DNA of 64,000 bases from an uncultured Clostridium sp. GTDB lineage: Bacteria; Bacillota; Clostridia; Oscillospirales; Acutalibacteraceae. The translations under genes were made by a program, and so were the position numbers. The notes under the pieces were generated by a model, which saw only the letters and a list, made by a program, of their open reading frames with translations, had not been told where the DNA came from and did not search any database. Shown piece after piece: positions 1 through 64,000 of the stretch. Every line of letters starts with the position of its first letter. The stretch's first letter is position 1. The stretch is from assembly GCA_964571095.1 (NCBI GenBank), contig CAZNAC010000003.1:11840-75839 (forward strand), given 5' to 3'.

Positions 1-641
1 CCGAAAATATTTCCGATTCTTCATTTTCTATGTGTTACCTCAGAGAAAGTGATAAAAATTGGTTGGAAAAAAAATTTCCCGATAAATGGGATTTTTACAG
101 AACAGACGGTTCGGATGAATACATATGCAATGTTTCGGAGTATACCTCATTATGCGGAAGTAAATTTTCCGAAATACGAAGAAAAATCAGGAAAATCAAC
201 AGGGAATGCAATATTACGATTCGCGAGATATCCGAGGAAACTTTATCTGATGCGATTTATGTTGTAAATAATTGGAATACGGCAGAACACAGCATCGGAG
301 AAAACGGAGTGACGGATTCGAACGTTGCGGAATTTGCATTGAATGAAAGAAAAAGCCTTGATATTAACGGCATAATAGTCTATTCCGATTGTGTTCCTAT
401 CAGCGTTTTCGCAGGTTTTCCCTTGAGCGATGATACGGTAGATGTGTTAATCGGAAAATGCACATCGGATGCACCGAAAGGAACGGCATACTATGCACTT
501 CGAGAGTATCTTCATAGTTTAAACGGCAAATATATTTTTTGCAATCACGAGGAAGATTTGGGAATCGAAGGCATAAGACAAATGAAAAGTAGCCTTTTTC
601 CCTGCAAAAAAAATGAGATGTGGGAGGCTGTTTTAAAGTGA
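1..641 (+). CDS. DUF2156 / MprF C-terminal-like domain protein (GNAT-fold, aminoacyl-tRNA-dependent transferase family); 5' end probably outside the window
   Basis: The frame is open from the window edge, with no stop between nt 3 and 29. The C-terminal block NHEEDLGIEGIRQMKSSLFP matches the conserved end of the DUF2156/LPG-synthase-C family. Stop TGA 639-641 overlaps the next gene's GTG (GTGA). Confidence 0.7.
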   Translation, partial: ENISDSSFSMCYLRESDKNWLEKKFPDKWDFYRTDGSDEYICNVSEYTSLCGSKFSEIRRKIRKINRECNITIREISEETLSDAIYVVNNWNTAEHSIGENGVTDSNVAEFALNERKSLDINGIIVYSDCVPISVFAGFPLSDDTVDVLIGKCTSDAPKGTAYYALREYLHSLNGKYIFCNHEEDLGIEGIRQMKSSLFPCKKNEMWEAVLK

Positions 642-2374
642 CAAAAAAGGATTATTTTATACCGAGAATGTTTTATCGCTTGCTTGTTCCGTCCGTTGTT
701 TCGTCATTGGGATTTGCTTTGGCAGATATGGCAGATGCTCTTGTTGTCGGTCAAAAGCTCGGTGAAGTCGGACTTGCCGCTATCAGTCTTTGTTTGCCGA
801 TTTTTATGCTCATCAACCTTTTTATGGACGGCTTCGGAATCGGCGGAAGCGTTATGTTTTCGCAAAAGCTCGGTGAAGGAAACATTGATAAGGCTCGCGA
901 TTGCTTTAACCGCACATGGACGGTAACTCTTTTATTCGGTATTTTTATTGCCGTTGGAGTAAATTTATTCATCGAGCCTTGCCTTAATCTTCTCGGAACA
1001 AAGCAGTCGGACGGTGAAGTATATTTTGCTTGCAAAGAGTATGTAAGAATAATATCCGCCGGTGCTCCCCTTTTGATGCTCAACGTTGTGTTTTCAAATT
1101 TTTTGAGAAATGATAACAATGCAAAGCTTGCATCGGCAGGTTTTTTAATCGGAAATGCAACAGATATTATATTGAATATACTTTTTGTTTTGTTTTTTAA
1201 TTTCGGAACAAAAGGTGCGGCACTCTCGACCGTAATCGGTTCCGCTGTTGCAATTGCGATTTATTCGTTTGGTATAGTCGGTAAAAAAGCCGATACACTC
1301 AAAATCAAAAGCTTCTCAATTAATTTGGCAGAAACTTTCGGATATTTTAAAACCGGCTTTTCAACATCCGTTCGTAATATTTTTCAATTGATTTTCTTTT
1401 TGATTATCAACAGGCTTCTTATGGAAAATTCCGGTGAAAACGGTGTTGCGATTTTCGATGTTGTTTTCAATGTTTCGTTTTTTATTATTTATATTTACAA
1501 TGGCATTTCCGAAGCCGCTCAACCACTCATCAGCACATTTACGGGAGAAAACAACGAAAGCGATTGCAAATATGTTTTTAAGCTTTCAAAGATATCTGCA
1601 TTGATTTCCGGCACATTGGTTACCGTTCTTATTATGTTTAATGCCGAGTCTGTTTCCGCATTTTTCGGAATTTCGGAAAATCTTATGCCCGAAAGCGGTA
1701 TGGCGATCAGAATATACTTTCTCGGATTTGCTTTTTCCGCATTAAATGTTATCGGTGAAAAATATTATCAGTCCAAAGATGAATTTGCACCGTCGTTTTT
1801 TATCGTATTGATGCGAGAGTTTGTCGTACTTATTGCCTGTGCCGTTTTATTTTCAAAGCTGAACTTTTCGGCAATATGGTTTATGTATCCCGTAACCGAG
1901 CTGGTAACATACATCCTATTTAAAATATTCTATCATCTGACGAAAAAAAGCAATAACGAATTTGACGAAAACAGGATTCTCCGTATAACACTCGAAAATT
2001 CGGAAAGCAATATGGAAACAGTGTTAAGCGACAGCAGCGAATTTTGCAAGAAATGGAACTCGGATGCAAAGCAGGAATATGCGGTTTTATTGGTAATCGA
2101 GGAAATATGTATGTCGATTATGCGTAATGCAATGAAAGATATTTCCAACGGTAAAATCCGTATAACACTGCTTGCACTTGAAAACGGCGATTTTGTTCTT
2201 AATATTCTTGATAATGCCGTTGAATTTAATCCGTTTTCATTCAAAACAAATAAAATAAACAGCGAAAATGATTTTGACATAGACGAAATCAGTATGACTA
2301 TGATAAAAAACAAAGCAAAGAAATTTATGTATCGCAAATGTAGCGGCTTCAACTCACTTGTGATACAAATTTAA
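638..2374 (+). CDS. MATE family efflux transporter with a ~133-aa C-terminal GHKL/anti-sigma-kinase-like (apparently degenerate) domain
   Basis: Multi-TM hydrophobic core with a MATE-type N-terminus (LLVPSVVSSLGFALADMADALVVGQ..GLAAISL). The soluble tail at nt 1973-2371 aligns with the C-terminal domain of the next gene. Start placed at GTG 638 because of GGGAGG at 622-627 and the GTGA overlap with the upstream stop. In-frame GTG 620 is also possible. Confidence 0.8.
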   Translation: MTKKDYFIPRMFYRLLVPSVVSSLGFALADMADALVVGQKLGEVGLAAISLCLPIFMLINLFMDGFGIGGSVMFSQKLGEGNIDKARDCFNRTWTVTLLFGIFIAVGVNLFIEPCLNLLGTKQSDGEVYFACKEYVRIISAGAPLLMLNVVFSNFLRNDNNAKLASAGFLIGNATDIILNILFVLFFNFGTKGAALSTVIGSAVAIAIYSFGIVGKKADTLKIKSFSINLAETFGYFKTGFSTSVRNIFQLIFFLIINRLLMENSGENGVAIFDVVFNVSFFIIYIYNGISEAAQPLISTFTGENNESDCKYVFKLSKISALISGTLVTVLIMFNAESVSAFFGISENLMPESGMAIRIYFLGFAFSALNVIGEKYYQSKDEFAPSFFIVLMREFVVLIACAVLFSKLNFSAIWFMYPVTELVTYILFKIFYHLTKKSNNEFDENRILRITLENSESNMETVLSDSSEFCKKWNSDAKQEYAVLLVIEEICMSIMRNAMKDISNGKIRITLLALENGDFVLNILDNAVEFNPFSFKTNKINSENDFDIDEISMTMIKNKAKKFMYRKCSGFNSLVIQI

Positions 2375-2387
2375 GGAGGAATATCGG

Positions 2388-4475
2388 TTGAAAATGTCAC
2401 TTAAAGTAAAAGCAATAGCCGTTATACTTATATTTACAGTTATTCTTTCATCGTGTATTGTTTTTATCAGCTATAAAACTTATACAGACAGTTTTGAAAA
2501 GCATTACAGTTCTCTTGCACTCTCGATTTCAAAATCAACCGCAACTGTTATAGATTCAAAAAAAGTTAAAACCATCGCCGATGAAGTTGAAAAAACATAC
2601 AATTCGATTCTTGACGAAAACGGAGGAAGCATTGATTTTGACAGCTTTTCCGAGGATGATTTTGAAAAATATTTCGCTCGCTTTGAATATGTTACGGAGT
2701 TGCCGGAATATAATGAGCTGCTCGACATTCTCACTAAGCTGAGATTGGATAACGATGCCGAATCGCTGTATTTGGGATATACCGATATCGAAACTATGAG
2801 GGATGTTTACCTTGTTGATTCGAGTGCTGAAATGTCGTGCTATCCCGGAACGTGCGATGATGTCAGACCGGAGCATATCGAAAAAATAAAAGCCGGTGAT
2901 TATGAGTTCCCCGCTTTTATAACCAATTATCCGGAATACGGTTGGCTGTGCTCGGCATCTGCTCCGATTACAGATTCGGACGGAAGTGTTATAGGCGTTG
3001 CTTTGGTTGATATCTCAATGAACAAAATAATGCAAGACAGGCAAGGCTTTCTTTTAAGTCTTATTCTTATAACCGCAATAGCGGCACTGATTGTTGTTTT
3101 GCTTGTTTCGCTTTTGGTAAACAAATCCATGCTTAAGCCTATTAACATTTTAAGCACTGCGGCAAGCTCTTTTGTAACAAACAAAAAAGACGGCTCCAAC
3201 GCTACTGCAACCGAAATTCAAAAACTGAATATTAAAACAGGTGATGAAATTCAAATGCTTTCCGAATCCGTTAAAAAGATGGAAGAGGATATCAATACAT
3301 ATATCGAGGAATTGACTTCCGCTACAGCCGAAAAAGAGAGAATCGGTGCAGAGCTTGATGTTGCAAATCGTATTCAGGCATCGATGCTGCCCTGTATCTT
3401 CCCTGCATTTCCCGAAAGAAAAGAATTTGATATTTACGCAACAATGACTCCTGCAAAAGAAGTCGGCGGTGATTTTTACGATTTCTTTATGGTTGACGAA
3501 GATAATCTTGCAATAGTAATGGCTGATGTTTCGGGAAAAGGTGTTCCTGCGGCATTGTTTATGGTCATCGGAAAAACACTCATCAAAGACCATACAACCT
3601 CCGGCAAGGATTTGGGAGATGTATTCACAGAGGTTAATCAGCTACTTTGTGAAGCAAACAGCGAAGAGCTTTTTATCACCGCATTTGTCGGCGTATTAAA
3701 TCTTAAAACAGGTGTTTTCCGCTATGTTAACGCCGGACACGAAATTCCTTTCATTGCCAAGAAAAACGAAAAATTTAAGCCTTATAAAATTCGTGCGGCA
3801 TTTGTCCTTGCGGGTATGGACGGAATCAAGTATAAAGCGGGTGAATTGCAGATTGAACCCGGTGATAAAATTTTCCAATATACCGATGGTGTTACCGAAG
3901 CAATGAACGAAAACAACGAATTATTCGGTATGGATGAACTTGAAAAGACTCTCGGAAAACTGTCTGACAAAACACCGAGCGAAATACTTAAAGGCGTAAA
4001 AAACGATGTTGATAAATTCGTAGGAGATGCGGAGCAATTCGATGATATTACAATGCTTTGTTTGGAATACTTAGGAGAACCCGAAGCTTTCAAATCGGTT
4101 GATTTGTCATTGTCGAATATTTCCAATCTCACAAGCTTTGTTGAGGATACTTTAAAAACTTATGAAGTATCTCCGTCAACAATTATTAAGATGAATATTG
4201 CTCTTGATGAAATATATTCAAATATTGTTAAGTTTTCCGGTGCATCCTATGCCAAGATTTTCTGCGGAGTAAAAGATGGCAATGCATATATCCGTTTTGA
4301 AGATGACGGAATCCGTTATAATCCGTTGGAAAAAGAGGATACGGATATCACACTCAGTGCTCAGGAACGTGAAATCGGAGGACTCGGAATTTTTATGGTC
4401 AAAAAAAGTATGGATACAATTGAATATGATTACAAGGATTCAAAAAACATCCTTACTCTTTTTAAGAAAAAATAA
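2388..4475 (+). CDS. Membrane sensor PP2C (SpoIIE/RsbU-family) protein phosphatase with C-terminal RsbW/SpoIIAB-like ATPase domain
   Basis: N-terminal TM, ~200-aa extracytoplasmic region, second TM, HAMP-like linker, then a PP2C/SpoIIE core (EVGGDFYDF, MADVSGKGVPAAL, DDITML). The C-terminal 128 aa carry N-box EIYSNIV, G1 EDDGIRYNP and G2 EIGGLGIFMV. RBS AAGGAGG at 2373-2379. Start is TTG 2388 or ATG 2394. Confidence 0.85.
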   Translation: MKMSLKVKAIAVILIFTVILSSCIVFISYKTYTDSFEKHYSSLALSISKSTATVIDSKKVKTIADEVEKTYNSILDENGGSIDFDSFSEDDFEKYFARFEYVTELPEYNELLDILTKLRLDNDAESLYLGYTDIETMRDVYLVDSSAEMSCYPGTCDDVRPEHIEKIKAGDYEFPAFITNYPEYGWLCSASAPITDSDGSVIGVALVDISMNKIMQDRQGFLLSLILITAIAALIVVLLVSLLVNKSMLKPINILSTAASSFVTNKKDGSNATATEIQKLNIKTGDEIQMLSESVKKMEEDINTYIEELTSATAEKERIGAELDVANRIQASMLPCIFPAFPERKEFDIYATMTPAKEVGGDFYDFFMVDEDNLAIVMADVSGKGVPAALFMVIGKTLIKDHTTSGKDLGDVFTEVNQLLCEANSEELFITAFVGVLNLKTGVFRYVNAGHEIPFIAKKNEKFKPYKIRAAFVLAGMDGIKYKAGELQIEPGDKIFQYTDGVTEAMNENNELFGMDELEKTLGKLSDKTPSEILKGVKNDVDKFVGDAEQFDDITMLCLEYLGEPEAFKSVDLSLSNISNLTSFVEDTLKTYEVSPSTIIKMNIALDEIYSNIVKFSGASYAKIFCGVKDGNAYIRFEDDGIRYNPLEKEDTDITLSAQEREIGGLGIFMVKKSMDTIEYDYKDSKNILTLFKKK

Positions 4476-4517
4476 TTATTCAAAATTTTCTATGTAAATT
4501 TTGCGAGAAGGTTTAAA

Positions 4518-5723
4518 ATGTCGGTTGCTTCACAGGAAAAAAGAGAAAACAAAATTATATTCATCTGCTGGCTTGCATACACGGCGGCATATGTCGGAAG
4601 ACTGAATTTTAATGCATCGATCGTGGCTGTCATTTCAGATCTCGGTGCCACAAAAGCTCAAGCAGGGCTGGTCAGCTCGTTCTTTTTCTTTGCTTACGGT
4701 GCGGGACAATTGATAAACGGTATTTTGTCAAAAAAATACAATGCAAAAATAATGATATTTTTGTCCCTGATTTTTTCTGCTGCGTTAAATATTTTAATGC
4801 CGATTTGTAATGATATTTCAATAATGAAATTCATATGGATGGGTAACGGAATAGTTCAATCGGTTCTTTGGAGTACACTGATAAAAACTATTTCGGAATA
4901 TGTTTCGGATAAAAAGCTCCCGAAAGCGATACTTGCAATGAGCACGACTGTTGCGGTCGGAACATTCGCCGCATACGGATTATCTTCTTTATCCGTTAAA
5001 GCAGGTAATTGGAGAACGGTATTTTTTATCGCCTCCACTGTACTTGTTATCAGCTCCTTGATTTGGTTATCACTATTCGGAAATGTACCGAAGAAAGTAT
5101 CTCAAGCATCGGAAGCAAACGAACAAAAAATCCATATTGCAAAGCCTGTTTTGATTTCTCTTTTTCTTGCGGCATTTGCCGGAATCGCAAACGGATTTAT
5201 AAAAGACGGTATTAATACCTGGGTACCGTCCGTGCTTTATGAAGAATTTGATGTATCACAATCTTTTTCTATTCTCTTAACACTGCTCTTACCTATGGTT
5301 TCAACAATGGGTGCCGCTATAGCAAAAAAAATTCACGAAAAAATTAAATCTCACGCTGTAATGAATTTTATTTTTTATACATTTTCGGCGTTGCTTTGTG
5401 CGGGAATCTTGATTTCATTAAAGCTTCGCAGTATTGTATTTATAATGATTTGTTTTATCTGTGTTGCTTGCGGTATGTCAATGATAAATAATGTTATTAC
5501 AAGTATGTTTGCACTTGATTACCGCAGGATGCTCAATGCCGGATTTGCGGCAGGACTGCTCAACACATTTTGCTATGTCGGCAGTACGATAACATCATAC
5601 ACACTTGGTGCGGTATCGCAAAAAAACGGCTGGAATGCTGTTTTTATGATAATGCTTTGTGTATGCGTTGCCGCTGCCTGCATATGCTCCATAGGCATTA
5701 TAAGTGAGAAAAAATCAAAATAA
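4518..5723 (+). CDS. MFS transporter (sugar-phosphate/GlpT-UhpC-like)
   Basis: About 12 hydrophobic segments. N-terminal AYVGRLNFNASIV...FFFFAYGAGQLINGILSKKY is typical of organophosphate:Pi antiporter-like MFS proteins. Confidence 0.75.
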   Translation: MSVASQEKRENKIIFICWLAYTAAYVGRLNFNASIVAVISDLGATKAQAGLVSSFFFFAYGAGQLINGILSKKYNAKIMIFLSLIFSAALNILMPICNDISIMKFIWMGNGIVQSVLWSTLIKTISEYVSDKKLPKAILAMSTTVAVGTFAAYGLSSLSVKAGNWRTVFFIASTVLVISSLIWLSLFGNVPKKVSQASEANEQKIHIAKPVLISLFLAAFAGIANGFIKDGINTWVPSVLYEEFDVSQSFSILLTLLLPMVSTMGAAIAKKIHEKIKSHAVMNFIFYTFSALLCAGILISLKLRSIVFIMICFICVACGMSMINNVITSMFALDYRRMLNAGFAAGLLNTFCYVGSTITSYTLGAVSQKNGWNAVFMIMLCVCVAAACICSIGIISEKKSK

Positions 5724-5798
5724 TTTTTCTGAATATCGAAAACGAGCAATTGCAAATAATGCAGTTGCTCGTTTTCAAGTTTATTGTGTTTTTAAACC

Positions 5799-8447
5799 TT
5801 ATTTGATCGCTTCAAATATTCTGTCACGACAGTTTTTGTCATTATGAAGGAAAAAGCCGTTCATTTTTTTCGAATATTTTTCTTCCGGCTCCCCTCTCCT
5901 GTTAATCATATTGCAAAGATTGGAAACTGCACTTTCGGCATCAACGGCAAGAGGTCCAAAGCCTTCCTCCAATGGCAAATCAAGCTTTCTGTAATCATTC
6001 ATACCGGCTTTAAACATATCATTATCGGGAACAAAATACATCATTGTTTTGTTAAGATAAACAAAATCAAAACAGAAAGATGAAAAATCGGTAATAAATA
6101 TTTTGTAGCTCTTTTCATCAACGGATTTATCGGCAATTCTTATTCTTTTACCATTGAGTTCATAAAGAGGAATATAATCGGCAAAAATCGGATGAAGCTT
6201 AAAATCAAGATACCAATCATTTTTCTCAAGGCATTCTTCAAGCTCTTTGCTGTGAAGAAAATCATATGTTTCTTTGAAAAACAGACTTTTTGTAAACTTG
6301 TCGGGTGTTGCAAAAAAAGAACCGGTTGCATCAACACCTACAAGATATTTTCTCCAAGTGGGAGCAAAGAGAATCTTATTTTCGGATTGAATTGACTCAA
6401 AATCCATAAAGTCGTATCTTGGCATTCCGGCAGGAATCAAATCACATTCACGAAAGCCATAATTTTCGACCATATTTTTTGCTTCAAAACCGGTTGAAAT
6501 AACTTCTCTGTCAACAAAATTCAACCGGTCATTTGAATATTTCCACGGCAAGAAGGCGTGAAGCACACCGTGCTGGAGATAAATAATTTCCGCTTTGAAT
6601 AAATCGACATAGTATTTCCATAACGGAGCAAGAAACGGACAGAAGTTTCCGTATTCGGCAAAAGCGGTAATAATTTTTTCGCTTGCAAGAAAAAGTCGCT
6701 TATGCTTTAAAGAACCGAATTTAACAATATTTTTTCTTTGTTTTGAAGTGAAAAGCTCTTTTCTGTCCATATCATCATTGACGATATAATATCTTTCAAC
6801 ACCGTCATCAATATCGAAGTCATGAATGAACTGATAATAGCCGTTGTCTTTGTAAACATTTTTGCAATCGTAATAAAGCCACACTCTGCTGTTTGAGTAG
6901 TGATTTTTACAAAGCATACGCCATGCAACAGTTCTCGGTTTGCGAAGCAGAAGCCATTTTTCATATTTTAATGTTTCGGATTTTTCTTCCGCAGCAGAAG
7001 AAATAAAGCTGTTAAATCCGTTTTGCTTTGAAACAAATTTATAGCCGTTGCGGAATATTACACTTCTGCCGGAACCGTTTCCGAAAGGAGTATTAAAAAT
7101 AAATTCCAAACGTACGGGGATTCTGTTTTCACCGAGAATAACCGTAAAAAATACACACGAATATTTTTTGTAATTCCAATCAAAGCGAATACGCCAGAAT
7201 TTATTGGTTTTGATTTTAACATGATAATAATCCCACGATGAGTTTTCTGCGTTAAGCTCAACAACTTTCGTCTCGTTCTTACCAATAAAATGAGCATAAA
7301 TCTTGGGCTTATCACAGAAAGAAAAAACAGGCGACCTTAAAAAAGCATCAATATATGTTTTTTCGTTATCAACTTTAAATCTGCAAACCGTGAGCGGAAT
7401 ATTACCCTCAAAAAACAACGGGGCATCGTCCTTTATCAGGGAAACACCCGCACAGCTTGATTTTACGGTCAAAGCATCGTGATTTTTAAGACCGATCATA
7501 AAAAATTTATGAGGTGTCTCAACCGTAGGGTGTTTAAGAATAACCTCATCGTCAATTCTTTTTAGCAGTTTGCATATTCTTTCTTTTGCAAGGTTAAATT
7601 CTTCGGTATCATAGTGATACGGTAAGAGTATATCCGAACGGGTTTTCCAATTAACATCGTTAACATATAATGCCTGTATATAAGGAGGAACTTTGTCTCC
7701 ATATGAATCAAAAAGCTTCTCCCAGAAAGCCATTGTTGTTTCAAAAATATAATAAGAATAAAAGATTGTATTGGTAATACTCGAAGGATTTTTGGTATAA
7801 AGATACTGTGCACCGGTGCAGTATCCGATTTTCATTTTATCACGCAAGACATCAATGTTATATTTTTGGTCTTCGTGGCGGAAATTTTCGGTAACGTCAA
7901 ACAGAATATTGTCCTTGCCTTTATTTTTTACACAAACATTAACATTTGTTTGACTGATATAAACATTTTCGGGCAGAGTAAGATCGTAAATGCCTTCATA
8001 TGGCATATACTTATATCTGAAATGGAGAGAACCGATTGGTTTTCCGTTATATACGGGAACAATTTTATAGGTGACTAAATCAACCTCGTCTTCATATTTA
8101 TCAAAAAATTTAACAAGGTTTTCAAGCGAATTCGGTGTTAATTCATCGTCCGGATCGAGAAAAACAAAATATTTTCCTTGAGCCTTATTAATTCCGAAAT
8201 TTCTTGTTTTTGAAAGTCCCTCATTTTCTTTTGAAAAAAGTTTAAAAAACGGGTACTTGTCCACATAACGCTTGCATATTGACTCACTGTTATCGGGAGA
8301 ACCGTCAACAATAAGTAAAACTTCCAAATCATTTTTATCTATGCTTTGTTTAATAAGGGATTCCAAGCAATTCACAATATATTTTTCAACATTGTAAATA
8401 GGAACTATTACCGAAATTTTGTATTTGTACAATTCAATCACACTCAT
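5799..8447 (-). CDS. Bifunctional family-2 glycosyltransferase / CDP-glycerol glycerophosphotransferase (TagF/TarF-like)
   Basis: N-terminal GT2 motifs (VIVPIYNVEKYI, DGSPDNS, LDPDD). The C-terminal half has the TagF-family motif ILFAPTWR and surrounding conservation. The ATGA overlap with the upstream gene is at 8444-8447. Confidence 0.8.
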   Translation of the reverse strand: MSVIELYKYKISVIVPIYNVEKYIVNCLESLIKQSIDKNDLEVLLIVDGSPDNSESICKRYVDKYPFFKLFSKENEGLSKTRNFGINKAQGKYFVFLDPDDELTPNSLENLVKFFDKYEDEVDLVTYKIVPVYNGKPIGSLHFRYKYMPYEGIYDLTLPENVYISQTNVNVCVKNKGKDNILFDVTENFRHEDQKYNIDVLRDKMKIGYCTGAQYLYTKNPSSITNTIFYSYYIFETTMAFWEKLFDSYGDKVPPYIQALYVNDVNWKTRSDILLPYHYDTEEFNLAKERICKLLKRIDDEVILKHPTVETPHKFFMIGLKNHDALTVKSSCAGVSLIKDDAPLFFEGNIPLTVCRFKVDNEKTYIDAFLRSPVFSFCDKPKIYAHFIGKNETKVVELNAENSSWDYYHVKIKTNKFWRIRFDWNYKKYSCVFFTVILGENRIPVRLEFIFNTPFGNGSGRSVIFRNGYKFVSKQNGFNSFISSAAEEKSETLKYEKWLLLRKPRTVAWRMLCKNHYSNSRVWLYYDCKNVYKDNGYYQFIHDFDIDDGVERYYIVNDDMDRKELFTSKQRKNIVKFGSLKHKRLFLASEKIITAFAEYGNFCPFLAPLWKYYVDLFKAEIIYLQHGVLHAFLPWKYSNDRLNFVDREVISTGFEAKNMVENYGFRECDLIPAGMPRYDFMDFESIQSENKILFAPTWRKYLVGVDATGSFFATPDKFTKSLFFKETYDFLHSKELEECLEKNDWYLDFKLHPIFADYIPLYELNGKRIRIADKSVDEKSYKIFITDFSSFCFDFVYLNKTMMYFVPDNDMFKAGMNDYRKLDLPLEEGFGPLAVDAESAVSNLCNMINRRGEPEEKYSKKMNGFFLHNDKNCRDRIFEAIK

Positions 8448-9541
8448 TCTGTTGATTTTATTTTTTTAATGGGAGGATTAACGATATAATTCAATAACAC
8501 GGAAAAAATTTTGAGCGATAAAAACAAAGTAACAACCACAGATAAAACAATCGGTACTATAATCGAAAAATCCCCGAAAATTCTATCAAAATAGGATTTA
8601 CAATCGAAACAAGAATACAAAACATAAATAAACACATAATGGAAAGAGTAAACGGCAAGTGTTCTTTGACCTGATTTTACAATAAAATCAGATTTACATT
8701 TATTGGGAGCTAAAACAATTACGCTGCAACTCACAAGTCCCGAAACAATATAATAAATCAACCTTATAATTAACCCGTTTTGCTTTTGTTCGCCTAAAGC
8801 GGAAAAAGGATTAACGCCCGTAATGAGAGGTCTTAACCAATATAAGTTATCTGCAAAGCAGAAAACAACAACCGCAAATACCGCTAAAATTATCGAAGCA
8901 CAAATCTTTTGCGTTTTTCCATCACAAAAATCTTCAACCTTTTTATGATCGGAAATATATCCCAAATAGAAAAAAGGATAAAAAACAATTATTCTTGATA
9001 AGGACAGAAAAGAATCGATTTGCGAATCATAGCCGGAAATGCAAGCGAGTAAAACAGAGAACGACAATACATACACAGGTGAAAAATCTTTAACAAAAAT
9101 TGTAATAACAATGAAAGCTGAAAGTGCAAGCATAAACCACGGAAGTCCCCCTTCCGTAAAAATGCTGATTGCGGGTTTTTGTCCTATAAATACTTTAATC
9201 AAAAAAATAAAGAATTTCAGAAAAACATACAAGAAAAGATATCCGAAAATTCTGCTTTTATCCTTTTCATTTATAGCCCTTTTTGAAAAAAGACCGCAAA
9301 CAAATATAAAAACAGGCATATGAAACGTGTAAATAAAAAGAAATATACCTTTCATTTGCACCGAGCTGTCTACATAATAGTCTGCAAAATGTCCTAAAAC
9401 AACTAAAAAAATCATAGTAAATTTCAGAATATCCCATTTTTGAATACGGGGATTTACTGCGAGTGTATTCGCTGATTTTTCCAAAAAAATTTCTCCTTGT
9501 ATAATTTTTGATATATTATATAGTATCGTTTGCTTTTTCAT
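8444..9541 (-). CDS. Acyltransferase family 3 (membrane O-acyltransferase)
   Basis: About 10 TM segments. N-terminal RIQKWDILKFTMIFLVVLGHF is typical of Acyl_transf_3. The start is uncertain: ATG 9541, TTG 9484 (preceded by AAGGAG) or the ORF-track start at 9580. Confidence 0.75.
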   Translation of the reverse strand: MKKQTILYNISKIIQGEIFLEKSANTLAVNPRIQKWDILKFTMIFLVVLGHFADYYVDSSVQMKGIFLFIYTFHMPVFIFVCGLFSKRAINEKDKSRIFGYLFLYVFLKFFIFLIKVFIGQKPAISIFTEGGLPWFMLALSAFIVITIFVKDFSPVYVLSFSVLLACISGYDSQIDSFLSLSRIIVFYPFFYLGYISDHKKVEDFCDGKTQKICASIILAVFAVVVFCFADNLYWLRPLITGVNPFSALGEQKQNGLIIRLIYYIVSGLVSCSVIVLAPNKCKSDFIVKSGQRTLAVYSFHYVFIYVLYSCFDCKSYFDRIFGDFSIIVPIVLSVVVTLFLSLKIFSVLLNYIVNPPIKKIKSTE

Positions 9542-9796
9542 CCGCAAATTAATACAACACACAAAAATTAACCGAAGCATCGCTTCGGTGACTATATTTT
9601 ACACTATAACAGTAAAAAAATCAATACATATTTTTAATTGTATTTCTCTGATTCGTTATCAAACATATATTACACCAACATCTATAACTTCAAATCGAGA
9701 TTTCATTTTTTAATTGCTTGAAATTTTATGATACCAATATTGTTTCAACATATTTCACTTTCAACTCAGTTTGATTTAACATAAAAAACATAAAAA

Positions 9797-9822
9797 TCCC
9801 GTTCTGTTCAGAACGAGATTTT
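9797..9822 (-). terminator. Putative terminator downstream of tRNA-Leu
   Basis: On the minus strand there is a 6-bp stem (cgttct/agaacg), a 4-nt loop, and a T-run three nt later. The hairpin is weak. Confidence 0.45.
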
Positions 9823-9906
9823 TGGTGCACCTGACAGGGCTTGAACCTGCACATCGAAGATACCAGATCCTAAATCTGGCGCGTCTGCCAATTCCGCCAC
9901 AGGTGC
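9823..9906 (-). tRNA. tRNA-Leu (anticodon UAG), CCA encoded
   Basis: Folded by hand. 7-bp acceptor stem GCACCTG/CAGGTGC, 3-bp D stem, anticodon stem CCAGA/TCTGG with loop TTTAGGA (anticodon TAG), long variable arm (class II), T arm GCAGG-TTCAAGC-CCTGT, 3' ACCA. Confidence 0.92.
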
Positions 9907-9919
9907 ATTGATTGAATTG

Positions 9920-9948
9920 ATATTAGCATTAAAAGTGCAATTTGTCAA
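9920..9948 (-). promoter_or_regulatory. Sigma-A-type promoter for tRNA-Leu
   Basis: On the minus strand: TTGACA (9948-9943), 17-nt spacer, TAATAT (9925-9920). The -10 ends about 13 nt upstream of the mature tRNA 5' end. Confidence 0.7.
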
Positions 9949-9971
9949 GTAAAGCAAATCAAATCAAAGTT

Positions 9972-10541
9972 TTAAAGTATCAAATCATCAAGCGAACGTT
10001 TCGGTACATAATGCACACCGTTCTCATCTCTGAAATATGCCGTACTTTTATTTTCGGGCAAATCAACGATTTTAACGATTTCTTTTGGCTTTCCGAGAGC
10101 GATAACAAGATCAATGGAATATTTTTCAAGATCAACGGATAATTCTTCGGCAAGCTTTTTTCTGTTGATGCTGCCGAATATGCATCCGCCAAGTCCCTTT
10201 TCGGTTGCTCCGAGAAGAATTGTTTGTGCGGCAATTCCGTCATCGATAAACTTGTTGCACCCCAGAGACAAATCACACATAATTATGATATAGGCAGAAG
10301 GCTTTTCACCTTCGCTCGGTCCGTGCCAATCCTTCAGCAAACCTGCCCAAGTAAGATTATTGTAAACTTTTTCATTTTCGTCATATGAATTTACAAGCTT
10401 AAATTTTAATGCCTGCGAGTTAACGGTTGATGCGGTATTTCTTGCAAGGTCAACAAGCTCTCTAAGAACCTCGGTTGAAATAATATGTTCCTGATAAAAT
10501 CTCCTGTATGAACGTGTTTTTAAAACGATATCTTTAAGCAT
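9972..10541 (-). CDS. Nitroreductase family protein (FMN-dependent)
   Basis: Size and N-terminal RRSYRRF-like motif (TRSYRRFYQE), plus overall nitroreductase-fold conservation. Confidence 0.8.
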   Translation of the reverse strand: MLKDIVLKTRSYRRFYQEHIISTEVLRELVDLARNTASTVNSQALKFKLVNSYDENEKVYNNLTWAGLLKDWHGPSEGEKPSAYIIIMCDLSLGCNKFIDDGIAAQTILLGATEKGLGGCIFGSINRKKLAEELSVDLEKYSIDLVIALGKPKEIVKIVDLPENKSTAYFRDENGVHYVPKRSLDDLIL

Positions 10542-10704
10542 ATGGATATCTCCCCTTTCAATTTAATTATATATGCTCTTTTCAAAAAATGCAATAATTC
10601 CGATAATTTTTTATTAGCAACAGCTTTGATTATACAATTTGTATAATTACATTTGCTTTTTATAAATAAAAAAACAAAAAACGAAATTTTTTCTTTAAAA
10701 GATA

Positions 10705-10734
10705 TTGACAAGAAGAATAATAAAGTTTTATAAT
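10705..10734 (+). promoter_or_regulatory. Sigma-A-type promoter for the S8 protease gene
   Basis: TTGACA (10705-10710), 18-nt spacer, TATAAT (10729-10734). It lies about 50 nt upstream of ATG 10787, which has RBS GGAGG. Confidence 0.6.
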
Positions 10735-10786
10735 TTAAAATAAGGAATAATGCTATATACATTGCGTATTTGGAGGTCAGTGAGTT

Positions 10787-13700
10787 ATGAAAAAATTGCT
10801 CTGTATATTTTTATCTTTAATAATAATATCCGCTCCGTTGATATTTGTGTTTTCCAATGCAGCGGAAACGGAGGAAATCGGTAATGCCGAGGAATTTGTC
10901 AACGGCATTGAAAGCTTAATGATTGAAAACGAAACGGAAATTTCCGATTATACTAAATCCGTAACATTTGACGATGAAAACGATTATTCCGATTTTTCAT
11001 CTTGCAGACTGATAGTTAAATCCAAGAATAAAATCGATACCCAAGGTGCATCGGCAGTTGTTAGCGGCTATAATGATTTATGGATTCTCAAATACAACTC
11101 GCCTGCGGAAGCGGCTAAAGCATTTCAATACTATAAAGCAAGTGATAACATTGAATATGTTGAGGCCGACAGACCGATTTATGCTTTATCCGAAGAAGAA
11201 ACCGTTGAGGTAACAGAAAAAGCATATGAATCCTGGGGACCGAAATATATCGGACTTGACGTATATAATAACAGTATTAAAGAAAATATAGCAAAGCTTG
11301 AAGAAGTTGTTGTTGCCGTTCTCGATACAGGAACGGATTCCACGCACACTGCGTTTAACGGCAGAGTTGTGCCGACAAATGTTAATACAAGCACAACCGG
11401 TAACAGAAACGACAGCTCCGACGATAACGGACACGGTACTCAGGTTGCCGGAGTCATAATTGACGGCACTCTTGATAATGTTACGGTTAGACCTTACAAG
11501 GTTCTTGATAAATGGGGACAGGGAACTCTCATATCCCTTGCCGCAGGTATTATCTGTGCAGTCAATGACGGAGTTGACATTATCAATATGAGCATTGCTT
11601 TTTCCGAAAGCTCCGAAATACTTAAAGAAGCGGTTCAGCTTGCGGGAAGAAACAACATCGTTCTGATTGCCGCATCGGGCAACGATTCATCAAATACCGT
11701 TTATTATCCCGCATCCTACGATTGCGTTATAAAAGTCGGTGCAATAAACGATTCGGGAGTTATTGCCAATTTCAGTACCGGCGGTGATGACGTTGATTTT
11801 GCCGCTCCCGGAGTTAATATCACAACAACAAACATTGGAAATAAATACAAAACAGTCAGCGGTACTTCATTTGCCGCTCCCCTTGTCGCAGCTCTCGCCG
11901 CAGCAATGCTAACCTCTAAGCCCAGAGTTTCTCCTGTAGATATTTATGAGGTTATGGAGGAAAACGCAATTTCAGTTCAGTATAACGATGCTAAAATAAA
12001 ATACGGAAACGGCATTATAAATGCACCGGAATACAGCAACTCATCAAACAACATTGAAAAAACCGATTCTCCTTATTTTTCTCATCAAACGGCAATTTTA
12101 AAAGAAGAAATAGATCTTGAAATTTTTTGCGATACTCCAAACTCAACGATTTATTATACAACAGACAGGACTGTTCCTTCAAAAACAAATCCGTCATCTA
12201 TAATTTATGACGGAAAACCGATTCATCTTTCTCAAACTTCCGTTATAACCGCAGTTGCCTATTGCGAAGGCAAATTCCGTTCATCTGTCGTTAACTTTGC
12301 ATCGATTATTGTTCCTGTTCTTTCGGAAGAATTTTTTGAAATTGACTCTGCGGGAATAATCACTGCATACACCGGCACCCAATCAAGCTTTACCGTCCCC
12401 GACTCAATTAACGGAATCACCGTTACGGGAATCGGCGACAATGCGTTTGCAAATACCGGCGTTTCCGAAATTGTTTTCCCTCTTACGGTTACATCAATCG
12501 GAACAGGTGCGTTTGAAGGATGCGGTTCGCTTATAACCGTTTCCGTAAGAAATGCCACTTCAATCGGCAACAGGGCTTTCTATGACTGTGATTGGCTGAA
12601 GAATATTTATATTGATCAAGTTCAAACAATCGGTCAGTACGCATTCTATAATGTATGCAGTCAACCATATCAGCTTACCGGCACATCATTTTCTTTGAAC
12701 TTTGATAACACAACAACCATTTCCCAATTTGCATTTCAAAATTCCGCTATTTCCAATGCTGAGCTGACAAACGCACATTCAATAGCCAAAAGTGCATTTC
12801 TCGAATGCCCCGCTTTAATAAGTGTTAAAGCAAAAAATCTGTCAATGGTTTCAAACGAAGCATTTAAAAACTGTACCGCTCTCACCGATGTTGAGCTTTG
12901 CGGCTTGTCCTCTATTGCGGTTGGAACGTTCAGCGGTTGCACCTCATTAACTCATATTTCACTTCCAAATGTTTCAAGTGTTCTTGCAAGAGCGTTTGAA
13001 AACTGCACCGCATTAAGTACTATCACGCTTTCAAATGCAACAACCGTTTATTCAAGTGCATTTACGGGATGTACTTCTCTGCGTATTATTGTAGTTCCGA
13101 AAATGACAAGCTTTGAATCGGCTGTTTATAAAACCGATTCAACAACATATCCCAAGTTTTCCAATGCACTTGAAGCTTTTATCGCACCGAACCTCGAAAA
13201 AACTTCGGCTTATATGTTCGGTTCGGCACCTAATCTGCTCTCGGTTTCGTTCAAAAACTTAACATCTGTTGCCGATTATACTTTTTCGGGTTGCACAAAA
13301 ATGATGTATCTTAACATTCAAAGTGTAACCGATCTTTCTGAGCTTGCCTTAGCTGACAGCAAAATCGATTTTATCGATGCAAGAAGCCTTAAAACTGCCG
13401 CTTCCTTTCCGGATAACAGCGGAATAATGCTTTCAAATAATTTTGCCTCTGCCGCTTCCGCTGCCTCAAACCTAACGGTTTACGGTTCATCGGGAAGTAA
13501 CGCCGAAGCTTTTGCAAACGATAACGGATATACATTCTGCCGAACTCCTTATGTTTATTCCGAAATGCCGAAGTATATAACCGAAATTTGCGGCTCGGTT
13601 ACGGTTAAAGCCGTTGGATTTGATTTAACTTATCAATGGTATTCAAATAAAATCAACTCAAACGAGGGCGGCACTCCGATTGAAGGTGCAACATCCGAAA

Positions 13701-14326
13701 CATATACTTTCACAAAAGACGATACGGCATACTATTATTACTGTGTTGTTACGCAAAATGATTTCGGAACTGTTTCCGAATATTCAACCAATACCGTTAT
13801 TAAGGATCCGAAGCCTGCGGATTATACATTTTACAATATAGCGGTAAAGGAAGCAAACAAGTTAAATCCCGAATATTATACAAATTTTGAAATTGTTACA
13901 GAGGCTCTTTCGGTTGATGTCAGCGGCAAGCGTTCCTGCGAACAGAAAGAGGTTGACATTCAAACAGCCGCTATTCGTGCCGCAATTCTAAAGCTTAAAT
14001 ATAACAAAGTAACCTCTGCATCGCTTACGGCTAACAATACAAGGCTATCGATTCTCGAAAAAGCAACCGTAAGGGTTATTACCCATCCGAACAACTCGGT
14101 TTATAAAAAAATCGAATGGAGCTCCGATAATCCCGACGCATTTGTGGTTTCAAAAAGAGGCGTTGTCCGCTGTATCGGCAACGGAAAAGCCAATATCAAC
14201 GCTGTTATAACAAACCACGACGGTTCTGTTATCTTTACGAGGATTCAGTTTGAAAGTATGGCATCGCCATGGTTTAACAAGCTGATTGCATCTTTATTAA
14301 AAATTCTATTTATATGGATGCCCTAA
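10787..14326 (+). CDS. Secreted multidomain S8 (subtilisin-family) serine protease with BspA-type leucine-rich repeats, Big_2-like domain and C-terminal hydrophobic anchor
   Basis: Signal peptide present. Catalytic triad motifs are VAVLDTGTD (Asp), HGTQVAG (His) and SGTSFAAPLVAA (Ser). A CHB_HEX_C-like segment is followed by about 400 aa of ~23-aa LRRs (xxAFxxCxxLxxVxL), then a Big_2-like segment near the C-terminus and a hydrophobic tail LIASLLKILFIWMP. Confidence 0.85.
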   Translation: MKKLLCIFLSLIIISAPLIFVFSNAAETEEIGNAEEFVNGIESLMIENETEISDYTKSVTFDDENDYSDFSSCRLIVKSKNKIDTQGASAVVSGYNDLWILKYNSPAEAAKAFQYYKASDNIEYVEADRPIYALSEEETVEVTEKAYESWGPKYIGLDVYNNSIKENIAKLEEVVVAVLDTGTDSTHTAFNGRVVPTNVNTSTTGNRNDSSDDNGHGTQVAGVIIDGTLDNVTVRPYKVLDKWGQGTLISLAAGIICAVNDGVDIINMSIAFSESSEILKEAVQLAGRNNIVLIAASGNDSSNTVYYPASYDCVIKVGAINDSGVIANFSTGGDDVDFAAPGVNITTTNIGNKYKTVSGTSFAAPLVAALAAAMLTSKPRVSPVDIYEVMEENAISVQYNDAKIKYGNGIINAPEYSNSSNNIEKTDSPYFSHQTAILKEEIDLEIFCDTPNSTIYYTTDRTVPSKTNPSSIIYDGKPIHLSQTSVITAVAYCEGKFRSSVVNFASIIVPVLSEEFFEIDSAGIITAYTGTQSSFTVPDSINGITVTGIGDNAFANTGVSEIVFPLTVTSIGTGAFEGCGSLITVSVRNATSIGNRAFYDCDWLKNIYIDQVQTIGQYAFYNVCSQPYQLTGTSFSLNFDNTTTISQFAFQNSAISNAELTNAHSIAKSAFLECPALISVKAKNLSMVSNEAFKNCTALTDVELCGLSSIAVGTFSGCTSLTHISLPNVSSVLARAFENCTALSTITLSNATTVYSSAFTGCTSLRIIVVPKMTSFESAVYKTDSTTYPKFSNALEAFIAPNLEKTSAYMFGSAPNLLSVSFKNLTSVADYTFSGCTKMMYLNIQSVTDLSELALADSKIDFIDARSLKTAASFPDNSGIMLSNNFASAASAASNLTVYGSSGSNAEAFANDNGYTFCRTPYVYSEMPKYITEICGSVTVKAVGFDLTYQWYSNKINSNEGGTPIEGATSETYTFTKDDTAYYYYCVVTQNDFGTVSEYSTNTVIKDPKPADYTFYNIAVKEANKLNPEYYTNFEIVTEALSVDVSGKRSCEQKEVDIQTAAIRAAILKLKYNKVTSASLTANNTRLSILEKATVRVITHPNNSVYKKIEWSSDNPDAFVVSKRGVVRCIGNGKANINAVITNHDGSVIFTRIQFESMASPWFNKLIASLLKILFIWMP
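12330..13540 (+). repeat. Tandem BspA-type LRR-coding repeats inside the S8 protease gene
   Basis: A repeated ~23-aa unit is visible in the translation, e.g. SAFLECPALISVKAKNLSMVSNEAFKNCTALTDVELCGLSSIAVGTFSGCTSLTHISLPNVSS. Boundaries are approximate. Confidence 0.6.
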
Positions 14327-14330
14327 TCAT

Positions 14331-14365
14331 AAAGGCTTGAATGAGAATTTCCCATTCAAGCCTTT
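14331..14365. terminator. Bidirectional hairpin terminator between the convergent S8 protease and rfbB genes
   Basis: 13-bp perfect stem aaaggcttgaatg / cattcaagccttt, flanked by A/T runs. Confidence 0.75.
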
Positions 14366-14373
14366 AAAATTTT

Positions 14374-15387
14374 TTATCCGTAAATTCTTTTACTGTATTC
14401 TGCGTATTCTCCGCTTTTTATATCATCTATCCAATCAGTGTTATCGAGATACCATTGAACGGTCATTTCCATTCCCTCATCAAATGAGGTTTCGGGAAGC
14501 CAGCCAAGCTCACCGGAAATTTTAGAAGGATCAATTGCATATCGCAAATCGTGTCCGGCTCTGTCCTTAACAAAAGTAATAAGGGATTCGGACTTTCCGA
14601 GCTGCTTGAGAATCGTTTTTACAACATCTATATTTCTGCGTTCATTGTGACCTCCGACATTGTAAATCTCTCCGATTCTTCCGCCGTGAATTATCATATC
14701 AATCGCTTTGCAATGATCTTTAACGTAAAGCCAATCACGCACATTAAGTCCCTCTCCGTAAACGGGAAGATTTTGATTTTCCTGTGCTCTGACAATCATA
14801 AGCGGAATCAGCTTTTCGGGGAACTGATACGGGCCGTAATTGTTTGAGCATCTTGAAATTGTTACCGGCAAGCCATAGGTACGACAAAATGCAAGGCATA
14901 ATAAGTCGGCAGACGCCTTCGATGCCGAATAAGGGCTCGATGTTGCAAGAGGCAAATCCTCGGTAAAAAATAAATCGGGCCTATCAAGCGGCAAATCTCC
15001 GTAAACCTCATCGGTTGACACCTGATGAAATCTTTTAACACCGTATTTTTTGCTTGCATCAAGCAGACATGCGGTTCCGACAACATTCGTTTCAAGAAAA
15101 ATAAACGGATTTTCGATTGAACGGTCAACATGACTTTCCGCCGCAAAATTAACAACAACGTCGAATTTTTCTTCTTTGAAAATTTCATTGACAAGCACTT
15201 TATCGGAAATACTGCCCTTAATAAATTTAAAATTAGGATTTTTCAAAGCCGCATCAAGACTCTTGAGATTTCCGGCATAAGTCAATGCGTCAAGACAGAC
15301 TATGCTGTAATCCTTATATTTCTCAAGCATATAGTAGACAAAATTACATCCGATAAAGCCCGCTCCGCCGGTGACTAATATCTTCAT
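14374..15387 (-). CDS. rfbB: dTDP-glucose 4,6-dehydratase
   Basis: MKILVTGGAGFIGCNF Rossmann motif, catalytic YSASKASAD, and end-to-end RmlB-like sequence (337 aa). Confidence 0.92.
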   Translation of the reverse strand: MKILVTGGAGFIGCNFVYYMLEKYKDYSIVCLDALTYAGNLKSLDAALKNPNFKFIKGSISDKVLVNEIFKEEKFDVVVNFAAESHVDRSIENPFIFLETNVVGTACLLDASKKYGVKRFHQVSTDEVYGDLPLDRPDLFFTEDLPLATSSPYSASKASADLLCLAFCRTYGLPVTISRCSNNYGPYQFPEKLIPLMIVRAQENQNLPVYGEGLNVRDWLYVKDHCKAIDMIIHGGRIGEIYNVGGHNERRNIDVVKTILKQLGKSESLITFVKDRAGHDLRYAIDPSKISGELGWLPETSFDEGMEMTVQWYLDNTDWIDDIKSGEYAEYSKRIYG

Positions 15388-16259
15388 TCTTCAAATTCCT
15401 CCGATTCGATTATTGGCTCAGGTTCAATTACCGAAACAATTTTTCTGAATTCCACCTGATCATAAAGTCTTTTAAAACGAACTCCGACGGAATACGTTAA
15501 ATCGCAATTGTCGCAATAGAAATTCGCCCTGAAAAACTGACAGTGAAATTTCCAATTGGATATCTGCTCGCAAGGTTTTCCGCAGGATTCGCAGGTATGA
15601 TTGAGTCTCTTTTTATCTACAAGCGGATTATCTATGTTTTTGATAATTTTAGATTTGTAAAGCAATCTTGAATAAAATTCATCACCGCAGCTAACGATTT
15701 CAGGCTCAACAAAGCCCAAATTATATATTATTTTTAGTATGTCGGCGGTAAGCATACTGTCACCCAAGGCACGATGGTGAATATACATTTCTGGATCAAT
15801 ATCCACCATCTTCGCCGCAGCAAGTAAGCCGGTTTGATGTCCCCTGCCGGTTTTTGCATATTTTTGAAAGCATTTTTGCAAATCGCAGTAATAATCCAAA
15901 AACGGAATAACCTTAATTCCGTTTAAATATTTGTAATTATCAAGCAGAACTCTGATATCACTGTCGCCCCAAGTGATAATAACGGTATCTTCGTTTCCGA
16001 TCCATTTTCTGAAAAGCGAAAAAGCTTTGGTAAACGGCATTCCGGCGTTAATATCATCGTTTGTAAGATGTGTCAAACGCTTAACGGTACCTCGAAGCTT
16101 TTTGCCGATTTGAGAACGAATTATGCAAGAAAAAGTATCCACGGTTTCTCTCTCATTATCAAGCTTAACGGCTCCGATTTCTATTATCTCATTAATGTAA
16201 CCGTTTGCCTTTTTCGCATATGTATTATTCCATTCCAAATCCATTACAACAAACTGCAT
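15384..16259 (-). CDS. DEDDh 3'-5' exonuclease (KapD/ERI-1-like) with C-terminal Cys-rich zinc-ribbon-like domain
   Basis: Exo I VVMDLEWN, Exo II TWGDSDIRVL, Exo III HRALGDSMLTADI. The C-terminal CESCGKPC...YCDNCD pattern suggests a zinc ribbon. Start set at ATG 16259, just before the Exo I motif. The ORF track extends to 16322. Its stop overlaps the rfbB start (ATGA). Confidence 0.75.
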   Translation of the reverse strand: MQFVVMDLEWNNTYAKKANGYINEIIEIGAVKLDNERETVDTFSCIIRSQIGKKLRGTVKRLTHLTNDDINAGMPFTKAFSLFRKWIGNEDTVIITWGDSDIRVLLDNYKYLNGIKVIPFLDYYCDLQKCFQKYAKTGRGHQTGLLAAAKMVDIDPEMYIHHRALGDSMLTADILKIIYNLGFVEPEIVSCGDEFYSRLLYKSKIIKNIDNPLVDKKRLNHTCESCGKPCEQISNWKFHCQFFRANFYCDNCDLTYSVGVRFKRLYDQVEFRKIVSVIEPEPIIESEEFEE

Positions 16260-16355
16260 CAAAACATTCCCTTTAGCATTTTTAAACATATTTATATTAC
16301 TATATTTCTCCATACATTGCAAGCATTAAATTACGAATACCTTCGAGCTTCATCG

Positions 16356-16385
16356 TTGACAACATCATTAACACTGTGCTATACT
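16356..16385 (+). promoter_or_regulatory. Sigma-A-type promoter (extended -10) for the fucosidase gene
   Basis: TTGACA (16356-16361), 18-nt spacer ending in TGc, TATACT (16380-16385). Confidence 0.6.
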
Positions 16386-16414
16386 GATAAAAAATGATTT
16401 CGGAGGAAACCAAT

Positions 16415-17698
16415 ATGTATGAAAATAATTGGGAATCACTCAATTCCCGTCCTGTTCCCGAATGGTTCAGCGATGCAAAATTCGGTATTTTTATCCACTG
16501 GGGCTTATATTCTGTTCCCGCTTTTACAAGAAAGGGCGATTATGCGGAATGGTATATGAAGCAACTGGAGGATAAAGAAACCGAAGCTTATGCCTTCCAT
16601 AAAAGAGTTTACGGTGAAAATGCCAAATACGAAGATTTTGTTAAGGGCTTTACCGCAGAGCTTTTTGATGCGAAAAAATGGGCTGACCTTTTCGTTAAGA
16701 GCGGTGCAAAATATATTAATTTCGTCTCAAAGCACCATGACGGCTTCTGCCTTTACAAATCCGATTACGCCTGGAATTGGAACAGCGTTGATGTTGGCCC
16801 TCACAGAGATTTTCTTCAGGAAATGAAGGATGCACTTGAAGGAACCGACGTAAGATTCGGCGTTTACCATTCCGTATATGAATGGTTTCATCCCACATAC
16901 CTTAAAAATCCCGAACAGTATGCCGTAGAGCATCTTATACCGATGCTCAAGGAGCTTGTTGAAAAATATCAGCCTAACACGCTTTTTACCGACGGAGAAT
17001 GGGAGCACCCGTCATCCGTATGGCATTCAACCGAATTTCTTCAGTGGCTCTATAATGAATCGAGCGTTAAAGACTATATAGTACCCAATGACCGTTGGGG
17101 AAAAGAAACAAGAGGTCATGTCGGAGGCAATTTTACGACCGAATACGGCTTCATCGAAGCTGATAAGAGAATTGAAGATGTTGAGTTTGACCGTCCCTTT
17201 GAAGAATGCAGAGGTATCGGCAAATCCTTTGGTTTTAACAGAAACGAAGATCTTGTTGACTATTTGAGTGCAAAAGAGCTTATTGAAATGATGTGCGAGC
17301 TCGTTTCCATGGGCGGTAATTTCCTTCTCAATATCGGTCCCGCCGCTGACGGAACAATTCCCGTTATTATGGAAGAAAGACTCTTGCAAATCGGCGAATG
17401 GCTTAAAACCAACGGCGATGCGATTTACGGCACAAGAGTTTATTCAAAAACAAAGCAGAATGGCGTTTACTATACCAAAAAGGGCGAAAATATTTACGCA
17501 ATAATCAACTGCTTCCCATTTGGTTCAAAGGTGCTTGAGCTTGTGGATTACGATCCTAAGCTCCGTGCCGAAATTCTCGGATGCGATGCTAAAGTCGAGG
17601 TCAAGGATAACAACGGCAAAGCGGAAATTGTTTTCCCTGCAATTAATCCCGACACAGTTGACAGCAACTGGCTCTATACAATTAAACTTTCCAAATAA
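16415..17698 (+). CDS. Alpha-L-fucosidase, GH29 (no signal peptide)
   Basis: PEWFSDAKFGIFIHWGLYSVPA and HHDGFCLY motifs are typical of GH29. Start set at ATG 16415, which has GGAGGA 6 nt upstream. ATG 16394 is in frame. Confidence 0.88.
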   Translation: MYENNWESLNSRPVPEWFSDAKFGIFIHWGLYSVPAFTRKGDYAEWYMKQLEDKETEAYAFHKRVYGENAKYEDFVKGFTAELFDAKKWADLFVKSGAKYINFVSKHHDGFCLYKSDYAWNWNSVDVGPHRDFLQEMKDALEGTDVRFGVYHSVYEWFHPTYLKNPEQYAVEHLIPMLKELVEKYQPNTLFTDGEWEHPSSVWHSTEFLQWLYNESSVKDYIVPNDRWGKETRGHVGGNFTTEYGFIEADKRIEDVEFDRPFEECRGIGKSFGFNRNEDLVDYLSAKELIEMMCELVSMGGNFLLNIGPAADGTIPVIMEERLLQIGEWLKTNGDAIYGTRVYSKTKQNGVYYTKKGENIYAIINCFPFGSKVLELVDYDPKLRAEILGCDAKVEVKDNNGKAEIVFPAINPDTVDSNWLYTIKLSK

Positions 17699-17848
17699 TC
17701 TGCCATCGTGCTTGATTATAATTTTATATTAGGAGATTGCTTTTTGAAAAAAATGCTCAAAAAATCGGAGATTGTATGCTAACCGGGAGGTTTGCGTAAT
17801 TCAATCTCAACCATTCCTCCCTATATTGAAAATTAACAATATTACGGA

Positions 17849-18496
17849 GTGAAAAAAATGGAAACAAACAATTACATAATTCGTTTAGAAAGAAAAGAAG
17901 AACAAAAAGAAGTTGAAAATCTTGTAAGAAACTCATTTTGGAATGTTTACCGTCCCGGCTGTTTGGAGCATTATGTGCTTCATATGCTAAGAAATGATAA
18001 GGATTTTGTTCCCGAACTTAATTTCGTTATGGAAAAAGAAGGTCGGATAATAGGTCAAAACATTTTTATGAGGGCGATTATCAAAGTCGATGACGGCGAT
18101 AATATTCCGATTATGACAATGGGACCGATATCAATTGCTCCCGAATTTAAAAGAAAAGGTTACGGAAAAATACTTTTGGATTATTCTCTTGAAAAGGCAA
18201 AACAGCTCGGATGCGGAGCGGTTTGCTTTGAAGGTAACATTGATTTTTACGGAAAAAGCGGCTTTAACTATGCAAGCTCTTTCGGAATAAGATATCACGG
18301 CTTACCCGATGGGGCGGATTCATCGTTTTTTCTCTGCAAGGAGCTTATACCCGATTATCTTCAAAATGTTACCGGAGAATATTCAACACCGCAGGGTTAT
18401 TTTGTAAATGAAGAAGATGCGGAAGAATTTGACAAGAGCTTTCCGTATAAACCAAAGACTAAACTACCCGAACAGATTTTCCGAATAAACGAATAA
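17849..18496 (+). CDS. GNAT family N-acetyltransferase
   Basis: Acetyl-CoA motif RKGYGKILL sits in a GNAT-like context. Start is GTG 17849 or ATG 17858. Confidence 0.75.
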   Translation: MKKMETNNYIIRLERKEEQKEVENLVRNSFWNVYRPGCLEHYVLHMLRNDKDFVPELNFVMEKEGRIIGQNIFMRAIIKVDDGDNIPIMTMGPISIAPEFKRKGYGKILLDYSLEKAKQLGCGAVCFEGNIDFYGKSGFNYASSFGIRYHGLPDGADSSFFLCKELIPDYLQNVTGEYSTPQGYFVNEEDAEEFDKSFPYKPKTKLPEQIFRINE

Positions 18497-18501
18497 GCGG
18501 C

Positions 18502-18541
18502 GGACGGCAGTATGTCAAATGGATGTACTGCCGTCCTTTTC
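18502..18541 (+). terminator. Rho-independent terminator after the GNAT gene
   Basis: Stem ggacggcagta / tactgccgtcc followed by TTTT. Confidence 0.75.
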
Positions 18542-18655
18542 TATAGAAAAATCAGACATTTTATGAAAATATTTTAAAATAATGTTAAAAATTTGTTGAT
18601 TTATCGGATAAAAACTGTTATAATTCTTATAAGTAATTCAAAAAGGGGTTTTGTT

Positions 18656-20560
18656 ATGAAAAGATTTATCAGCGTTTTTATGTGTATCGTATTGCTCGTT
18701 TCCGGCTGTGGGATTTTTGCTTCCGCAAAGCAAAAAGAACAAACACCTGTTATTCTTGTTCCCGGATTTCTTCAGTCGTATATGTATATAGAGGGCGAAA
18801 ACGGTGCAGAAGATGATTATCTTTGGCTTATGAAAAGAGAAAAGTTATTTGACAGAATAATCGATGATATGCCTAACTTTCTATATTCGATTTTCAGGCT
18901 GTTTTTCGGTGATGTTGAATACTTCGGTGAAACGCTCGGCGGCGGAGCCTATGCGATTGCCGAAAAAATGAGATGTAACCCCGACGGCTCCTCCATCTAT
19001 CCCGTTGTTCATTACAAAAACGATCCCGCCGAATCCAATGCCGCAAATCTTAAAAAGATTGTTGACAAAGAGGGAGAAAGAAAGAATTTTCTTTTTGAAG
19101 ATTTCGTTGATTATGCGGTATACAACGGTTACTCCTCTCTTGAAAATATCTTTATTTTTGAGTACGATTCAAGATTTGATTCAATAACTCTTGCCGAAGA
19201 ATTAAGGCAATTCATAAAAGATGTTAAGCAATATACCGGCTCCGATAAGGTTAATCTTTTCACAATAAGCTACGGAGGCTTAATTTCCGCAACCTACCTT
19301 TATTATTATATGAACGAAAAGGATATTGATAAAGCGGTTCTTAATGTTCCTCCTCTTGAGGGAACAGACTTCCCCGACAGACTTTTCAGACAAAACGTTG
19401 ACCTTCCTCTTTCCACGCTTGTTGACTTTGTTGAAAGCGTTCTCGGAACGGGCAGTGAGCTTGCCGAATTTTTTGAATCAAGCGATGGAGATTTTCTTAA
19501 CGAAACAATGAACGGTGCAAGCGGAGGTATGCTTGATGTTGTCCGCAACTGGAGCTCAATTTACACCCTCACCTCTCCCGAAATTTACACCGGAATGAAA
19601 AAGGATTTCCTTGATCCTGTTGCAAGTGAAAAAATCATTAAAAATAACGACATTATTCATTACGAAATAATGCCATCAATGAAAAATACATTTAAAAAAT
19701 GTGCTGAAAAAGGAATTGATGTTTCTATCATTGCTTGTACGGGAAGCAAAATTTGCCTTGGCGGCGACCTTAACGGAGATATCCTTGTTCCCGCTTACAG
19801 TGCAACAGGAGCTACCGTAACAAAAGTCGGAGAGCGTTTTGCGGACGGATATACCGGAGTTAAAACATCTTGTTCAAATCCTAAGCACAACCACATTTCA
19901 CCGTCTATGGAGATTGACGCTTCGAGTGCGTTTCTTCCTGAAAAAACTTGGTTTATCGAGGATTCATATCACGCAATGTTTGAGCTTGAAGATTACGCGC
20001 TTTCGCTTTCCGCAAAGCTTGTTTTTACCGATGAGCTTAAAGATGTTCATTCAAACAAAGCATATCCTCAGTTTGAATATTCCGACAATCCCCATCAAGG
20101 TGTTCACGCAAAATTCAACAACAGCTTGAGCGGATATGTTTCATCTGCCGATACTGCCCTTACGGTAAGAAATGTTTATGACAGAAGTGCGATAAAAATC
20201 GTATCGGTTGCCGCAAACGGAATTGATATTGAATTTGATACTTCGGCTACGGGTATACTTCTTCCCGATAATAAAATCAATATTCCGTTCAGCGGAAATA
20301 TTCCCGAAGTAGGTGCAACGGCGGCTGAAATCACAGTTAACTATATTAAGGTCGGTACTTCAAGCGGACTTTGTTCAAAAACCTTTGAAATAATGATTAA
20401 CAACGGCCCAGCACCGAAGTATTCAAATAAAACTGTTGATAACAACAGAGAAACTATGCTTAAAGCCTTTTTAAAAGATGAAGTATTTGAATTTCTTAAA
20501 AGATTAACCTTGAGTGAAGAAATCGAATGCATCTTTGATACGATTGCATTAATGTTCTGA
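18656..20560 (+). CDS. Secreted or lipoprotein alpha/beta-hydrolase, lipase/LCAT-like
   Basis: Signal peptide with a possible lipobox (LVSGC). PVILVPGF oxyanion-type motif. Nucleophile-elbow-like FTISYGG. The C-terminal ~200 aa look beta-rich. Start ATG 18656 has AAGGGG upstream. Confidence 0.6.
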   Translation: MKRFISVFMCIVLLVSGCGIFASAKQKEQTPVILVPGFLQSYMYIEGENGAEDDYLWLMKREKLFDRIIDDMPNFLYSIFRLFFGDVEYFGETLGGGAYAIAEKMRCNPDGSSIYPVVHYKNDPAESNAANLKKIVDKEGERKNFLFEDFVDYAVYNGYSSLENIFIFEYDSRFDSITLAEELRQFIKDVKQYTGSDKVNLFTISYGGLISATYLYYYMNEKDIDKAVLNVPPLEGTDFPDRLFRQNVDLPLSTLVDFVESVLGTGSELAEFFESSDGDFLNETMNGASGGMLDVVRNWSSIYTLTSPEIYTGMKKDFLDPVASEKIIKNNDIIHYEIMPSMKNTFKKCAEKGIDVSIIACTGSKICLGGDLNGDILVPAYSATGATVTKVGERFADGYTGVKTSCSNPKHNHISPSMEIDASSAFLPEKTWFIEDSYHAMFELEDYALSLSAKLVFTDELKDVHSNKAYPQFEYSDNPHQGVHAKFNNSLSGYVSSADTALTVRNVYDRSAIKIVSVAANGIDIEFDTSATGILLPDNKINIPFSGNIPEVGATAAEITVNYIKVGTSSGLCSKTFEIMINNGPAPKYSNKTVDNNRETMLKAFLKDEVFEFLKRLTLSEEIECIFDTIALMF

Positions 20561-20823
20561 TTCTGCATTTCAGTTTTTTAATTTCGTTGAATCCGTAGAG
20601 CTTGCAGTTGAGTAGAAAGTATAAAATAAGGAAAAAACAACATTTTTCTATATTTTATAATTTGCCGAAAAGCTTTAATAATTATGCTGTATTTTTGCTG
20701 AAATTGAGCCGTATACGTTTACAACACAGAATAAATTTTGAAGCAAGCTCAAAAAACACTTTACACCGCCGAAAATTAGTGTTATTATATTAAAAAATAT
20801 GCTTTAGTAAGGAGAAATCAAAC

Positions 20824-22569
20824 ATGAAGAATTTCGGCAAAAAAATTGTCAGCATCATGCTTGCTTTCGCTCTCATTATCGGCGGCTCATCCGCTGCAAT
20901 GAGTGCTTCGGCAGCAGATCTCGGTCAAACATTCATCAATGCGGGCGTTTCGGTATTTCAAGCTTTGCTTTCAACGATTGTCGGCGGACTTAACTTTATA
21001 GTTCCGGATAGCAAAGAGTTTGTTAATGTTGCCGACCGCAACACCGAAAACTTTTATGAAGGAACCGGTAAAATTCTCGATAAGCCTGCCGATAATGCGG
21101 TATGGAGTCTCGGATACGCCAAAACTTCTCTTGTTCCCGACGATTGGCAGGAAAAAGATTATTATCTCGGCGGATTTATTGACTTAAACAACGGAATGTC
21201 AAATAATGTTGAGGAAATAATCGATGATATGCAGGCAAGAATAATTGCCGTTTCCGATGGTTCGGGAAGCGGTGTTGCTCTTTTTGCAAACATCGATTGC
21301 ATCGGTATTTCTAACGGTGATATCAAAGAAATTCGTAAGCTTGTTGCAAACAAGAATCTCGGAGTTACCATTAACAGCATCAACGTTTCATCAACGCACG
21401 TTCACAGTTGCATTGATACGCAGGGACTTTGGACAAACCTTTTCTCAAAGCTTTTCAAGAATTTGGCTCTTTCTTACCTTCCCTTTGTCGATAAGGAGCC
21501 GGGTGTTGATGCCGAATTTATGGAATTTCTTTATCAAAAGGTTGCAGATGCTATGGAGTCTGCCGTTAAAAATATGACCGAAGGCAAGATGACATATGCC
21601 GTTAAAAAAATCAACGAAGAATACTTTAACAACAAAAACAGAAAGTCATCCGACACAATTATCAATGACCTTTCGAGATTCGTTTTCACTCCTTTTGACA
21701 CAAACAAAAAAGCAACAATGATTGTTAACATTGCCGCTCACCCCGATGTTGCAGGTCTTCCCGTTAACGATGTTGACAATGGCAGAGACCTTTCCGGCGA
21801 CTATATTTATTATATGGGTGAAGAAATCGAAACCAAGGGCGGTTTTAACTTTATGTTCTTCAACGGACCTATTGCCGGCATTTACGAAGGCAGAGGTCTT
21901 GCACGTGACGGCGTTTCCATCGAAAGAAGATATCAGGAAACAGAACGTTACGGCAGAGAGATTGCTCAAATCGCTCTTAATCTCACAAATACCGAAGAAG
22001 AAATCAGTGCTAAAGCCGACTGGAATACCATTCACAAGGAAATGGAGGAAGGCGGAGAAAACTATACTCTTTGGTTTGAGGATTGGGAAGCCGTAACCGA
22101 GCGTGAGCTTGAGCCAAAGCTTAACATATTGATTAAAGAAGTTCAAATCAAAGTTACAAATCCCCTTATTCAGCTTGTCGGAAAGCTTAATCTTGTAAAT
22201 TATACAGTATGCAAGGATAAGCTTGATTACTATATTTTTGCCGAAATCGGTTATATGGAAATGGGCGATGTTGAAGTTGTCTTTATGCCCGGTGAAATAG
22301 TTCAGGATCTTGTTGCGGGCGGTACTTCGCTTACTGCCGAACGTTCATATTCAGGCAAGGACTTCGGATATGCGACGATTTACGAGCTTTTCGGAGATGA
22401 CACGGTTTGCTTCGGACTTATGAACGATGCTATCGGTTATGTTGTTCCCGATAATGACTATGCTATGGCACTCATTGATGACCATTATCAGGAAATGATT
22501 TCTCTTGGAAGATATGCCGCTTCGACAATTATGAAAGGCTTTGCCGAAATTGCCGCAGAGGTAAAATAA
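20824..22569 (+). CDS. Secreted hydrolase, neutral/alkaline ceramidase-like (tentative)
   Basis: Signal peptide (AAMSASAAD). The N-terminal layout LGYAKTSLVP...RIIAVSDG...ALFANIDCIG...SSTHVHSCID resembles the neutral ceramidase N-domain (GxAxxDITP...HTHSGP). This comparison is from memory only. Confidence 0.5.
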   Translation: MKNFGKKIVSIMLAFALIIGGSSAAMSASAADLGQTFINAGVSVFQALLSTIVGGLNFIVPDSKEFVNVADRNTENFYEGTGKILDKPADNAVWSLGYAKTSLVPDDWQEKDYYLGGFIDLNNGMSNNVEEIIDDMQARIIAVSDGSGSGVALFANIDCIGISNGDIKEIRKLVANKNLGVTINSINVSSTHVHSCIDTQGLWTNLFSKLFKNLALSYLPFVDKEPGVDAEFMEFLYQKVADAMESAVKNMTEGKMTYAVKKINEEYFNNKNRKSSDTIINDLSRFVFTPFDTNKKATMIVNIAAHPDVAGLPVNDVDNGRDLSGDYIYYMGEEIETKGGFNFMFFNGPIAGIYEGRGLARDGVSIERRYQETERYGREIAQIALNLTNTEEEISAKADWNTIHKEMEEGGENYTLWFEDWEAVTERELEPKLNILIKEVQIKVTNPLIQLVGKLNLVNYTVCKDKLDYYIFAEIGYMEMGDVEVVFMPGEIVQDLVAGGTSLTAERSYSGKDFGYATIYELFGDDTVCFGLMNDAIGYVVPDNDYAMALIDDHYQEMISLGRYAASTIMKGFAEIAAEVK

Positions 22570-22580
22570 AGCAACTCTTT

Positions 22581-22609
22581 CCCGACTGTCTTAAACGGTC
22601 GGGATTTTT
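22581..22609 (+). terminator. Rho-independent terminator
   Basis: Stem cccgac / gtcggg with a 11-nt loop, then ATTTTT. Confidence 0.6.
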
Positions 22610-22633
22610 CCTGTACGAAAGGACGTTTACATT

Positions 22634-23344
22634 TTGAAATCACCATTTATGAAGGGCATGTCTCACGGTCTGCCCATTGCACTCGGCTATTTTTCAGTTT
22701 CATTCGGATTCGGAATTATGGCGGTAAAATCAGGCATTTCCGCAATTAATTCAATTATTATTTCACTAACCAATATGACCTCTGCCGGTCAAGCAGCAGG
22801 AGTCGGTATCATTGCCGCAGGCGGAACATTTCTCGAAATGGCGGCTACCCAATTTGTTATCAATCTGAGATATTCTCTTATGGGACTTTCTTTATCCCAA
22901 AAGCTTGATAAATCGTTCAATACATTTCATCGAATGATTGCCTCCTTCGGCATTACCGATGAAATATTTGCCGTTGCCGCCTCGCAAAAAGAAAAGCTTG
23001 TCCCCTCTTATATGTACGGTATGATTCTAATTGCCTGCATCGGATGGACGGGAGGTACTGCCGCAGGAGCTTTTGCGGGTACCGCACTTCCCGCCGAAAT
23101 CACTGCCGCAATGGGAATAATGCTTTACGGAATGTTCATTGCGATTATTATACCGGCAGCAAGAAACAGCAGAAAGGATTTTGTTGTTATTATAATTGCG
23201 GCTGCTTTAAGCGTTTTTTTTAAATATTTACTCCCAGATTTATCATTCGGATTTGCTATTATTATCAGCTCCGTTGCGGCATCGGTTATCGGTGCCTTGC
23301 TCTTCCCGATAAATATTGCGGATAATGAGGAGGACGACCGATGA
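22634..23344 (+). CDS. azlC: AzlC family branched-chain amino acid exporter subunit
   Basis: Polytopic protein. Typical AzlC N-terminus GLPIALGYFSVSFGFGI. Paired with azlD by an ATGA overlap. Alternative start at ATG 22649. Confidence 0.85.
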   Translation: MKSPFMKGMSHGLPIALGYFSVSFGFGIMAVKSGISAINSIIISLTNMTSAGQAAGVGIIAAGGTFLEMAATQFVINLRYSLMGLSLSQKLDKSFNTFHRMIASFGITDEIFAVAASQKEKLVPSYMYGMILIACIGWTGGTAAGAFAGTALPAEITAAMGIMLYGMFIAIIIPAARNSRKDFVVIIIAAALSVFFKYLLPDLSFGFAIIISSVAASVIGALLFPINIADNEEDDR

Positions 23345-23640
23345 CGATAGTAATTTATATAGCTGTAATGGCAGGAATAACATATCTTATAAGAATGATT
23401 CCCTTTACGGTTTTCAAGAAGAAAATAAAATCAAAATTTCTTCAAAGCGTCCTCTACTATATTCCTTATGCAGTGTTAAGTGCAATGACCTTTCCATCGA
23501 TTTTCTATTCAACGGATAACACCGCAACAGCAGCCGTAGGAACCGTTGTTGCAATTATTCTTGCATATTTCAAATTACCTCTGACCGTTGTTGCCATAGG
23601 TGCCTGTGTTTCAGCACTTATAACCGGATTTATATTTTAA
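23341..23640 (+). CDS. azlD: AzlD family branched-chain amino acid transport protein
   Basis: 99-aa hydrophobic protein immediately downstream of azlC and overlapping it. Confidence 0.8.
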   Translation: MTIVIYIAVMAGITYLIRMIPFTVFKKKIKSKFLQSVLYYIPYAVLSAMTFPSIFYSTDNTATAAVGTVVAIILAYFKLPLTVVAIGACVSALITGFIF

Positions 23641-23641
23641 C

Positions 23642-23686
23642 AAAAACCGACCTATCGTGGTATCAAACACTCGATAGGTCGGTTTT
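23642..23686. terminator. Bidirectional terminator between the convergent azlD and SDR genes
   Basis: 11-bp stem ccgacctatcg / cgataggtcgg, flanked by AAAAA and TTTT. Confidence 0.75.
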
Positions 23687-23699
23687 AAAATTTGAGGAA

Positions 23700-24689
23700 T
23701 TATTTATCGTTCGTTCTGAGCCAATGTATAGTGTCTCTTAACGAATCGGCAAGTGGACGAGGCGAATAACCAAGCTCCTTTTCTGCTTTTGCATATGTAA
23801 AATTGCAATTTTCGCAAAGCTTACGAATTGCATATTCGTTAACAACGGGAGGTATCTTTGCAGCATTAGATATTTTTTCAAAAAGCGGAATGATTTTGTC
23901 TATGTATTTTTTCTTCAAAACAACTTTGGGATGTTTTTTTCCGCAAACATCTGCCATTGTGCACATAAACTCATCAAGAGTATATGCTTTTCCGCAAAGC
24001 AAATAGCATTCACCGTTGCCGCCCTTTTCCGCCGCAAGAACCATTCCCTTTGCAACGTCACGAACATCAACAAAATTGTATCCCCCGAAATCAAATGTAA
24101 GCGAGAAAAATCCTTTGGAATAAAGATTAATTGCCGTGATTGTGCTTGATGTTCTGTTATTATCATAAGGGCCGATACAGGCACTCGGATGAACAACACA
24201 AACTTTAAGATTATCATCGGCACTGTCAAGAACGTATCTTGTTGCACAGGCTTTGGATTTTGCGTATGCACCCTCAAGCAAGTCGGGATTAAATTCATCG
24301 GTTTCCGTAATGACCTCCATGCTATCATCAACCTTGATTGCATCAACCGATGAAACATAAATAAGATTCTTTACGCCGCATTTTTTACACGCCGCAACAA
24401 CATTTTTTGTTCCCTCGAAATTCACCGCCCAAACCTGCTTATCTTTTGTTCCGGTAATATCAACCACACCGGCAATATGGTAAACGGTCTCGGCACCCTC
24501 AAATGCTTTTTCGAGAATTTCAAGGTCGCAAACATCACCCATAACCTTCTCACACTCGATATCGTCAAACACATCACTGTCAGAACGAAGCAAAAGACGA
24601 ATTTTTTCTCCTCTGTCCGCAAGCTCCTTTACCAATGCGAAGCCAACGTGACCTTTACCGCCCGTTACAACATTTAATGCTTTACTCAT
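23700..24689 (-). CDS. NAD(P)-dependent epimerase/dehydratase family oxidoreductase (extended SDR, dihydroflavonol/cinnamoyl-CoA reductase-like)
   Basis: VTGGKGHVGFALV Rossmann motif and catalytic YAKSK. Start set at ATG 24689 (MSKALNVVTGG). The ORF track starts 8 codons earlier. Confidence 0.8.
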   Translation of the reverse strand: MSKALNVVTGGKGHVGFALVKELADRGEKIRLLLRSDSDVFDDIECEKVMGDVCDLEILEKAFEGAETVYHIAGVVDITGTKDKQVWAVNFEGTKNVVAACKKCGVKNLIYVSSVDAIKVDDSMEVITETDEFNPDLLEGAYAKSKACATRYVLDSADDNLKVCVVHPSACIGPYDNNRTSSTITAINLYSKGFFSLTFDFGGYNFVDVRDVAKGMVLAAEKGGNGECYLLCGKAYTLDEFMCTMADVCGKKHPKVVLKKKYIDKIIPLFEKISNAAKIPPVVNEYAIRKLCENCNFTYAKAEKELGYSPRPLADSLRDTIHWLRTNDK

Positions 24690-24847
24690 AAATACACCCC
24701 ATTTCCATATCATTATTACTTAATGTCATTATATACCAAACTTCAAAAACATATCAACCGATTATGCAACGTTTTTTTAAATAAATCATCTTAATTGTCT
24801 GATTTTTGACTTATTTTTTATTCCGAGGAATCATAATAAAATAAATG

Positions 24848-24876
24848 TTGACAATTTAATTTTTTTAATGTAAGAT
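24848..24876 (+). promoter_or_regulatory. Sigma-A-type promoter of the proS T-box leader
   Basis: TTGACA (24848-24853), 17-nt spacer, TAAGAT (24871-24876). Confidence 0.65.
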
Positions 24877-24879
24877 ATA

Positions 24880-25125
24880 CTATGATATTCAAAAGGCAAG
24901 GAAAAGAAGCAGTATTCAATCGGTATTTTCAGAGAGAGAGCGGTCGGTGAAAGCTCTTATTATTCGATTGTTGAACCCATCTTGGAGCCGCATACCGAAA
25001 TTTCAGTAAGCTATGCCGGAAATCCACCGTTATCGGATAATGAGAGCGGATTTTTATCCGAACTCGGGTGGTACCGCAGACTGTATTTGTTTGTCCCGAG
25101 CCTAACGGCTTCGGGATTTTTTTAT
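24880..25125 (+). promoter_or_regulatory. T-box riboswitch leader (proline specifier) controlling proS
   Basis: Stem I elements AGAGAGAG...GGTGAAAGC are present. The specifier-loop candidate GAA-CCC-A (CCC 24976-24978 or CCA 24977-24979) gives a Pro codon either way. The conserved T-box AACTCGGGTGGTACCGCA is at 25061-25078. The terminator tcccgagcc-taac-ggcttcggga plus T7 is at 25094-25123. Confidence 0.88.
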
Positions 25126-25140
25126 TGGAGGTTAAAATAT

Positions 25141-26856
25141 ATGAAAATTGACAAACTTTGTGGAGAACGTTTTAAGGAGAAGCCCTCTGATTGCGTTATT
25201 GACAGCCATGCGCTTATGCTCAGAGGCGGATATATGAAGGGCGTTGCAAACGGTATTTATTCTTCGTTTATGCCCTTGAGAAGAATTACAAGAAAAATCG
25301 AAAACATTATCCGAGAGGAAATGGATGCGATTGACGGTCAGGAGGTTCAATTTCCCGTTGTTATGCCCGCCTCGCTTTGGGCTGAATCCGGAAGATATGA
25401 CAGCATCGGCAGTGAGCTTATGCGTTTTAAAGACAGAAACGATGCTCCGATGGTTCTCGGTATGACTCACGAAGAAGCAGCCGTTCAGCTTGTCAGAGAA
25501 TATGCAAACAGCTACACCAAATACCCCTTTATGATCTATCAGATTCAAACAAAGTTTCGTGACGAGGCAAGACCGAGAGGCGGTCTTATCAGAGTTCGTG
25601 AATTTACAATGAAAGACGCCTATTCTTTCCACACTTCTCAAGAAGATCTTGAAAGATACTATGATATCTGCTACAAGGCATATGAAAGAATCTTTGCAAG
25701 AGCCGGAATACCCGAGGTTATTACGGTTGCATCCGATTCCGGTATGATGGGCGGAAGTATATCACACGAATATATGCTCCTCTCCCCCATTGGCGAGGAT
25801 TCTATTGCCGTTTGCTCCGAATGCGATTACAGAGCAAATATGGAAGCTGCCGAAAGCATTATAGAAAACAAAATCGAGGGCACATCAAACGAGCTTGAGC
25901 TTGTTTACACGCCCGATATACATACAATTGAGGATATTTGCGAATTTCTCAAAACTCCTCTTGAAGAATCCTGCAAAGCTGTTGTTTATCAGAAAAATAT
26001 GACAGATGAATATGTTGTCGTTTTTGTCAGGGGTGACCTTGATGTTAACGAAACAAAGCTCACAAACTATCTCTGTGAAAACGTTCATCCTGCCGTTATT
26101 ACCGATGATTGCGGTCTTTTCGCAGGCTTTATCGGTCCCTATAATCTCGACACTGAAAAATTCACTGTACTTTTTGATAAATCTCTTGAAAACACCCATA
26201 ATCTTTCTTGCGGTGCAAATCAGCTCAATTATCACTATAAAGGTCTTAAAATCAGCAGAGATATCGGCGATGTTGAATACATTGACCTTGCAAAAATCAA
26301 GGAGGGCGGAATCTGTCCCAAATGCGGAAAGCATTCTATCGGAATTTCAAGAGGTATTGAAGTCGGCAATATCTTTCAGCTCGGCACAAAATACACAAAA
26401 TCAATGGGTATGCAATATATTGACAGTGAAGGAAACCTTCACTACCCAATTATGGGTTGCTACGGTATCGGCGTTGGTAGACTTGCGGCATCGGTTTGTG
26501 AAGCACATCACGATGAATACGGCCCGATATGGCCTATGTCAATCGCACCTTGGCACGTTCAGCTTTGCTGTTTAAGAGCGGATGATGAGGAATGCAAAAA
26601 CGTTTCCGATGAGCTTTACGGCAAAATGCTCGACGATAAGATGGAAGTTATTTATGATGACAGAAACATACGCCCCGGTGCAATGTTTTCAGATGCCGAT
26701 CTTCTCGGTGTTCCGGTCAGAGTCATCGTCAGTCCGAGAAACCTCAAGGAGGGCGTTTGCGAAATAGTTACAAGAGATAAAGAAATCAGCATAAAAGTTG
26801 AAGTGGATAAGGTTATCGATACCGTCAAAAACGTTATCAGCGAAAGACTTAAATAA
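25141..26856 (+). CDS. proS: Proline--tRNA ligase (class II, bacterial type with editing-domain insertion)
   Basis: Class II motifs (FRDEARPRGGLIRVREF, GCYGIGVGR). Start ATG 25141 has GGAGG upstream. The ORF-track extension back to 24982 runs through the T-box leader and is rejected. Confidence 0.93.
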   Translation: MKIDKLCGERFKEKPSDCVIDSHALMLRGGYMKGVANGIYSSFMPLRRITRKIENIIREEMDAIDGQEVQFPVVMPASLWAESGRYDSIGSELMRFKDRNDAPMVLGMTHEEAAVQLVREYANSYTKYPFMIYQIQTKFRDEARPRGGLIRVREFTMKDAYSFHTSQEDLERYYDICYKAYERIFARAGIPEVITVASDSGMMGGSISHEYMLLSPIGEDSIAVCSECDYRANMEAAESIIENKIEGTSNELELVYTPDIHTIEDICEFLKTPLEESCKAVVYQKNMTDEYVVVFVRGDLDVNETKLTNYLCENVHPAVITDDCGLFAGFIGPYNLDTEKFTVLFDKSLENTHNLSCGANQLNYHYKGLKISRDIGDVEYIDLAKIKEGGICPKCGKHSIGISRGIEVGNIFQLGTKYTKSMGMQYIDSEGNLHYPIMGCYGIGVGRLAASVCEAHHDEYGPIWPMSIAPWHVQLCCLRADDEECKNVSDELYGKMLDDKMEVIYDDRNIRPGAMFSDADLLGVPVRVIVSPRNLKEGVCEIVTRDKEISIKVEVDKVIDTVKNVISERLK

Positions 26857-26940
26857 AATTATTAAACAGATATTTTCCCAAAAATCTTACAAAATAATAT
26901 GGAAATATTTAATTTCCGATATCAGAATATAACATTTGAT

Positions 26941-26978
26941 AAAGCTTGTGTGAATTGAATTTTTCACACAAGCTTTTT
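26941..26978 (+). terminator. Rho-independent terminator after proS
   Basis: 14-bp perfect stem aaagcttgtgtgaa / ttcacacaagcttt followed by T-rich sequence. A second A/T-only hairpin follows at about 26968-27005. Confidence 0.75.
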
Positions 26979-27170
26979 ACATTTTTTACGGCGAAAAAAA
27001 TGTAAAAAAAGTGCTATTTGTTTTGGTCATTTTTAATTAAAGAATGTAATATTTTGTTATAAAACTGTAACCATTTTTCTATTGATTTATTTTGTTGCAT
27101 ATTGTAGAATATACGATAAAGAATAAGAGGGAAAATTATCTAAGCAGCACCGAAGGAGTAACAGCAAATA

Positions 27171-28055
27171 ATGAGCAGCAAGAAAAATAATAAGACAATT
27201 TTTGCGGGACTTTTTTTATTAATCGTTATTGTTTGTTTTGCCGGTTTTAAGCTTTTAAAACCAAATAACGGAAACGAAATTACGCAAGCATCAAGTGCCG
27301 GCTCAAGCATTATAAATTATACGTCGAATGTTATAACATCAACCAAAAAAATAACTCAAATTATAACAGAATCCGCAACAAGCAAGCCGTCAACTACCGC
27401 TCCCGTTTCCAAAACGACAAAAAAGCATACTGCTTTTGCATCGAAAACAACCGAAAAGGCTGTTGAAACATACACTCGACAGTCTACTGAAGGTGTATAT
27501 GACTACAGTTGCTTCGATAACTGTGCGTTTTTGGGCAATTCAAGAGTACTTGCTCTCAAGACATACAGCCTTGTCAAAAATGTTTACGGAGCAGTCGGTT
27601 TAACTGTTGACACGGTATTCACCAAATCCGCACCCGGAAGCAGCGTGCCGGTTATCGATGAGCTTAACGGAAAACATTTTGATAAAATCTTTGTTCTTTT
27701 CGGCGATAATGAATGTGGTTGGCCAAACACGGAAGTTTTTATCGAAAGATATGTCAAGGTTGTTAATGCGGTGAAAGAACGAGTACCGGAAGCGGAGATT
27801 TATATTCAGTCAATTCTTCCCGTCAGCAAGCACGAGGACGACACTTCAAAATACGGTTGCAGCAACCAAAGAATCAATGAGCTGAACGTTAAAATAAAAG
27901 AAATGGCTATAAGAGAAAATGTTAAATACATCAATCCCGCCGAAGCTCTTAAAGATTCATATGGCAGACTTCCCGATGATGCGGCAAGCGACGGCGTACA
28001 TCTTAACAAAAAATCCTGCATAATCTGGTTGAATTATTTAGTAGAAAACGCATAA
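27171..28055 (+). CDS. Membrane-anchored SGNH/GDSL-like hydrolase
   Basis: N-terminal TM, Ser/Thr/Lys-rich linker, SGNH blocks FLGNSR (block I Ser), FGDNE (block III) and DGVHLN (block V DxxH). Confidence 0.7.
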   Translation: MSSKKNNKTIFAGLFLLIVIVCFAGFKLLKPNNGNEITQASSAGSSIINYTSNVITSTKKITQIITESATSKPSTTAPVSKTTKKHTAFASKTTEKAVETYTRQSTEGVYDYSCFDNCAFLGNSRVLALKTYSLVKNVYGAVGLTVDTVFTKSAPGSSVPVIDELNGKHFDKIFVLFGDNECGWPNTEVFIERYVKVVNAVKERVPEAEIYIQSILPVSKHEDDTSKYGCSNQRINELNVKIKEMAIRENVKYINPAEALKDSYGRLPDDAASDGVHLNKKSCIIWLNYLVENA

Positions 28056-28088
28056 TATAGTATGAATATATTTTTGAGGAAACTAAAA

Positions 28089-28553
28089 ATGAAAAAAACA
28101 TCTATTATCTTACTGATTACGCTTTTTATCTCTGTTTTACTTTTCGGCTGCAACAACAATAGCAACAATAATTTTGATGTTAATGCGGCAGCCGATACTC
28201 TGAATGAAAATCTGACCTTCGGCGAACCTCTCGAAAAAAGCTCCGCCGAAGCACTTTACTCACTTTTCGGAATTGATTCGTCTCTCTGTACCGATGCGGC
28301 ATTTTACGCCGGAAGCGGTGCAACCGCAGATGAAATTGCGGTTATAAGCTGTGTTGACAGCAATGCCGCCAATACTGTTCTTGATGCAGTCAATTCACAT
28401 TTAAAATATCTTGAAGACGGATACAGCAGCTACGGTCCGGATCAGGTTCCCAAAATCCAATCTGCTGCCGTTATAACTTTGGGTAACTCGATTGTTATGT
28501 GTATATGCGAAAATCCCGATGCCGTCAAAGACTTATTGATTTCAAACGAATAA
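28089..28553 (+). CDS. DUF4358-like lipoprotein
   Basis: Lipobox LLFGC. Its size and position between the SGNH and MBOAT genes match clostridial DUF4358 proteins. Start ATG 28089 has GAGGA upstream. The ORF track starts at 28062. Confidence 0.6.
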   Translation: MKKTSIILLITLFISVLLFGCNNNSNNNFDVNAAADTLNENLTFGEPLEKSSAEALYSLFGIDSSLCTDAAFYAGSGATADEIAVISCVDSNAANTVLDAVNSHLKYLEDGYSSYGPDQVPKIQSAAVITLGNSIVMCICENPDAVKDLLISNE

Positions 28554-28571
28554 TTTTATCGGAGAATAATT

Positions 28572-29969
28572 ATGGTTTTTTCTGAACCTGTTTTTATGTT
28601 CTTATTTTTACCTATAACACTGCTGATTTATTATGCGGTTCCGTTCAGGTATAAAAATGCGGTTTTGTTTTTAACGGGACTTCTGTTTTATTCTTGGGGA
28701 GAACCGGTTTATGTGTTTATAATGATTCTTTCGACTCTTATTGACTACTTTGCCGGAAGAATTATGGCAAAATTTGATGATAACGAAAGAATCAGAAAGC
28801 TTGCATTATTAATTTCCGTTGTAATGAATCTTTCTTTGCTCGGTATTTTTAAATACAGCGGATTTTTCATTGATTCGGTCAATTCTATTTTTGGAGCTTC
28901 GCTGTATAATCCCAATCTTCCCCTGCCTATCGGCATTAGCTTTTTCACATTTCAATCAATGTCGTACACAATCGATTTATACAGAAGAAATATTACGGTT
29001 CAAAAAAGCTTTGTAAAGTTTTCCGCATTCGTTTCTATGTTCCCGCAGATTGTTGCCGGTCCGATAGTCCTCTATGACGATGTTGCAAAAGAGCTTGAAG
29101 AACGCAAAATCAACTTTGAAGATATAAGCGAAGGAATCTCGATTTTTATCTGCGGTCTTTGCAAAAAGGTTTTGATTGCCAATTCCGTCGGTGAGCTTTG
29201 GACCGACATTAAGGCGATGGATTATTCCTCTCTCCCACTTGCAACAGCTTGGCTCGGAATTATTGCTTTCACGCTTCAGATTTATTTTGATTTTTCAGGA
29301 TATAGCGATATGGCGGTAGGACTCGGAAAAATGCTCGGCTTCCATTTCCCGAAAAATTTCGATTATCCTTACAACTCAAAAACCGTCAGCGAATTTTGGC
29401 GAAGATGGCATATGACACTCGGCGGTTGGTTTAAAAGCTATGTTTATTTTCCTCTCGGCGGAAGTCGCAATGGAAAAGCAAAAACTATTCGTAACCTTTT
29501 CATAGTTTGGTTTTTAACCGGATTATGGCACGGAGCAAGCTGGAATTTTATTATCTGGGGACTTTATTACGGAATAATACTTATCCTTGAAAAGTTTGTT
29601 TTTTCCTCTGTAATAAAAAAGCTTCCCGATTTTGTTACAAGAATTTATACATTGCTTGCCGTTGTTATCGGTTGGGTAATATTTGAAATCACCTCACCCA
29701 TCGATGAGCTTGGATTTATCGGTGCTATGTTCGGATTCGGCGGCTCTTTATTCGACGGATTCACTTTAAACGTTCTTCATAACTATTCTGTAATCCTCAT
29801 TGTTGCAGCAATTACCGCAACAGGTTTGCCTTTGAAGCTTTGGAAAAAATTTGTTTCCAACAAAAAGCTTGACGGAGTTTGTATTACCGGTGAAATTGCG
29901 GGAATGGCAGCTTGCATAGCTTATCTTGTTGATGCATCGTATAATCCGTTTTTATATTTCAATTTTTAG
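28572..29969 (+). CDS. MBOAT family O-acyltransferase (AlgI/DltB/PatA-like)
   Basis: Polytopic protein with motifs FWRRWHMTLGGWFKSYVYFPLGGSR and GLWHGASWNF, which contains the conserved MBOAT His. Confidence 0.88.
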   Translation: MVFSEPVFMFLFLPITLLIYYAVPFRYKNAVLFLTGLLFYSWGEPVYVFIMILSTLIDYFAGRIMAKFDDNERIRKLALLISVVMNLSLLGIFKYSGFFIDSVNSIFGASLYNPNLPLPIGISFFTFQSMSYTIDLYRRNITVQKSFVKFSAFVSMFPQIVAGPIVLYDDVAKELEERKINFEDISEGISIFICGLCKKVLIANSVGELWTDIKAMDYSSLPLATAWLGIIAFTLQIYFDFSGYSDMAVGLGKMLGFHFPKNFDYPYNSKTVSEFWRRWHMTLGGWFKSYVYFPLGGSRNGKAKTIRNLFIVWFLTGLWHGASWNFIIWGLYYGIILILEKFVFSSVIKKLPDFVTRIYTLLAVVIGWVIFEITSPIDELGFIGAMFGFGGSLFDGFTLNVLHNYSVILIVAAITATGLPLKLWKKFVSNKKLDGVCITGEIAGMAACIAYLVDASYNPFLYFNF

Positions 29970-29978
29970 GAGCATCCA

Positions 29979-31097
29979 ATGAAAACTAAGCTTCTCAGAA
30001 TTTTTATCTTTTTTCTCATTATTCTTATTATTCCGATTTTTACCTTTTTCGGTAAAAAAGAAACAGTAAGCTATAATGAAAACAAAACGCTTGCCGAACT
30101 TCCGACACTATCCTTTGAAAGTTGGAAGAATCGCTCGTTTATGACAGGACTTGCAGATTATTTTTCGGATCATTTTGTTTTAAGAGAAGATTTTATAAAA
30201 TTAAAAAATTCAATAGAAAAAGCAATAGGAAAAAATGAAATTAACGGTGTGTTTGAATATAACGGAAATCTTATTCAAACGTTCAAAAACATCGATTATA
30301 AGCTTACAGACAGAAACATTGCATCGTTAAATAAACTTAAAAAACGTTACGACAGCACTCCGTTTTACTTTGTTCCGGTTGTAACGGCACAGCAAAAGTA
30401 TTCTGAATTTCTTCCCGAATATCTTAATCTCAATAACGAAAAAGAATATGTTGATTACTGCTTCAATAAGCTTACCGGAATCGAAAAAATCGATGTCTCT
30501 GCCGAAATATGCGAAATCGATTATTCCTTTTATAAAACCGATCATCATTGGACTACTGATGCGGCATATGAAGCATACAGAAAGCTCGGCGATTATCTCG
30601 GTTTTAAAGCAATGGACAAAGAATATTTTCAGATCGAAACGATTTCCGACAGCTTCAAAGGCACTCTTTATTCAAAAACCCTGAACGAAAAAATCTTATC
30701 GGACAGTATTGTAGCATATAAAAGTAATTCCGATTTCACATTAAAAATCAAAGATGATGAATATGATTCGTTATATTTTGATAAGTTTTTGAATGAAAAA
30801 GATAAATATTCCTATTTTCTTTCCGGTAATCACGGAATCTGCGTTATCGAAAACAAAGGGATTTCACAGGATAAAGAATTACTTGTTATAAAAGACAGCT
30901 ACGCAAACTGCTTAATTCCTTTTTTGGCAGAGCATTATTCAAAAATAACACTTGTTGATCCGAGATACTGTTCACACACCCAAATAAAAGAAATTGAGCC
31001 GTCAAGCTATAGTGCGGTTCTTGTTCTGTTTAATGTTTCCGGATTTTCACAGGAACAAAGCTTCTCACTAATTGAATTTATGGGAGATAAACAATGA
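29979..31097 (+). CDS. DHHW family protein (AlgJ/AlgX/PatB-like extracytoplasmic acyltransfer partner)
   Basis: N-terminal TM anchor and the eponymous motif YKTDHHWTTDAAYEAY. It lies directly downstream of the MBOAT gene. Confidence 0.8.
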   Translation: MKTKLLRIFIFFLIILIIPIFTFFGKKETVSYNENKTLAELPTLSFESWKNRSFMTGLADYFSDHFVLREDFIKLKNSIEKAIGKNEINGVFEYNGNLIQTFKNIDYKLTDRNIASLNKLKKRYDSTPFYFVPVVTAQQKYSEFLPEYLNLNNEKEYVDYCFNKLTGIEKIDVSAEICEIDYSFYKTDHHWTTDAAYEAYRKLGDYLGFKAMDKEYFQIETISDSFKGTLYSKTLNEKILSDSIVAYKSNSDFTLKIKDDEYDSLYFDKFLNEKDKYSYFLSGNHGICVIENKGISQDKELLVIKDSYANCLIPFLAEHYSKITLVDPRYCSHTQIKEIEPSSYSAVLVLFNVSGFSQEQSFSLIEFMGDKQ

Positions 31098-31185
31098 TAA
31101 AATTATTTTCAAAAACAATATCGCCTTCAACCTGCTGCACTGCTATGGCAACAGGCTTTACTCCCTATTTTCTATAACTATCCTT

Positions 31186-31217
31186 ACCGTCATCTTTTTT
31201 TGATGACGGTTTTTTTA
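31186..31217 (+). terminator. Rho-independent terminator after the DHHW gene
   Basis: Stem accgtcatc / gatgacggt, T7 loop, then T7 tail. Confidence 0.75.
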
Positions 31218-31325
31218 AAAAATAAGCATTTTTTTGAATTTGAGGATTTAAAAATCACACTATATATGTTATTATATAAGATAAAGTAATATTTAATAAG
31301 TTAATAATTGTTATTGGAGGAATAT

Positions 31326-32231
31326 ATGAAGCACTTACTTAAACTTATGGATTTGAGCACCAATGAAATCAACGAGATTCTTAATCTTGCCGATCAGCTC
31401 AAATACGAAAAAAAGAACGGAATCGAGCACCATCTTCTCAAAGGAAAAACATTGGGAATGATTTTTGCAAAATCTTCAACCCGAACAAGAGTTTCTTTTG
31501 AAGTCGGAATGTATGACCTTGGCGGAACGGCTCTTTTCTTAAGCTCTCACGATATTCAGCTTGGCAGAGGAGAACCCGTTAACGATACCGCACGAGTTCT
31601 TTCCGGTTATCTTGACGGAATAATGATCAGAACCTTTGACCAGAGCGATGTTGAAACTCTTGCTCAATTCGGTTCGATTCCCATTATTAACGGTTTAACG
31701 GATTATTGTCATCCCTGTCAGGTTCTTGCCGACCTTATGACGATTCGTGAATGTAAAGGCTCTATCAAGGGTGAAAAGCTTTGCTACATCGGCGACGGTA
31801 ACAATATGGCAAACTCTCTTATTGTCGGCGGAATTAAAATGGGTATGTCCGTCAGCATCGCTTGTCCCGAAAACTATAAGCCCGATGCGGAAATTATGAA
31901 ATGGGCAAGCGAAAACGGAGATTTCACCTGCACAACCGATATTCTTGCCGCCGCAAAGGATGCAGATGTTCTGTATACCGATGTTTGGGCATCTATGGGA
32001 CAGGAAGACGAAGCGGAAGAAAGAAAGAAAATCTTCAAAGGATACCAAATCAACGATGATGTTATGGCGGTTGCAAAGAATGATGCAATGGTTCTTCATT
32101 GCCTTCCCGCTCACCGTGAAGAAGAAATCACCGCAAAGGTTTTTGAAGCTCACGCAAATGAAATTTTTGAAGAAGCCGAAAACAGACTTCACGCACAAAA
32201 GGCGGTTCTCGTTAAGCTTCTGAAGGATTAA
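31326..32231 (+). CDS. argF: Ornithine carbamoyltransferase
   Basis: STRTRVSFE (carbamoyl-phosphate site), HPCQVLADL, DVWASMGQE (SMG loop, ornithine-specific) and HCLPAHR. Start ATG 31326 follows GGAGG. Confidence 0.9.
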   Translation: MKHLLKLMDLSTNEINEILNLADQLKYEKKNGIEHHLLKGKTLGMIFAKSSTRTRVSFEVGMYDLGGTALFLSSHDIQLGRGEPVNDTARVLSGYLDGIMIRTFDQSDVETLAQFGSIPIINGLTDYCHPCQVLADLMTIRECKGSIKGEKLCYIGDGNNMANSLIVGGIKMGMSVSIACPENYKPDAEIMKWASENGDFTCTTDILAAAKDADVLYTDVWASMGQEDEAEERKKIFKGYQINDDVMAVAKNDAMVLHCLPAHREEEITAKVFEAHANEIFEEAENRLHAQKAVLVKLLKD

Positions 32232-32252
32232 TCAGCTCAAGGGGGTATTAAT

Positions 32253-35200
32253 ATGCCAATTAATAAAAACATAAAAAAAGTAATGGTTATCGGTTCTGGC
32301 CCTATCGTTATCGGTCAGGCGGCGGAATTTGACTATGCGGGAACACAGGCTTGCCGTGTTCTTAAAGATGCAGGTCTTAATGTTGTTCTTGTTAACTCAA
32401 ATCCCGCAACAATAATGACCGATAAGGCTCTTGCAGACGAAATCTATCTTGAACCGCTTACCGCCGAAACTGTCAAAAGAATTATAGAAAAAGAAAAACC
32501 CGACAGTCTTCTTGCCGGTCTTGGCGGACAAACCGGCTTAACAATTGCAATGCAGCTCAGCAAAGACGGTTATCTTGACAAGATGGGCGTTAAGCTTCTC
32601 GGAACAAATGCCGAAGCTATTGATAAAGCTGAAGACAGAAAAATGTTCAGAGATACTATGGAATCCATAAATCAACCCGTTATTCCGTCTGAAATTGCAA
32701 ACGATGTTGAAACCGCACTTGAAATAGCCGAAAAAATCGGTTATCCCATAATCATCCGTCCTGCATTTACGCTCGGTGGCGGCGGCGGCGGTGTTGCGTA
32801 TAATCCGGACGAGCTTGCAGTTATAGCAAAAACAGGACTTGACCTCTCCCCCATCACTCAGGTTCTTGTTGAAAAATATATTTTCGGTTGGAAAGAAATT
32901 GAATTTGAAACAATGCGTGACAGTGCCGGAAACTGTATCGCCGTTTGCAGTATGGAAAACTTCGATCCCGTCGGAATACATACCGGCGACAGTATTGTTG
33001 CTGCTCCTGCACTTTCGCTCACAGATGAAGAATTTGCAATGCTCCGCAAAGCTTCTCTTGATATCGTTGATGCTTTGGGTATTATCGGCGGCTGTAACTG
33101 TCAATTTGCACTTGATCCTAACAGTATGAATTATGCTGTTATTGAAGTTAACCCCAGAGTTTCGCGTTCATCCGCTCTTGCAAGTAAGGCAACAGGTTAT
33201 CCTATTGCAAAGGTTACCGCAATGCTCGCACTCGGAATTACTCTTGACGAAATTAAAAACGATGTTACGGGACTTAACTGTGAAAAATTTGAACCCGACG
33301 TTAAATACATTGTTGTTAAGCTTCCCAAATGGCCGTTTGATAAATTCGGAAATGCAAGCCGCAGGCTCGGTACTCAAATGAAGGCAACCGGCGAAGTTAT
33401 GTCGATCGGTCCTACATTTGAAAATGCAATAATGAAAGCTGTCAGGGGTGCGGAAATTTCTCTTGACACTCTCAACGCAACACCTAAGGTTAAAGCTCCT
33501 CTTGAGGACAGATTGAGAAACACCGATGATATGCGTCTTTTCTCTGTCTTTGAAGCAATCAAGAGTGGAATGCCGATTGAAAAAATTCACGATATAACCA
33601 AAATAACCGAATGGTTCCTTTATAAGCTTAAAAATCTTGCTGATTTTGAAAAATCAATTGAAAACGGCAATCTTACCGAGGAGCTTTATAATCAAGGAAA
33701 GAACTACGGTTATACAGATGCAGCACTTAAACGCCTTTCCGGTGTTAAGGAGCTTGCCTTCCATAAGGATGCCGTTTATAAAATAGTTGACACCTGTTCA
33801 GCTAACTTTCCCGTTGCCGCACCTTATTTTTACTCGGTATACGATGAAAAATGTGAAGCAAGACCTTTCCTTGAAAACAACAAAAAGAAAAGAATTATCG
33901 TTCTCGGTTCCGGTCCCATCAGAATCGGTCAGGGTATTGAATTTGACTATTCATCGGTACATTGCGTATGGACTCTTAAAAAGCTCGGCTATGAGGTTGC
34001 CATTATCAATAACAATCCCGAAACCGTTTCAACCGATTACGATACTGCGGACAGGCTTTATTTTGAACCGCTTACTCCGGAAGATGTTATGAACATCATT
34101 AAAGTTGAAAAACCCATCGGCGTTGTTGTTGCATTCGGAGGTCAAACCGCAATAAAGCTTACGAAATTCCTCGATGAAAACGGAATTACCATTCTCGGAA
34201 CATCTGCCGACGGAATCGACACAGCGGAGGACAGAGAGCGTTTTGATGAGCTTCTTGAAAAATTCGCTATCCGCAGACCTAAAGGTATGGGCGTTATGTC
34301 AAAGCAGGAAGCACTTAACGCAGCCAATACTCTCGGCTACCCCGTTCTTCTTCGTCCCTCCTATGTTATCGGCGGACAAAATATGACAATTGCTCACTCC
34401 GATGCCGATGTTGAGCACTATATGGATATTATTCTTTCGGGTGAAATCGAAAATCCTGTTTTAGTTGACAAATATATGATGGGTACCGAATTGGAGGTTG
34501 ACGTTATTTCCGATGGTAAGGACGTTCTTATTCCCGGAATTATGGAGCACGTTGAAAGAGCAGGCGTTCACAGCGGTGACTCAATTGCCGTTTATCCTCC
34601 GTACAACCTCAATGACAAGATGCGTGAAAATATCTGCGATGTTTCCGAAAAGCTTGCACTTTCGCTCGGTACAAAAGGTCTTGTTAACATTCAATACCTT
34701 ATTTATCATAATCAGCTTTATGTTATCGAGGTTAACCCCAGAGCATCAAGAACTATCCCCTATATAAGCAAGGTAACCGGTGTTCCTATGGTTGACATCG
34801 CATCAAAGGTTATGATCGGTCAGTCACTTAAAGAGCTTGGATATGGCACAGGACTTTACAAAACGCCTCCTTATTATACGGTTAAGGTTCCCGTATTCTC
34901 TTTTGAAAAGCTTTCGGACGTTAACTCAATTCTCGGTCCCGAAATGAAATCAACCGGCGAAGTTCTCGGTATAGGAAAAACAACCGCCGAAGCACTTTAC
35001 AAAGGATTAACCTCGGCAGGTTTCAAAATTCAGCTCCCGACTGCCGATAAAAATATCGGTATTCTTCTCAGCGTTGACAGCCACGATATGCTTGATGCTG
35101 TTTCACTTGCCAAAAAGCTTGATGACCTCAAGATTAAAATTTACGCAACCAAAGAAACAGCCGACGCAATTTCACAGCTCGGAATCGATGTTGAGTACGT

Positions 35201-36293
35201 TAACAGCAGACACGATGATAACTCCGAAATTTACAAGCTTCTTGAAAGCGGAAAAATTGACTACGTTGTTTATACCGGAGCACTTCAAGATTCAACAATG
35301 GGTGACTACATAGCACTTCACAGAAGAGCTGTTCAGCTTTCAATTGCCTGCATCACCTCTCTTGATACGGCGAACGCTCTTGCCGATATCATTGCAAGCC
35401 GTTTCAACCAGCAAAACACCGAGCTTGTTGATATCAATAATATGCGTTCGGAAAGAAAGTCACTTAAATTTGCTAAAATGGATGCATCCGGAAATGACCA
35501 TATTGTTATTGAAAACTTTGACAATTCTATCACTTGCCCCGAGAGTCTTTGCGTAAGCCTTTGCGACAGAAACCACGGAATCGGAAGCGACGGCGTTATC
35601 CTTGTTGAAAAATCCGATGTTGCACAGGTTAAAATGAGAGTATTTAATCTTGACGGCAGTGAAGGAAGAATGGGCGGCAACGCAATGCGTTCCGTTGCAA
35701 AATATGTTTTCGATAAAGGTTATATCGATACCGAAACAATAACAATTGAAACCGCAAGCGGCGTTAAAAGCGTTGACCTCTACACAATGAACGGAAAGGT
35801 AACCTCGGTTTGTGCAAATATGGGCAAAGCCGATCTTGATAACGCTGTTACGAGCACAATCGGTACAAACAGATTTATTGACTATCCCACTATCATCAAC
35901 GGTCAGGAGCAAAGAATTACCTGCGTTTCAATGGGCAATCCGCATTGCGTTGTTTTTGTTCCCAGAGTTGATACAATTGATATCGAGAAAATCGGTCCCA
36001 AATTTGAAAAAGCAGATATTTTTGCTCATAGAGTTAACACCGAATTTGTCAGAGTTGTTAACGAAACCACGCTTAAAATGAGAGTTTGGGAACGCGGTAA
36101 CGGTGAAACCCTTGCCTGCGGTACAGGTGCTTGCGCTGCGGCTGTTGCGGCTGTTGAAAACGGTTACTGCAAAAAGAATACAGACATAACCGTTAAGGTT
36201 AGAGGCGGCGACCTTATTGTTAACTACAGCGACGAAGGCGTTTACCTGACCGGCTCGATAAAGCTTGTTTTTGAAGGAACAGTTGAATATTAA
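32253..36293 (+). CDS. carB: Carbamoyl-phosphate synthase large subunit fused in frame to a C-terminal diaminopimelate epimerase (DapF)-like domain
   Basis: Residues 1 to about 1068 are full-length CarB: two ATP-grasp halves (VMVIGSGPIVIGQAAEFDYAG and IIVLGSGPIRIGQGIEFDYS) plus an MGS-like tail. Residues about 1071-1346 (nt 35463-36290) align end to end with B. subtilis DapF as I recall it (MRVFNLDGSEG.., SMGNPHCVVFV, WERGNGETLACGTGACAAAVAAV). It is a single uninterrupted ORF. Confidence 0.88.
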   Translation: MPINKNIKKVMVIGSGPIVIGQAAEFDYAGTQACRVLKDAGLNVVLVNSNPATIMTDKALADEIYLEPLTAETVKRIIEKEKPDSLLAGLGGQTGLTIAMQLSKDGYLDKMGVKLLGTNAEAIDKAEDRKMFRDTMESINQPVIPSEIANDVETALEIAEKIGYPIIIRPAFTLGGGGGGVAYNPDELAVIAKTGLDLSPITQVLVEKYIFGWKEIEFETMRDSAGNCIAVCSMENFDPVGIHTGDSIVAAPALSLTDEEFAMLRKASLDIVDALGIIGGCNCQFALDPNSMNYAVIEVNPRVSRSSALASKATGYPIAKVTAMLALGITLDEIKNDVTGLNCEKFEPDVKYIVVKLPKWPFDKFGNASRRLGTQMKATGEVMSIGPTFENAIMKAVRGAEISLDTLNATPKVKAPLEDRLRNTDDMRLFSVFEAIKSGMPIEKIHDITKITEWFLYKLKNLADFEKSIENGNLTEELYNQGKNYGYTDAALKRLSGVKELAFHKDAVYKIVDTCSANFPVAAPYFYSVYDEKCEARPFLENNKKKRIIVLGSGPIRIGQGIEFDYSSVHCVWTLKKLGYEVAIINNNPETVSTDYDTADRLYFEPLTPEDVMNIIKVEKPIGVVVAFGGQTAIKLTKFLDENGITILGTSADGIDTAEDRERFDELLEKFAIRRPKGMGVMSKQEALNAANTLGYPVLLRPSYVIGGQNMTIAHSDADVEHYMDIILSGEIENPVLVDKYMMGTELEVDVISDGKDVLIPGIMEHVERAGVHSGDSIAVYPPYNLNDKMRENICDVSEKLALSLGTKGLVNIQYLIYHNQLYVIEVNPRASRTIPYISKVTGVPMVDIASKVMIGQSLKELGYGTGLYKTPPYYTVKVPVFSFEKLSDVNSILGPEMKSTGEVLGIGKTTAEALYKGLTSAGFKIQLPTADKNIGILLSVDSHDMLDAVSLAKKLDDLKIKIYATKETADAISQLGIDVEYVNSRHDDNSEIYKLLESGKIDYVVYTGALQDSTMGDYIALHRRAVQLSIACITSLDTANALADIIASRFNQQNTELVDINNMRSERKSLKFAKMDASGNDHIVIENFDNSITCPESLCVSLCDRNHGIGSDGVILVEKSDVAQVKMRVFNLDGSEGRMGGNAMRSVAKYVFDKGYIDTETITIETASGVKSVDLYTMNGKVTSVCANMGKADLDNAVTSTIGTNRFIDYPTIINGQEQRITCVSMGNPHCVVFVPRVDTIDIEKIGPKFEKADIFAHRVNTEFVRVVNETTLKMRVWERGNGETLACGTGACAAAVAAVENGYCKKNTDITVKVRGGDLIVNYSDEGVYLTGSIKLVFEGTVEY

Positions 36294-36297
36294 TTTT

Positions 36298-36331
36298 ACA
36301 GGCAGTCTTGCGTTCAAGACTGCCTGTTTTT
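36298..36331. terminator. Bidirectional terminator between convergent carB and spoVM
   Basis: 12-bp stem acaggcagtctt / aagactgcctgt, followed by TTTTT on the plus strand and by an A/T-rich stretch on the minus strand. Confidence 0.8.
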
Positions 36332-36338
36332 CAGTATG

Positions 36339-36428
36339 TTAAACTTCAATTTCTTGCTTTTTTATTCCGAAAATCATTCTTAAAATTCCGCTTAGAGCCT
36401 TGGGACTGCGAACAACAACAATTTTCAT
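36339..36428 (-). CDS. spoVM: Stage V sporulation protein M (29-aa amphipathic peptide)
   Basis: Not in the ORF track because it is under 60 aa. The translation MKIVVVRSPKALSGILRMIFGIKKQEIEV resembles B. subtilis SpoVM (MKFYTIKLPKFLGGIVRAMLGSFRKD). Strong RBS AAAGGAGG lies 6 nt upstream. It sits downstream of rsgA, as in B. subtilis. Confidence 0.75.
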   Translation of the reverse strand: MKIVVVRSPKALSGILRMIFGIKKQEIEV

Positions 36429-36442
36429 TCGTGTCCTCCTTT

Positions 36443-36586
36443 TCAAAATAGTCTGCAAAGGCTCAATCCCGCAAGTATCAAAACCGCAGCAATTATCAGA
36501 ATTGCAAGTGTATAAGGGAAAAGTGCCGCAACGACCATCCCTATTGCGAAAGCTATTAACACAGAGCCTTTAGATTCATATCTCAA
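36443..36586 (-). CDS. Hypothetical 47-aa hydrophobic peptide (TTG start), tentative
   Basis: Translation is (M)RYESKGSVLIAFAIGMVVAALFPYTLAILIIAAVLILAGLSLCRLF, with two predicted TM-like stretches. GGTGA lies 5 nt upstream of the TTG. The stop is 14 nt before the spoVM ATG. There is no homology support. Confidence 0.3.
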   Translation of the reverse strand: MRYESKGSVLIAFAIGMVVAALFPYTLAILIIAAVLILAGLSLCRLF

Positions 36587-36664
36587 AAAATCACCGCCCG
36601 AAGATACAGCATGAGTCCTTGCTCATTACAGTATAATCAGCGGTGATGTTTTTCGTTACAAAAC

Positions 36665-37555
36665 TTATTTCTTTTTTATTTGCCATTCTTTAATATTTTT
36701 CGCCTGCTCCATCATTGCACAATAGCTCTCGTGACGGGTTTTGCAAATTTCACCATCTTCAACCGCCTTGATTATACGGCATCCTTTATCAACGGTGTGA
36801 AGACAAGTTGAGAATTTGCATTGACCTATATATTTACCAAATTCGGGAAACAAATCGGGAAGCTTATCCTTTAATATTATTTCGGTTTCTTCCGCTTCAA
36901 ACGATGAAAAGCCGGGAGTATCGGCAACATAGCCGCCATCCACCTTAAAAAGCTCGCTGTGACGTGTTGTGTGACGTCCTCTGCCGAGTTTATCGCTTAT
37001 CTCACCGGTTTTAAGTGCAAGCTTCGGATCGATTGCATTAAGCAGTGATGATTTACCAACACCGGAATTACCGCAAAACGCACTGATATGATTATTCAGC
37101 TCACTTTTAATTTCGGCAACACCTTCACCTGTTTTGCAAGAAACGGAATAAGCCTTAAAGCCCGATTTGCGATATATATCTGTATATTCATCCGCATTTT
37201 CCATATCCGTTTTGGTAAAAACTATAATCGGCTCAATCCCTTTTAAAACAGCAAGTGCCATCATCCTGTCAATAATCAACAAAACAGGCTTAGGCTCACA
37301 AACAGATGACACAATAAAAAGCCTGTCAACATTGGCAACGGGAGGTCTTTGGAGAAGCGTTTTCCTTGTGTGAATTTCATCAATGGTATTTTCCGCATTA
37401 CTGTTAATGCTTATAGTTACCATATCGCCCGCAAGAGGTTTGATTCCGGATTTGCGAAAAATTCCCCTCGCCTTGCATTCATATATTTCACCGGCGGCCT
37501 CAACATAATAGAAGCCGCCGATACCTTTAATTATAATTCCGTCAACATTAGACAT
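36665..37555 (-). CDS. rsgA: Ribosome small subunit-dependent GTPase A
   Basis: Circularly permuted GTPase motifs (VFTKTD, GNSGVGKSSLLN) and C-terminal zinc knuckle CKFSTCLHTVDKGC. Confidence 0.92.
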   Translation of the reverse strand: MSNVDGIIIKGIGGFYYVEAAGEIYECKARGIFRKSGIKPLAGDMVTISINSNAENTIDEIHTRKTLLQRPPVANVDRLFIVSSVCEPKPVLLIIDRMMALAVLKGIEPIIVFTKTDMENADEYTDIYRKSGFKAYSVSCKTGEGVAEIKSELNNHISAFCGNSGVGKSSLLNAIDPKLALKTGEISDKLGRGRHTTRHSELFKVDGGYVADTPGFSSFEAEETEIILKDKLPDLFPEFGKYIGQCKFSTCLHTVDKGCRIIKAVEDGEICKTRHESYCAMMEQAKNIKEWQIKKK

Positions 37556-37559
37556 TTAA

Positions 37560-39794
37560 TCAAATTCCGTCCTTTTGACCAACAGTGAGTGTGATTTGAG
37601 TGTTTACATCGTAGGTTTGAGTTAATCCCATAATTCCGGATGCTGTTGCGGAGGGATCTTGAGAAATAACAACACCGTTATCTGCATCGGTATGCACCAC
37701 AACATAATTAATATGAATATTCGATGAGTTGAAACCTGCGGCAACAAGCGTTGCAACCGCTTGATTCTGTGTCATACCAAGTACGCTCGGCATTTGCTTG
37801 CGTCCCGAAACAACAACCGTATTCTGCGAAGAATACATTCCGTTTGTAACAACGGCGGGATTCTTGGTGAAGTCTACCGTGCAAGTATAATATTCGCTAT
37901 TATTGATATATATTTTAACGGAAACATCACTGCCGCTTCCGGAAACGGTAAACGGATAGGGACTTCCATCAAGAAGGAGCGATTTGCTGACAATTGATTC
38001 ATTGTTAACAAAAACCTCAAAATTACCTCTTGAACCGGAGGACGGAAGATTGATTGTTATTGTTGCTTCGGTCGATTTCGGAACACCGTTGCTGATAACA
38101 ATAGATACCTTTGAATTAGGCATTACCTTTTCTCCCGCTTCGGGCGATTGAGAAATAACCGTTCCGGCAGGCTCGCTGCTATTTTCTTCTTTAATATCGG
38201 AATCCAAAACAAGCTGAACCGAATTAATCATTGCCTCTGCCGCCTCAACATCAAAGCCAAGGTTTGCAATTGCCGGAACCTCAACAAGATCCTCGTTGCT
38301 TGCATAATAAACAATAACAACTGTTCCGCTGTCAACCTCTGTATCAACTTCAGGATCGGTTTTTAAAACCGTTCCGAATTCTTCGGTAAGACTGAGGAGC
38401 GGAGTAAGTCTTACGGTTAAGCCTTTGTTTTCAAGAGTTTGCTTTGCAAGCTCATAGCCATAGCCTACAACGGGAGGAATAACAACCTTTTGCTCATTCT
38501 GAACAATTGCAAGCTGAACAACATTATTCTTTTTCATTTTCTGACCGCTATCAGGCTCTTGATCAAACACCGTTCCGTTTTCATAAGCACTGTTTGAAAT
38601 TGTGCTTATTTCAAATCTAAAGTCCTTATAATCGGGATTATCCTTAATATCGGTTTCATAGTTATAACCCACAAATTTCGGAACCGTTAATGACTCACCG
38701 CTGAAAACATCGGTAAAGAAATACATAAATGAAAATCCGAGAATCCCGATAACAAGCAATCCGATGATAACACCGATGGCGATTAAGCCGCCCTTGCTTT
38801 TCTTGGGTTCATCATCTTCATTTTCCTCGTTATATGATGAATCGGTTTGAGAAGCAGAGGAAGTATGCGTATTTATTATCGGTTGAGCGGGAACGGTATT
38901 TCCGCTTTTGGGAACAAATTTTGTCGGCTCTGTATCAACAAAAAAATCATGCTGAAAACGAATAGTCGGATTTCTCTTAAATTCTTCTATATCAAGAAGC
39001 ATTTCGGCAGCAGATTGATATCTGTCCTTGCTGTTTTTTTGCATAGCGTGCATCACAATCTGCTCAAGACCTACGGGAATGCTGCTGTTAAGCTCTCTGG
39101 GCTTTATCGGATCGCTTTGGAGCTGCATAAGTGCAACCGAAACGGAATTGTCCGACTGAAAAGGAAGCTGACCGGTAAGCATTTCGTACAAAACAACACC
39201 TACGGAATAAATATCCGCTCTGTCATCCGTTGCATCGCCCCTTGCTTGTTCGGGACTGATATAGTGAACCGAGCCGATAGCACTGTCGGTCATTGTTTTT
39301 GTATCACTGTAGCTGAATCTTGCTATGCCGAAATCGGTAACTTTAATATTGCCGTTTGAAAGAAGCATAATATTTTGAGGCTTAATATCACGATGCACAA
39401 TACCTTTATCATGAGCGTGCTGAAGTGCTCTCAAAATTTGAATTGTAAAATGAACCGTTTCTTTAATGCCGAGTCTACGCTGCTGCTCAATATACTCCTT
39501 CAATGTTATTCCTTCAACATATTCCATAACAATATATTGAAGCCTGTCACCGTAGCTGACATTATAAACCTTTACTATGTTGGGATGAGAAAGAACGGCA
39601 ATTGCTTTCGATTCATTTTTAAATCTTCGTCTGAATTCTTCATTTGCAAGATATTCATCCTTTAAGATTTTAACCGCAACTGTTCTGTCATCAATATTGT
39701 CATATGCTTTATAGACAACAGCCATACCGCCAACGCCGATAACTTCCTGAATTTCGTATCTGCCGTCAAGTCTTTTGCCGGTATAATTATCCAT
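37560..39794 (-). CDS. prkC: Ser/Thr protein kinase with extracellular PASTA repeats (PrkC/Stk1-type)
   Basis: Hanks kinase motifs (GVGGMAVVYKA, HRDIKPQN, DFG, SPEQ), a single TM, and four PASTA-like repeats with a beta-rich Ig-like insert. Confidence 0.92.
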   Translation of the reverse strand: MDNYTGKRLDGRYEIQEVIGVGGMAVVYKAYDNIDDRTVAVKILKDEYLANEEFRRRFKNESKAIAVLSHPNIVKVYNVSYGDRLQYIVMEYVEGITLKEYIEQQRRLGIKETVHFTIQILRALQHAHDKGIVHRDIKPQNIMLLSNGNIKVTDFGIARFSYSDTKTMTDSAIGSVHYISPEQARGDATDDRADIYSVGVVLYEMLTGQLPFQSDNSVSVALMQLQSDPIKPRELNSSIPVGLEQIVMHAMQKNSKDRYQSAAEMLLDIEEFKRNPTIRFQHDFFVDTEPTKFVPKSGNTVPAQPIINTHTSSASQTDSSYNEENEDDEPKKSKGGLIAIGVIIGLLVIGILGFSFMYFFTDVFSGESLTVPKFVGYNYETDIKDNPDYKDFRFEISTISNSAYENGTVFDQEPDSGQKMKKNNVVQLAIVQNEQKVVIPPVVGYGYELAKQTLENKGLTVRLTPLLSLTEEFGTVLKTDPEVDTEVDSGTVVIVYYASNEDLVEVPAIANLGFDVEAAEAMINSVQLVLDSDIKEENSSEPAGTVISQSPEAGEKVMPNSKVSIVISNGVPKSTEATITINLPSSGSRGNFEVFVNNESIVSKSLLLDGSPYPFTVSGSGSDVSVKIYINNSEYYTCTVDFTKNPAVVTNGMYSSQNTVVVSGRKQMPSVLGMTQNQAVATLVAAGFNSSNIHINYVVVHTDADNGVVISQDPSATASGIMGLTQTYDVNTQITLTVGQKDGI

Positions 39795-39832
39795 ATATAA
39801 ACATTCCTTTCAAATTACAAGTCAAATAATAA

Positions 39833-40561
39833 TCAGTAGGTTACGCAGACAACCGTTACATTGTCTCCGCCACCGTTTTGATTTGCAAGATTAACAAGTC
39901 TGTCAGCATATTTATAATAACAGCCGTCGCTTGTAAGCTTAAGAATATCTTCCGGTGAAGAAAAATTTGTAAGTCCGTCCGAACAGAGAATCAAAATATC
40001 TCCGTCATAAAAGGTTTCCTGACAAAAATCGACTTTAATCACATCGTCAACGCCGAGTGCTCTTGTTATAATGTGCTTACTTGGATGGTCAACCGCTTCT
40101 TCGGCGGTTATTTCGCCCTTTTCTATCATATTTTGAACCACCGAATGATCACGGGTAAGCTGAATAAGTTCTCCGTTTGAAACCTTGTATGCTCTGCTGT
40201 CGCCTGCGTGTGCTATGTAAAGAAAAGAATTGGCAACCAAAGTCACAACAGATGTTGTTCCCATACCTTCATATTCTTCGTTCGTTTTTGAAAGGTTATA
40301 AATATGCTTATTGGCATTCTCGATTGCCGATAACAGCAGGCTTTTTATTGAAAGATCCCTCATATCATCAATATATCTTTCACTGATAAATTCATTTATA
40401 ACCTTCACAGCTTCGGAGCTTGCAAGTGCACCTTCGGCAGCACCTCCCATTCCGTCACACACAACGGCAAGCACTGCTCCGTTCGATAATTCGCAAACAG
40501 AATAAGAATCCTGATTGTTATCACGAACAACACCTTTATCGGTTCTTGCAACAATTTTCAT
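39833..40561 (-). CDS. prpC: Stp1/PrpC-type PP2C Ser/Thr phosphatase
   Basis: Motifs RDNNQDS, VCDGMGG, GDSRAY and CSDGL. It lies upstream of prkC, as is usual. Confidence 0.92.
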   Translation of the reverse strand: MKIVARTDKGVVRDNNQDSYSVCELSNGAVLAVVCDGMGGAAEGALASSEAVKVINEFISERYIDDMRDLSIKSLLLSAIENANKHIYNLSKTNEEYEGMGTTSVVTLVANSFLYIAHAGDSRAYKVSNGELIQLTRDHSVVQNMIEKGEITAEEAVDHPSKHIITRALGVDDVIKVDFCQETFYDGDILILCSDGLTNFSSPEDILKLTSDGCYYKYADRLVNLANQNGGGDNVTVVCVTY

Positions 40562-40563
40562 AC

Positions 40564-41613
40564 TTATTCAACTCCCCTCGTTCGGTTTTTATTTTCTTTT
40601 TGCCTTAGCTGACCGCACGATGCATCGATATCGGAACCGAGTTTTCTACGCACGGTTGCGTTAATTCCGTTTTTTCCGAGAATTTCGGTAAATCTTTCTA
40701 TTCTTTGATGACTGCTCGGCTTAAACGGACTTTCGGCAACTTCATTAACCGGTATAAGATTAATATGACAGAGCATTCCTTTCAGCTTTGAGGCAAGAAG
40801 AAATGCACATTCATCTGAATCATTAACACCGGATAGCATTGAATATTCAAATGAAATTCTTCTTGATGTTTCGGACGAATATTTTCGGCAAGCTTTTAAA
40901 AGCTCATCAACAGAATATTTATTATTAACAGGCATTATGCGGCTACGCAGCTCATCACTCGGAGCGTGAAGCGAAACAGATAAAGTCAGTTGCAGATGCC
41001 GTTCAAGCAATTCATAAATTTTCGGAACGATTCCGCAAGTTGAAAGAGAAATATTTCTCATTGAGATATTAAGACCTTTTTCATCTGTTATCAATTCCAA
41101 AAAACGCATAACATTATCAAAATTATCAAGCGGTTCACCCATACCCATAAGAACGATACGTGATATTCTTTCGCCTAAATTTCTTTGAGCAGCATAAACC
41201 TGCGAAAGAATTTCTCCCGCCGTAAGGCTCCTTTTGTATCCGCCGAGAGTTGATGCACAGAATGCACATCCCATCTTACAGCCTACCTGTGAAGACACGC
41301 AAATAGTGTTGCCGTATTTATATTTCATAACAACACTTTCAACAAAATCTCCGTCATACATCTCAAACAAAAATTTTACCGTGCCGTCAAGCTTTGAAAC
41401 CTGCTTTCTTGCGATTTTGCAGCTATATATCGGAAATGATTCATCAAGCTTTGCTCGAAGCGATTTCGGAAGATTCTGCATTTCGTCATAATCGGAAACA
41501 AGGTGCTTATGAAGCCATTCGTATACCTGCTTTGCACGAAACTTTTGAATATCCTCCGCCGAAAAGCAAGCTGCCATTTCTTCAAATGTCATTGAAAGAA
41601 TATCTTTATTCAT
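40564..41613 (-). CDS. rlmN: 23S rRNA/tRNA (adenine-C2)-methyltransferase, radical SAM
   Basis: Radical SAM CxxxCxxC (GCKMGCAFCAS) and overall RlmN conservation. Confidence 0.92.
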   Translation of the reverse strand: MNKDILSMTFEEMAACFSAEDIQKFRAKQVYEWLHKHLVSDYDEMQNLPKSLRAKLDESFPIYSCKIARKQVSKLDGTVKFLFEMYDGDFVESVVMKYKYGNTICVSSQVGCKMGCAFCASTLGGYKRSLTAGEILSQVYAAQRNLGERISRIVLMGMGEPLDNFDNVMRFLELITDEKGLNISMRNISLSTCGIVPKIYELLERHLQLTLSVSLHAPSDELRSRIMPVNNKYSVDELLKACRKYSSETSRRISFEYSMLSGVNDSDECAFLLASKLKGMLCHINLIPVNEVAESPFKPSSHQRIERFTEILGKNGINATVRRKLGSDIDASCGQLRQKENKNRTRGVE

Positions 41614-42944
41614 TTACTATCTCCGTTTTTACAAAAAGCAGCAACAAAAAATCCGTCTGTTGAGTGAATATGAGGCATAAGAGTAAGGTATTTATCATCG
41701 TCTGCGTATCTTTGCAATTCGGGCATAATCCTTACTGCCGAAAATTCGGGATGCTCTTTCAAAAAGCGATCGCAAACCTCGGAATTTTCTTTCGGATTAA
41801 GAGTACAGGTTGAATAAACGATTCTGCCGCCATCTTTTAAATATTTAATGGAGTTACATAATATACGATACTGCAATTCGGGCAAATTGTCAATATCATT
41901 ACGGCTTTTAAAGCGTATTTCGGGCTTTCTTCTTATTATTCCGAGACCGGAACAGGGAACATCGCAAAGTACTCTGTCGGCAACACCGTAATTTTCATTA
42001 AAAATAGACGCATCTGACAGGTACGAAAAAACATTCTTCAAGCCGAGCCTTTCCGAACCGTTTTTTATAAGCTCAACCCTTGACTGATAAACATCAAACG
42101 CTCTGACGACACCGCTGTTTTCCATCATTTCGGCAACGGTAAATGCTTTGCCGCCCGGTGCGGAGCACATATCAAATATAACTTCATTCGGTTTTGCATC
42201 AAGAGCCTTGCAACAAATTTGAGAAGCGATATCTTGTGCGTGGAACAAGCCTTCTTTAAATGCATCAAGCTGCTCGATTGAACCTGTATTGCTTAGAATC
42301 AACGCATTATCAACCATAGGAGATTTTTCGGAAATAACTCCTTCCTCCGCAAGTCGCCAGATAAGCTCATCGGTTGAAATTTTGGTAGTATTGACTCTGA
42401 CAACAACGCTCGGAGCTTCCAAGGCTTTTTCCGCAAGTGCCACGGCATTATCAAAGCCATACGCATTAATCCAAAGAGAAAGAATCCATTCCGGACACGA
42501 ATACTTTACGGAGAGAAAATCGGGATCCTTTTCATCACCCTCCGGAAGCCTTAATCCGTTATCCGAAACACGGCGAAGCACTGCATTAACAAGTGAAGCG
42601 GCAAAGGATGACTTATTTACCTTTGCAAGATTTACACTTTCATTAACAGCCGCCCTCGACGGTACTTTATCCATAAATAAAAGCTGATATGTACCCATTC
42701 TCAAAATAGTATGCAGCTCCGGCTTGAGCTTTCTTACCGGCTGATTAAGATAAAGACCGAGATTATAATCTATAAGCATTAATCTGTCAAGGGTCCCGTA
42801 AACAATATTGCATATAAACGCTCTGTCACGCTCATCATACCCTTGGTTCTCTTTTAATATACTGTCAACAGCCAAATTGGAATATGCTCCGTCACGATGC
42901 ACTTTAAGCAACGCTTCAAAAGCAGCCTGTCTTGGGTTTTTCAT
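41610..42944 (-). CDS. rsmB: 16S rRNA (cytosine967-C5)-methyltransferase
   Basis: N-terminal NusB-like domain and a C-terminal m5C methyltransferase domain (DMCSAPGGK, DVPCSGLG, TCT). Confidence 0.9.
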   Translation of the reverse strand: MKNPRQAAFEALLKVHRDGAYSNLAVDSILKENQGYDERDRAFICNIVYGTLDRLMLIDYNLGLYLNQPVRKLKPELHTILRMGTYQLLFMDKVPSRAAVNESVNLAKVNKSSFAASLVNAVLRRVSDNGLRLPEGDEKDPDFLSVKYSCPEWILSLWINAYGFDNAVALAEKALEAPSVVVRVNTTKISTDELIWRLAEEGVISEKSPMVDNALILSNTGSIEQLDAFKEGLFHAQDIASQICCKALDAKPNEVIFDMCSAPGGKAFTVAEMMENSGVVRAFDVYQSRVELIKNGSERLGLKNVFSYLSDASIFNENYGVADRVLCDVPCSGLGIIRRKPEIRFKSRNDIDNLPELQYRILCNSIKYLKDGGRIVYSTCTLNPKENSEVCDRFLKEHPEFSAVRIMPELQRYADDDKYLTLMPHIHSTDGFFVAAFCKNGDSK

Positions 42945-42971
42945 ATATTCATATCCTTTCGGGAGGAAAAA

Positions 42972-43661
42972 TCAGTCATTTCTTCTGAAGCGTAAAATAA
43001 GTCTGAGAAGGTTTGCAAGTGCAACAATCATCGATGCAACATATGTCATTGCCGCTGCGATAAGAACTTTTTTGGCACTCGGTACCTCGTCATCCGAAAG
43101 AAGTCCTCTTTCACCGATAACATTAATTGCTCTGCGACTTGCATTCAACTCAACGGGCAAGGTTACAACCTGAAAAAGAGCAATTGCGGAATAAAGAATA
43201 AGTCCGATGGCAATCAGAGGCTCAAAGCCGAAAAAGTAACCGGCAATCGCAAGAGGAATACCGAGAGAAGAACCTAAATTGCAAACGGGAATCAATGAAT
43301 TTCTTATTTTAATCGGCATATAATTCTCTGCGTGCTGGGCAGCGTGACCCGCTTCGTGGCAGGCAATGCCGACTGCCGCAATGCTCGTACTGCCGTAAAC
43401 TCCCTGCGACAGACGAATAACCTTTAATTTGGGATCATAATGGTCGGTAAGCTTTCCCGAAACCTGTTCGATTCTGACATCACTTATTCCGTAATAAGTC
43501 AAAATTGCCTGAGCTGCGTATGCTCCTGTTATTCTTCTTGAATTTTCAACCTTTGAAAATTTGTTATAGGTTGACTTTACCTTAAACTGTGCCCATGCGG
43601 CAAGAATAAGTGCCGGAATAACAAGAATTATATAATAATAATCAACAAAGAAATAAGGCAT
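42972..43661 (-). CDS. YugP-like membrane zinc metallopeptidase
   Basis: HEAGHAAQH (HExxH) and the TM layout are typical of the Zn_peptidase_2/YugP family. Confidence 0.8.
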   Translation of the reverse strand: MPYFFVDYYYIILVIPALILAAWAQFKVKSTYNKFSKVENSRRITGAYAAQAILTYYGISDVRIEQVSGKLTDHYDPKLKVIRLSQGVYGSTSIAAVGIACHEAGHAAQHAENYMPIKIRNSLIPVCNLGSSLGIPLAIAGYFFGFEPLIAIGLILYSAIALFQVVTLPVELNASRRAINVIGERGLLSDDEVPSAKKVLIAAAMTYVASMIVALANLLRLILRFRRND

Positions 43662-43682
43662 ATCTTTTCTCCTTTCGACTCT

Positions 43683-44609
43683 TTATTCAAACACATCTCC
43701 GATATTAATTTTATTACCCCTCATAAAATCTGCACAGCTCATAGCTTTTTTGCCCTCAGGCTGAATTGTCAGTATTTCAATACAGTTCAAATCTCCGCAG
43801 CAAACAACAAGTCGCTTTCCCGATTCAACAACCTCTCCGGCTTTTTTGCCTTTTTCGGAGGTTAAAATACTGCTGTGAATCTTAACCGTTTTACCGTTCA
43901 CCTTGGCATTTGCTGACGGCCAAGGATAAAGCCCTCTGATTTTATTATGAACTTCAGCAGCGGTCAAATTCCAGTCAATAGGTGACAATTCCTTTGAAAG
44001 AATCGGTGCATAAGTAAATTCGTCGTGATTCTGTTTAACGGGATGAAGCTCGTCATTTGCAAGAGCATCAATCGTCTTTTCAAGAACATCTGCACCAAGC
44101 AGCGAAAGCTTATCGTGAAGCTCTTCGGCAGTCATATTTTCAGTTATTTCCGTTTCGGCAGATATCAGCATATCGCCGGTATCAAGTCCCGCATCCATCT
44201 GCATTGATGTTACACCGGTTTTTTTAAATCCGTTTATAATCGACCATTGAATCGGTGCGGCACCTCTAAGCTTGGGAAGCAAGGAAGCGTGAATATTAAT
44301 ACAGCCGTACTTTGGAAATTCAAGTATTTCTTTCGGAAGAATTTTACCGTATGCAACAACAATTACAAGCTCCGGATTTGCTTCTTCAAGCATTTTCAAC
44401 GCCGTTCCGTCTTTCATAACAGCGGGCTGATAAACCGTAATGCCGTTTTCCATAGCAAGAAGCTTAACCGGCGGCGGAGTTAATATCATTTTTCTGCCTT
44501 GAGGTTTATCCGGTTGAGTAAAAACGCCCGTAATCTCGTGACCGCAATCAATAAGCCTTTGTAAGCAAGGAACGGCAAAATCGGGTGTTCCCATAAATAC
44601 TATTCTCAT
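43683..44609 (-). CDS. fmt: Methionyl-tRNA formyltransferase
   Basis: MRIVFMGTPDFAVP, HASLLPKLRGAAPIQW, 308 aa. Confidence 0.93.
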   Translation of the reverse strand: MRIVFMGTPDFAVPCLQRLIDCGHEITGVFTQPDKPQGRKMILTPPPVKLLAMENGITVYQPAVMKDGTALKMLEEANPELVIVVAYGKILPKEILEFPKYGCINIHASLLPKLRGAAPIQWSIINGFKKTGVTSMQMDAGLDTGDMLISAETEITENMTAEELHDKLSLLGADVLEKTIDALANDELHPVKQNHDEFTYAPILSKELSPIDWNLTAAEVHNKIRGLYPWPSANAKVNGKTVKIHSSILTSEKGKKAGEVVESGKRLVVCCGDLNCIEILTIQPEGKKAMSCADFMRGNKINIGDVFE

Positions 44610-45061
44610 TCCGTAAGCTCCTTTTTAATTACCTTTTGAGTAAAAACAATTCCGTCAAGATGGTCTATTTCGTGGCAGAAGCAACGTGCTTTAAGCTCTG
44701 TGCCTTTATAAACGCACCATTTTCCGTTTCTGTCCTGTGCCTTAACTCTGACAACCGCAGGTCGGCATGTTACTCCGGATTCACCCGGCAAAGAAAGACA
44801 GCCCTCCTGAGCAAACTGTTCACCCTCGGCACTCATTATTTCGGGATTGATAAGTTCAATATATCCGTCACCGCAATCGATAACCACAACTCGTCTCAGT
44901 ATGCCAACCTGCACTGCGGCAAGTCCGACTCCGTTTGCGTGATACATAGTTTCTTTCATATCATCAAGAAGCTGCCACAACCGAGCATCAAACTTATCAA
45001 CCTGTCGTGACTTTTTATTTAAAATCGGATCACCTATTTTTACAATATTTCTTATCGCCAT
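44606..45061 (-). CDS. def: Peptide deformylase
   Basis: Motifs GVGLAAVQVG, EGCLS and HEIDH. Start set at ATG 45061, which has AAAGGA upstream. The ORF track starts 6 codons earlier at 45079. Confidence 0.92.
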   Translation of the reverse strand: MAIRNIVKIGDPILNKKSRQVDKFDARLWQLLDDMKETMYHANGVGLAAVQVGILRRVVVIDCGDGYIELINPEIMSAEGEQFAQEGCLSLPGESGVTCRPAVVRVKAQDRNGKWCVYKGTELKARCFCHEIDHLDGIVFTQKVIKKELTE

Positions 45062-45088
45062 TAATGTCAGTCCTTTCATATGTAAAAA

Positions 45089-47527
45089 TCAAGTATTTTC
45101 CGGATTAATGTCCGCATAAAGATTCACTTTTGAAAAGCGGGAATCGGCGCTTGTTTCAATAAGCAATTTAGAAATCATTTTTCTGAATCTTGCCGTATTT
45201 CGGCATTTTATAATTAATCTGTATCTGAATTTTTCATTAACCTTTGCAACACGTGCCGGCATAGGGCCGAGCGCTATAATCTTTTCACCTTTAAATTCAC
45301 CGTTTAAATAATTTTTCAGCATATCAAGAGTTTCTCTTGATGCATTTTTTACCACGGTTTCATTTTCCCCTGAAATTCCGACAACACATAAATCACAATA
45401 CGGAGGATAAACAAGTGCTTTTCGCAATTTTATTTCCGTATCAAAAAAAGCATCGTAATCCTGCTTCGCCGCAAGACGAATTATTTCGTTTTCGGGAGTT
45501 AGCGTTTGAATAATCGCCGTACCTTTGTGTTCTCCTCTGCCTGACCTTCCGACAACCTGCGTAAGCAGAGAAAAAGTTTTTTCAAGACTGCGAAAATCAT
45601 CGTTATAAAGCTGTTGGTCAACGGATATAACGCCAACAAGCGTCACATTCGGAAAATTAAGACCTTTCGCAACCATTTGCGTGCCAATCATTATATCATA
45701 TTCACCTTTTGAAAAGCTATCCAACAGTTTTTCGTGTGAATTTTTACCCGCCGTGGAATCGGTATCCATTCGGAGAATCCTTGCCTGCGGAATAAGCCGC
45801 TTTAAATCATCTTCGATTTTTTGGGTTCCGAAGCCGGAATATCTTACAGAGCTTTCACCGCATTCAGGGCATACGCTTGAAAACGGAACGGAATAACCGC
45901 AATAATGACACATAAGACGGTTATTTGCCGTATGATACGTTAAAGATATACTGCAATGAGGACAACAAATAACACTTCCGCACGAATTACACGCAGCAAA
46001 AGTATTAAAGCCTCGTCTGTTAATCAGAAGAATAGATTGTCTTCCCGCCTCCAAATTCTTTGTGAGACCGTCGAAAAGCGTTTGACTGATGGCTTTACTT
46101 CCCTGTGCCTTTTCCGCCGAACACATATCAACGGTTACAACATCGGGTAAAACTGCATTACCGTATCTCTTATCAAGTCTGCAAAGACTGTATTTTCCGC
46201 TAATCGCCGAAGCAAAGCTTTCAACGCTCGGCGTAGCCGAAGCAAGAAGAAGCAAGCATTTATTATATCCGACCCTATATTTTGCAACATCGATTGCGTT
46301 ATATCTCGGTGTCTGCTCGGATTTATATGTATGCTCCTGCTCCTCATCGATAATTATCAAGCCTATATTTTCCGCAGGAGCAAAAACAGCACTTCTTGTT
46401 CCGATAATTATTTTCGCTTCGCCTCTTTTAACTCGCTTCCACTGCTCAAGGCGTTCTCGAACAGAAAGTGCACTGTGAAAAACGGCAATATCATTTCCGT
46501 ATCTTTTGCAAAAAAGAGCTATTGTCTGCGGAGTAAGTCCGATTTCCGGAACCATAACTATAACCGCTTTTCCATCGTCAACTACCTTATCGATAACGCT
46601 CATATAAACAGAGGTTTTGCCGCTTCCGGTAACGCCGTAAAGCAACGACACAGATGAACCGTTCAATTCGGTTCGCTTTGTAAGGCTTTGGTAGGCATTA
46701 TTCTGTTCCTCGGTCAAAAGAATCGGCGTTCTTTCACCCTTTTCGTCCGAAAATCGCGGCAGTGTCATTATTTCACGCTCATAAAATTCGGCAATTCCTT
46801 TTTTTACAAGCGTTTGAGCAACAGCAGGAGTAAGACCGGTAAAATAGCATAATTCTTTAACGGATGCAGAACCGATATCTTTAAGAATATCAACAATTTG
46901 CCGTTGTTTTGAGGTAAGCTTCTGTTCGTTTTCGCTCGGAATAAGACGCATCATCTTAACCGACAAATCGCCGAGATTTCTCATAGCTCCGTAATTGCAC
47001 AGAAGCAATCCCTTTTGAACAAGTGCGGAAAGGGCAGATGAATCTTTCTTTATTCCGAGTGATTTAAAAACAGTATCGCTTTTAACATAAACTTTTCTTT
47101 TTTCAAGAAACCGCATAATCTCTTTTTCGGTTTCGTTAAGCTCCTCTTCGGAATAATCGGGAAGCTCCGGATTAACCGCATAAGATGCAACTATTCTGTG
47201 GTTAATTCCCGTTGGAAGCATCGCCTTTGCAGCCTCATAGAGCGTGCAAAAGGTTCTGTCCTTTATCCATACGGCAAGTGAAAGCATTTCATCATTCAAG
47301 AGCGGTGTCTTATCGAGAACCTCCGAAATTTTTTTCAGTTTTTTTCCGTCCGAATAGTCGGTTGTATCAAAAATTATACCTATGCACTTCTTATTTTTAG
47401 CACCAAAGGGTACGGTTACTCTGCAACCCTTTAAGGCAATATCTTCAAGCTGTTCGGGGATTATATAATCAAATTCTTTGTCAAAGGAAAAGGTTGAAGC
47501 TTCAACGGCAACCTTTGCAAATTTCAT
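45089..47527 (-). CDS. priA: Primosomal protein N' (replication restart helicase)
   Basis: Walker A GVTGSGKT, DEEQ box, Cys-rich zinc-binding insert (CNSCGSVICCPHC...CHYCG...CPECG), 812 aa. Confidence 0.93.
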   Translation of the reverse strand: MKFAKVAVEASTFSFDKEFDYIIPEQLEDIALKGCRVTVPFGAKNKKCIGIIFDTTDYSDGKKLKKISEVLDKTPLLNDEMLSLAVWIKDRTFCTLYEAAKAMLPTGINHRIVASYAVNPELPDYSEEELNETEKEIMRFLEKRKVYVKSDTVFKSLGIKKDSSALSALVQKGLLLCNYGAMRNLGDLSVKMMRLIPSENEQKLTSKQRQIVDILKDIGSASVKELCYFTGLTPAVAQTLVKKGIAEFYEREIMTLPRFSDEKGERTPILLTEEQNNAYQSLTKRTELNGSSVSLLYGVTGSGKTSVYMSVIDKVVDDGKAVIVMVPEIGLTPQTIALFCKRYGNDIAVFHSALSVRERLEQWKRVKRGEAKIIIGTRSAVFAPAENIGLIIIDEEQEHTYKSEQTPRYNAIDVAKYRVGYNKCLLLLASATPSVESFASAISGKYSLCRLDKRYGNAVLPDVVTVDMCSAEKAQGSKAISQTLFDGLTKNLEAGRQSILLINRRGFNTFAACNSCGSVICCPHCSISLTYHTANNRLMCHYCGYSVPFSSVCPECGESSVRYSGFGTQKIEDDLKRLIPQARILRMDTDSTAGKNSHEKLLDSFSKGEYDIMIGTQMVAKGLNFPNVTLVGVISVDQQLYNDDFRSLEKTFSLLTQVVGRSGRGEHKGTAIIQTLTPENEIIRLAAKQDYDAFFDTEIKLRKALVYPPYCDLCVVGISGENETVVKNASRETLDMLKNYLNGEFKGEKIIALGPMPARVAKVNEKFRYRLIIKCRNTARFRKMISKLLIETSADSRFSKVNLYADINPENT

Positions 47528-47561
47528 TTGATTTCACTCCCCTCACATAATTAATGCACTG

Positions 47562-47771
47562 TCAGATATTTCTTATTTCTTCAGGCTCAACGATAACATA
47601 ATCGCCTTTTATTATTTCGTCAATCGCAAGGCTGACAGGCTTTTCCGTCATTATAATTTTATCTTCTTCTGCTTTTTCGGAAATTTCTCTCGCTCTTTTT
47701 GCCGTTGCGGTAACAAGAGAATAGCGGCTGAGATGGTTTTTAAGAACGCCTCTTAAATCGGGATTAAACAT
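47562..47771 (-). CDS. rpoZ: DNA-directed RNA polymerase subunit omega
   Basis: 69 aa. RYSLVTATAKRAREI is the conserved omega core. Confidence 0.88.
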   Translation of the reverse strand: MFNPDLRGVLKNHLSRYSLVTATAKRAREISEKAEEDKIIMTEKPVSLAIDEIIKGDYVIVEPEEIRNI

Positions 47772-48375
47772 TATTTATTACCTCACTTAAAAATTTTTTA
47801 TTTCTTGCGGTTTTAAGCTTTTCGGAATTAATTATTGTTTCAATTCCGGAAACAGCGTTTTCAACCGTATCATTAACTACAACATAATCATATTCGGGAG
47901 CCTTTTTCATTTCCTCCCGTGCTATAACCAAGCGGTGATTTATGGTTTCTTCATCCTCGGTATTGCGTGCTCTCAAGCGTTCTTCGAGAACACGAATCGA
48001 GGGCGGCATAAGAAAAATACTTATAACATCGGGATAAAGCCTTTTTATTTTTTCGGCTCCCTGTACTTCGATTTTCAAAATTGCCGCTTTACCGTTTGAA
48101 AGCATATCATCAACAGGCTCCTTGGGTGTACCGTAAAAATTACCTGCATACTCCGCAAATTCCAGCATTTTGTTTTCATCTATTTTCTTTTGAAAATAAT
48201 CTCGTTCAACAAAATAATAATGAATACCGTCAATTTCTCCTTGCCTTCTGGTGCGTGTTGTCATCGAAACGGAAACCTTTATATCATCCCTGTTTTCGGT
48301 TAAACGATTAAGAACGGTATCCTTTCCCGTGCCGGAGGGAGCAGAAAGAATAATGAGAATTCCGCCGTTATCCAT
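47764..48375 (-). CDS. gmk: Guanylate kinase
   Basis: P-loop SAPSGTGKDT and the TTR..R..E..G..Y.F motif. Confidence 0.93.
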   Translation of the reverse strand: MDNGGILIILSAPSGTGKDTVLNRLTENRDDIKVSVSMTTRTRRQGEIDGIHYYFVERDYFQKKIDENKMLEFAEYAGNFYGTPKEPVDDMLSNGKAAILKIEVQGAEKIKRLYPDVISIFLMPPSIRVLEERLRARNTEDEETINHRLVIAREEMKKAPEYDYVVVNDTVENAVSGIETIINSEKLKTARNKKFLSEVINNV

Positions 48376-48648
48376 TTACTCATCGTCCTCCTCATCTTCA
48401 AGCTCGTCCAAATCATCGTTAAGTCTGTTGGCAACCGTCTCAGACTGAAGATATGTTAAAATAACGTGGTCGCTGTCTGTAATTATAACAGCTCTTGTTC
48501 TTCTGCCGTGCGTTGCATCGATGAGAGTCCCTTTTTCTTTACATTCCTGAATTATTCTTTTTATCGGAGCAGATTCAGGGCTGACAATCGCAACAAGACG
48601 TCCGGCATTAACCATATTGCCAAAGCCGATATTGATAAGCTTCATCAT
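48376..48648 (-). CDS. remA: RemA/YlzA (DUF370) regulator, with an acidic C-terminal tail
   Basis: [28 protein letters not shown] and [18 protein letters not shown] match the RemA family. The tail is [13 protein letters not shown]. Confidence 0.88.
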
Positions 48649-48658
48649 TTTTCCTCCG

Positions 48659-49537
48659 TTATTCTATGTTTTGAACCTGCTCACGGATTTTTTCAATTTC
48701 CGCTTTGATTGAAACAACTCTGCGGGCAATTTCAACATCCTGAGCTTTTGAGCCGATGGTATTTGCTTCTCTGTTAAGCTCCTGAACAAGAAAATCCATC
48801 TTTTTTCCGACAGCATCACTTTGTTCAAGGAACAAACGAAGCTGTGAAATATGGCTGCGTAATCTGACCGTTTCTTCGGCAACCGCAATTTTATCCGCAA
48901 ATATTGCGGCTTCCGTGAGGATTCTTTGTTCGTCTATATGAGCATCGCCGAGAAGCTCTTTAAGCCTTCCGAGAAGCTTTTCATTATATTCCGCAACGGT
49001 TTCGGGTGAACGAACTTCAATATACTCAACATTTGTTATGATTTCATCAAGTCTCGAAAGAATATCCTTTTTCAGCCGCTCGCCCTCACGTTCACGCATT
49101 GAAATGAAACCGTCGAGAGCTGTTTGTGCAACGATTGAAACCGCATTCCAAATCCTGTCCTCATCATTCGCCTGCTTGCGAACAACAAAAATATCGCTTA
49201 CCCTTGAAATATCCGAAACCTTAATATCATTATCAAGTCCGTAAGTATCCGAAAGCTCCTTGTATGCGGCAAGATATCCGTTTACAAGAGGATGATTAAG
49301 AGTAATAACGGTATCCGGTTCTTCTACAGCTTCAATTTGGACGAAGCATTCCATTTTTCCTCTTGTCAGCTTACCGTTGAAAAAGCTTTTCAGCTTCTCG
49401 TCGAGAAAACCGTAATTTCTCGGAAGCTTTGAAGAAAACTCAAAATATCTGTGGTTAACACTTTTGATTTCAACCATTATATTCATACCATCTACAAGCT
49501 GTTGAGATCTGCCGTAGCCGGTCATACTTTTTATCAT
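48659..49537 (-). CDS. YicC/YloC family stress-induced protein (endoribonuclease family)
   Basis: [10 protein letters not shown]-terminus and C-terminal DUF1732-like [13 protein letters not shown]. Start set at ATG 49537. ATG 49549 abuts the GGAG and is unlikely. Confidence 0.88.
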
Positions 49538-49538
49538 A

Positions 49539-49892
49539 TTATTGAACATCTCCTATATTATTAAACGGTTTTGAATTATGGCAGGAACATCCGCACATTA
49601 AGGCTTCGGGAATTTCAACACTCAAGATATCATTACCCTCAAATCCAAGCCTGTCTAATGCACTGCAAAAAAGCTTTTTATCGGCATTGCAGATATAAGC
49701 ATTCTTGTTCGCCGCAAAATTCATTGCAGCTCTTGCCAAGCCTTCAATTATAATATCATCGTCGCAAGAAATCTCCTTGATGAACATATTATAACCGTCA
49801 ATCGTAAATATACAAAACCCAAGCTCTGTTTCATTTTCAAAAGCTTTGATTCCGAATGCATTCTCTTTCTCAAAAGGAATAAATCCAATCAT
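49539..49892 (-). CDS. Hypothetical 117-aa protein with C-terminal Cys cluster (CGCSCH)
   Basis: The ORF is tightly packed between rluB (ATGA overlap at 49889-49892) and the YicC gene. I recognise no family. The middle part has a faint GNAT-like beta-alpha pattern but no acetyl-CoA motif. Confidence 0.55.
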   Translation of the reverse strand: MIGFIPFEKENAFGIKAFENETELGFCIFTIDGYNMFIKEISCDDDIIIEGLARAAMNFAANKNAYICNADKKLFCSALDRLGFEGNDILSVEIPEALMCGCSCHNSKPFNNIGDVQ

Positions 49893-50638
49893 TTTGAACC
49901 TCCGCCCGTTTTTATTCCCGCAGCTTTAAAAAGGTTCTCAACCTCTGACTGCGTAAGCTCTCTCCACTCACCGGGTTTGAGCATACCCAGCTTAACGGAA
50001 CCAATGGCAATTCTCCTAAGCCGTGCAACCTCAAGCTCTAAGCTCTCACACATTTTGCGAATCTGACGGTTGCGGCCTTCGTAAAGCACAATTTCAAGAA
50101 CAGATCTGTCTTCTTCTCTTGAAATAACGTGAACATCGGCGGGTACGGTCATTTTGCCGTCTATTTCCACACCTGTTGAAAGGATTTCAACCTGTTCCGG
50201 CGAAACCTTAGCCCTCACGGTAACACGGTAGGTTTTGGGAACGTGCTTTGACGGGTGCATCATCGCATTTGCAAACGCACCGTCATTGGTCATTATCAAT
50301 GCACCCTCCGAAACACGGTCAAGCCTGCCGACAGGATAAATACGCTCTTTAACATCCGTTACAAGCTCAAGAACACATTTTCTGCCAAGCTCATCATCGG
50401 TTGTTGTTACATAGCCTCTCGGCTTATTAAGAAGAATATAGCGATGAGTTTTTTCTTTTTTTACTTTTTTGCCTTTAACGACAACAGTATCTTTTTTCGG
50501 ATCAACGCTGTCGCCGATTTGAGCAACGGCACCGTTAACCTTAACGCTTCCGTTCCTTATCATTTCTTCGGCTTTACGTCTTGAAGCAACTCCGGCTTCC
50601 GAAAGAAATTTCTGTAGTCTGATTTTATTATCGGTCAA
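49889..50638 (-). CDS. rluB: Pseudouridine synthase, RsuA/RluB family
   Basis: N-terminal S4 domain (RLQKFLSEAGVASRR) and catalytic GRLDRVSEG. Confidence 0.9.
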   Translation of the reverse strand: MTDNKIRLQKFLSEAGVASRRKAEEMIRNGSVKVNGAVAQIGDSVDPKKDTVVVKGKKVKKEKTHRYILLNKPRGYVTTTDDELGRKCVLELVTDVKERIYPVGRLDRVSEGALIMTNDGAFANAMMHPSKHVPKTYRVTVRAKVSPEQVEILSTGVEIDGKMTVPADVHVISREEDRSVLEIVLYEGRNRQIRKMCESLELEVARLRRIAIGSVKLGMLKPGEWRELTQSEVENLFKAAGIKTGGGSK

Positions 50639-50643
50639 TTATT

Positions 50644-51786
50644 TCACCACCGAAAATTAAATAGTTCTTTTATCTTTTGAATTAAATCGGAGAATAATCC
50701 TCTTTCCTCTTTAACCGCCGTCTTTGCGGGCTTTAGATACACCGATTCCGCAGCAAGCAACGGAACCTCATCTATAACACCGTTATTTGAATAAAAAACG
50801 GCATTACCGACAAATGAATTTATCGGCAAAGGGGCATACTCAAACGGTTTAAGAATAATTCTGCAACAGCATTTCTCACCCGAAAGCCATTCGGGAACAT
50901 AAGCAAGCTTAACGGGAATACTTGTTTTATCCCCGCCTGTAACTTTAAGCGAAATATCACTCAAATCACAGCTTATCAGTGCTCCCTTATACTTTGAAAA
51001 GCCGTATTCGTACATAGAAATATGGTCATTCCAGTCATCAGGTGCGTTTAGTGTTACGGCAACAAGCGTCACACCGTTTCTCTTTGCTGCACTGACAAGA
51101 CATCTTCCGCTTTTCTTGGTAAAGCCCGTTTTTATGCCGATTGTATCGGAATATTTCCACAAAAGCTTATTATGATTTGTAAGCGTGCGTTTATAGGGCG
51201 GGTTTCCGTAAGTAAGACTCGCTTTCTTTTGTGAGCAAATTTGCAGAAATTCGGGATTTTTTATACACTCGCAAGCAAGCAAAGCCATATCATAAGCTGT
51301 TGAATAATGATTATCATCGTCAAGACCGGACGGAGTTACAAAATTGGTATTGCTCATACCGATTTCGGCAGCTCTTTCATTCATCAGCTTTGCAAATCCC
51401 TCTTGACCGCCGCCGATAACATATGCAACTGTATTTGCAGCATCGTTGCCTGATTGCAAAAGCATTCCATAAACAAGCTCTTTCATCGAAACGCTGTCAC
51501 CTGCAAGAAGTCCCATAGAAGTTCCTTCAACCGATACCATTTCTTTTGTTACCGTTATTTCCTGTTCCGGCATTGCCATCTCAAGTGCAAGCAATGAAGT
51601 CATTATTTTGGTTGTACTTGCCATAGAAAGCTTTTTGTCGGCATTTCCGGAAAACAATATTTCGCCGTTATTTGCACACATTAGTATCGCACTTTCCGCA
51701 AAAACATTAACCTGTGCAAATGCCGTAATCTCCAAGCCGAAGAAAAACAGGACAGAAACTGCCATTGCGATTATTCTCTTTTTCAA
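50644..51786 (-). CDS. D-alanyl-D-alanine carboxypeptidase (S11 PBP5/DacB-like)
   Basis: Signal peptide plus SxxK (STTK), SGN (QSGND) and KTG (KTGFT). Confidence 0.9.
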   Translation of the reverse strand: MKKRIIAMAVSVLFFFGLEITAFAQVNVFAESAILMCANNGEILFSGNADKKLSMASTTKIMTSLLALEMAMPEQEITVTKEMVSVEGTSMGLLAGDSVSMKELVYGMLLQSGNDAANTVAYVIGGGQEGFAKLMNERAAEIGMSNTNFVTPSGLDDDNHYSTAYDMALLACECIKNPEFLQICSQKKASLTYGNPPYKRTLTNHNKLLWKYSDTIGIKTGFTKKSGRCLVSAAKRNGVTLVAVTLNAPDDWNDHISMYEYGFSKYKGALISCDLSDISLKVTGGDKTSIPVKLAYVPEWLSGEKCCCRIILKPFEYAPLPINSFVGNAVFYSNNGVIDEVPLLAAESVYLKPAKTAVKEERGLFSDLIQKIKELFNFRW

Positions 51787-51851
51787 TCATCTCATCCTCA
51801 CATATTCAAATAATAAAATATATGCGGATAAAAGGCTTTGTTATACAAAAA

Positions 51852-52283
51852 TTATGCTGTCGGCTCCGAGGAAGACATATAATCGTTAATTGCCGTGTCA
51901 ACAGTATTATCCTTATTTTTAAGCTGACCGATAACATCGGTTGCCTTATCGACAATATCGGGTACCATTCCGATAACTCTTTCAACCGAGCCTTCTGCGG
52001 CATTAATGTATTTTACCGAAACATTTCCGTTATTTACAACAAGAAACGCAACGGGAGAGATTGTTATTCCGGCTCCGCCGCCGCCGCCGAAAAGCTCTTG
52101 ATTACTCTTTGAGGGAAAATCCGTACCGCCGGATGCAAAGCCGTATGTAACCTTTGATACGGGGATAATTTGGAGTGTTTCGCTGATTTTAATGGGATCA
52201 CCGATTATTGTGCTGACATCTACAAGGTCCTTAATCTTTTCGATTGATGTACCGAGGATTCCCGATGCTGATTGTTCTTTCAT
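51852..52283 (-). CDS. ytfJ: Sporulation protein YtfJ (GerW family)
   Basis: IIPVSKVTYGFASGG...GGGGGAGITISPVAFLVV is typical of YtfJ/GerW. Confidence 0.85.
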   Translation of the reverse strand: MKEQSASGILGTSIEKIKDLVDVSTIIGDPIKISETLQIIPVSKVTYGFASGGTDFPSKSNQELFGGGGGAGITISPVAFLVVNNGNVSVKYINAAEGSVERVIGMVPDIVDKATDVIGQLKNKDNTVDTAINDYMSSSEPTA

Positions 52284-52316
52284 TTTGTTTTCCGCCTTTC
52301 TGAAAATATTATTTTA

Positions 52317-53006
52317 TTATCTTATATTCTGCTTTTCCACCATAGGCTTTTCGGCCTTGCTGTGCTTAAGCAATTTTATAACAACTTTAAATAGAAGCTC
52401 AAATGCAACAATGATAACCGCATTAATAAGCTTTATCGGTCTTACGGAAATCTTTGTATGAAGCCTTGCGTTATTTTTTCCGTAAATAAAATCGGGATTT
52501 ATTTCAATGCTGTATTTTTTCACTCGCATTGTACTGACAATAAGTCCCATAGCGGGAAATGCCGCCGAACAGGTTTCGCCGTATTTTATCGCCGTATCCG
52601 CCGAATCGCTTTTACCTACCAACAGCGAAACATAAAGCTCTTCAAAAAGAAACGCCCTGCCGATTCTTTTGAACATACCGCTTATTGCATTCGCCGTATC
52701 CTTGAGCAGTCCGACCACTCCGTCAACGCCACGGTTACGATAAAAGCGGACAAACATATTATCCTTTTTCTTTTCTTTGGGTTCCTTTACTGTTTCGCTA
52801 TCGTTTTTCGGCTTTTCTTTTTTCTTGTCTTTTTTCTTGTCTTTTTTCTTATGCTTCTCTTTCATCGGCATAAGATTGAATTTTAAGAAAAGCCACCTAA
52901 CAGATAGCTCGATATCATTTTCATAATGAACGGTAACAACAAACTTTATCGACAGTAAAGCAATAAAAAATGCAACAATTCCGAGTATGATGTATAGAGC
53001 TGTCAA
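52317..53006 (-). CDS. DUF2953 (YtfI-like) sporulation-associated membrane protein
   Basis: N-terminal TM, a Lys/Glu-rich low-complexity segment (KKDKKKDKKKEKPK), and a position upstream of ytfJ as in other spore formers. Confidence 0.7.
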   Translation of the reverse strand: MTALYIILGIVAFFIALLSIKFVVTVHYENDIELSVRWLFLKFNLMPMKEKHKKKDKKKDKKKEKPKNDSETVKEPKEKKKDNMFVRFYRNRGVDGVVGLLKDTANAISGMFKRIGRAFLFEELYVSLLVGKSDSADTAIKYGETCSAAFPAMGLIVSTMRVKKYSIEINPDFIYGKNNARLHTKISVRPIKLINAVIIVAFELLFKVVIKLLKHSKAEKPMVEKQNIR

Positions 53007-53608
53007 TTCATCTCCTCCTCTGCATTTTGGAAGAAATTCCTTATTTGTTCGCCCTGTTCATTATCGATTTCATCGTCGGGTTCACGGATTGTATCCTGCT
53101 TTTCGGGAAGCTCAGGCAAATCCGAAAGCGATGAGAGGCAAAAGCATCTTAAAAAATCCGGTGTGGTTCCGTAAAGCAATGGTCTTCCGGGCAAATCAAG
53201 TCTGCCCTTTTCTTCAAGCAGACCTTTTTGACAAAGCGTTGCAACAACGCCCGAACAATCAACACCTCTGATTTGTTCGATATAAGCCTTGGTTACCGGT
53301 TGATTATAAGCCACAACCGCAAGCACCTCAAACGCAGCAGGCGAAAGCGGAGCATTCTTTTTTAAATCAAGAGCATTTCTGACATACTGTGCATATTCGG
53401 TGCGGGAACAGAGCTGATATTTACTGCCCAAACGAAGAAGGCAAATTCCGCTCTTACGCTCATCGAGCTGCATTGATAGCTCCCAAAGAGCACCTGAAAT
53501 TATTTCGGCATCGATTTCAAGCGACTGTGCGATTCTCGAAAGCTCAACCGGTTCGCCGGAGGCAAACAGAATCGCTTCGCACGCCGCACGAATTTCTTCA
53601 TTCGTCAA
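53003..53608 (-). CDS. scpB: Segregation and condensation protein B
   Basis: ILFASGEPV and VVAYNQPVTKAYIEQIRGVD motifs. Confidence 0.9.
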   Translation of the reverse strand: MTNEEIRAACEAILFASGEPVELSRIAQSLEIDAEIISGALWELSMQLDERKSGICLLRLGSKYQLCSRTEYAQYVRNALDLKKNAPLSPAAFEVLAVVAYNQPVTKAYIEQIRGVDCSGVVATLCQKGLLEEKGRLDLPGRPLLYGTTPDFLRCFCLSSLSDLPELPEKQDTIREPDDEIDNEQGEQIRNFFQNAEEEMN

Positions 53609-54353
53609 TTTCTATACTCTCCTCTCCGCCCTCAAGCAAGGTTATTTCGGCATTTTCTCCTTCTCCGTCAATCAAAACTCTTTTTGCTTTCGCCATAGCA
53701 AGCAAAGCAAGAAAGGTTGCGACTATTTCGGAACGGGATTCCGATTCCTCAAAAAAAGAAATAAAATTACGTTTTTTCGATTTTTTAAATTTATTGATAA
53801 TAAAACCGATTCGCGATGAAACGGAAACGATTTTATGAGCAACGATTCCCCGAAACGCTTCAAATGGAGGCGGAAGTCTACGTTTTCCCTTGCCTACGGC
53901 GGAAATATATGCCTTAAATATTTCATACGGCTCGTGAATTCGAGTGTAGGTCATATCAACTTCGATTTCCTCCGGCGGTCTTGAATAAAGTTCAAATCCT
54001 TTTGCCTGATTTTGAAGCTTTCCGGCAATCGTTTTGCAATCCTGATATTCGGTTAGCTCACCGCGAAGCTCTTCAACAAGCTTTTCGGCTTCTTCGTGAA
54101 CCGGCAAAAGAGAAACGGTTTTGATATATAAAAGTCTTGCCGCCATTTCGAGAAATTCGCTCGATACCTCAAGGTTATCATCCTTCATCTGACGAACATA
54201 TTCAAGATACTGCTCAATGATTTCCATTATCGGAACATCATTGATGCTTACCTTCTTTTTTGAAATAAGCTGAAGCAGCAAGTCCATGGGGCCTTCAAAA
54301 ACTTCAAGCTTATATTGAATTTTTTCCAAGGATATACCCCTTTCGGTCATCAA
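53598..54353 (-). CDS. scpA: Segregation and condensation protein A
   Basis: FEGPMDLLLQLI and VATFLALLAMAK motifs. Confidence 0.9.
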   Translation of the reverse strand: MMTERGISLEKIQYKLEVFEGPMDLLLQLISKKKVSINDVPIMEIIEQYLEYVRQMKDDNLEVSSEFLEMAARLLYIKTVSLLPVHEEAEKLVEELRGELTEYQDCKTIAGKLQNQAKGFELYSRPPEEIEVDMTYTRIHEPYEIFKAYISAVGKGKRRLPPPFEAFRGIVAHKIVSVSSRIGFIINKFKKSKKRNFISFFEESESRSEIVATFLALLAMAKAKRVLIDGEGENAEITLLEGGEESIEIDE

Positions 54354-55024
54354 ATAAACGGTAAAAACGGAAGTCTTGCAACAAAGCTGATTCCCGTCAT
54401 AACAATTCCGGTAAGAAAGCTTAAAGGCTTATCGAGAATGCCGAAAATTATAAGAGCAAAAACTCCGAGAATAATATAACGCTCATACTGCATTATTTTG
54501 AAATAATATTTTTGCGGAATCAGAAGATTGGCAATTCTCGAACCGTCAAGCGGAGGAATCGGAATAAGATTAAACACCGCAAGGCTTACGTTTATTTGAG
54601 CAGCAACGCGGAAAAATACCATCGAAACCTGAGCAACAAGCTGTGCACCGGCAGGAAAGAACGAACAGGCATTTGCAAGAATCATAAAGAACAAAGCCAT
54701 AAGAAGATTTGCAACAGGTCCTGCAAGAGCTGTTAATGCCATTCCGGATTTGGGATTTTTAAATTTGCGGGGGTTAACCGGAACCGGCTTTGCATATCCG
54801 AAGCCGACCAAGAAAATCATAACCGCACCCATAATATCGATATGTGCAAGCGGAGCAACCGTAAGTCTTCCCTTGAGTCTCGGAGTATCATCGCCGAGCT
54901 TTGTTGCAACAAGAGCGTGTGCATATTCGTGAATAGGCAAGGTACAGAAAACAACAAAAACTCTTGCAAGCAGGTTCATTAAAACGTCGATTGAAAACCC
55001 GTTTCTCAATAAATCAAAAATCAT
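54350..55024 (-). CDS. Site-2 protease family (M50) membrane metalloprotease
   Basis: HEYAHA (HExxH) in TM1 and NLIPIPPLDGS. Confidence 0.85.
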   Translation of the reverse strand: MIFDLLRNGFSIDVLMNLLARVFVVFCTLPIHEYAHALVATKLGDDTPRLKGRLTVAPLAHIDIMGAVMIFLVGFGYAKPVPVNPRKFKNPKSGMALTALAGPVANLLMALFFMILANACSFFPAGAQLVAQVSMVFFRVAAQINVSLAVFNLIPIPPLDGSRIANLLIPQKYYFKIMQYERYIILGVFALIIFGILDKPLSFLTGIVMTGISFVARLPFLPFI

Positions 55025-55875
55025 TTTGCATCCTTTCCCGAACGGTATCCGACAACCGTTCTTTTAATACCGTTAAAATCCGTTATGGTTTCGGTTGAAT
55101 CACATTTCAAAGAAAACAGCCTTATAATATCTTCTGCCTGACCTTCGCCGCACTCAACGGCAACCGCACCTCGGCAGAATCCGAGCCATTTATCGTTAAT
55201 CAATCTGTAAAAATCCAATCCGTCCTCACCGCCGTCAAGTGCGGCGGCAGGCTCGAAGCTTACCTCTCTTTGAAGCGACGGAATCATATTTTTTTCGATA
55301 TAAGGCGGGTTGGAAAGAATCAAATCGGGAATCGGAAAACCAAAGCTCTCAAATCCGTTAAAAATATCGCCCTTAACGGCAATTGCATTTTTACAGCCGA
55401 GAGAATGTTTGTTTTTCAAAAGATAATCAAAGGCTTCATCGGATTTTTCAACAAGATATACCGTTGAATCCGGAATATTCTTTGCAACACAAAGCCCGAT
55501 ACAACCGGAGCCGGAGCACAAATCCAAAACAATCGGATTATCGAATTTTTTGAGATAATCCATTGCGAAGTCGACAAGAAGCTCTGTTTCCGCTCTCGGA
55601 ATAAGAACTCCGTTTCCGACCGAAAAGGTTTCTCCGTAAAAATCCCACGACTCGATTATATATTGAACAGGTTCACCCGTAATTCTGCGATTTATCAATC
55701 CAAAATATTTTTCGGCTTTTTTTGATTCCGCATTATCCTCAGAATGAAAAATCGCATATTCTTTTCCGCACTCGAAAACAGCTTCAAAAATCCATCGTGC
55801 TTCATTGAAATAATTTTCGGTTCCGTTGTTTTTAAGAATCTCGATTCCTTTTTTCAATAATTCGGAAACAGTCAT
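55021..55875 (-). CDS. prmC: Peptide chain release factor N5-glutamine methyltransferase
   Basis: SAM motif LDLCSGSGCIG and catalytic NPPY. Confidence 0.9.
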   Translation of the reverse strand: MTVSELLKKGIEILKNNGTENYFNEARWIFEAVFECGKEYAIFHSEDNAESKKAEKYFGLINRRITGEPVQYIIESWDFYGETFSVGNGVLIPRAETELLVDFAMDYLKKFDNPIVLDLCSGSGCIGLCVAKNIPDSTVYLVEKSDEAFDYLLKNKHSLGCKNAIAVKGDIFNGFESFGFPIPDLILSNPPYIEKNMIPSLQREVSFEPAAALDGGEDGLDFYRLINDKWLGFCRGAVAVECGEGQAEDIIRLFSLKCDSTETITDFNGIKRTVVGYRSGKDAK

Positions 55876-56861
55876 TCCGCACTCTCCGAATCATTTTTCG
55901 AGCTGTCGGGAACCTCACCGCTAAGGCACGCTTTCATAGCTTCAATCGCAACCTCAATAATCGCATCGTCCGGCTCGGCGGTTGTTATTCTTTGCATAAG
56001 AAGTCCGGGAGCGGAAAGAAGCTTTGTAAGCTTGTTGGGATATTTGCCGGCAAGCTGAATAAATTCAAAGCCTATGCCCATTATCAAAGGCATAATCAAA
56101 AGCTTAACGACAATCCATATTGCTCTGTTTTCCGTAAGCTGCGGAAAAAGCATTGAGATAACCGATGAAATAAGTATGCTGAGCAAAATAGTGATGAAAA
56201 TAAATGCCGTTCCGCATCTCGGATGAAAACGAAGCTCTTCTTTTATGTTTTCAACCGTAAGTTCCTTGCCGTGTTCAAAGCAAAATATCGTTTTATGCTC
56301 CGCACCGTGATACATATAAACTCTGTGTATCTCTTTCATCTTTGAAACAATGTACATATAAAGAACAAAGATAATAACTCTGATTATTCCCTCAAAAACA
56401 GCTCTCCACGCAGTAAAAGAACCGGCGGCAAGCTTATTATTGACGATATCAAAGCAGAAGCTCGGAAGCCACATAAAAAGAACAAATGCAAGACCTATGC
56501 CGAGAACAGCGGAAATACCGCCGATAACCGCCATCATCTTGGGACCGAAATGCTCGGTTATCCACTTATCGAGCTTTGATTCGCTTTCTTCTTCAAAATC
56601 AACAGAAGTCTTTTCGGCAGACTCCATAATAAGCTTATATCCGAAAATCATTGATTCAACAAAAGAAATCACGCCTCGAACCAAAGGAATATTGAGAAAT
56701 TTATATTTTTTCCTTACGGAAACAAAGTCTTTCATTTGCGTTTCAATCGTTCCGTCCGGCAATCTGAGTGATACTGCGGTGCCTTTGGGCCCTCGCATCA
56801 TTATTCCCTCCATAAGAGCCTGACCGCCGACTGCAACATAATTATTCTTCTTTGGGTTCAT
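55872..56861 (-). CDS. DUF1385 (YqhQ-like) membrane protein
   Basis: VGGQALMEGIMMRGP and YHGAEHK motifs. Start ATG 56861 has GAAGGAG upstream. The ORF-track extension to 57137 overlaps the kinase gene and is rejected. Confidence 0.85.
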   Translation of the reverse strand: MNPKKNNYVAVGGQALMEGIMMRGPKGTAVSLRLPDGTIETQMKDFVSVRKKYKFLNIPLVRGVISFVESMIFGYKLIMESAEKTSVDFEEESESKLDKWITEHFGPKMMAVIGGISAVLGIGLAFVLFMWLPSFCFDIVNNKLAAGSFTAWRAVFEGIIRVIIFVLYMYIVSKMKEIHRVYMYHGAEHKTIFCFEHGKELTVENIKEELRFHPRCGTAFIFITILLSILISSVISMLFPQLTENRAIWIVVKLLIMPLIMGIGFEFIQLAGKYPNKLTKLLSAPGLLMQRITTAEPDDAIIEVAIEAMKACLSGEVPDSSKNDSESAE

Positions 56862-58308
56862 CTTGTTTTGAATCTCCTTCCTTATCCGATGATTCACATT
56901 CGATGGGAATGGTAATTTTAACGGTGGTTCCTTCACCGAGAACGCTGTCAATATCGAGCTGACCGTTATGAAGCTTAACAATTTCATCGGCAACCGCAAG
57001 ACCGATGCCGGAACCTCTGACCGTAGTATTCGCCTTGAAAAACTTTTCTTTGATGTGGGGTAAATCCTCTGCGGAAATTCCTGCACCGGTATCGCTGACC
57101 GATATAACAAGAGATGCTTTGTTGGGTTTTTCGGCAATAACGGTTATTTTTCCGCCGTGAGAATTATACTTAATTGCGTTATCGAGAATATTTATGAAAA
57201 CCTGTTTAATCCTTGCCGCATCACCGGTTGCGGGAGCGGGAGTTCTGGGTGCATTATAGACCATTTCAATGCCTTCACGCATTGAGCGTTCCTTAAATGC
57301 AAAAACGACCTCGTCAAGCTCCGCAAGGATATCAATTTTTTCATTTTTTAACTGCATTCTTCCGCTGCTCATTCTTGAGAAATCCAAAAGCTCCTCAACC
57401 ATATCATTAAGACGTGATGCCTCACTGATTATAACTCCCATTCCCCTCTCCGTCATTGCGGGATCGGTATCGCCGATTTGAAGAAGCGTTTCACCCCAAC
57501 CTTTTATTGCGGTAAGCGGAGTTCTCAGCTCGTGAGAAACGGTTGAAATAAAATCGTTTTTAAGCCTGTCTGTTGCGGCAAGCTTTGTTGCCATATCGTT
57601 TATTGTCGTGGAAAGATCTCCGAGCTCATCGTTATACGGATAATGGTCGATTCTCGCCTCAAGATCGCCACCGGCAATTCTTTTTGCCGTTTCGTCAATC
57701 GCTTTAACGGGATTTACAATTGAGCGTGTAAAAAACGAACCGGAAATAACCACAAGTGAAAAAAGAGCTATACACGCAGAAATAACAAGAAGGCATATTC
57801 TGACAAGCTGTTCATCAATAGCTTCCATAGAAACCATAAATCTTATCGCACCGCCGTGAGTTCCGTTCGGATAATTATAAATGCAGGTTGAAGCCATAAT
57901 TTTTTCACCGGACGGAAGCTTACCTGTCCATTTGGCTCTGCCGTTATCGCTTGTTAAAGCCGAAGCATAATCGGGCATCTCAACATCACCGGTTATTTCA
58001 AATCCGCTTGAGGAAAGAATTATATTTCCGCTGCTGTCTATAAGCCAAACCGCCATTGTATCCTTATCTGGAAATGTTTCAACAAACTTTCTGCCCGCAG
58101 TCTCGAATCCGTTGTCTGAGGTATCTCCGTAAAGATTAAGGCTTGAGGCAATTTCCTCGGATGAATATGAATCGAGAGTCATTCCCGCAGCAGTGTAATA
58201 ATAATTATGAAGCGAAAAAAGGAGCGTAGCCGAAACAGCAACAAGAATCAAAATTACAATCGACGCAACATTCAAAAACCATCTTTTTGCAATTCCGACA
58301 AATTTCAA
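56842..58308 (-). CDS. Sensor histidine kinase (two TM, periplasmic loop, HAMP, HisKA, HATPase)
   Basis: H-box FISTVSHELRTPLTAIKGW, N-box NILDNAIKY, G-boxes DTGAGI and GSGIGL. Confidence 0.9.
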   Translation of the reverse strand: MKFVGIAKRWFLNVASIVILILVAVSATLLFSLHNYYYTAAGMTLDSYSSEEIASSLNLYGDTSDNGFETAGRKFVETFPDKDTMAVWLIDSSGNIILSSSGFEITGDVEMPDYASALTSDNGRAKWTGKLPSGEKIMASTCIYNYPNGTHGGAIRFMVSMEAIDEQLVRICLLVISACIALFSLVVISGSFFTRSIVNPVKAIDETAKRIAGGDLEARIDHYPYNDELGDLSTTINDMATKLAATDRLKNDFISTVSHELRTPLTAIKGWGETLLQIGDTDPAMTERGMGVIISEASRLNDMVEELLDFSRMSSGRMQLKNEKIDILAELDEVVFAFKERSMREGIEMVYNAPRTPAPATGDAARIKQVFINILDNAIKYNSHGGKITVIAEKPNKASLVISVSDTGAGISAEDLPHIKEKFFKANTTVRGSGIGLAVADEIVKLHNGQLDIDSVLGEGTTVKITIPIECESSDKEGDSKQDEPKEE

Positions 58309-58343
58309 TTCCGTTCCCTCCTTCGTTCATATTTATCCGTCTT

Positions 58344-59042
58344 TTAAATTATCCATTTATAGCCGACGCCCCAAATTGTTGTTAAATGCTTAGGGACAGA
58401 CGGTTCATCTTCGATTTTCATTCTGAGCCGTCTTATATTGACGTCAACTATTTTTTCTTCACCGAAATATTCATTCCCCCAAACCTTGTTGAGAATGTCG
58501 GTTCTGGTCAAAGCGGCTCCGGGATTGGTAAAGAAGTATTCCATCATTTGAAACTCAACTTGAGTAAGCTCAATGTATCTTCCGTTTTTTGTTAGGGTAC
58601 GATTTCTGATATTAAGCTTAAACTCGCCAAGCTCGATAACATCAACCGCATTCGTCTTGTTATCACTGCTCATTGCAACTCGTCTGTAAATCGCATCGAC
58701 TCTCGCAACAAGCTCCGTAGGTGAAAACGGCTTAGTAACATAATCGTCGGCACCGGTCATAAGGCCTGTTATTTTATCCATTTCCTGTGTTTTTGCAGTC
58801 AGCATAATAATGCCGATATTGTTGCTTTTCGTTCTGAGCTGTCTGCAAACTTCAAGCCCGTCAACATTGGGCATCATAACGTCCAAAACAGCAACATCGA
58901 TATCACCGCCATGTGCTTCATAAAGCTCAAGTGCTCTTGCACCATCCTCCGCCTCAATAATTTCATATCCTGCTCGGCGTAGATTGATAATAATAAATTC
59001 TCTTATCGCCGCTTCATCTTCGGCAATCAAAACTCTTTTCAT
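58344..59042 (-). CDS. OmpR/PhoB-family response regulator
   Basis: Receiver domain (VLIAEDE, LDVMMPNVDG, TAK) and a winged-helix C-terminus (VWGVGYK). Confidence 0.92.
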   Translation of the reverse strand: MKRVLIAEDEAAIREFIIINLRRAGYEIIEAEDGARALELYEAHGGDIDVAVLDVMMPNVDGLEVCRQLRTKSNNIGIIMLTAKTQEMDKITGLMTGADDYVTKPFSPTELVARVDAIYRRVAMSSDNKTNAVDVIELGEFKLNIRNRTLTKNGRYIELTQVEFQMMEYFFTNPGAALTRTDILNKVWGNEYFGEEKIVDVNIRRLRMKIEDEPSVPKHLTTIWGVGYKWII

Positions 59043-59056
59043 TTGCTTACCCTCAC

Positions 59057-60406
59057 TTATGGTAATTTTGTAACTTTTGCTCGAATTATGTCCTCTGTAA
59101 TCCCCTGCTCACGACCGCTTGGAGTAATATAAACACAAACCGTCGAATCCTTTTTTTCGATAATCGGAATGTATGCATCAAAATTCTTTTCGTGCCACAA
59201 CTCGGCGGAAACTTTCATAACCGAAAATATTTCTTCAACCGATTCTCCGTTGTTTTGCTCCTCGTAAACAACCCAACAATTTTGTGAACGGTAATTCCGT
59301 ATGCCCAAGGAACGAAGCTCTTTGCTTTCGAGATAAATCATATATCCGTCGGAATAATTGATAATCGTATCCGCAACAATTTCGGATTTTGTCAATGAAT
59401 CGAAATTAAGCCAACTGGTAAGATAAATATTTTCAACGTCAACCGTTGCCGAATCATCGCCGTTACCGAATATCTCGGACTGAACGGGAATATCGATTAT
59501 ACCGTCATTGTTAATATCCGCGCTGAGAATAGGTTCAAATCTGAATGTGACATTATTCGTCATCGTTTCGGGATCGAGAAGCGGAGCAACAAGCTCATTT
59601 TTAGCTTTATCCCAATAGACAAGCTCCGTTATCATATTGTTTTCGCCTTTAAGAGCGTCGATATAAATCTTCAAAGGGGCGTCGCCGCTTGCTTTTTCGG
59701 TTTTAAAGGATTTATAGCTGCTGATATTCGGATCAATCTTCACCTCACCCAAATGAATTATCGAATCACCCGAAAGCTTAACAACCTTTGCACTTTTTTG
59801 AATAACACCGGATGTGTTACTTTGGCTTATATAAAAAACCTCTTTATCCGAATCACTGTCAACATCAACCACCTCGCACATAACGCAGGCTTCGTTTGAA
59901 ATCTCTTTAAACTTACCTGTCATATATGTTGCTCTGTATATCGACATTATGTTATTTGAAGAAACGCCCGAAATGTTCCAGGTAACGATAATCTCTTTGA
60001 AACCGTCACCGTCCATATCATCGATAACAACACTCTCGATTTCATTTCCGTAGCCGTTAAAATCTCCGCCGGAAATCCATTTGCCCGATGAGATGTTAAA
60101 AAAATGCATTCTCGCAACCGTTTCTTCGGAATTTGCTTTGTAAAATACTAAAGCCTCGGTTTCTCCGTCAGAATCAATATCATCAACAATTATTGCCGAT
60201 TTATGATTACCCTTTCTGGGGCTGCAAAGCAATGCAGTTTTTCCGACTTCGTTATTGAACGCTTCAACAAGCTCCTCATATTCTTCGTAGTAAAGCGGTG
60301 GTGAAAGAAGAGCACTAACGGGACGAATAACATCAAGTGAATCACACGATGACAGGAGAATGCACATTGATACGGCAATAATCAAAACCGCAAATAATCT
60401 TCTCAT
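59057..60406 (-). CDS. Lipoprotein with FG-GAP/DxDxDG-type calcium-binding repeats
   Basis: Lipobox LLSSC. There are four DxDxDG-like loops (DIDSDGETE, DMDGDGFKE, DVDSDSDKE, DINNDGIID). It ends 14 nt upstream of the response regulator ATG. Confidence 0.65.
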   Translation of the reverse strand: MRRLFAVLIIAVSMCILLSSCDSLDVIRPVSALLSPPLYYEEYEELVEAFNNEVGKTALLCSPRKGNHKSAIIVDDIDSDGETEALVFYKANSEETVARMHFFNISSGKWISGGDFNGYGNEIESVVIDDMDGDGFKEIIVTWNISGVSSNNIMSIYRATYMTGKFKEISNEACVMCEVVDVDSDSDKEVFYISQSNTSGVIQKSAKVVKLSGDSIIHLGEVKIDPNISSYKSFKTEKASGDAPLKIYIDALKGENNMITELVYWDKAKNELVAPLLDPETMTNNVTFRFEPILSADINNDGIIDIPVQSEIFGNGDDSATVDVENIYLTSWLNFDSLTKSEIVADTIINYSDGYMIYLESKELRSLGIRNYRSQNCWVVYEEQNNGESVEEIFSVMKVSAELWHEKNFDAYIPIIEKKDSTVCVYITPSGREQGITEDIIRAKVTKLP

Positions 60407-60478
60407 CCCGTTTTCTCCTTTCGTTCGTATTCTTCAATATTCTGCGAAGTGTCAGCCACAGCTATAATAATTTATAAT

Positions 60479-60508
60479 ATTATACCACAGTATATTTCCA
60501 TAAATCAA
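60479..60508 (-). promoter_or_regulatory. Sigma-A-type promoter (extended -10) for the lipoprotein/two-component operon
   Basis: On the minus strand: TTGATT (60508-60503), 18-nt spacer ending in TGg, TATAAT (60484-60479). Confidence 0.6.
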
Positions 60509-60629
60509 CAGTTAAATATATATTATTTATTAATTTTATATAATATATTTATTAATATAAAAAGATGAGGCTTGGTTTATACAAAACTTTTTCACTGCAC
60601 TAAGTGAACCCGATTTTGTCTGTTGCTGC

Positions 60630-60666
60630 TAAAAAAGCTTGCACGATAATTAAACCGTACAAGCTT
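60630..60666 (-). terminator. Rho-independent terminator after cdaR
   Basis: On the minus strand: stem aagcttgtacg / cgtgcaagctt with one mismatch, followed by TTTTT. Confidence 0.65.
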
Positions 60667-60672
60667 TAATAA

Positions 60673-61935
60673 CTATGAAATTTTAACTGTTGCAATATAG
60701 CTTCCGTATGACCAGCAATCGGCACTTGAAAACGAAACCGGAACGATAACTTCGCCCTTAACGGCTTCGTCAATATTTTTCAAATCGGCAACAAGAACAA
60801 TATTTTCCTTATTGATTTTATTAACAGATTCTTTTGGCCCGCATACGGTCATATGAGAAAATTTCAGCTCAACAAGCTCTACCGTTGCTCCGCTCGGTAC
60901 GTTATTGTATTCAAGCTTAGCCGGAACCTCAACGGTATTAGTGAGAACATCTCCCGTATCAACGGTGATGGTAAAGCTTTCCGTTCCGTCAAGCATAACA
61001 ACTCCGGAAACTTCGGATGAGGATATGTTAAAGGTATTTACTCCTGCATGAAGCTCCGAAAAATCAATAGCGGCAATTTCAATGCCCGAAATACCCTCAA
61101 GCTTCTTTTCGGGTATTCCGAAAACGGCTGTGGAGGGCTCGATTTTAACATCGAACGGAAATTCATTAATATAATCCGACGGAATATTAACAAAACTGCA
61201 CTCAACGGGAAGCTCGGAAATTTTATACACGGGAATCGTTACCTTAATAAAATCCGACTGTCGATTAAAGTTTATGTAATTTACAACAGAGCCGTCACTT
61301 GTTATAACATTAAGAGAAGCATCCACCGTTGTATTTTCGGTAAGAGTATTATCGACAACGGCACTTGCAACAACCTTTTCTATCTTATTAACCTGAATTT
61401 CAGGGCCGGATATGCTTACTTTATTCGCTTCCTGAAAAATCAAATCGCCTATATGATACCCGTCAACATAAGAGCTTTCGCTTATGTTGATATCGGGTTC
61501 AACAAGAAATTCTTTTGTTTTGGGATAATCGAAAAACACTTCGACCTCATCCTCGGAAACAGCCGTTATGCTGTATCCCGGTCTTTTGCTCTTGGTTGTC
61601 ACCTCAAGCCTCAAGGTTTGCGTTCCGGGCGAGCTGACAACGGTTGATGTTGAAACAACAATATCATCGGCAAGGTCATCGGAATCCACAACGTATTTTT
61701 GACCGGTAACGGTTACATTAACGGTAAAATCCTTTTCTCCGAAAGGTTGAAGTCCGAAATTTTCTTCGATTTTCGCATAATCGATTTGAACAGGTATCCC
61801 CGTTTTAATCTCGGTAATCTCGGTACCGAATTCAACCGAGGCAACAAGCCAAAATCCGATTGCAATAACAACGGAAAACACAAACAAAAATCGATTATCA
61901 TAAAAAAGGTCGCTTAATTTCTGCTTTTTTTTCAT
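60673..61935 (-). CDS. cdaR: CdaR (YbbR-domain) regulator of diadenylate cyclase
   Basis: N-terminal TM followed by repeated YbbR-like beta domains. An ATGA overlap joins it to cdaA. Confidence 0.85.
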   Translation of the reverse strand: MKKKQKLSDLFYDNRFLFVFSVVIAIGFWLVASVEFGTEITEIKTGIPVQIDYAKIEENFGLQPFGEKDFTVNVTVTGQKYVVDSDDLADDIVVSTSTVVSSPGTQTLRLEVTTKSKRPGYSITAVSEDEVEVFFDYPKTKEFLVEPDINISESSYVDGYHIGDLIFQEANKVSISGPEIQVNKIEKVVASAVVDNTLTENTTVDASLNVITSDGSVVNYINFNRQSDFIKVTIPVYKISELPVECSFVNIPSDYINEFPFDVKIEPSTAVFGIPEKKLEGISGIEIAAIDFSELHAGVNTFNISSSEVSGVVMLDGTESFTITVDTGDVLTNTVEVPAKLEYNNVPSGATVELVELKFSHMTVCGPKESVNKINKENIVLVADLKNIDEAVKGEVIVPVSFSSADCWSYGSYIATVKIS

Positions 61936-62810
61936 TTCTTTATACCCTTAAAAATTTTAGTAAAAAACTTTCCGTCCGAAACATTTTTTTCATTTGAATC
62001 TTCAACCAAATAATTCATCAGCATCTCGCGAAGCTCCGATTCATTAAGTCCCCTTGTAAGATTACCCTTAAAAGCAACCGAAACAATTCCCGTTTCTTCC
62101 GATGATACAATTATCATCGCATCGCTCTGTTCGCTCATACCGAGAGCCGCACGGTGTCTTGTTCCGAGGTCACTTGAAATATCTTCACTTCTTGTGAGCG
62201 GAAGAACGCAGCCCGCACTGTGAAGTCTGCCATCCCTGACAACGGCTGCACCATCGTGTAAAGGTGACTTAGGAAAAAATATATTTCCTATAAGCTCGTG
62301 AGTAATATGAGCATCGACAAATTTTCCTGTTTTGATTACATCGCCGAGAAGCGTTTCTTTTTCCATAACAATAAGAGAACCTGTTTTTGATTCACTCATA
62401 CGAAAAACAGCTTTGGCAATTTCTATTATGGATTCACTGAGAACCGCTTTTCTTTCCGAATTTCCGCCTTTGATAAGTGCAAACAATCCCGAAAAACGGC
62501 TTTTTCCGACCTTCTCGAATACCTGACGAATTTCTTGTTGAAAAAGAATAATAAGAATGATAAATATGTTTTGAAATACAAGACCGAAAACATATGAGCT
62601 TGCCTGCATTTCAAGTGCGGATATCAAGAAATACGAAAAACCGAGCAAGAGCAGACCTTTTACAAGCTGAAAAGCACGGGTTTCACGAATCAATTTTATT
62701 CCGTTATAAAGCAAAAAAGTTATAAGACAAATATCAAGAAAATCGGTTATACCGAATTTTAAAGACGGAATCTTGGAAAAGAAATCCGTAATATTTTCAA
62801 TAACGGTCAT
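61932..62810 (-). CDS. cdaA: Diadenylate cyclase CdaA (DisA_N domain)
   Basis: Three N-terminal TM segments. DAC motifs DGAAVV, GTRHRAALG and SEETG. Confidence 0.92.
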   Translation of the reverse strand: MTVIENITDFFSKIPSLKFGITDFLDICLITFLLYNGIKLIRETRAFQLVKGLLLLGFSYFLISALEMQASSYVFGLVFQNIFIILIILFQQEIRQVFEKVGKSRFSGLFALIKGGNSERKAVLSESIIEIAKAVFRMSESKTGSLIVMEKETLLGDVIKTGKFVDAHITHELIGNIFFPKSPLHDGAAVVRDGRLHSAGCVLPLTRSEDISSDLGTRHRAALGMSEQSDAMIIVSSEETGIVSVAFKGNLTRGLNESELREMLMNYLVEDSNEKNVSDGKFFTKIFKGIKK

Positions 62811-62910
62811 ATACTACGACCTACCCTCCTCATAGCCGCAACCGATAAACGAAGCGACTGCTGCATTAAAATACTCGCCAATCCGGAAGAATCGGCAGTT
62901 TTATGCCTAA

Positions 62911-62939
62911 ATAATATCATAAAGAAGCTCGTGTTGCAA
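62911..62939 (-). promoter_or_regulatory. Sigma-A-type promoter upstream of cdaA
   Basis: On the minus strand: TTGCAA (62939-62934), 17-nt spacer, TATTAT (62916-62911). This leaves a leader of about 95 nt. Confidence 0.55.
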
Positions 62940-62965
62940 ATAAATACTGCATTATTAACAAAAAA

Positions 62966-63439
62966 TTAATTTTCAATAATGCATACGGAATGTGCTGCCA
63001 TTCCTTCGCCGCTTCCCGAAAAGCCGAGACCTTCCTCCGTTGTGGCTTTAACACTTACAAAATCTGTGGAAATACCGCACGCTGAAGCAATGTTATTTCT
63101 TATTTTGGAAATATACGGACGCATTTTGGGATTCTGAGCAATTAAAGTACAATCAATATTTACAACTGAATACCCCTTTTTTTTGAGAACGGAAACAACT
63201 TCTTTAAGAAGCTCAAGACTATCTGCATCTTTATATTTGGGATCATTGTCGGGAAACAAGCATCCGATATCGCCGAGTGCCGCCGCTCCGAGGAGTGCAT
63301 CGCTTATTGCGTGAAGTAAAACATCGGCATCGGAATGACCGAGCAAGCCTTTTTCGTAGGGTATTTCAACACCGCCGATAATAAGCTTTCGGTTTTCGAC
63401 GAGTCTGTGAACATCATATCCGTGACCTATTCGCAACAT
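62966..63439 (-). CDS. ispF: 2-C-methyl-D-erythritol 2,4-cyclodiphosphate synthase
   Basis: [13 protein letters not shown] and [11 protein letters not shown] motifs, 157 aa. Confidence 0.93.
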
Positions 63440-64000
63440 TGGAGCATCTCCTTTTCTATCTCTTTAACATCTTCGAGAAAACTTTCATATGTTGTTACGC
63501 AGTTCAAAACCTTAACAAGCGAATTTGCGGATAATCTTTCCGGAAAGGAATAATATTTGAGCAAAGTCGCCCTTTTTTTTGAGCTGTCGGTTCCACCCGT
63601 AAAGCCGTACTCAAACAGGTCGAGCTTTGTTATCGGTCTTTCGGGTTCCGGTGTTGATTCACAAAAAACGCCGGCATTTGCCAACGCCTTAATGATGACG
63701 TCCTCCGTCATTCCCTCAACACCGAGTTTTCCCTCTTTTGAGGGTTCTGTTTTTCTGCCCTCTTTTCCGAAAATATCCGGAATATAGGCATGTATTATGT
63801 TTTTTTGATCAACGGTCGAACCGATAAAAGAACGGATTTTAAAGCCTGCCGAATCGCTGTCTGTCAGCACCAAAATACCTCTTTTTTCGGCAAGTGTACG
63901 TATCATCAATTGCAATTCTTTATCTTTGAAAATTCCGAATCCGTCGGTTTGAATAATAGGAGCATCAATTATGTTTGAGAGCTTGATTTTATCGTATTTG
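63427..64000 (-). CDS. rnmV: Ribonuclease M5 (TOPRIM domain), N-terminus outside the window
   Basis: TOPRIM motif [15 protein letters not shown]. The frame stays open upstream of the ORF-track TTG (63915) to the window edge (..[24 protein letters not shown]..). It overlaps the ispF start by 13 nt. Confidence 0.8.

Follow-up and report, generated by a model that had tools for sequence, protein, structure and literature searches.

A CarB-DapF fusion protein with an incomplete catalytic cysteine pair, encoded in an arginine operon of an uncultured Clostridium sp.

The window, by which we mean the whole 64-kb stretch of DNA analysed, carries an ORF (32253..36293, ATG start; all coordinates refer to the forward strand) for a 1346-aa protein in which a complete large subunit of carbamoyl-phosphate synthase (CPS), CarB, runs in frame into a complete module derived from diaminopimelate (DAP) epimerase, DapF. 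The CarB::DapF fusion is old and widespread, and the catalytic Cys pair of the epimerase (Cys73 and Cys217 in E. coli) is incomplete in the window protein—only the Cys217 equivalent is left. The reading that we favour, at a probability of about 0.5, is that the protein serves as the CPS large subunit of the arginine pathway and carries a non-epimerising DapF-derived module that would bind a DAP-like ligand. Both halves are textbook enzymes; nevertheless, the combination is masked by annotation pipelines, and our literature search yielded no paper describing a CarB-DapF fusion, in agreement with the initial annotation, which had not recognised the architecture as a known one.

The equivalog profiles for the two halves are both matched end to end, which bears out the earlier claim of a full CarB joined in frame to a full DapF-like domain. 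On the CarB side, NF003671 scores 1411.5 bits (cut-off 599), pairing aa 1–1050 with profile positions 1–1049 of 1058, and TIGR01369 reaches 1374 bits (cut-off 1027); on the DapF side, TIGR00652 gives 258–261 bits (cut-off 114.65) over aa 1072–1344, corresponding to profile positions 2–268 of 270. A Shine-Dalgarno-like AAGGGGG lies ~8 nt 5' of the ATG. As delimited by Pfam and NCBIfam profiles and by alignment, the CarB part (aa 1–1065, 32253..35447) comprises two pre-ATP-grasp + ATP-grasp units, an oligomerisation domain (aa 420–495) and an MGS-like allosteric domain (aa 949–1035, nt 35097–35357), with Pfam reporting CPSase_L_D1 and CPSase_L_D2 twice each, CPSase_L_D3 and MGS, plus two DAP_epimerase repeats. 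This complete domain order is shared with E. coli CarAB (1a9x/1bxr/1jdb) and with the arginine-specific CarB of Bacillus, and the alignment with E. coli CarB extends through residue 1051; unlike these proteins, the fusion has ~280 extra C-terminal residues. A five-residue linker, SERKS (35448..35462), leads into the DapF-derived module (aa 1071–1346, 35463..36290), which profile and structure comparison identify as a complete two-lobed fold. The junction reads ...LVDINNMR-SERKS-LKFAKMDASGNDH..., and the linker varies in sequence across the family while its length is constant (identical in 67 of 68 full-length fusion copies). As first reported, no stop, gap or frame change occurs here, the DNA being open throughout 35340–35580; where DapF would have its start Met, the fusion has Leu (CTT, 35463–35465), and no internal start-plus-RBS was found at the CarB/DapF junction. 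The profile for the Chlamydia-type bifunctional DapF/glutamate racemase (NF038284) scored 114–118 bits, below its cut-off of 350, and this assignment was rejected.

The fusion recurs well beyond the window. A Logan contig from SRR14160763 also encodes the exact 1346-aa protein, an NCBI record contains it, and a MAG protein of the same length, MBQ3006861.1, falls into the same 90% cluster. A homologous junction with a linker of equal length was present in ~75 of the best 80 GTDB species hits; carriers include members of Oscillospiraceae, Ruminococcaceae and Christensenellaceae, cultured isolates, a HiFi complete MAG chromosome and Treponema, with further copies in many metagenomes. The recurrence check proposed at the outset thus placed the fusion in ~75 other species-level genomes, and these, together with the metagenomes, exclude both a lost stop codon and a fusion confined to this assembly. 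Nothing was found in favour of an artefact of sequencing or assembly, or of a recent read-through of pseudogene type across two genes, and the probability of either is practically nil, because recurrence and purifying selection already refute them: the identical protein appears in independent assemblies, the same junction is found in ~75 species (cultured isolates and the HiFi chromosome included) and dN/dS is far below 1 in the CarB half and the DapF half alike. The lack of an internal start-plus-RBS at the junction also speaks against an artefact.

The structural identity of the module was examined next to DapFs from B. anthracis (2otn), a cyanobacterium (9mro), E. coli (4ijz) and H. influenzae (1bwz/2gke). 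Over the aligned residues, the module is 34% identical to E. coli DapF and 39–40% identical to 2otn and 9mro, the best solved-structure matches, with 218 bits against 2otn. In the AF2 model, pLDDT exceeds 90 over most of the module, and Foldseek superimposes the latter on 9mro with a TM score of 0.90 and an rmsd of 2.0 Å (TM 0.81–0.90 across solved DapFs). The junction has pLDDT values of 54–69 and the pTM is 0.70, values too low to define how the DapF module would contact the allosteric domain; the full-protein prediction suggested earlier delivered the DapF fold but not the junction geometry. The fold search also recovered PhzF, trans-3-hydroxy-L-proline dehydratase and the structures 6d13 and 6vck of DapF as RppH activator. 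O-ureidoserine racemase DcsC, whose substrate is ureido (carbamoyl-type), is a close DapF homologue as well.

The module shares with DapF the two-lobed fold, the DAP-binding residues, the second catalytic Cys and the dimerisation aromatic; unlike DapF, it has Gly in place of Cys73, lacks a start codon of its own, is covalently joined to CarB and has no DAP gene adjacent. In alignments with three solved DapFs and with E. coli DapF, Gly1141 (GGC, 35673..35675) falls on the first catalytic Cys, corresponding to Cys73 of the E. coli and H. influenzae enzymes, and Cys1289 (TGC, 36117..36119) aligns with E. coli Cys217, which is invariant in all fused and stand-alone sequences examined. Across 120 protein clusters, the Cys73 position holds Ala (104), Gly (15) or Ser (1) and never Cys; in the 54 species of the Cys73-less derived clade to which the window protein belongs (hereafter group A, as opposed to the Cys-retaining fusions, group B), it holds Ala in 36, Gly in 13, Ser in 4 and Phe in 1. 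By comparison, 101 of 103 readable stand-alone DapF representatives have Cys there. Group A shares no residue that would compensate for the loss: Cys1095 is found in just 30 of the 54 species, and a Cys at the +3 position is restricted to a minority.

The binding pocket, on the other hand, is kept. The window protein has the equivalents of Asn11, Asn64, Gly74, Asn75, Asn157, Asn190, Glu208, Arg209, Gly218 and Ser/Thr219, and within group A those of Asn64, Gly74, Asn75, Asn157, Asn190, Glu208, Arg209 and Cys217-Gly-Thr show conservation of 94% or more, the majority without any variation. The Asn11 equivalent, Asn in the window protein, is split between Asn and Asp among protein clusters (61/60), and residue 76 is variable in Cys-less modules. 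At the position of the dimerisation aromatic (E. coli Tyr268), 118 of 119 sequences carry Tyr or Phe, and the window protein has Phe1340. These residues persist in a module whose mean pairwise identity across the family is only 54%. Selection on the Cys-less module (dN/dS 0.06–0.32) is comparable to that on CarB of the same genes (0.045–0.23) and on the Cys-retaining module (0.02–0.14). From this pattern, ligand binding with no epimerisation is most likely for the module of the window protein. Against this reading, the strictness of Cys217 exceeds the obvious needs of passive binding and could reflect retained one-base chemistry.

The genomic surroundings point to arginine synthesis. Upstream of the fusion, and separated from it by 21 nt, lies argF (31308..32231; NF001986, 445 bits, cut-off 306; TIGR00658, 428 bits), encoding ornithine carbamoyltransferase—the consumer of carbamoyl phosphate in arginine synthesis. 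A promoter-like site (TTTAAA-17-TATTAT with a TG extension, 31247..31275; a consensus match only) precedes argF, and a terminator-like hairpin (31186..31210; 9-bp stem, 5 GC pairs, followed by a T-run) closes the upstream DHHW-family gene and forms the left boundary of the argF-carB::dapF operon. The right end of this two-gene operon is a strong intrinsic-terminator-like hairpin (36298..36327; 13-bp stem, 7 GC pairs, T-run), 5 nt after the carB::dapF stop, on which rsgA converges from the opposite strand. Neither dapL nor any other DAP gene lies beside carB::dapF in the window. Of the link originally drawn from arginine to the lysine/peptidoglycan pathway, the DapF fold stands, and the gene context instead indicates an arginine operon. 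Fusion relatives share carA and arginine-gene surroundings with known CarB, and carA sits directly 5' of the fusion in 48 related loci; the window differs from known CarB loci in that no carA homologue is found between argF and carB::dapF or elsewhere within the 64 kb, and the gene for the CarA partner may lie outside the window.

The allosteric domain of the window CarB has not kept the nucleotide (UMP/IMP) effector site intact: the equivalents of K954, K993, N1015 and T1017, the UMP/IMP-contacting residues of E. coli CarB, are M946, S985, Y1007 and G1009, and the equivalents of S948, T974 and T977 are present. This effector site is absent from some arginine-specific CPSs. The equivalent of E892, which contacts ornithine in E. 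coli, is Val across the whole fused family.

Comparison of group A with group B gives the fusion a direction. In an NJ tree (built from ~280 residues, with no support values), the Cys-retaining fusions are basal and the Cys-less ones form one large derived clade; a few Cys-less sequences are placed among the Cys-retaining ones, which makes the count of independent Cys losses uncertain. Group B—exemplified by Ruminococcus sp. FC2018 (L033), Ruminococcaceae bacterium AM07-15 (L047) and the complete Christensenellaceae MAG chromosome (L059)—resembles the window protein in architecture, homologous junction and linker length, with identities of 60–66% in the CarB part and 45–58% in the DapF part. 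It differs in having the catalytic Cys (MCGNG/A) and the K954 and K993 equivalents, the former being present in 19/19 group-B versus 16/49 group-A copies and the latter in 18/19 versus 21/49. The typical group-B locus, (glnA-ANTAR)-carA-carB::dapF-(pyrG)-dapL, is not an arginine operon. Counting related species as independent, arginine genes surround 18 of 55 group-A loci versus none of 21 in group B, and dapL is adjacent at 10 of 21 group-B loci versus none of 55 in group A. Because both cysteines are present and dapL usually lies beside the gene, group B probably represents true bifunctional CarB/DapF.

These comparative data suggest that a single fusion event joined dapF to the 3' end of carB, within a carA-carB-dapF-(pyrG)-dapL neighbourhood, and that the product was a bifunctional CarB/DapF surviving in group B, e.g., in Ruminococcus sp. 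FC2018. In the derived clade, the first catalytic Cys would have changed to Gly, Ala or Ser, and the gene would have come to lie in arginine operons, with dapL no longer adjacent and, in much of group A, with the nucleotide-effector lysines of CarB decayed. The module would retain the DapF clamshell and the DAP pocket, and Cys217 alone would be unable to complete a stereoinversion; ligand-driven closure and/or DapF-type dimerisation beside the allosteric domain might then modulate or stabilise the CPS oligomer, an enzyme having been turned into a sensor or scaffold domain. Since the first catalytic Cys is lost while the DAP-binding residues are kept, the added ligand-sensing module envisaged in the initial annotation is plausible for the window copy. 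Sensing is probably not what the fusion arose for, given that the older form is probably a plain bifunctional enzyme. More tentatively, the Cys-less module may be a newly evolved allosteric sensor or one-base enzyme within CPS. As a sensor, it would close its clamshell on LL-/meso-DAP or a related diamino-dicarboxylate and tune carbamoyl-phosphate output for arginine, with DAP control taking the place of the nucleotide regulation that the MGS domain has lost. No physiological rationale for DAP control of an arginine-pathway CPS is evident.

Three other readings of the Cys-less module deserve consideration. It is unlikely that the protein is still a bifunctional CarB/DapF, with the Gly/Ala/Ser variant epimerising enough for the DAP needs of the cell—chemistry that might proceed through a water filling the space of the missing thiol, or through Cys217 and solvent exchange protons. 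The entire DAP pocket and Cys217 are conserved, the replacements of Cys73 are small and leave space for water (with one Phe exception), and the module is selected as strongly as its Cys-retaining counterpart; the older fusion beside dapL is very probably a working DapF, and E. coli tolerates very low epimerase activity. In the established two-base mechanism, however, the two thiols act as acid and base, and single Cys-to-Ala mutants of DapF reportedly lose epimerisation in the work of Koo, Blanchard and Vederas. Neither the E. coli C73A/C217A double mutant nor the monomeric Y268A variant has detectable epimerase activity (PMC6061791). Moreover, active stand-alone enzymes rarely dispense with Cys73, group A has no conserved compensating residue and its dapL adjacency is gone. 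Loss of DapF catalysis is tolerable, since deletion of dapF in E. coli causes no growth defect and an unrelated epimerase, DapF2, exists in Firmicutes (bioRxiv 10.1101/2024.10.14.618325). Were group A to have no other route to meso-DAP (stand-alone DapF, DapF2 or Ddh), the module would still have to epimerise.

A purely structural role, in which the ligand-free module forms part of the CPS quaternary structure (e.g., as a DapF-type dimer bridging the allosteric domains), is distinctly unlikely. The fixed linker length in groups A and B, the retained aromatic at the Tyr268 position and the high-confidence fold would suit such a scaffold, for which yeast Ura2 (CPSase-ATCase), which still carries an inactive DHOase-like domain, offers a precedent, but it leaves the near-invariance of ~10 pocket residues and Cys217 unexplained in a module of such low overall identity. 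New one-base chemistry on a DAP-like substrate—elimination, dehydration, isomerisation or a reaction using the carbamoyl phosphate made next door—seems very unlikely. This possibility draws on the strict retention of Cys217 with loss of Cys73, on changes that concentrate where the N-lobe flanks the reacting centre (position 73, the Asn11/Asp split, position 76), on PhzF and trans-3-hydroxy-L-proline dehydratase as one-base enzymes of the same fold and on the carbamoyl-type substrate of DcsC. Nevertheless, the neighbourhoods of group-A genes share no candidate for a substrate or partner gene beyond arginine genes, the replacements Gly, Ala and Ser are chemically non-uniform and the unchanged distal-site residues point to DAP itself as the ligand. 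The ligand-binding, non-epimerising module of an arginine-pathway CPS remains the reading that we prefer.

Known systems resemble this arrangement in part. Ura2 has kept a domain beside CPS after loss of a catalytic residue, and PhzF and trans-3-hydroxy-L-proline dehydratase have lost one of two bases with a change in chemistry; the likeness is one of concept only, as they differ in domain, position and organism and none is a DapF fused to CarB. DapF is a protein activator of RppH (PMC6061791), and the E. coli DapF-RppH pair (6d13, 6vck) sets a precedent for a DapF fold regulating another enzyme apart from the epimerase reaction. Unlike in the fusion, that DapF is separate, catalytically intact and non-covalently bound, and its partner is unrelated to CPS.

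Stand-alone DapF, active fused DapF and fused DapF with one Cys gone and the pocket intact would form a natural series, useful for studying how an enzyme domain is converted into a regulatory or structural one. If DAP sensing proves true, it would provide a new effector logic for CPS, among the best-studied allosteric enzymes, and couple cell-wall/lysine precursor status to arginine/nitrogen metabolism in Clostridia and Treponema—abundant anaerobes of the gut and rumen. Pathway-reconstruction tools may assign a functional DapF to Cys-less genomes, in which it is probably inactive, and, conversely, may miss a real DapF in the Cys-retaining clade, named just CarB. Full-length copies are annotated as 'carbamoyl-phosphate synthase large subunit', and fragments as 'diaminopimelate epimerase, partial'.

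The carB::dapF reading frame (32253–36293, + strand) opens with an ATG about 8 nt downstream of a Shine-Dalgarno-like AAGGGGG and runs as a single ORF of 1346 aa. The CarB equivalog model NF003671 covers residues 1–1050 with 1411 bits (cut-off 599; profile positions 1–1049 of 1058), and the DapF equivalog TIGR00652 covers residues 1072–1344 with 258 bits (cut-off 114.65; profile positions 2–268 of 270); in Pfam terms, the protein holds the full CarB domain set followed by two DAP_epimerase repeats. At the junction the protein reads ...LVDINNMR-SERKS-LKFAKMDASGNDH..., and the DNA from 35340 to 35580 contains no stop, frame change or ribosome-binding site with a start codon, a Leu codon (CTT, 35463–35465) occupying the Met position of a free-standing DapF. 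The in-frame fusion claimed in the initial annotation is thus borne out by one ORF, by curated models that cover both ends and by an uninterrupted junction.

A Logan contig from SRR14160763 and an NCBI record both contain an identical 1346-aa protein, and a MAG protein of the same length and 90% cluster (MBQ3006861.1) is named only 'carbamoyl-phosphate synthase large subunit'. A protein search with the last 407 aa as the query (the MGS-like allosteric domain of CarB plus DapF) listed at least 120 clusters at 56–91% identity, from Clostridia, Oscillospiraceae, Ruminococcaceae and Eubacterium MAGs, nearly all of which combine PF02142 (MGS) and PF01678 (DAP_epimerase). Every listed match was a partial gene call of at most 705 aa, the query's own full-length cluster not being among them, and full-length ORFs were therefore checked on genomic DNA; lengths of 501 and 636 aa were treated as partial calls from conserved internal Met residues, and a separate architecture was rejected for them. 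Recurrence in related taxa, which the initial annotation had proposed as a check, was evident—GTDB species representatives yielded 590 relatives, of which the 80 best include about 75 that align with the query through the same junction, and the ORF through the match measures 1305–1463 aa in nearly all loci uncut by a contig end. The fusion is carried by cultured isolates (Ruminococcus sp. FC2018, Ruminococcaceae bacterium AM07-15 and Oscillospiraceae bacterium CM74B_53B) as well as by a complete Christensenellaceae MAG chromosome from HiFi data.

Beyond Oscillospirales, and indeed outside Clostridia, the fusion occurs in Treponema/Spirochaetaceae (loci L035, L044, L054, L055, L060, L065, L067 and L078), Selenomonadaceae (L024) and Gracilibacteraceae (L069 and L073); the Treponema copies carry insertions after window residues 502, 540, 1159 and 1206. 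Of 68 full-length fused copies, 67 share one linker length, and the junction flanks (NTELVDIN.MR ... L.F.KM) are homologous in all fused copies, which argues for a single ancestral fusion event. With about 10 representatives at 50% clustering, the family is by this measure compact in sequence space, though many species carry it. The CarB-DapF fusion is real, ancient and widespread. We also observed a C-terminal DapF domain in other long proteins (P0180, 1046 aa; P0187, 742 aa; P0194, 687 aa; P0199, 692 aa) and an N-terminal one in P0224 (776 aa); DapF has therefore been fused to other partners too.

The DapF-like domain is complete, as the initial annotation had stated, but one of its catalytic cysteines, the loss of which was overlooked there, is missing. 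In an alignment to three solved DapFs, the canonical 'CGNGxRC' reads 'GGNAMRS' in the window protein. With residue numbering set by alignment to E. coli DapF (34% identity), Cys73 corresponds to Gly1141 (GGC, 35673–35675, + strand), Cys217 to Cys1289, Asn11 to Asn1081 and Tyr268 to Phe1340. Among the 120 clusters listed, position 1141 is Ala in 104, Gly in 15, Ser in one and Cys in none. Fused copies among the best 80 of the 590 GTDB relatives are of two kinds: group A (54 species, joined by the window; Ala in 36, Gly in 13, Ser in 4 and Phe in 1) lacks this cysteine, and group B (21 species) keeps it; five stand-alone DapFs recovered among the GTDB loci keep it too, as do 101 of 103 readable stand-alone DapF representatives. 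Judged from these alignments, loss of Cys73 is essentially confined to the CarB-fused context, and Gly1141 is a family trait rather than a sequencing error. No candidate for a compensating catalytic residue specific to the Cys-less clade was found among the discriminating alignment columns, those at 1085, 1088, 1168 and 1267 not being plausible bases; Cys1095 is present in only 30 of the 54 group-A species, and a Cys at +3 ('AGNC') in a minority of Cys-less copies.

The remainder of the pocket is retained. Equivalents of Asn64, Gly74, Asn75, Asn157, Asn190, Glu208, Arg209 and Cys217-Gly-Thr show little or no variation in group A, group B and stand-alone DapFs alike. The dN/dS of the DapF module is 0.06–0.32 in close group-A pairs, with 0.045–0.23 for CarB in the same genes and 0.02–0.14 for the group-B module; by these ratios, the Cys-less module is not decaying. 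Purifying selection on the fusion, together with its wide recurrence, led us to reject an assembly artefact or read-through. An AlphaFold2 model of the last 407 aa (mean pLDDT 87, above 90 through most of the DapF part) superposed best on ligand-bound DapF 9mro (TM 0.90, rmsd 2.0 Å), and supports a DapF fold, contact between the module and the allosteric domain being beyond what the model can establish. As to variation, the substrate-contacting Asn11 equivalent (residue 1081, nt 35493–35495) is Asn in 61 and Asp in 60 among the 120 closest clusters listed, and residue 76 (at +3 relative to the lost Cys) varies greatly in the fused family, in which every variable position is on the N-lobe side of the reacting centre and the side formed by the C-lobe does not vary.

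DapF works as a dimer, closes around its substrate like a clamshell and epimerises by a two-base mechanism via two thiols; the allosteric domain of CarB receives allosteric signals in other carbamoyl-phosphate synthetases (CPSs) and forms one tetramer interface. We propose, with a probability of roughly 0.5, that the module is no longer a two-base epimerase and is kept as a binder of a diaminopimelate (DAP)-like ligand and/or as a holder of the CPS oligomer, modulating CPS. The ancestral fusion would have been a bifunctional CarB/DapF, born from the joining of neighbouring genes; in the clade that includes the window, two-base epimerisation would have ceased, and the module would have been retained since it binds a DAP-like ligand and/or keeps the CPS oligomer together. 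Ligand-dependent closure and/or dimerisation of the module would be the most economical means of modulating CPS, because a linker of fixed length, 5 residues, joins a clamshell, dimeric DapF to the allosteric and tetramer-interface domain of CPS. Among the bypasses of DapF is meso-DAP dehydrogenase (Ddh). Loss of DapF catalysis is plausibly tolerable in physiological terms as well, since E. coli ΔdapF grows normally and DapF2, an unrelated epimerase, exists in Firmicutes (bioRxiv 10.1101/2024.10.14.618325). In E. coli DapF, neither the C73A/C217A double mutant nor the Y268A mutant, which is monomeric, had detectable activity (PMC6061791).

A residual epimerase activity of the Cys-less module would fit the intact pocket and the small size of the replacement residues, but free DapFs almost always keep Cys73, which makes this unlikely. 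A purely structural module, which would leave the invariance of the pocket unexplained, seems less probable still. The absolute conservation of Cys217 could instead point to new one-base chemistry, for which the fold search returned two same-fold precedents (PhzF and trans-3-hydroxy-L-proline dehydratase); we consider this improbable and place it last.

The allosteric domain of CarB differs between the groups as well. Equivalents of K954 and K993, which from E. coli structures we take to be the UMP/IMP phosphate-binding lysines of CarB, persist in 19/19 and 18/19 proteins of group B but in only 16/49 and 21/49 of group A; in the window protein, Met and Ser occupy these positions, and Tyr and Gly those of N1015 and T1017. 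As far as the alignments go, these changes parallel the loss of Cys73 and the change of gene context between the groups. The carA gene, encoding the glutaminase subunit, is directly upstream of the fusion in 48 related loci; it is absent between argF and carB::dapF (31308–36293) and from the whole 64-kb window, and is likewise missing at the closest relatives, L002 and L003, and at L031. The CPS large subunit of the window may use ammonia alone, or carA may be encoded elsewhere.

In a neighbour-joining tree of the DapF domain (rooted on Bacillales DapF), Cys-retaining fusions are basal and mixed with stand-alone DapFs, and Cys-less fusions form one large derived clade plus a few scattered sequences; as the tree lacks support values, the number of independent Cys losses is uncertain. 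The Treponema copies branch from within the Cys-less Clostridia clade, which suggests horizontal transfer of the fusion. The typical order in group B is (glnA-ANTAR)-carA-carB::dapF-(pyrG)-dapL, where dapL encodes the LL-diaminopimelate aminotransferase (TIGR03542, 491 bits) that supplies the DapF substrate; in group A it is argB-argD-argF-carA-carB::dapF. Adjacent dapL was found at 10/21 group-B versus 0/55 group-A loci (Fisher p = 3.7e-7), and adjacent argF at 18/55 group-A versus 0/21 group-B loci (p = 0.0018)—values that are descriptive only, because the species are related. Neither the window nor the DNA within 10 kb of any fused locus contained a second dapF, dapL or carA, an extra 'dapF' match in L031 being the fused module itself, frameshifted close to its end. 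A stand-alone dapF (292 aa, both Cys) was found in L079 (6921–14410; uncultured Ruminococcaceae MAG, CAJFOJ010000010.1), in the order glnA-ANTAR-carA-dapF-pyrG-x-dapL; its start overlaps the carA stop, with no carB between, and the arrangement looks like the outcome of carB having been cut out of a fused ancestor, or of some other reversal of the fusion.

By HMM score and domain order, the CarB half belongs to the CarB family, but it differs in having no adjacent carA and no nucleotide-effector residues. The module is like DapF in sequence and fold but lacks the defining catalytic dyad, and is therefore named DapF-derived rather than a DapF enzyme; a Chlamydia-type bifunctional DapF was ruled out, the score of 114 bits falling short of that model's cut-off (350). 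Conceptual relatives are E. coli DapF in its role as protein activator of RppH (PMC6061791) and yeast Ura2, which keeps an inactive DHOase-like domain. The initial annotation did not know the architecture as a described one, and the literature searched, with most subscription journals and domain-architecture databases outside its scope, gave no account of a CarB-DapF fusion, which is not proof of absence. The family offers a natural series in which an enzyme becomes what is probably a pseudo-enzyme or sensor module within a classic allosteric enzyme, reveals an annotation blind spot in which CarB naming hides the DapF half, and bears on how lysine/DAP pathways are reconstructed for gut and rumen anaerobes.

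In the window, argF (OTCase, 445 bits; 31308–32231) ends 21 nt before carB::dapF. A promoter-like site (31247–31275) lies ahead of it, preceded by a terminator-like hairpin at the end of an upstream DHHW-family gene (31186–31210), and a strong terminator-like hairpin with a 13-bp stem (36298–36327) follows the carB::dapF stop. The pair looks like a two-gene arginine operon, unusual in being without carA. Rfam gave no riboswitch or leader upstream of argF; its only matches in the window were a single tRNA gene (RF00005, 55.7 bits; 9826–9906, − strand) and a T-box leader before proS (RF00230, 125 bits; 24890–25101, + strand). The latter lies at the 5' end of the prolyl-tRNA synthetase ORF (24982–26856) and overlaps the TTG mechanically assigned as its start; the true start codon is thus probably further downstream. 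Upstream of the operon, a run of + strand genes (27171–31097) encodes a GDSL-like lipase/acylhydrolase, a DUF4358 protein, a DltB-like protein that scores below its model cut-off and is probably MBOAT-type, and the DHHW-family protein—probably a cell-surface polymer acylation cassette, unrelated to carB::dapF. The convergent neighbour of carB::dapF is rsgA, in a conserved fmt-rsmB-rlmN-stp-prkC-rsgA block, and look-ups of flanking genes returned only housekeeping genes beyond the window edges.
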